The notes under the pieces are model-generated. The model did not search any database. It was not told the DNA's origin and worked only from the letters and a program-made list of their open reading frames with translations. This document shows, piece by piece, positions 1-32,983 of a stretch of 32,983 nucleotides of DNA. Position 1 is the first letter of the stretch. Each line of letters starts with the position of its first letter. Origin of the DNA: Chiloscyllium plagiosum (taxonomy: Eukaryota). The position numbers were made by a program, and so were the translations under genes. The stretch covers positions 1 through 32,983 of the forward strand of contig NW_025213803.1 in the NCBI RefSeq assembly GCF_004010195.1, read 5' to 3'.

Positions 1-244
1 CTTTTTTTCTAAAATCTGTAGTTTCTACACTTACTAAGTCTCCTTCAATGTATTTTCTAATTTCCTGCTCTCTTACGTTTTCTTGGCTATGAGGTTCACA
101 ATCTTATATATTGCAAGAAACAGCTTCAAATGCATTAGGCAGGTGAGCAATGAGCACTGAAACATGTACATAGTTATACCTTTGCGCTGTATGAGGTCAC
201 CTCTCCCAGCTACGTGACTTCCCTTTATCTAAATTAAACTCCAC

Positions 245-1980
245 TTCTATTTTCTTTACTGCATCTCTAGTATAGTTTATTAATCTTTGTTGGTTATAAG
301 AAAAATGTAGTTTATCCAATCTACATTTTAGTTAATTGTTACCCACCAAAATAGGGATGATTCAAAACCTGCTGCAATCTGGTTGCGGACCTTAAACTCG
401 TCAGGAACCCCTATGGAGTCAAGATAAATCCTGTCATCAAAGGAAGTCCCCAATATCGATCTCTTGCTTCGCTCATCCTCCTTCACTACCTTCTCCTCTT
501 TCACAAATGCCAAGTTAAATGGAATTGCCATTGTACAATTGCACTAGTGTCTCGCCAACTAGAGGGCATAGTGGGTCTTCAAATCTTCCCACCACAGTGC
601 CACCACAAATCCGCTCGGGGTACTTTTAAGGCTGAATAGTTCCTTCCCCACTCTGTCTCGGAAACTGATTCAATTTCCGAGCATAGCGTTAGGTCTCCTA
701 GAAATCGGAACTGGTCTGTTCCATTCCTCTGTACACAGGAGGTATGATTCCCAACCACATTCGCAAACATATGGGGAGTTTTTAATTCTCTCCCCTTTAG
801 GGAAGGAAACACAGACAGCAATGACCGGCAACCGGGGTTTCTCCACGCCGTCTTATCCTGGTACAGGGCTATCATGCATAGTATACCGGTCCTGTCTTGC
901 TTCCACCCGCGCGGAAAGGGAACCATCCGAGCCACCGGTCCACCTGAGGCACATGCAGAGCAATTGCTTTTTTTTTAGATTACTTTAGATTAGATTAGAT
1001 TAGATTACTTTACAGTGTGGAAACAGGCCCTTCGGCCCAACAAGTCCACACCGACCCGCCGAAGCGCAATCCACCCATACCTCTACATTTACCCCTTACC
1101 TAACACTACGGACAATTTAGCATGGCCAATTCACCTGACCTGCACATCTTTGGACTGTGGGAGGCAATCGGAGCACCCGGAGGAAACCCACGCAGACACG
1201 GGGAGAATGTGCAAATTCCACACAGTCAGTCGCCTGAGGCGGGAATTGAACCCAGGTCTCTGGCGCTGTGAGGCAGCAGTGCTAACCACTGTGCCATCGT
1301 GCCGCCCTTTATGCTTTTTACCGTATATTTCACCCATTCCATCCAGGCATTTGTATTCCTGTATTCAGTTTCTATTTCAAGGGTCTGTCTTAGTTCTTTG
1401 ACCTCTATAACTTTTACCAGATTCGGGTCACTGTCAAGGATATAAGGTTCTTGTTCTTTTTGCTTTCCCTTTTCTACCATTATTTGAAAGCAGCAGCCAA
1501 CAAAACACTTCCCAGGGTACCTCCCAGTCACTGCACCCCTACATATTTTCAGGGGGACCTCAGGGGCTTCCATTAAGATCATAAAGTTGTTGCTGAGGGG
1601 TCGACTCCCATTTTCACGGGGAGGAAGAAAGCGAGCAGGAAAGGATTCTTCAGAGGAGGTATTTTTAATAGTGAGGTATATCGGGTTGCATTTCTCATCA
1701 GTACATTCCGGGGACGGGCGGAAGGGATCGCTATGAATAATGATGCCAGGTGGCGATCCTTGTACACCAAATGTTTCCTGCATCTGCATCTGGAGACTGA
1801 TGGATTGTAAAGGAACTATATTCTCTCTGATCCTTTACATCTCCACAATCTACTAGGCTGCAAACATCACTCTTTATTACCTGCGGGTATTCAGATTCAG
1901 GGATTTTTTAATAGTTTCAAACATGCCACCCCTATTTCGTAAAGCCTTAACACCAAGAGGATGAACTGGTCACTCTATTC
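245..1980 (-). pseudogene. env: ERV envelope (SU and start of TM), disrupted; TM truncated before the immunosuppressive domain
   Basis: ORF fragments 1226-1789, 579-935 and 328-531. NAWMEWVKYTVKSI-[SINE]-KSNCSACASG gives the SU CxxC motif. ERSKR/SILGTSFDDRIYLDSIGVPDEFKVRNQIAAGFESSLFWWVTIN*NVDWINY continues after a frameshift as YNQQRLINYTRDAVK. Homology stops near 245. Confidence 0.88.
975..1307 (-). mobile_element. tRNA-derived V-SINE (HE1-like), full length, inserted in ERV env
   Basis: Minus strand begins GGGCGGCACGATGGCACAGTGG (A box), then GGTTCAATTCC (B box), the V-type core TGTGTGGA..TTCTCCCCGTGTCTGCGTGGGTTTCCTCCGGGTGCTCC, and a (TCTAA)n tail. Near-identical to 8189-8510 and 29383-29709. 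Confidence 0.93.
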
Positions 1981-1983
1981 ATG

Positions 1984-2181
1984 GTGGAGAAAGTGAGGTC
2001 TGCAGATGCTGGAGATCAAAGTTGAAACTTTATTGCTGGAACAGCACAGCAGGTCAGGCAGCATCCAGGGAACAGGAGATTCGACGTTTCGGGCACAGGC
2101 CCTGAAGAAGGGCCTGTGCCCGAATGTTCAGCAGGAGAAGATAAAAGGTAGGGAGGAGGGACTTGGAGGAGGGGCGTTGGC
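1984..2181 (-). mobile_element. Penelope-like element terminal fragment with rearranged hammerhead-like core, inserted near the pol/env junction
   Basis: Minus strand reads GGGCCTGTGCCCGAAACGTCGAATCTCCTG..GATGCTGCCTGACCTGCTGTGCTGTTCCAGC..CTCCAGCATCTGCAGACCTCACTTTCTCC. The same terminus follows the GIY-YIG remnant at 30165-30250. Confidence 0.8.
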
Positions 2182-2199
2182 AGTTTTAAAAGTCTCTTA

Positions 2200-2568
2200 T
2201 TTCAGTTCAGTCTTTCTGCTCAGCTTGATTTTCAGAGGTCCTCTGTAGGATTAACTTGCCACTCCGCCAAGGAAGAAGGAGCGTCCACCGAACCCTTAGC
2301 GCGAGTGTGATGGCTCCACCCTTTTTCAGCAGTTCGAATGGCTGTTTCGGTAGTGAGGAAGGTTAGGGACGGTCCCTCCCAGCTTGGTATCTTTCCAGGT
2401 TTTGATCAGGACCCATTCACCCGGCTGTATTCGATGTACGGAAAACTCAAGTGGAGGTGTCTGGGTCAACAGACCCTTCTCCCTAAGGACAGACAAAAAA
2501 ATAACCCGTGTGTCACAATATAATTATTTTTAAAAAACTTATCATTGAACTCTACAGTTGGTAATTCC
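2200..2568 (-). pseudogene. pol: ERV integrase C-terminal domain only; HHCC and DDE core deleted
   Basis: Frameshifted translation gives QTPPLEFSVHRIQPGEWVLIKTWKD and SWEGPSLTFLTTETAIRTAEKGWSHHTRAK. It is fused directly to the RNase H end (GNTLEARG) at ~2568. Confidence 0.82.
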
Positions 2569-2912
2569 CCTCTTGCTTCTAGAGTGTTCCCCTTCTGATG
2601 CCCAGGTACATGGACAATAGCTATTTCCCGGAGTAATTCCAAACTTTTCAACATTTGTCCTATCAACTCTTCATGTATTAATTCCTTTCCCCGGCTATTG
2701 ATTAGAACACGTTCTTGCCGTATTTTACCGAAGGTATGGACCACCCCGTAGGCATATTTAGAGTCAGTGTAAATTGTCCCATTCCGATTTTCTAATCGCT
2801 TTAAGGACTGGTTTAAGGCATATAATTTGCAAGTTTGGGCTGACCACGTCACCGGTCAGCCTCAACTGTGTGGTTTTCACTAACGTCTACTACTGCATAT
2901 CCATTATGTCTT
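2568..2912 (-). pseudogene. pol: ERV RNase H, C-terminal part
   Basis: RHNGYAVVD...WSAQTCKLYALNQSLKRLENRNGTIYTDSKYAYGVVHTFGKIRQERVLINSRGKELIHEE..IVHVPGHQKGNTLEARG (ORF 2466-2852). Confidence 0.92.
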
Positions 2913-3402
2913 AGAACATTAGAACATAGAAGAATACAGCGCAGTACAGGCCCTTCGGCCCTCGATGTTGCGCCGATCCAAGCCCACCTAACCTACACTA
3001 GCCCACTATCCTCCATATGCCTATCTAATGCCCGCTTAAATGCCCATAATGAGGGAGAGTCCACCACTGCTACTGGCAGGGCATTCCATGAACTCACGAC
3101 TCGCTGAGTAAAGAACCTACCCCTAACATCTGTCCTATACCTACCCCCCCCTAATTTAAAGCTATGCCCCCTTGTAATAGCTGACTCCATACGTGGAAAA
3201 AGATTCTCACTGTCGACCCTATCTAAACCTTTAATCATCTTATACACCTCTATCAAGTCACCCCTAAACCTTCTTTTCTCCAATGAAAACAACCCCAAGT
3301 GCCTCAGCCTTTCCTCATACGATCTTCCTACCATACCAGGCAACATCCTGGTAAACCTCCTCTGCACCCGTTCCAGTGCCTCCACATCCTTCCTATAGTA
3401 TG
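2913..3402 (-). mobile_element. CR1/HER1-type LINE 3' end (ORF2 C-terminus, 3' UTR, TTCTATG-like tail), apparently young
   Basis: Uninterrupted YYRKDVEALERVQRRFTRMLPGM..LGLFSLEKRRFRGDLIEVYKMIKG..TRGHSFKL..FFTQRVVSSWNALP..FKRALD to the stop at 2993; tail at 2913-2932. Confidence 0.93.
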
Positions 3403-4618
3403 AGTTGACATGATTCAAAGCAAAACATTCATCCCCCTTTAAATCCTGGAGTAAGGCAAGTCCTCCATCCAGTAGTTTCTCCTCGGGCATTTTCACACGA
3501 GGTCTGATTCCTCTGCCTCTACCTAATTTGGAGTGATAATAGCCTGCCACTTGTGCCTGGAGAGTCTTGACCAAAACTCCTCTTCTTCAGGTGGTAGCTG
3601 TTTCGAGGCTGTGACATATGCTGTGTGCATTTTATCATGAGATCCTCTGCAATGCGCTGAATCCACGGGTTATAACAGCTTTGGATGTTCTGAGGGTCAA
3701 GATAGGTTTTGCTTCCGCCTTGTTTGCAATGTTGTAGCTTTCATGTGTTCCACGTACCTGTTCAGGACCACATTTCCTAACCAAACTTCGTTCATCATGG
3801 GACCTGACCCCTCATCCACCATGCCTTTTACACATGCAGGAGCATTCCTTGGTCTCAAAACTAAACTTCGTCCTATGAAGTAAATAGCCTTTCTGATTCA
3901 GAGGGTCCTGAATCCAGCATTGGCATTCCTGAAGTTGTTTCACCACCACCACCACCGCATCCCCACCCCTCCTGGTTTGGGAAGATCCGATTTAACCTGG
4001 TGCAAGGCCTTGTCCCCATTGGATATTCTACTAGATTTGTCCCTGTAGGTGTATGGGGTGGACCTGGACTCAATAGGAACAGTGGCAGTATGTTGTCGAG
4101 TGAAGCTGTAGGCTGTTTCTTCAAGCCTGCCCTGAAAGTTTGGACTGTGCTTTTTTTCCACATGACCACTTGGCGATGGATGGTATGGAGCTGTCCTTCC
4201 ATACCAAATGTCATGCGACATTAGGAAATACACAGAATATTTGTTGGTAAATAATGGCCTGTTGTCTGTGACCAACACCTCATGGAGTCTGTGTATTGCA
4301 AAAGATGCTTGCAGCTTGTCAGTCATCACCCTGTCATTGACAAATGAACTGTGCGCTCGTCCAAACACTATTAGAGGGTGTCCACTATGAGTAAAAACAT
4401 AAAACCCATGAAAGGATGGTACAGTCGACCTGCAACCACGTCCAGGGTTTAGCCAGCCATTCCCGTGAATGTGGAGGAGCTGTTGCTGGTGACGTTTATG
4501 TATTGTTGGCACTCGAGGCTCTGCCCAATCAACGTGGCTATGTCAGTATTCAATCCTGGTCACCAGACATAAATTCTCGCCAATATCTTCATTCCTGATG
4601 TAATTCAGCCAGTCTCAG
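3403..4618 (-). mobile_element. Decayed Ty3/Gypsy LTR-retrotransposon fragment: integrase, polypurine tract and start of the 3' LTR
   Basis: GMKILARIYVW*PGLNTDI..C (HHCC region), EWLAKPWTWLQVD..FMGFMFLLIVD and VLVTDNRPLFTN..RTAPYHPSPSGHVE. PPT-like AAAGGGGGATGAA at 3440-3428 is followed by TGT at 3427-3425. Confidence 0.85.
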
Positions 4619-4845
4619 GTCACACGACCCTTTCCTCCCTGCCTGACGGGCACATACTTATCAAGGACACTCAATAGTTGCTCCTTGAACAAGCTCCACA
4701 TATCAATTACACCCTTGCCTTGAAGCTTACTTTTCCAGGCCACACATCCTAAGTCATGCCTCACAGCATCATAATTTCCCTGCCCCCATCTATAACTCTT
4801 GCCCTGTAGTGCACACTTATCCCTCTCCATCACTAGAGTAAAGTA
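4619..4845 (-). mobile_element. CR1/HER1-type LINE ORF2 internal fragment (endonuclease-RT linker)
   Basis: Open frame FTLVMERDK..SYRWGQGNYDAVRHDLGCVAW..DMWSLFKEQLLSVLDKYVPVRQGG, typical of CR1 ORF2 just after the APE domain. Confidence 0.85.
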
Positions 4846-6345
4846 CTTCTTCCTTGTATTACTCTTGACGACCCATTTATAAACAGCCTACCTCCTTCAT
4901 ATAGGAGAATATCCTTTAAGTCTGCTCTTGTTCTGGTCTGATACTCGATAATATCTAAGCAGTCATGTTCTACTTCTCGCATGTCTAGGGGTTCTCTCTT
5001 CCACATGAAGGTGGCTGAGTTCAAACAAGCATCTGTTGTTAACACCAGGTCGTCTCTCTCCATAAGGGTAGCTTCATATTTTAGAGTTCTTGAGTCCGTC
5101 AACCATCTTCCTGCCTTTTGAGTTAACACAGTTCTGACTTGATGGGGAGTGCTAACAACCAGCGCTCCTCCGAAGGTTAGTTTGTGGCTCTCCTCTACTA
5201 GAATGGCAGTGGCCGCGACCGCCTGTATGCACTCAGGCCAACCTCTCGAGACAGGGTCTAAAATTTTGTACAGGAAGGCTATGGGTTGTTTCTTTCCTCC
5301 TGTTTTCTGGGTTAGCATTCCTACTGCTGCTCTATTATTTACTGTCACAAAAAGGTGGAAGGGTTTCTCAAGGGAAGGGAGGGCTAACACGGGAGCTTGC
5401 ATCAAGCTTCGTTTAATTCCTGATATCCCTCCTTTTCTTTTTCTGTCCATTGTAGTTTTTCATGTTCAGATTCTGTCAATTTGTAATATAACCCCTTCGT
5501 TTTCTGGGCGTATGCTTCTATCCATAATCTACAATAGCCCACTAGCTCCAAGAACTTCTGTAACTCCCTTTTGGTGGTCAGTAGGGGTAGTTCTGTTATT
5601 CCTTTAATCCTTTTGGGGTTAATGCGCCTAGTGCCTTCACTGATGAGGTGTCCTTAAGTATTTTACCTCTCTTTTTCTACATATTGTAACTTATTCTTGG
5701 ATACTTTTAGACGCTGTTTCCCTAGGAAATCTAACAGTCTGTTGGTAGCCTCGCTCACCTCATTTCCGTTTAGTCCAGATACAAGTAGATCATCCACATA
5801 TTGTAACAGTATCGTCCTCTTGGGCATTGTAAATTGTTCAAGGACTTGCTCCAGTACTTGTCCAAATAAATTAGGTGATTCCGTGAATCCCTGGGGAAGT
5901 ATCGTCCAGTGGAACTGATGTTTTGTACCCGTGTATGGATCCTCCCATTCGAAACCAAACATGTCACGGCTTTCTGTGCTAGAGGACAAGCCCAGAATGC
6001 ATCTTTTAAATCTATCACACTAAACCAGCGATGGTCACACAGTATTTTACCTAACAAAGTATATGGATTGGGTACCACCGGGTGCCGTGTTCGAACCAAT
6101 TGACTTACTGCTCTAAGATCCTGCACCAGACGATAGGTTCCATCTGGTTTGCGGACAGGCAATATGAGTATTAAAGGGTGACATGCATGGTTCCAATAAC
6201 CCAGTTTTTATCAACGAATCTATAACTGGTCATAGAACTATTTTATTTTCTTGTTTCAGCGTAATCCTTATCGGATCAATATTTAACCGACCTGGATTAC
6301 CATCTTTTGCCCATACATCAGGATGGATTTGTTTTTCATCACTCG
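4846..6345 (-). pseudogene. pol: ERV reverse transcriptase, connection domain and RNase H N-terminus, frameshifted
   Basis: IHPDVWAK..; SPFNTHILPVRKPDGTYRLVQDLRAV..VVPNPYTLL..WFSVIDLKDAFW; WTILPQGFTESPNLFGQ; YVDD at 5789-5800; QAPVLALPSLEKPFHLFV..LDPVSRGWPECIQAVAA; LFINGSSRVIQGR. Confidence 0.96.
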
Positions 6346-6718
6346 GTGTTAACATTGGCCATTTTTACAGTCCCATTATGATTTTCTACCTCTATTTTTA
6401 GGCCTAATTTAATAATCAAATCTCTACCCAGTAAATTGCTCCTGAGGTCAGGGATATATAAGAACTGTCCTGTTATTTCTTCACTACTTCCCGTAATTAA
6501 AGTTGGCTCAAAAATGGGTACTAAAAATGCTTCATCTTTTTTACTCCAAAAACCCAGATTCTTTGGTTAGTTAATTTAATGCCAGTAGGTCTAAAACTTA
6601 GGAATGACCGGGCCGCTCCCGTATCTACCAAAAATACTGTCTCCTCCCCTTTTGGTCCCACCTTTAGATTTACCAAGGGTTCCTGGTGGGTCTCAAGAGG
6701 AAGGAACCCCTGACTCCT
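6346..6718 (-). pseudogene. pro: ERV aspartic protease, in frame after the gag TAG
   Basis: *RSQGFLPLETHQEPLVNLKVGPKGEETVFLVDTGAARSFL with catalytic DTG at 6617-6625; a decayed NLLGRDL motif near 6420-6440. Confidence 0.9.
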
Positions 6719-6721
6719 CTA
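6657..6721 (-). promoter_or_regulatory. gag-pro stop-codon readthrough signal (UAG, 8-nt spacer, H-type pseudoknot)
   Basis: TAG AGGAGTCA GGGGTTCCT TCCTCTTGAGA CCCACC AGGAACCCT TGGTAAATCTAAA GGTGGG. Stem 1 is GGGGTTCCT/AGGAACCCT and stem 2 is CCCACC/GGTGGG, the same layout as the MuLV signal. Confidence 0.8.
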
Positions 6722-7905
6722 AACTTCATCTAAGGTCATTAGGGAAACCGCTTCCCTTTCTCGTGCTAATTCCAGACATTCCCGTTTAAAATGCCTTACT
6801 TTCCAGCAATGATAACACCCTGCCTGTTGCTTCCTTTCTCGGGTATCTGACCCTTGTCTTTCGTATCCTCCCCTATCCCTTGATCCCATTCTTCTTTTTG
6901 TCATTTCTTCTACTGCTGCCACCATCATTTTGGCTTTCTGTTTCTGCTTCTCATCTTCCCTTTACATATACACTTTCTGTGCCTCACGTAACAGTTCTTC
7001 CATCTGTCTTTCACTCCATCCATCTAATTTCTGTAATTTCTTTTGTATGTCTGGCCATGATTTAGTTACAAACTGGACATTTAAGAGCCCCTGTGCTACC
7101 GGATTATCGGGATCCATTCCCGAATACTTCCTTGTGGCCTCCTTGAGCCTTTGAAGAAATGCAGAAGGGGTTTCATCCTTCTCTTGTCGTACTCAAAGGG
7201 CTTAACAAAGTCTTGTTATCTAGGTACTGCCTCTTTAATTCCTAATATTACCATTTCTCAGAGATCTCGCATTGACTCCCTATCATCTCTGTCATTATTT
7301 TTCCAATGTGGGTCAACATTTGAGAATTTATGCTAAACTTTTCACTTTCTTTTTGAAGACCCTAACTTCACTGATGGTTAAGGGAGTATTTACATATCCG
7401 ATTTCATCTTCCCCAATCGGAACCTCTCTTAAGGGACATAATTTTACATTTTACATTATCTCTGCCCCTCCTTTATGTGTGGTGGCTCGAGTGATTCTGA
7501 GCCCCCCCACCCCCCCCCCAGGTTCCGCATCTTTTAGCTCAGAGTCCGTTCCCCTTTCTATGTCTGGACTCGGTTCTACTTCAGGAGCTGTAGGCTCATT
7601 CCGGGGAGTAGTATATGGGGGCGGCAAACACATTAAGGGATCCCATTGTGGCTTCCCATTTTCATTCTTTTTCTTTTGTTCTTTCGCTAATTCCTCCGTA
7701 TTCATGGGACATAATTTTACTCCTGCGCTCCCAATCCAACAAGCCGCATAATCGGACTCTTTTTGACTGTAGGTCCTTTTCGATTGATATATATATTAAA
7801 ATCTTGACACAGCCAATCCTCATCAGACCCATACTTAGGCCAAAAAAAGAATACCAGGCGCCTTAATACTTTCTCTAGTCCAAACGAAACAACAATATTT
7901 TATCA
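6719..7905 (-). pseudogene. gag: ERV gag (MA partial, late domains, CA with internal deletion, single-knuckle NC)
   Basis: IKYCCFVWT..WPKYGSDEDWLCQ; LPPPYTTPRNEPTAP; GYVNTPLTISEVR; MHR QEKDETPSAFLQRLKEA; FVTKSWPDIQKKLQK; CYHCWKVRHFKREC at 6776-6817; TAG at 6721-6719. Confidence 0.92.
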
Positions 7906-8188
7906 ACATTTAATTGTAAGAAAAGAACTGCTTTGAACATGTTGATTCTCTTTTGTCTTTTCTATTTCAACAATATTCATCACTGTACAATAATGACAAT
8001 TATTATAATTCCTTTATGTACCAAATGTCATTGACTGCATCATTTGTTCACTTTCATGCTCACTTTCATTATCTATTAACTTTCTTCCAAATTCTGACAC
8101 AAATGTCAGAACTCTGATCACAATATTAATCATCTAAATTAATATAATGTGTCTCTATGAGGAAACCATGTGATAGAAATTCATATTT

Positions 8189-8510
8189 TAGATTAGATTA
8201 GATTAGATTACTTTACAGTGTGGAAACAGGCCCTTCGGCCCAACAAGTCCACACCGACCCGCCGAAGCGCAAACCACCCATACCCCTACATTTACCCCTT
8301 ACCTAACACTACGGACAATTTAGCATGGCCAATTCACCTGACCTGCACATCTTTGGACTGTGGGAGGAAACCAGAGCACCCGGAGGAAACCCACGCAGAC
8401 ACGGGGAGAATGTGCAAACTCCACACAGTCAGTCGCCTGAGGCGGGAATTGAACCCGGGTCTCTGGCGCTGCGAGGCAGCAGTGCTAACCACTGTGCCAC
8501 CATGCCGCCC
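8189..8510 (-). mobile_element. HE1-like V-SINE, full length, with 7-bp target-site duplication
   Basis: A and B boxes, V core and (TCTAA)n tail; CATATTT at 8182-8188 and 8513-8519. Confidence 0.94.
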
Positions 8511-10000
8511 ACCATATTTCTTGTGTTACCTGCATTTTTTAGTTAAGAAAGAAATAATTGTTCTATAATCAGTGATTGGTTCAATTTTTCTTCAATTCAT
8601 AAAGCTAGTTATTATATTTTATTCCACAATTTACCAATTTTAATAAATATCCAATCAACATCACAGCAAAGTGTTTTTGTAATATTGAATCATTTTAATT
8701 GCTCATATAACAACATTAATTATCAAGTCATTGTCATGGTAATAATTGTGCAATTATTTAAGAAAGTCTTTTAACAAGTAAAGTGAGATTCACATTTTAA
8801 TTTGACCAATTGTTTCTGAGTACCAACACTGCAATACGAAACTTTATTTTCAGGTCATGTTTCCCACACTGGATCCAAGGACTTCCCATCCAACATTAAT
8901 TGTAAATGTCTAATGTTTGCTGATCTGAATGATCTCCGTAATCACAGACTTTAAATTCACAGACCTGCAATTACTTTTCACTGCAATCATTCCTGTTTGT
9001 TTGCACATATTCCTCAGTCACATAGCAAAACGAGATTTCTCATTATTTCTAAATTCATTGATCGAATTTTATATTTCAGTTGTTGCTCATACCTAATAAT
9101 TACTCAATCCAGTTTTTACCGTAAATGTGGAATTACGGCTCTTTACATGAATAACTAAATATATTTTAGTGTACAATCTCTCAATCATTGTTAATATTAA
9201 TTCTTATTTTACCTGCGGAAACATAGTTGAATTCATTTAAATATATTTCACTTCGATGCAAACATTTATTTTATTTCTAATCACAATAAGATTTAAATAT
9301 TTTTCATGCAACAAAACGTAAAATTCTTGCGTTTTGTTAAGTCAAATGAAAAAGAATTAACAGCTCTGTATTGTCTTATTAAACAATGACAATGCATTTT
9401 GAATTTTTCGAAGTTGAGCATTTTTGCAAAGAATGATGTTGTCTTCAGCTGAATAATCGCATTGAATGACTAATTCACAGAATCTGCTGTTTATTCTCTT
9501 CGAGTTCCCAAGAAACCAAATTAACAAATTCTGCTGGGGTTCTAAATTCCTGGAAAGTATTTGAGAATGTTGCAGTCTTAAAGATGAAGAAGTCAATGTG
9601 ATTGTACTGATTTTTTTTATTGGAAAGAGCTTAATTCAAACATTTCAGGCACATAAATCACTATTCTGCTGTGTTACAAAGATGAAAAGCAAGTCCATTT
9701 CTTCATTAGTAAATAAACAAATGTCACTTCCCGTTATTCTTAGCTAATTCCCAAATTTGTAATTAAACAATGCAATTCACCTGAATATTGTTGTGTCCTT
9801 TGATCATATTAATTTTCTAATTATTGTTCATTCATGATATGTTAGGGATTTTTATTTTTTGTTTTCCATTCACCTATTCATATTGAATGTAAGATTGATA
9901 CGCTTTGGCAACATCAGAGAGTGTTCATTTGAAATTTGACTTTGCACGTCTCTCACTTATCTCACTTCTTGCATGGGGCTGTGCATTGAGAACAGAGGAT

Positions 10001-10300
10001 CAGTGGTTAGCACTCGTGTCTTACAGTGTTATGCACTTGGGTTTGATTCCATCCTCGGCCACATGTTTGCGTGGAGTTTGCATGTTCTGGTTTTCTCCCA
10101 CAATCCAAAGATATGCAGGTTAGGTAAATTGGCCATGCTAAGCTGCACGTTCTGTTCAGGGATGTGTAGGTTATGTGCATTAGTCAGGGGTAAATGTCCA
10201 GTAATCTGAGAGCAGAATGGTGCTGAGTAGATTATTCTTTGGAACGTCAGTGTAGACTTGTTGGGCCAAATGGCCTGTTTCCATACAGTAGGGATTCCAT
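10001..10300 (+). mobile_element. Older, diverged HE1-like SINE
   Basis: CAGTGGTTAGCACT..GGGTTTGATTCC..GTGGAGTTTGCATGTTCT..CCAAAGATATGCAGGTTAGG..TTGGGCCAAATGGCCTGTTTCC. Confidence 0.85.
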
Positions 10301-10810
10301 AAACTTTAAATTGTGTTTCGCTAAACATAACTGCCAATTTTTAAAAATGTTGCATTTAAAACTTATCTTTAACTGTCAATTGTCAATCTTGTAAAATATC
10401 TCAATGTTACTGAAATCAATGTTCAAACAAAACACTGCACATAAAGCCACACAAAGATCTTCATGACCATCTAATTACTGTTCAGTGGAATAATCACAGT
10501 AAAATTTTATTGTTTCTGAGATCAATCCCCACTATCACAGTAAAGATCTGGTTATCATTCCCTCCAATAAATGCAATCGTTGTCCCTCTGATATTTCAGT
10601 TCAGTAGTTATACACCACACTGGCTGTTCAAAGCATGGTTATTCTTTATTATGAAGGGCCAAGGGTTCTAACGGCAAGAGATGTTGTTCAATCTGATTTG
10701 TTGCATGTTCTCAAACAAGTTTTCACTATAAATATTGCAAAAAATGTGTTAATTTGGTCTTGTTCAACTGCTGATGCTAACATTTTCAGTTCATGTTCAT
10801 TAAGCATATT

Positions 10811-10975
10811 TGGAGAAAGTGAGGAAAGCTGTGGTGTTGGAAAAGGGCAGGCACATTCAAAGAGCAGGAGTATCGAAAAGATTCCTGATGAAGGGCTCAT
10901 TCCCAAAACGTCAATTCTGCTTCTCCTCGAATGCTGCCTGACCTGCTGTGCTTTTCCGGCACCTCACTCTTTTGA
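10811..10975. mobile_element. PLE-derived inverted terminal pair with decayed hammerhead core
   Basis: A minus-strand PLE end at 10811-10880 abuts plus-strand ATTC-CTGATGA-A-GGGCTCATTCCC-AAAACGTC (10881-10912), then GCTGCCTGACCTGCTGTGCTTTTCC. Confidence 0.75.
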
Positions 10976-11235
10976 CATTAGAAATATTTGAATGAATATT
11001 CAGAGATAATACTAAAAGTTGCCTCTGTCAATTTAATTTACTGTGCGTTCTATTCCCTGAAGTTCTCATGTTAATTGCCCCTCTTCTTAAATCTGATACA
11101 AATCTCAAAATACAGAACATATTAAAATTCACATGAATTATAAATTTGCATTCTCGACAAGAAAACCAATGGAAGGTGATATAGAATTCTTGAACAGCCT
11201 ACACATTTCAATGAAAAAGCAATTCCTTCTAAAAA

Positions 11236-11642
11236 ANNNNNNNNNNNNNNNNNNNNNNNNNNNNNNNNNNNNNNNNNNNNNNNNNNNNNNNNNNNNNNNN
11301 NNNNNNNNNNNNNNNNNNNNNNNNNNNNNNNNNNNNNNNNNNNNNNNNNNNNNNNNNNNNNNNNNNNNNNNNNNNNNNNNNNNNNNNNNNNNNNNNNNNN
11401 NNNNNNNNNNNNNNNNNNNNNNNNNNNNNNNNNNNNNNNNNNNNNNNNNNNNNNNNNNNNNNNNNNNNNNNNNNNNNNNNNNNNNNNNNNNNNNNNNNNN
11501 NNNNNNNNNNNNNNNNNNNNNNNNNNNNNNNNNNNNNNNNNNNNNNNNNNNNNNNNNNNNNNNNNNNNNNNNNNNNNNNNNNNNNNNNNNNNNNNNNNNN
11601 NNNNNNNNNNNNNNNNNNNNNNNNNNNNNNNNNNNNNNNNNN
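11236..11642. other. Assembly gap
   Basis: Run of N. Confidence 1.
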
Positions 11643-12254
11643 GGCAGGACTGCAATATTGTGTTTCATGTAGTTTCTCAAATGAAGAATAATCAGTTGTT
11701 TATTGTAGTAATTTGAATGGGAATTAATTAGGTAGTTTCTGTGTGTAATGGACTGGAAATTAAACAATATTTTACAATAACAATAGAATAAAGGAATGGT
11801 GGTCTTAAATAAACAGGAATCTCATGACAATTCTTTGAAAGACAAATTGACAAAACTGCGTGATCATTGTACTTTGATTTTAAAAAAGCATCAGTCATTC
11901 AATGTGAATATTCAGCTGAAGACAATTTCCGTCCATTTCAAGAATGTACATCTTCCACAAATACAAACTGAACAGTCATTGAAAAAGGAAGGAACAAACA
12001 GATTTAATTCTATTTTCTGTACATAAACGTGCGATGAATTTTAAGTAAGTTATATATATGTAAAAAGGAAACTCTTATTGTGGTTCGAAATACAATAAAT
12101 GTAGCATGAAGTGAACTATAATCAAATCAATTCTACTGTGTTCTCTCAGTTAAAATACAGTTCAATATTCAAAGCAATCGAGTGATTGTACACTGCAATA
12201 TCTTTACATTAATTCAGTGCTGAGACATAATTCCACATTTATACCCCTTTTAGT

Positions 12255-12906
12255 GAAGCAACTTGTGCCAGAGTCAGAGCAGGTAGGGGAGCTCCTTAAT
12301 GAGTACTTGGCTTCAGTATTCACGAGTGAGTGGGACCTTGTTCCTTGTGAGGACAACATGAAACAGGCTGATATGGTCAAACAGATTGATGTTAAGACGG
12401 AGATTGTGCTGATCATGTTGAAATACCATGGGGATAGATAAGTCTCCTCGGCCAGAAAGGATATAACTTAGGTTGTTATGGGAAGCGAGGGAAGGGATTA
12501 CTGTGTTTTGGCGATGATCTTTGCATCTTCACTGTCCGCTGGAGTCATACCAGATGATTGGACGGTGGCAAACGTTGTTCCCTTATTCAAGAAAGGCAAT
12601 CAAGATAATCCTAGGGATCATCGATGAGTCAGTCTTACATCAGTTGTGGGCAAATTATTGGAGAGGATTCAGAGAGACAGGATTTATAATTATTTGGAAA
12701 AACGTAGATTGATTAGAGATGGTTAGCATGGCTTTGTGAGCGGCAGGTTATGCCTCAGAAACCTTATTGAATTATTTGAGACAAATTATGTGACAAACAC
12801 ATTGGTGAGGACAGAGCAGTGGATGTGACGTATATGGATTTTAGCAATGTGTGTGGTAAGGTTTCCCATGGAAGGCTTATTCAGAAATGAGGCACGGGAT
12901 ACAGGG
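12255..12906 (+). mobile_element. CR1 LINE ORF2 RT fragment, decayed
   Basis: LLNEYLASVFT..DKSPRP..IPDDWTVANVVPLFKKGNQDNP..VSLTSVVGKLLE..HGFVSGRLCL..YMDFS. Confidence 0.9.
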
Positions 12907-13044
12907 TTATGCTCATAACATGATTCAATGTTGAGACATTTGTGTTATAGACTGCAAGGGGATGAGTGAGAGAGAAATAAATTAAAAAAAAAGCAGAAAG
13001 GAAAGGAACTAGTGAGCAGAGGAGCTCCAACTAGTTTCTCATCC

Positions 13045-13185
13045 CGCCAACATCATTTTGGGTGAGCTGGAACGCAGACTAGTCAAGCAACGGCCTGACA
13101 CAGTTACACACGTATAATCATACCTTACAATGTCCCAGACACCACCATGACCATCCTTGTATATCCTATCCCACCAGAAGGACAT
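13045..13185 (+). mobile_element. LINE (CR1/L2 group) APE endonuclease N-terminal remnant
   Basis: LGELERRLVKQRPDTV..SYLT..PDTTMTI..ILSHQKD resembles the start of an APE domain; recognised from memory of the family. Confidence 0.55.
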
Positions 13186-13884
13186 GGATGTAACGGAAAT
13201 GCTGGAACATGCAGGGCTATGGACTAAGGTCTGAAGAATGGGATCAATGTGATTTATTTGACATTTCTCCAGAATATTAAACTCCATTCCAATTTGAAAA
13301 TTTATTAACATCATCAGACTTGAAGTCCAAATGTCAGGAAAAAAATCAGAAACTTACAGCACATGTCGAGGTCACTTGGCCCATCCTGTATGTGTTGCTT
13401 GTAATAGAACTACCTAGGCTTTACAACGTTCTGTACTCACCGATGAAAGCAACAATTTCAGACTGTGTACTCTGCCCTCTATATTGTTATAATCTGTTTT
13501 TATAATGTATTTCTTTGTCAGCTGCACACCTTGTTTCCTGGTTTCTTTCCCAGCCCTAACTCCATTCCCCTTGGCCTTGAGGGACTACCATTTCTGTTAT
13601 TTAATCTCTCCTACCTTCCCCCGTGTGACAGACTGTCTTTTTGTCCTTGTCTCACCCCTACCTTGCTCACAACCTGTTCCATTTCTGATGGTTCCCAGAC
13701 CTCTGTGGCTTCACTGCGCCCCCTAGGTCAGTGGCGTGAGTTTTGAATTCTCTTTCTCCAGAAATAATTGGAAATCTTTCTGGCTGCAGTTTCCCCCAGA
13801 TTTTATTTTAAAACACAGAGCATTTGTGTCAGGAGGAGGCCATTCATCCACAATTCCGAGCATTTGGATGTAATCTGTGACCTG

Positions 13885-14061
13885 TCCACAGATGTGCAGC
13901 TTCACTGGATTGATCATGTTAACATAGCCTGTAGTGTGCAGGTTTTGTGTGTTGGGTTAGCCATGATAAATGTGGGGTTATGGGGGTAGGGTGGGAGAGC
14001 AGTTCATTGTAGGCTCGATGGGCCAAATAGCCTCTTTCTGCCCCTACGGGATTCTGTGATT
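13885..14061 (+). mobile_element. 3' half of a diverged HE1-like SINE
   Basis: TCCACAGATGTGCAG..GGATTGATCATG..TTAGCCATGATAAATG..CTCGATGGGCCAAATAGCCTCTTTCTG..GGGATTCTGTGATT. Confidence 0.7.
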
Positions 14062-14478
14062 GTAACTAGTTGTGATTGTCGTCACATTTTCCTCAGCCAG
14101 GTTCATTCAGCTCAGGTACACACGCTGTCTTGGTGTTTCTGTGGGTGCTCACTCACTCCTTTCCTTCAGTTTTACAGCAATTTCACATGGTACGTGAGAG
14201 TGAGAATGAATTTGTAAACACAAATACTCCAACCAGACCCCCTCACAGGTCAGGAGCTGTTTCTGCTGCTAATGTCGCTTAAGGTTCAGTCATACATCTT
14301 ACAAGGTTACAATCAACAGGAATGGCTAAACAGCTTAAAACTCTTTTCTCAAGAAAAGAGGAAGCTGAGAGACAACCTGATACAAGCAGGAAGCTTTGTG
14401 CCTGTGTTTTCAGAGAGTTGAAGTTGAAATAATTAATTTCGAAGCATGTTTCATTGCCCCAGAACATCAAAGGTGCTA

Positions 14479-15251
14479 NNNNNNNNNNNNNNNNNNNNNN
14501 NNNNNNNNNNNNNNNNNNNNNNNNNNNNNNNNNNNNNNNNNNNNNNNNNNNNNNNNNNNNNNNNNNNNNNNNNNNNNNNNNNNNNNNNNNNNNNNNNNNN
14601 NNNNNNNNNNNNNNNNNNNNNNNNNNNNNNNNNNNNNNNNNNNNNNNNNNNNNNNNNNNNNNNNNNNNNNNNNNNNNNNNNNNNNNNNNNNNNNNNNNNN
14701 NNNNNNNNNNNNNNNNNNNNNNNNNNNNNNNNNNNNNNNNNNNNNNNNNNNNNNNNNNNNNNNNNNNNNNNNNNNNNNNNNNNNNNNNNNNNNNNNNNNN
14801 NNNNNNNNNNNNNNNNNNNNNNNNNNNNNNNNNNNNNNNNNNNNNNNNNNNNNNNNNNNNNNNNNNNNNNNNNNNNNNNNNNNNNNNNNNNNNNNNNNNN
14901 NNNNNNNNNNNNNNNNNNNNNNNNNNNNNNNNNNNNNNNNNNNNNNNNNNNNNNNNNNNNNNNNNNNNNNNNNNNNNNNNNNNNNNNNNNNNNNNNNNNN
15001 NNNNNNNNNNNNNNNNNNNNNNNNNNNNNNNNNNNNNNNNNNNNNNNNNNNNNNNNNNNNNNNNNNNNNNNNNNNNNNNNNNNNNNNNNNNNNNNNNNNN
15101 NNNNNNNNNNNNNNNNNNNNNNNNNNNNNNNNNNNNNNNNNNNNNNNNNNNNNNNNNNNNNNNNNNNNNNNNNNNNNNNNNNNNNNNNNNNNNNNNNNNN
15201 NNNNNNNNNNNNNNNNNNNNNNNNNNNNNNNNNNNNNNNNNNNNNNNNNNN
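14479..15251. other. Assembly gap
   Basis: Run of N. Confidence 1.
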
Positions 15252-15571
15252 AGATTGTCAATAGCAACTGAGAAAACAGGATGATGTGCTCAATCAGACT
15301 AAAACCCATTTTGTTTTTTCACTTTTAATTCAAAAGCAAACATTATTCATTATCATTTCAGAAATAATAGGCCAGAAATCAACTCTTCATGTCATTGGGT
15401 CTTGGAAACTGTGTTAATTCTGACCTGGTCCAGCCGACATGTGAATCCAGACCCTGAATAATGGGGTTGACTCTAAACCGTCTTCTAGGCAGTTAGAATG
15501 GATGACAAATGCTGCCCCAGCAAGTGATGCTGTGATCCCATGAACAAACAAAATAAATCCAATTGCTGTGG

Positions 15572-15745
15572 TTACTTGTGAACTCGCTGGTGTTTCATCA
15601 AGCTGGATAGCTGAGTGAATTGCTTTCCACACTCAGAGCAGGAGAATGGCCTCTCCCCAGTGTGTATTCGCTGGAGTACAGTGAGGCTGGATGGTGTTCT
15701 GAACCCAGTCCACAGTGAGAGCACCTGAATGGTCTCTCACTGGTC
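15572..15745 (-). pseudogene. C2H2 zinc-finger gene remnant (last two fingers and stop)
   Basis: [12 protein letters not shown](frameshift)[47 protein letters not shown] at 15574-15572. The upstream part is replaced by an old LINE fragment. Confidence 0.88.
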
Positions 15746-15789
15746 TCCTGTGACCGGGGGAGATGATATTCACCATCCTGGGGGATGGT

Positions 15790-16140
15790 GGGTACAGATA
15801 CCTCCAAGAGGGATCCAGTGAGAGTTGATTGGGACAAACTGTTCACATTCATGAAAGAATCAATAATGATGAGGCACTGATGTAAAGGGATTGACAAAGG
15901 AAGCAATGGGACATGGGACAAAACGTTTTCATGCAGAGGAAGTTTATGGTCAGGAATGCACTGCCAAAGAGTGCAGTGGAACCAGGTACAATGAAGAGAA
16001 TAGAATTGAACAGTTACTGGAAGAGGGCGAATGGGAAGATTTATGGGGTAAAAGTAGAAGAATGGCATTCAGTGAGGTGATCCTTTGGAGAGCCGATGAG
16101 CCAATCAGCTTCCTTTTGCATCGTAACAATTCTGTGAACA
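15790..16140 (+). mobile_element. Old CR1 3' fragment
   Basis: Decayed match to the CR1 C-terminus (..GGTCAGGAATGCACTGCC..GTGGAACCAGGTACAAT..) and a 3' UTR ending GATGAGCCAATCAGCTTCCTTTTG..ATTCTGTG. Confidence 0.6.
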
Positions 16141-17067
16141 TTTCATTCTGAGCCCTCTAAGGCCCTCTAGGGAAATATCAGGGCAATGTTTGGAAAGACG
16201 TCAAACTGAATGAGAGTCTCAGTGAACAAAAGCGAGGCACAGATACAGAGAGGTTTTAGGATAGATTGACTCAAATGTTACCAATTTGCACGGCCACCAA
16301 CAATACAGCAGTTACAAATGGGAGTCAACAAGAGAGTGGAATTAGAGCAGCAAATAAATCTTAAACATTTATGCAGCTAAAGGGGATACTGGGTAAAGAT
16401 ACCGCAGTTGGTGCTTATTTCATTCCAGACACACCAGCCAGGGAGCACATCGTCCTATATCTATCCTATTGGGCTCTTGAAGAATTTTGTTCATTTCAAG
16501 TGTTTCATATTTCCGACCTCCAGAGAAGACAGCTTCATGCTCCTCAATCTCTCCTGACAGGGCAAAGGTGCTGTTAGAATTCAAATCACTGAGGCGTGTC
16601 ACTGACTGCTTCAAGGATTGCAATTGGCAATTGAGACTGTAAGGTTACTGTATAAAATATCTTCAATTGTATTGGCAGATTGCTGGACACATGCGGGGCT
16701 TTAAGAAAAAGAACTTAACTTACAGGTATTGAGTGTCAGAGCACCTACTGTTGCATGGGCATCCTGTTTAGATACAATCTATTGATAATTGTTAGAATTG
16801 ACTTATACTGACTCCATAGACGTGGTCAGAACATTATAACGGTCATCGAAGCTAACACATTTCCCATAGGTTAAGAGTCGCAAATGATAGCGTAGGAACA
16901 AGTTTGGCTAGTAAAGTCCAGTTATCCAAATCATTCAAATTTACTTTCAGAAACAAGTGAGAGAAAGCCACATTATTGCATTAGTCCAAATATAGAATTT
17001 CAGGAGAACTGAAGGAAGAGCTGGTGTTGGGAGCTGTAGTAATGAAGGAGATAAACTTGTTTTACAG

Positions 17068-17800
17068 AGAGAGAGTTCACAGATGGGAAACTCAGCTTTA
17101 ACATCACATTTAACACACCCAATTCCGCAGGTCCTGAACATCATACATAACATGGAAGGGGAAAGCAGCATTTCCAGCCCAGAGAAACCATTCGTGTTGT
17201 GCATGTGGTTAAGGATTTAACTGGTCATGTGATCTAGGAAGACACCATTCTGACGGAACCAGGGTGAGGGTATGTAAACGTGGGGACTGTGGGAAGGAAT
17301 TCACTTACCTCTCCCAGCAGGACACTCACTGACACAGTCACACTGGGGAGAGGTTGGTCACCTACTCCATGTATGGGAAGGGATTTACTCGCACTTTCAA
17401 ACTGATGAGGCACCAGAGAGTGCATAGATGACTGAGATCTGCTCTGTATGAGAGAAAGGATTCATTCAAATCTTTCTCCTGCAGAGACACCAGTGCATTC
17501 CCATGGGGCAGAGGCGATTCACCTGCTCCATATGCGGGAAAGGATTCACTCAGTCTTCTGATCTGCTGAGACTCCAGCGAGCCCACACAGGGGAGAAGCC
17601 ATTCAGATGCTCAGTGTGGGAGAAGGGATTCAGTGATTTATCCCGCCTGCTGAGACACCAGCAGGTTCACACTGGGTAGGAGCTGTTTCCCTCTCTGTGT
17701 GACAAGGGATTTGCTGAGTCTTCAACACGACTGAGAGCCCAGTGAATGCACACAGGGAAGTGGTCATCCACCTGCTCCGTGTGGGGTAGAGTTCACATAT
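17068..17800 (+). pseudogene. Tandem C2H2 zinc-finger pseudogene (about 7-8 decayed fingers) with splice acceptor and leader
   Basis: Acceptor TTGTTTTACAG (AG 17066-17067); ATG at 17152. [115 protein letters not shown]. Multiple stops and lost Cys/His residues. Confidence 0.93.
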
Positions 17801-18036
17801 CACTGCAGGACTCTGATTCTGATGTTACTGTTCATCAGAATTAGGGCTGGACCTTGTTCATGATGACACTGTTGGAGTATTGATGTTGTTGTTGTTAATC
17901 ACATTAACTGGGCTGGTGTTGACTGAATTTATATTGCCACTTTCTGAACCTCAGGGTGTCTCTCTGGGCACAAGACTCCACAAAAAGCAATGTGACAATG
18001 AGCAGGGATCGTCTCTTTTGACTTAAATTCTGATTG

Positions 18037-18365
18037 TAGCACTGCTGCTTCACAGCACCAGGTATAAGGTTAGAGTCCAGCCTTGGTCAACGGCCTGTGT
18101 GGAGTTCCCACATTCTCCCCATGATAGTGTGTGTCCTCTCCAGGTGCTCTGGTTTTCTCGCACAGTCTTAAGATGTGCAGGTTAGGTGGATCAGTCGTGC
18201 TAAATTGCCCACAGTGACCAGGAATGTACAGACTAGGTAGATCAGCCATGGGAAATTCAGTATTACAGGGATGGAGTGCTCTGGGCGTGATGTTCTTCAG
18301 ATGGTCGGTGGGGTTTGATGGGCCAATGCTCTCCTTCCACACTGTTGGGATTCTATTCTATGATT
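18037..18365 (+). mobile_element. Diverged HE1-like SINE
   Basis: TAGCACTGCTGCTTCACAGCACCAGG..CTGTGTGGAGTT..CACATTCTCCCC..AAGATGTGCAGGTTAGGTGGAT..GATGGGCCAATG..GGGATTCTATTCTATG. Confidence 0.85.
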
Positions 18366-20145
18366 GAGGATAAAGGCTTCACAGCAGGGTGTCCTTGGAG
18401 AAGGAGCATGTGGTGTGTATCAATGCTCTCGATGCCTTTAGATAGAGGTGGGCACCGCAGGGGATACAGTGCTTTATCTCCACCGCTGCCCCCTCCTCCC
18501 CCCCAACTCTACTTTGATTTAGTCCCTTCTCACTCTGTCACTTGTAATGGTTTGCTTGGCGCGGAATGGGCTTTGTTTATAAATATTCAATTGGTAACAC
18601 AAATGGTTTACTGCTGGTGATTATAGGTTAACAAAAAGAAAAATGATGTAATGATGATTTTGATGGTGCGAAGGTTGCTGTGATAACACTTCTGGGTAGG
18701 AGAAATGGGGAATAAAGAACACTCCACAGCTCACAGAATGAGAACTGAAAAGCAGTTAAATCAAACCAAAGGTTCAGACAGGGAGGGAATATTTCCCTGG
18801 AGTTTGAGTAACTGGAAAGTGATGGTGTCCGGGAAGAGACAGGATTTTGTTCTAAAGTGCATTTGAAATTTTAAAAACTGTTATATTCAGATATTTTCAA
18901 TTCTTTTACATTTATTTATTGTGGAATAAACTTTAACACAAGCAAATTTTTTTTTTAAAATGTAAAAGACAAATTGTTAAATAAAATCCATCAAACCATC
19001 CCTCACTGAAAACTGATGTGGACATGCAATCTCCTGGAGAATCCCTGCCATGCCTACTTCTTCCTACCCAGGCTCCATGGCTATATATGTACTTGGAAGA
19101 TAGCAGCAGGAGGTGGCCATTCGATTGTGCTCCACAATTCAATGGGAAACAGCTGACCATCCAGCTCAGTCTCCTGTTCCTGCTGTGCTCCAATCCCCTT
19201 TGATGACTTTACCTCGAAGAACTATATCTAAGTCCTCCTTTGGCTTCACTGCCTTTTGTTCTAGTGATGTTGCGGTGTTACTGTGTGGGTGTAGGCAGGG
19301 GTAATGTGATGGTGCTGCCTCCTGGAGGATGCACTCAGCATCCATCATCATCCTGCAGTAACATCAACCGGGTTTCAGCAACTAGAGATAGAAACCATTT
19401 CCAGGATATGGGCATCACTGGCTCAGCCAGCATTTATTCCCCATCTCTAGGTACCCTTAAGAAGATGGTAGTGAGCTGCCGTCTTGAACCAATCGCATCC
19501 ATTTGGCGCAGATAGACCGACAATGCTGGGAGGTAGAGTGTTGCAGGATTTTGGCCGAGTAATTCCCCATCTTTGGTTTGTCAAATTCTGGATAGCTCAA
19601 TCACGATTGGCACATGATTTTGAGATTTCAGTCTGCAAATCTTCACCATCTAGCACCCTATATAAATGAATAGGTACAGATTAGAAATTCAGAACAGACA
19701 ATTCTAGTTTCTCTGGAATATTTTTCCCCTTTGTTCCTCCAAAGCTGTAACCCTCCAGCCCACTTACTCTCTCCCATCATTCTGACTCTGCTGCCCCTAA
19801 TGTAAACCCTCCCCATTCTCATGGAGTTGTTGATAAACAGATCCATGCCACCACTTCCCGTCCCTGGTTAGACTCTGCACCCTTTCTGGGTTCAATTCCT
19901 TTCCCTTCAGTTGCTGCAAGTCAATAATGTAACAGCAGAATGAAACAAAAGGAAACAGAAAGGGAGGTGGCAGATTCTGGACAGAAGAGGAACCTTCAGT
20001 CTAGGAGAATGGGTCAGATCCTTCCTTGTTTCCCATTGGTCGATTCCCAGTGTTATGACAAGTTGGGAATGGAACTTGGTCCCATGTGGGTGTGCTGACA
20101 CTTTGACTCCCCCAACAGATCAACAAGCAGATGAATTTCTTCGCC

Positions 20146-20290
20146 AGCCAATCAAAGTGTGAAATGCTTTCCGCTAGTTACCCCAAAGCACATGCTCCAA
20201 AACACGCCCATATTCTGTACATGTACAGTGCTGGGTTTCCCCACACACGTGTGGTCCCTGCCTCAAGGATTGTGGGAGTTGTAGTCCCCA
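20146..20290. promoter_or_regulatory. Promoter-like motif cluster (NF-Y, Sp/KLF, E-box, ZNF143/M4)
   Basis: AGCCAATCA at 20146-20154; ACACGCCCA at 20202-20210; palindromic CACACGTGTG at 20244-20253; minus-strand GGACTACAACTCCCACAATCC at 20287-20267 matches the ACTACAnnTCCCA motif. Confidence 0.55.
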
Positions 20291-20504
20291 TGAAGCCTCT
20301 GGAGACCTGTCTCTGAAAAGTGAAAGAAAGTGTGGGGTGGAGGGTGTTTTGTATCGGATCACCATTCAGATACACAGGATATGTGGGCTGTGACTGGGTT
20401 TTACTGAGACATCCGCTTAGACAACCCGATTTCTGACGTAAGAAATACAAATTCAGCCAATTGCGTGGTGGGGAGGTTAATAAAGGGCAGCAGATTTCAA
20501 GCAG

Positions 20505-20837
20505 AGGTGTCTCAGTGGCTAGCACTGCTGCCTCACAGCTTCAGGGACCCGGGTTTGATTCCAGCCTTAGGCAACTGTGTGGAGTTTACACATTCTCCCC
20601 ATGTCTGCGTGGTTTTGTTCGGTGCTCCAGTTTCCTCCCACAGTCCAAAGATGTGCAGGTGAGGTGGATTAGTCATGCCAAATTGCCCACTGGGTCCATG
20701 CATGAGCCGGTTAGGCAATTAACAATGGGAAATGCAGGGTTACAGGGAATGGATGGGTCTAAATGGGATGCTCTTCATAGGGTGTGGACTCGATGGGTGA
20801 ATACCCTTTTTCTGTACTATAGGGACTATTCTATTCT
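20505..20837 (+). mobile_element. Diverged HE1-like SINE
   Basis: CAGTGGCTAGCACTGCTGCCTCACAGC..GGGTTTGATTCC..V core..tail CTATTCTATTCT. Confidence 0.88.
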
Positions 20838-20859
20838 CATGAAGAAGAAGGTACCTATC

Positions 20860-21095
20860 TCGATGTGTTTGAATCTGTGGAATTCGCTATTCAAAATGCG
20901 GTGGATGCCAGGACATGAGAGCAAATTTAATGAAGAGATACAGATTTTTAATTTGCAATGAGTTGAAGGGTGAGAGAGAACAGGCGGGAAAATCCAGCTG
21001 AGACCGAGGTGAGCTCAATCCTCATGGTATTAAATGGTGGAGCTGGTTTGAAGAGCTGCATTGCCTCTCCTGTGCCCAGTGCTTATCTTCTTACG
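20860..21095 (+). mobile_element. Old CR1 3' fragment
   Basis: GAATCTGTGGAATTCGCTA..GCGGTGGATGC..GAGATACAGATTTTTAAT..ATTAAATGGTGGAGCTGGTTTGAAG..CCTCTCCTGTGCCC, a CR1 C-terminus and 3' UTR pattern. Confidence 0.65.
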
Positions 21096-21404
21096 GTAAT
21101 GACTGGAAAGCTGAATCCAAAACTCACCACCTTCACCAAAGATTTTCGGAAAAAGCAGGATAGTTAGGTGGATTAGCGTTCCAAACTTAGATAGTGAGGA
21201 AGCATGTAGGAGATAATAATTTTGCAATTTTAAACTGAGGGGAGACAGTGATTTATGGTTTTAGATTGTATAGGATATTCACAGCGTCCAGAATACTCCG
21301 TTGTGAATATTTATCCTGTACTTTATTACAAAGCCAAGGTCTCTGACAATGAAACCCAAAACACCCAGGAAACTTCGCCTCACCTCGTAATCTGATAAAA
21401 GACT

Positions 21405-21770
21405 TGTGATAAGTCTGGTTGAATTTAGAACACAGATGGAAAGCGGGAAGATTAAATCCAATCCCAAGAGCCTGTGCTTAAACAAAGGAGACTACAATAG
21501 GATGAGGCAGGAGTCGGTTAATGTAGACTGGAAGCAAAGACTTTATGGTGGGACAGTTGACAGACAGTGGAGGAATATCAAAGAATTTTTCGAAGTGCTC
21601 AGCAAAAGCACATATCAGTGAAAAGGAAGGACTGTCGGAAACGGAGTAATCTGCCATGGGTGTCTAACGAAATAAGGGAGTCTATCAAAGTGAAATAGAA
21701 GGTATACAATTGGCAAAGACACCAAGAAAAAAGTTAGGAGATTAGAAAAACTTCAAAGATCAACAGAAAG
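21405..21770 (+). mobile_element. CR1 ORF2 linker fragment
   Basis: VEFRTQMES..LCLNKGDYNRMRQE..VDWKQRL..TVDRQWRNIKE..PWVSNEIRESIKVK. Confidence 0.8.
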
Positions 21771-21920
21771 CTTGATGGGATTGGGGATAAAAAGCGATTA
21801 TTAGCTATCCCCAGGGCAGGAATAGCTGTTTACCCTGCTAGAGGGAAACCTATTGTTTGGGGAACATATGGCCTCTGTAATTGTTGAAGCACTTAACTGT
21901 TACCACAGAGATAATCCTGA

Positions 21921-22045
21921 TCAAGTTAAAACTCACAGCACACTCCAAAAGCTTGTACTTCCAAATAAACCTGTTGGACTATAACCTGGTGATGTGTGGT
22001 TTTTAACTTTGTCCACCCCACCCCAACCCCGGCTCCTCCACATCA
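21921..22045 (+). mobile_element. Terminal fragment of a second PLE family
   Basis: CTCCAAAAGCTTGTACTTCCAAATAAACCTGTTGGACTATAACCTGGTG..TTTTTAACTTTGTCCACCCC..CTCCACATCA, recalled as a vertebrate Penelope terminus. Confidence 0.6.
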
Positions 22046-22404
22046 GAATCCTGATAGACAGCCCCTCTGAAACTGAAGCGCCTGTCAGGTACTTGAGGGA
22101 GCCAAGGGGTCGTGGGGGGGAGGGGTGTGTGGTTTAACCACAAAGAGCTGAACTGAACTAGACTTTTTAAACTGCTGTTGTCATGGAGATAATTCTGAGA
22201 GACAGTCACTATACAAAGTTACAAATCACAAAAGTAGAAGAATGGGAGCCGTAGATTGGACCCGATGCTGCCGAAAGGCGTTTTGCACGTAAAATATCCA
22301 GGTAACTACCATGTCTCATCAATAAAGTCTCAAAGAAGACCTTTCAGAGTTCTGTGCCTAGTTATTCCTATCCAGCAGGGATCAGGAATATTATGACACA
22401 GCAG

Positions 22405-22608
22405 TCAGTCTTTACAGTGGAGAACACGAAGAACATGCCAGTAATTGATAAGGAGACTGAGGAAGGTGAGGACTTTGAAACAACCATTATCATGAAAGAG
22501 TTAGAGCTGGGCAAGTTAATGGAGCTAAAGGTACACAAGTCTCATTGCCCTGATGGAATACATCCCAGGATACCAACAGACTTAGTGGGAGAAATAGCAA
22601 ATACACTT
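22405..22608 (+). mobile_element. CR1 ORF2 fragment
   Basis: SVFTVENT..LGKLMELKVHKSHCPDGIHPRIPTDLVGEIANTL. Confidence 0.85.
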
Positions 22609-23103
22609 AGAGTTGTAGAATCCTACAGCAGAGACAGGCGCTTTGGCCCAAACTGGCCCATGCCGATCAGAATGTCCATCCACGTGAACCCCATTTCCCT
22701 GCACTTGGTCCATCTGCTTCCGACCCTTTGCTATCCATGTATTTGTCCAAATGCCTTTTACAAGTTGTTAATGCACCCACCTCAACCACTTCCACTGGCA
22801 GCTCATTCCATATACATACCACCCTCTGTGTAAAACAGTTGCCCCTCAGCTTCCCTTTTATTTTTTCTCCTCTAATTATAAACTGATGCCCTCCAGTCCT
22901 TGGTTCCCTGGGAAAAAGACTGAGTGTATTCACCTTACCCATGCCTCTCATGATCTTATACACTTCTGTAAAATATTCCCCCTCGGTTTCCTCTGCTCTA
23001 AACAAAAAGTTCCAAAGCTTGTCCAACCTCTCCCTGTAACTCAGACCCCTGAGCCCTGGCATCATCCTTGTAAATTTCTTCTGCACCTTTCCAGTTTAAT
23101 AAC
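22609..23103 (-). mobile_element. CR1 3' end
   Basis: QKKFTRMMPGLRGLSYRERLDKL..EVYKIMRG..FTQRVVCIWNELPVEVVE..CKRHLDKYM, followed by 3' UTR. Confidence 0.9.
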
Positions 23104-23399
23104 TGAAACCTACACTGCACTCATCACATTTCCCGTGTTTCCCCACGGCACTAGAACCGACGTGACAACGCCAATGGATTACAATCCATGATCAATAATT
23201 CACTCCATTACAACAATCCCATTTTCATAGCTTTTTCCATGATGCAGGAATCCTTTTGTCTTTCTGGTTTCATGGTAAATTGCCCTCATACAAAACAAAT
23301 CTGTGGCTTAACTGTTCCTGGGAAATGTGCCATGATTTTTTAGACTTTCAAAAACCAATGAAATCTCTCTCCACTGCCACCACGCTAACATGGACTTCG

Positions 23400-23571
23400 C
23401 TAACTCAGTACTTTTTTCCAGTCACACTGATATTTGAAATATTAATCCATGGGCAGAATGCACACCTGTCCATCCAGATGAAAAGGCCAATGATATTCAG
23501 ATCGGCACGGATCCAGTAACATGAAATTCAATTTGAATTTCTCAACTACAAATCCCCCCTTTCAGTACTCT
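23400..23571 (-). pseudogene. Zinc-finger gene leader exon remnant (acceptor and decayed first finger region)
   Basis: TTTTCTCTGTTGTAG acceptor (AG 23571-23570), then GATCTGAATATCATTGGCC, shared with the leaders at 17129-17143, ~26270 and ~27820. Confidence 0.55.
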
Positions 23572-24464
23572 ACAACAGAGAAAACAGAAAGTGCTGGAGA
23601 TCCTCAGCAGGTCTGGCAGCATCTGAAATGGTGACAGATGCAGGAAACATTGCAGCCTTGAAGAAGTGTTTAGATGATCACACCAGGCATGTGTGCTTGA
23701 TGACCAATATGGAGAAGACGGAGGCATTGTATTCAACAGTTTTATACCAGAGACTCTGACGCCATTTCATTCTGTATTTCTCCGAGATTCCCTCTTCTCA
23801 GAAGCAGGCAGGAGTGGGAAGCAGTGGAGAATGTAAATGATGTGTGACCTTCCTAGTGAGAGGACTCGAGTACAGGAGCAGGGATCCCTTTCTGGAAGAG
23901 CCTTGGTGAGACCACACCTGGAGTACTATGTGTACCTTTTTCCCCTTTCCCAAGGAGAGCTATCCTGGTTATTGAGAGTGAGTAAAGGTGGGTCATCAGC
24001 CTGACTCCTGGGATGTGAAGATAGTTGAGGGTTGCAGATCCTGGAAGTCAGGGTCAATACAATGTGGATCTGGAAAAGTGCAGCAGGTCAGGCAGCATCA
24101 GAGGAGCAGAAAGGTTGATGATTTGGTCAAGACCCTTTGTCAGTCCCGATGAATAGTCCTGACCCGAAACGTCAACTTTCCAACCCCATCATATTCATAC
24201 TGGTTATCAAGATCCTATTTATTGTTGTCCCACGTTCTAGCACTCAGCGTGTAACTGATATTGTAGTGCTTGGTGTGACTTCTTCAACGCTGCAGTGTTT
24301 CCTGCATCTGTCACCATTTCAGATGCTGCCAGACCTGCTGAGGATCTCCAGCACTTTCTGTTTTCTCTGTTGTAGAGTACTGAAAGGGGGGATTTGTAGT
24401 TGAGAAATTCAAATTGAATTTCATGTTCAATTTTGATAGTTACTGGATCCGTGCCGATCTGGAT
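23495..24464. repeat. Long inverted repeat: arms 23495-23667 and 24278-24464, spacer 610 bp
   Basis: The arms are reverse complements with a few substitutions and one 14-nt indel (CAATTTTGATAGTT in the right arm only). The right arm runs into the N gap. Confidence 0.95.
24022..24182. mobile_element. PLE-derived inverted terminal pair with two head-to-head decayed hammerhead cores
   Basis: Minus-strand CTGACAAAGGGTCTTGACCAAATCATCAA (24143-24115) sits next to plus-strand CCGATGAATAGTCCTGACCCGAAACGTC (24146-24173). Confidence 0.7.
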
Positions 24465-25263
24465 NNNNNNNNNNNNNNNNNNNNNNNNNNNNNNNNNNNN
24501 NNNNNNNNNNNNNNNNNNNNNNNNNNNNNNNNNNNNNNNNNNNNNNNNNNNNNNNNNNNNNNNNNNNNNNNNNNNNNNNNNNNNNNNNNNNNNNNNNNNN
24601 NNNNNNNNNNNNNNNNNNNNNNNNNNNNNNNNNNNNNNNNNNNNNNNNNNNNNNNNNNNNNNNNNNNNNNNNNNNNNNNNNNNNNNNNNNNNNNNNNNNN
24701 NNNNNNNNNNNNNNNNNNNNNNNNNNNNNNNNNNNNNNNNNNNNNNNNNNNNNNNNNNNNNNNNNNNNNNNNNNNNNNNNNNNNNNNNNNNNNNNNNNNN
24801 NNNNNNNNNNNNNNNNNNNNNNNNNNNNNNNNNNNNNNNNNNNNNNNNNNNNNNNNNNNNNNNNNNNNNNNNNNNNNNNNNNNNNNNNNNNNNNNNNNNN
24901 NNNNNNNNNNNNNNNNNNNNNNNNNNNNNNNNNNNNNNNNNNNNNNNNNNNNNNNNNNNNNNNNNNNNNNNNNNNNNNNNNNNNNNNNNNNNNNNNNNNN
25001 NNNNNNNNNNNNNNNNNNNNNNNNNNNNNNNNNNNNNNNNNNNNNNNNNNNNNNNNNNNNNNNNNNNNNNNNNNNNNNNNNNNNNNNNNNNNNNNNNNNN
25101 NNNNNNNNNNNNNNNNNNNNNNNNNNNNNNNNNNNNNNNNNNNNNNNNNNNNNNNNNNNNNNNNNNNNNNNNNNNNNNNNNNNNNNNNNNNNNNNNNNNN
25201 NNNNNNNNNNNNNNNNNNNNNNNNNNNNNNNNNNNNNNNNNNNNNNNNNNNNNNNNNNNNNNN
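24465..25263. other. Assembly gap
   Basis: Run of N. Confidence 1.
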
Positions 25264-26199
25264 NTATCGCAGATGCTCCACAGTGAGTCTACTCACAACT
25301 CCAACTCTGAAAAGCAGTTTCCCAATAACTGCAGATGGGAACCCTTCCTGCACACATAGCCGCCAGGGACACTGGAAGCATCCCTTATTTCCCACATTGT
25401 GCAAGAGGAGCACACCACGGCTCTGAGGTGCCCTGTCACAACATCTCTCTACATTCATCTAGTTACTCCCATTAAAAGAATTTAAATGAGTGAGCAATCT
25501 TCCTTCACTTTAAACATGTCCATTAGAATAACAAAAAAAATCTTTACTTAAGCTGATATGTCATACTTTAAAAACTTAAATACTCCGCAGGTATCACTGA
25601 CAAATTGGCTGTTCCCATTGGGACTGTGAATTTCTGAAAGGCCTGAACTAAAACGGAGTTTCAGCTTCACCTTCTCCCTGTCTCACCTCACTATTTACAC
25701 CCAACTCCAAAACACTCTCATTGAGCCAAACAGCACTTTTAGTGCAGCCCTGCCATTTTCATTGTCTGCTCACACCTACACTTCCCTCAGCCTCCTGTAC
25801 TGTTCCAATGCATCTCAATGGGAGCTCAGGACCAGTATTGCATCTTTCAATTCAGCCCTTTGTAACCCCAGAGTCAAAATGGACCAGCAGTTTCTGAATG
25901 AACAGACAGTTGTCAGAATCTGGAAAGTTCCACCTGAAATGGTGCTGGAATTTGAGTCCACAAGGAATTTCAATGAGAAATTTGCAGAGAATTGGAAGTA
26001 GGGAGTTTACAGATTAACATTATAAAGTGGATGATTGAGACTAAATCTGAAAGTTCCTGCAAAAAGACGAGGTGTAATTTGGATAAATCTGTGCTCCCTC
26101 TCAAGCCAATACCTCCTTCCACAGCTGCAGGGCCAAGAATTGAACACATACCCCAAGAGTGATCCAACCATGGACTTGAACATCTTTCTGCTTTTGGTT

Positions 26200-26560
26200 T
26201 GACAAAAATATTGAAGATATTTTCCCACAGACAGAACAGACAAACCTTTTTCCTTCCACAGTTTAATGCCAATGATATTCCGATCCTGATGACTCCGCTG
26301 ACTGTAGAAGCTTGTTTATTGAGATCCCAGTCTCAATTATTCTCAATTAATATCCTATAAAATGAATTCACAAAACAAAGCTCACAGTCAGTGCAAGAAC
26401 ACTTCTCTTGGTATGTGTTTGATGTGTAAATGCTCCTCTTCAAATCACCCCTCCCCCACCCAGGAAGAGGACACGTGCATGCTCCTTGTGGTACATTACC
26501 CTAAATAAAGATGGCAGCCATAACCCAGGTCCTCACTGCCTGAGGCCCAAGCCATCTTCC
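26200..26560 (-). pseudogene. Zinc-finger gene 5' remnant, copy 1 (promoter-like motifs, acceptor, first finger truncated by CR1 sequence)
   Basis: YY1-like AAGATGGC (26508-26515) and GCCATCTT (26551-26558); acceptor TTTTATAG (AG 26356-26355); TVEGKRFVCSVCGKISS at ~26260-26210. Confidence 0.6.
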
Positions 26561-27749
26561 CCTTTGCTGCAAACGTGGGACCAAGAGTTTCTAATTCAGA
26601 CTAACGACCTGCACAGAGTGTAACTAAACCCTCCCAGTCTACACTGATACATTTCATCCGGTTTCTGCTGCCACTTTCCCCTTTCCGCCTCCTGAACACA
26701 CCAAGGGTCATCATGGGTCCAGTGACCCTTCCTCAGAACCGATGACAGCTGGGAAAATTAGAATCCCTTCAGGAAACAGGCCCTTCGGCACAACAATTCC
26801 ACACTCACCCTCCGAAGTTAATCCCACCCAGACCCATTCCCCTATCCTATTACTCTCCATTTCCCCAGACTAATGCACATCCCTGAACACGACGAGAAAT
26901 TTAGCTGGGCTAATTCACTTGACCTACACATCTTTGGACTGCAGGAGATAGGGGTTAAAGAGTAACTAATAGGTGGGGACAGAGCCCAAAGAGAGACAGG
27001 AACATTTGGAAAGACAAAGGAGTGGGAAGTTGGAAAGCTGTTAATGGAGGAGACAGGAACCTTCTAGCATCTCAGTGGCGGTGGTGGAAATAGTGTCTGA
27101 TGATCTACATTGTGCCTGCAAAAAAGATCCTGAGCTTCCAGTTGCCTGCTCTTTAACACACAAGACTGTTCCCTGTCCAACATTTCTGTCTCATGCTTAC
27201 TGCAGTGTTCCAGTGAAGCTTGATGCAAGCTGGAAGAACACTTCATAACATACAAAATGGCTTCCTATTTCAAGGACTGCAATTTCCCCTCACACGCCTG
27301 TCATTTTCATTGTCTGCTCACACCTGCACTGCCCCAGCCTCCTGTACTGTTCCAATGCATCTCAATGGGAGCTCAGGACCAGCACCTCATCTTTCAATTC
27401 AGCCCTTTGTAACCCCAGAGTCAAAATGGACTTCAGCAGTTTCTGAATGAACAGACAGTTGTCAGAATCTGGAACATTCCATCTGAAATGGTGCTGGAAT
27501 TTGAGTCCACAAGGAATTTCAATGAGAAATTTGCAGAGAATTGAAAGTAGGGAGTTTACAGATTAACATTATAAAGTGGATGATTGAGACTAAATCTGAC
27601 AGTTCCTGCAAAGAGACGAGGTGTAATTTGGATAAATCTGTGCTCTCTCTCAGGCCAATGCCTCCTTCCACAGCTGCAGGGCCAAGAATTGAACACATAC
27701 CCAAAGGGTGACCCAGCCATGGACTTGAACATCTTTCTGCTTTTGGCTT

Positions 27750-28127
27750 GACAAAAATATTGAAGATATTTTCCCACAGACAGAACAGACAAACCTTTCT
27801 CGTTCCACAGTTTAATGCCAATGATGTTCAGATCCTGATGACTCCGCTAACTATAGAAACTTGTTTTTTGAGATCCCAGTCTCAATTATTCTCAATTAAT
27901 ATCCTATAAAATTAATTCACAAAACAAAGCTCACAGTCAGTGCAAGATGAATAGTGAAGGCAAATACTTCTCTTGGTATGTGTTTGATGTGTAAATGCTC
28001 CTCTTCAAATCACCCCTCCCCCACCCAGGAAGAGGACACAAGCATGCTCCTTGCGGTACATTACCCTAAATAAAGATGGCAGCCATAACCCAGGTCCTCT
28101 CACTGCCTGAGGCCCAAGCCATCTTCC
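27750..28127 (-). pseudogene. Zinc-finger gene 5' remnant, copy 2
   Basis: Same elements: AAGATGGC 28073-28080, GCCATCTT 28118-28125, acceptor AG 27905-27904, RFVCSVCGK at ~27796-27770. Confidence 0.6.
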
Positions 28128-28659
28128 CCTTTGCTGCAAACGTGGGACCAAGAGTTTCTAATTCAGACTAACGACCTGCACAGAGTGTAACTAAACCCTC
28201 CCAGTCTACACTGATACATTTCATCCGATTTCTGCTGCCACTTTCCCCTTTCCGCCTCCTGCACACACCAAGGGTCATCATGGGTCCAGTGACCCTTCCT
28301 CAGAACCGATGACAGCTGGGAAAATTAGAATCCCTTCAGGAAACAGGCCCTTCAGCACAACAATTCCACACCCACACTCCGAAGTTAATCCCACCCAGAC
28401 CCATTCCCCTATCCTATTACTCTCCATTTCCCCAGACTAATGCACATCCCTGAACACTACGAGAAATTTAGCTGGGCTAATTCACTTGACCTACACATCT
28501 TTGGACTGCAGGAGATAGGGGTTAAAGAGTAACTAATAGGTGGGGACAGAGCCCAAAGAGAGACAGGAACACTTGGAAAGACAAAGGAGTGGGAAGTTGG
28601 AAAGCTGTTAATGGAGGAGACAGGAACCTTCTAGCATCTCAGTGGCGGTGGTGGAAATG

Positions 28660-28812
28660 GTGTCTGATGATCTACATTGTGCCTGCAAAAAAGACCCTGA
28701 GCTTCCAGTTGTCTGCTCTTTAACACACAAGACTGTTCCCTGCCCAACATCTCTGTCTCATGCTTACTGTGGTGTTCCAGTGAAGCTTGATGCAAGCTGG
28801 AAGAACACTTCA
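28660..28812 (+). mobile_element. PLE GIY-YIG endonuclease C-terminal remnant (also at ~27097-27245)
   Basis: DDLHCACKKDPELPVVC..FNT..CSSEA*CKLEEH, a decayed form of the PLE HL..V....ELPVA.HFN...KLEEQHLI pattern. Confidence 0.7.
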
Positions 28813-29174
28813 GAACATACCAAATGGCTTCCTATTTCAAGGACTGCAATTTCCCCTCACATGTGGTCAACAATGCCCTCCAGTGTATCTCCTCCACTTC
28901 CCACACCACTGCCCTTGAACCCCACCCCTCCAAATGCAACAAAGGTGGACTCCCACCATCCTCACCTTCCACCCAGATACAACGCATCATCCTCTGCTAT
29001 TTCCACCATCAGATCCAACCACCTGAGATATATTTCCCTCCCCACCCCTTTCAGCATTCCACAGAGACCATACCTTCTGTGACTTCCACGTTAGATCATG
29101 CTCCCCACCAACCCATCCTCCACTCCCGGCACCTTCGCTTGCCACTGCAAGAGGTGGAAAACCTGTGCCCACAC

Positions 29175-29757
29175 CTTCCCCTCACCTCCATCCAAGGCAC
29201 CACAGGATCCTCCCACATCCAACATAGATTTCCCTGCCCACCCAAACACCTCACCTATTGTGTCCTTTGCTCTCAGGATGCCAAATTGTGGAATATTTCA
29301 CTTCCCCTCACCTCCATCCAAGGCACCACAGGATCCTCCCACATCCAGCATAGATTTCCCTGCCCACCCAAACACCTCAGCTTTAGATTAGATTAGATTA
29401 GATTAGATTACTTACAGTGTGGAAACAGGCCCTTCGGCCCAACAAATCCACACCGCCCCGCCGAAGCGCAACCCACCCATATCCCTACATGTACACCTTA
29501 CCTAACACTACGGGCAATTTAGCATGGCCAATTCACCTGACCTGCACATCTTTGGACTGTGGGAGGAAACCGGAGCACCCAGAGGAAACCCACGCAGACA
29601 CGGGGAGAACGTGCAAACTCCACACAGTCAGTCGCCTGAGGCGGGAATTGAACCCGGGTCTCTGGCGCTGTGAGGCAGCAGTGCCAACCACTGTGCCACC
29701 GTGCCACCCACCTATTGTGTCCTTTGCTCTCAGGATGCCAAATTGTGGAATATTTCA
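29175..29757 (+). repeat. 126-bp tandem duplication inside the PLE; second copy split by a SINE
   Basis: 29175-29300 is repeated as 29301-29379 plus 29710-29757. Confidence 0.95.
29383..29709 (-). mobile_element. HE1-like V-SINE, full length
   Basis: Same structure as 975-1307 and 8189-8510, with a (TCTAA)n tail. Confidence 0.94.
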
Positions 29758-30254
29758 GGGAACATTTCTGGGACACATGCACCAACCAACCCCATCGCCC
29801 TATGGCCAACCACTTCAGCTACTCGCCCCTCCCCCCAGCCGCCACGCTGCCAAGGACATGCAAGTCCTCCACCACAAAATCCAAGCCACCCGACAGCTGG
29901 ACGAAGAATACCTTGGGAACTTTCAACCACACGGCATCAAGGTTTCCTCATCTCCCCTCCCCCACCTTATCTCAGATTCAACCCTTCAACTCGGCACAAC
30001 CCTCTTGAACAGTCCCACCTGTCCATCTTCCTTCCCAATTATCCATTCCACCCTCTCACCACTACCCTCCATCTACATCCAACTATTGCCTCCCTAGCTC
30101 CCTTTCCCCAACCCCAAACACCCCTCCCTATTTATCTCTCAGCCATATTCCACCACCCACATTTCTGGTGAAGTGCTGACATGCCCAATACGTCAATTCT
30201 CCTGCTCCTTGGATACTGCCTGACCTGCTGTGCTTTTCCAGCGCCACACTTTAA

Positions 30255-30720
30255 CAAAAGCTGGAAGAACAACACCTCATCTCCCACTTGAGGACCCTGC
30301 TTCAACATCAAATTCAATAATTTTAGGTCCTGAACTCTCCCACGTCCTAGTGTCTTTGCCCCCTGCCTCACATACCAGGCCTTGTTATTACGTTGCCTGC
30401 CATTACACACTACCTATGGTTAGCCACTAACAGTCCCCATAAACAGCTATTCACCCTCCCCCCGTCAGATCGTTATCCACTCCTTTGTCCAACTGCTCCT
30501 ATCTCTCTCTTTGGACTCTATCCCCACCTATCATTTACTCCTTAAACCTTACCTTCTGCATAAAAAGCCATTTTTTCTCAGTAACGTCAGTTCCTGAGGA
30601 AGCGTCATTGAATCGATAATGCGAACCGATTTCTCTTCACAGATGCTGTCAGATCTGCTGAGCTTTTCCAGTACCTTCTGGTTGTTGTGTGTGATTTACA
30701 GCATCCGCAGTTCTTTTGGT
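30255..30720 (+). mobile_element. Another PLE 3' fragment
   Basis: KLEEQHLISHLRTL, a C/T-rich UTR, a decayed core CTGAGGAAGCGTC.. at 30594, and the terminus CAGATGCTGTCAGATCTGCTGAGCTTTTCCAG..CAGCATCCGCAGT. Confidence 0.75.
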
Positions 30721-30864
30721 TCTAATTTACCCGGAGTATCTAATTCAGGTCTAGCAGACGGAAACAGTGTTTATCAACCTTCCCAGTCCACACTAACTCC
30801 ACCTATCTCCCAGTATCGCTGCCTCTCCCACTCCTTCACATGCAGTTCCCTCTCACAGTGACAA

Positions 30865-30968
30865 TGCGCCTGCAAGGCTGATTGGCCTGCTGGACCCACC
30901 CCTCATTCACTCCCATTGGCTGGAGGATCACGCCAACTCTCCTATTGGTCTGAAGCGGTGTCAATCAG
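30865..30968 (-). promoter_or_regulatory. Triple CCAAT-box promoter-like element
   Basis: ATTGG at 30881, 30915 and 30944 (spacing 34 and 29 bp); NRF1-like TGCGCCTGCA at 30865-30874. Confidence 0.45.
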
Positions 30969-31009
30969 CCAGGTCCCATTGTGACCTGAGTGGTGGAATC
31001 GTCCCAGGT

Positions 31010-31385
31010 GCATCAGAGGCTGAGGGGTGACCTCATAGAGGTTTATAAAATCATGAGGGGCATGGGTAGGATAAATAGACAAGGTCGTTTCCCTGGGGTG
31101 GGGGAGTCCAGAATGAAAGGGCATAGGATTAAGATGAGAGGGGAAGAATTTAAAATGGATCTGATGGGCATTTTTTTCCCACTGAGGTTGGTGCGTGTAT
31201 GGAATCTTCTGTCAGGAAGTAGAGGATGTTGGTACAATTATACCATTTGGCATCTGGATGGGTATATGAATAGGAAGGGTGTAAAGTGATATGTGCCAAG
31301 TGTTGGCAAATGGGACTAGATTAGGTTGGGATATCTGGTCAGCATGGACCAGTTTAACCAAAGGGTTTATTTTGATGTTGTACGG
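31010..31385 (+). mobile_element. CR1 3' end
   Basis: HQRLRGDLIEVYKIMRGMGRIN..FPGVGESRMKGHRIK..FFPLRLVRVWNLL..LDGYMNRKG, followed by 3' UTR. Confidence 0.92.
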
Positions 31386-31883
31386 GTCTTCCCTGTGATG
31401 TGCTTCATCATTCACAGTGAATGGGTCAGTATCACAGAGCACAGGGGCTGGGGGCTATTCAGCCCATTGGGGCTGTACTCTCTCCCTCTGGATATGGTGC
31501 CAGTCTATCCCAACTCACCTCCCATTTGGACATAGCCCTCCAAATCCTTCCTTACAAAAGTTAAATTTCAAATTTGTTTTGACAATAACTACTGAATCTG
31601 CATCCAGCTGTCTTTCAAACTGCTCCAGATGCTCAGAGCTTAGTGAGCAAAATAATCTTCACATTTTTCCTCTGCATTATTTTCCAGTTACCTGAAAATA
31701 GTTACTAAAAATTGTGATGTTAAAAATTTCTCACTCTGTCTCTCTGTAAATGAATTATCCTGGAAACAAATCAACTCCTGGTCGAAATCACTGCTTAACC
31801 TTCTCAGCTCCAAGGAGAATTGTCTGGCCTTCTGCTAACTCTCCATAAAAGAGAAACCTATCTTAATTTTAATTTATTAGTGC

Positions 31884-32910
31884 CATAGAGATGTACAGCA
31901 CAGACACAGACCCTTCAGTCCAACTTGTCCATGCCGACCAGGTATCCTAAATTAATCTCGTCCCATATGCCAGCACTTGGTCCACAGCCTTCTAAACCTT
32001 TCCCAATCACATATCCAGTGAGATGCTTTTTAAATGCTGTAACTGTACCAGCCTCCACACTTTCTCTGGCAGCTCATTCCATACACGTGCCACGTTCAGC
32101 TTGAAACTTTGCCCCTAATATCCCTTTTCAATCTTTTCCCTCACGCCTGTGCTTTCTAGTTTTGGACTCACCTAAACAGGAATAAGACCCTGGCTGTTTA
32201 CCCTATCCATGCCCCTCACGATTTTATCAACCTCTATGGTCACTCTATGGTCACCTCTCAGCATCCGATTCTCTAGTGAAAACAGCCTCAGTCTATTCAG
32301 CCTCTCCCTATTGCTCAATCCCACAACCCTGGCGACATCTTTGCATCTCTTCTGATTCCTTTCAAGTTTCACAATATCATTCCGATAGAGGGGAGACCAG
32401 GACTGAAAGCAGAATTCCAAAAGTGGCTGAATGAATGTCCTGTACAGCCGCAAAATGACGTCACAACTCCTGCACTCAATTCACTGACCAATAAAGGCAA
32501 GTACACCAATCACTTTCTTCACTACCCTGCCTATCTATGATTCCACTTTCAAGGAACTATGAACCTGCACTCCAAGATCTCTTTGTTCACCAACACTCCC
32601 CAGGACATTCCCATTAAGTGTAGAAGTCCTGCCCTGATTTGCTTTTCCAAAATGCAGAACCTCACATTTATCTAAATTAAACTGCATCTGCCACTCCTCA
32701 TCGCATTTGATCGGAGTCTCATTGCACTCTCAGGTAACTTTGCTGTCCACTGCACCTCTAATTTTGGTGTCTATTGTAAACCTACTAACCATAGCTTCTA
32801 TATTCACTTAGAAATCATTTATATAAATGGCAAAAAGCAGTGGACCCAGCACCCAACCTGACAGCATATTGCTCATCACAGGCTTCCATTCCAAAAAGCA
32901 CCCTCCATTA
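31884..32910 (-). mobile_element. CR1 3' portion (RT C-terminus to tail), decayed
   Basis: MRLYRTFIQPLLEFCFQSWSPLYRNDIVKLERNQKR..RERLNRLRLFSLENRMLRGD..; upstream GSVLGPLLF..YINDF-like motif near 32810-32855; tail near 31884. Confidence 0.9.
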
Positions 32911-32983
32911 TGACACTGACTGCTCAGCAAGGTTAGAGCTCATGGAATACAGGGAGAACTAACCATTTGGATACAGAACTGGC

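Follow-up and report, generated by a model that had tools for sequence, protein, structure and literature searches.

The window, by which is meant the whole stretch of 32,983 nucleotides of Chiloscyllium plagiosum DNA that was analysed, carries on its minus strand a broken endogenous retrovirus (ERV) in which a gag UAG sits in frame between a Gag_p30 domain (E 5e-17) with its zinc knuckle and an aspartyl protease with the motif DTGA. Support for the protease comes from Pfam RVP (E 0.0017, below the cut-off of that family) and from the XMRV protease (E 6e-4). The nearest named homologues of the Gag are from bamboo sharks (Chiloscyllium), with identity up to 92%. There is a single gag-pro junction in the window, none other having been found. 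The features of the provirus that matter here, and of the putative recoding element just 3' of the UAG, are the following.

6722..7906, minus strand: broken gag, from the end of matrix to capsid, plus zinc-knuckle nucleocapsid; several stops and one frame change (tblastn with related Gag, Pfam Gag_p30)
6719..6721, minus strand: gag UAG, in frame with protease (sequence reading)
6711..6718, minus strand: spacer, 8 nt, purine-rich (sequence reading)
6702..6710, minus strand: stem 1, 5' arm, 9 nt (sequence, related copies, gammaretroviral loci)
6691..6701, minus strand: loop 1, 11 nt; its letters vary, its length is constant in the readable related copies
6685..6690, minus strand: stem 2, 5' arm, 6 nt (sequence, related copies)
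6676..6684, minus strand: stem 1, 3' arm, 9 nt; contains the GAACCC anchor common to gammaretroviruses
6663..6675, minus strand: loop 2, 13 nt (comparison with MoMLV, anchored on GAACCC)
6657..6662, minus strand: stem 2, 3' arm, 6 nt; 4 nt earlier than its gammaretroviral counterpart
6640..6652, minus strand: purine tract able, in the window copy, to pair with loop 1 in a rival nested hairpin
6527..6718, minus strand: N-terminal part of protease with the DTGA motif; frame closed at 6523
4833..6526, minus strand: remaining protease, RT and connection domain; stops and frame changes

Stem 1 has 8 Watson-Crick pairs and a terminal G-U, with two further pairs possible that reach into the spacer, and stem 2 (CCCACC/GGTGGG) has 6 Watson-Crick pairs. 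As read from the sequence the topology is that of an H-type pseudoknot with its stems stacked without a gap; that both stems form at the same time is a prediction. The first-pass annotation had described the UAG, spacer, stems and loops in just this way, and every part is where it had placed them. Its word ‘intact’ fits the stems and neither the first base of the spacer, at which the window deviates from 92-100% of the depth of aligned related copies, nor the provirus. Gag also has an in-frame stop at 6964-6962, at which translation would end before the UAG is reached; this copy does nothing now. There are more stops and frame changes across gag and pol, and other repeats have been inserted in pol and env.

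No LTR pair was recognised in the window. A repeat pair of 97% identity, 981-1280 and 8184-8483, was considered for that role and rejected, since the repeat occurs a third time, at 29383, and env is interrupted by one of the copies. The sequences at 981-1297, 8184-8500 and 29383-29682, together with parts at 26886 and 28453, belong to one short repeat, tRNA-like at its head and ending in a simple repeat, which we take to be a shark SINE; two 97%-alike copies of it flank the provirus in LTR-like fashion. Approximately 1.9 kb of foreign sequence (2920-4850) interrupts the RNase H region of pol. The insert gave no Pfam match, and presumably comprises, by eye, a LINE-like RT end (~3460-3000) and, from a different element, an integrase-like fragment (~4540-3940). 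Of integrase no more than the end gives a match (2286-2440), its core apparently having been deleted, and in 1-1900 broken env-like frames, two pieces of which are without a Pfam match, run off the start of the window. Elsewhere, a tandem duplication of ~1.55 kb with 95-98% identity (25785-28514) lies beside a run of Ns and may be an assembly feature, and the long ORFs at the N runs 11237-11642, 14479-15251 and 24465-25264 are artefacts.

Gammaretroviral likeness and the HERV-IP/ADP-like lineage

Placed by similarity and not by an RT tree, the provirus resembles a class I ERV nearer to HERV-IP/ADP than to MuLV. Its Gag p30 is accompanied by one zinc knuckle, and its protease N-terminus, GQG-linker-HQEPLINLxVGP-x-FLVD[TS]G, matches by eye those of HERV-IP and HERV-ADP, to which it is closer than to the other class I groups displayed in supplement 3 of PMC4724089. 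Identity across the junction is 42-54% to five HERV-IP/ADP-like proteins versus 27-36% to gammaretroviral loci, the stretches compared being in part longer for the latter. The HERVIPADP supergroup has been tied to the avian ChiRV1 (in a passage of PMC4724089), and a lemon-shark ERV has been described as close to a human ERV (in a passage of PMC4422223).

For comparison with gammaretroviruses a set of 26 loci was assembled, of which 8 have a retroviral protease in frame and were measured, 16 are chance matches, and 2 (L013 and L022) are gammaretrovirus-like but out of frame and were omitted. All eight measured loci have a GARCCC anchor at +28, and the 3' arm of their 7-bp stem 2 spans +52 to +58. 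The anchor of the window is at +37, so that 9 extra nucleotides precede it, and these make the long loop 1. From the anchor to the start of the stem-2 3' arm the distance is 24 nt in 8/8 of the gammaretroviral loci versus 20 nt in the window, from which it follows that stem 2 has been re-paired and not compensated position by position. The core of stem 1, alone of the two stems, is by its letters homologous with that of gammaretroviruses: the GGGTTC/GAACCC core of the window recurs in one locus (L027), two others (L018, L024) have a C-G version of one of its pairs, and a core without a bulge is common to the window and the BaEV, FeLV and GaLV knots (Rfam RF01092, GP_knot2; these same three loci). 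The covariation with MuLV that had been proposed for both stems is thus retained for part of stem 1, the homologous core, and given up for stem 2 with its displaced 3' arm.

The similarity to MoMLV (Rfam RF01073, GP_knot1; its knot structure is PDB 2LC8, as cited in the accessible text of PMC13517186) extends to an in-frame UAG, an 8-nt purine-rich spacer ending GUCA, two gapless stacked stems, GARCCC in the 3' arm of stem 1 and a possible extension of stem 1 by pairing of spacer with loop 2. Of the spacer positions conserved in MoMLV (1, 2, 5, 6, 7 and 8) the window matches 5/6, the exception in this copy being the first, which is conserved and important in gammaretroviruses according to a section of PMC13517186; of the conserved loop-2 positions, aligned on GAACCC, it matches 4/5. 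Unlike MoMLV, the window has an 11-nt loop 1 where MoMLV has 1 nt, a 13-nt loop 2 where MoMLV has 18, no bulge in stem 1, and a stem 2 of 6 pairs, including one A-U, with its 3' arm 4 nt earlier. The first base of its loop 1 is not A, so there is no counterpart of the A (A17) of the MoMLV base triple.

In a published summary of gammaretroviral elements (PMC3835772, accessible part) the sizes are spacer 8, stem 1 8-9, stem 2 6-7, loop 1 1-2 and loop 2 17-19, and the view of the first-pass annotation that the long loop 1 is a structural variant is borne out by 11 nt set against 1-2, just as its MuLV-like layout recurs in the in-frame UAG, the spacer, the stacked stems and the conserved stem 1. 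A search of 6500-6900 with Rfam had GP_knot1 and GP_knot2, both gag/pol readthrough families, as its top two matches and exactly at the element, with scores of 16.6 and 13.9 bits that are far below the gathering scores of 67.7 and 80. What the window has in common with these families is the UAG between nucleocapsid and DTGA, the spacer and a 9-bp stem 1 on GARCCC; it departs from them in loop 1, in loop 2 and in the gathering score. As for stem 2, its six pairs are present with the 3' arm at a non-homologous place and no covariation was seen. The element, then, resembles the MoMLV signal and is not a strict member of GP_knot1/2. The epsilon- and fish retroviruses WDSV, SnRV, SSSV and ZFERV likewise have aquatic hosts and a same-frame gag-pro junction with presumed readthrough. 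WDSV and snakehead retrovirus (SnRV) are held, in the accessible part of PMC3835772, to read through with a pseudoknot undetected there; unlike theirs, the window element is gamma-like.

Is the long loop a peculiarity of a shark virus? In eight in-frame junction proteins of the lineage, taken from 210 proteins, QG is separated from EP (or the equivalent) by 8-12 residues in 8/8 cases, versus 5 in 8/8 of the gammaretroviral loci. The loop is not such a peculiarity, the longer linker being common to HERV-IP/ADP-like proteins, and the long loop 1 seems, by extension from protein to RNA, to be a trait of the whole virus lineage. Seven of the 8 proteins have S/T/P before H/Y/Q and 7/8 have K/E/Q-V-G, residues whose codons could supply the letters of stem 2, and this pattern gives indirect support for a stem 2 across the lineage. 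A further protein, P0162, when read by eye in a shifted frame, fits both arms of stem 1, the 5' arm of stem 2 and the same loop length.

Related copies, folding and chance

Four runs of contigs, from organisms A, B, C and D (104, 97, 20 and 4 contigs, respectively), were aligned to the window. The contigs are at least 80% alike, the copies are not independent of one another, and the counts of variants, which are mostly unphased, rest on 40 of 73 variant rows. Among those 40 of 73 rows, the places that vary are 7/11 in loop 1, 3/18 in stem 1, 0/12 in stem 2, 2/8 in the spacer, 2/13 in loop 2, 14/37 in the downstream protease and 10/28 in the upstream gag. The CCCACC/GGTGGG arms are thus without a variant in those rows, in keeping with the first-pass annotation. 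Third codon positions, counted over the same 40 of 73 rows, vary at 1/10 in the stems versus 13/23 in the flanks (Fisher p=0.02). All 3 of the stem-1 variants are compatible with pairing. Two of the variable places, 6702 and 6684, are stem-1 partners, both at second codon positions, and one contig has a compensatory change: record 17 of X18 has both changed, as matched via its depth of 15.7 and the distance to its end. This double change substitutes two residues in the N-terminus of the protease. It is a hint that RNA pairing here outweighs protein sequence.

In all four runs there are also loose ends, copies whose match to the window covers ~6655 to 6691 and whose protease beyond it is of another kind. 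Those with the other downstream protease diverge at 6654-6655, just where the 3' arm of stem 2 ends, and 4 loose-end rows run gap-free from 6692 or 6693 to the UAG with other letters in loop 1, so that loop 1 stays 11 nt long in this second subfamily. The 5' arm of stem 1 in the 4 in-register rows is identical to that of the window in 2 and has one mismatch in the other 2. The window itself departs from most of the aligned depth at 6696 and 6673. Summed contig depth is highest over the element, depth not being the same as copy number. Runs X16 and X18 are RNA by conjecture and consist of contigs, and so carry no information on transcription.

Beyond these runs, DNA related to the lineage was sought in viral contigs, with none confirmed, in metagenome contigs, where 9/280 stretches passed and all were unrelated zinc knuckles, and in prokaryote genomes (0/14; of 120 pattern loci, 0 had a protease context). 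Locus L010 was considered as a member of the second subfamily and rejected as a chance match, and a search for homologues with the protease only gave no matches.

On this evidence the element is probably, though well short of certainly, a fossil MuLV-like UAG readthrough pseudoknot, in a long-loop variant, of a HERV-IP/ADP-like class I shark ERV, its role in readthrough being a prediction. It is unlikely, to take first the alternative that survives best, that the signal consisted of the spacer, a stem-1 hairpin and conserved single-stranded letters, with the complementarity of stem 2 a by-product of protease T-H-Q and K-V-G. What gives this idea its standing is that stem 2 is known by invariance alone, there being no compensatory or double change in it among the 40 of 73 variant rows. 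Further, a stem 2 arises through codon choice alone with P=0.054, the third positions of loop 2 (0/4) are as invariant as those of stem 2 (0/4 as well, p=0.10, in the same 40 of 73 rows), and in early MoMLV work stem-2 changes did not always abolish readthrough (according to section 4.1.1 of PMC13517186). Those four invariant third positions also count for a real stem 2, however, as do the six Watson-Crick pairs stacked gapless on stem 1, the break of the other-protease copies exactly where its 3' arm ends, and the retention of S/T/P-H/Y-Q and K/E/Q-V-G while the remaining linker varies.

Nested folding of 6657-6721, by a program blind to pseudoknots, gave no unusual stability (z -0.05), and in nested ensembles, in which pseudoknots are not modelled, the probability of stem 1 was at most 0.13 and that of stem 2 was 0.79-1.0. 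With 17 added bases the nested minimum is a hairpin of -26.5 kcal/mol in which loop 1 pairs to 6652-6640, the stem-2 pairs being present at 0.998 and stem 1 at 0.0. The helices of the knot, scored as separate duplexes, are at -14.5 and -10.1, and going by such scores knot and extended hairpin may possibly be near in energy. The working fold might then have been the extended hairpin of stem 2 and the loop 1/6652-6640 helix, or a switch between hairpin and knot akin to the equilibrium of active and inactive conformers in MoMLV, in which the active one is minor (as described in a passage of PMC4178896). We consider this quite improbable, as the extra helix draws both its strands from the segments that differ most among related copies and that the second subfamily has exchanged for others, with stem 1 retained, and the program that favours the hairpin is unable to score its competitor.

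Knots with at least 9 pairs in stem 1 and at least 6 in stem 2, starting 4-12 nt after the stop, appeared in 11/2000 dinucleotide shuffles and 5/2000 protein-preserving codon draws; with looser limits (at least 7 and at least 5 pairs) the figures were 174/2000 and 84/2000. Among the 338 minus-strand TAGs of the window the sole knot with at least 8 and at least 6 pairs is the one at the gag UAG, and the 300 plus-strand TAGs have 1 match, at 6665, where the same stems appear in mirror image. The anatomy of the knot exceeds chance. That there was no selected RNA structure, with protein constraint and G/C-rich composition yielding both stems by accident, is highly improbable: each stem singly is not rare given the protein (P=0.08 for stem 1; that of stem 2 is given above) and nested z-scores are near zero, but the joint probability of both is ~0.004-0.006, they have the correct place and spacing, the variants are pairing-compatible, including the double amino-acid-changing pair, and the stem-1 core has its homologue in gammaretroviruses.

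Predicted readthrough in the once-active virus and beyond the MuLV clade

If the long-loop readthrough knot is accepted, ribosomes at the gag UAG of the once-active virus would have met an H-type pseudoknot 8 nt downstream, with a 9-bp stem 1, an 11-nt loop 1, a 6-bp stem 2 and a 13-nt loop 2, that favoured decoding over termination. A few percent of them would have inserted an amino acid and gone on to make Gag-Pro-Pol, as in MoMLV. Stimulation of readthrough is the most likely function, and its rate is a surmise by analogy: readthrough in MoMLV is 7-9%, with disruption of either stem causing a 27- to 65-fold loss (as reported in a passage of PMC4178896). The long loop 1 would have arisen from a linker three codons longer at the N-terminus of the protease, and the stem-2 partner would be 4 nt earlier because V-G-P is encoded in this lineage in place of the V-G-G that supplies the G-run of gammaretroviruses.

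Searches of open-access PMC and bioRxiv text turned up no account of a readthrough knot with a long loop in ERVs that are HERV-I-like or from sharks. There is no readthrough structure for the HERVIPADP group in the accessible text of the papers searched, and the accessible text of PMC3159437, PMC11262651, PMC4133949 and PMC6001957 has nothing on a long-loop variant. The cis-elements of readthrough retroviruses beyond the MuLV clade are described as unclear in a 2026 review (PMC13517186, in the accessible text of section 4.1.2); readthrough structure has so far been worked out for the MuLV clade alone. If a lineage found in sharks has a conserved knot, pseudoknot-driven readthrough would reach well beyond that clade. 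Are a one-nucleotide loop 1 and a pH-sensitive triple needed for it? A long-loop knot would give a natural test. How class I retroviruses are known to make Pol is left unchanged by the finding, and the window copy is dead.

A bolder thought, offered tentatively and with the odds against it, is that HERV-IP/ADP-like viruses, in hosts that range from sharks to mammals, have their own class of knot in which loop 1 folds as a third small hairpin, with readthrough dispensing with both the one-nucleotide loop and the protonated-A triple of MoMLV. Hints of this are that other versions of loop 1 are, by eye, C-rich and then G-rich, with 3 pairs closable, and that three runs show changes of matching depth at 6698 and 6693, which are possible partners. 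On the other side, loop 1 of the window folds to nothing (0.0 kcal/mol), two registers are required, 9-25% of random 11-mers close 3 pairs, and the linked changes at 6698 and 6693 are a single subfamily event.

The linker before the protease EP varies widely in human class I groups, that of HERV-E being short and those of HERV-T, HERV-W and HERV-IP longer (in the part of PMC4724089 that displays them), and with such variable linkers other readthrough signals that have a long loop or lack a knot may be widespread beyond the MuLV clade.
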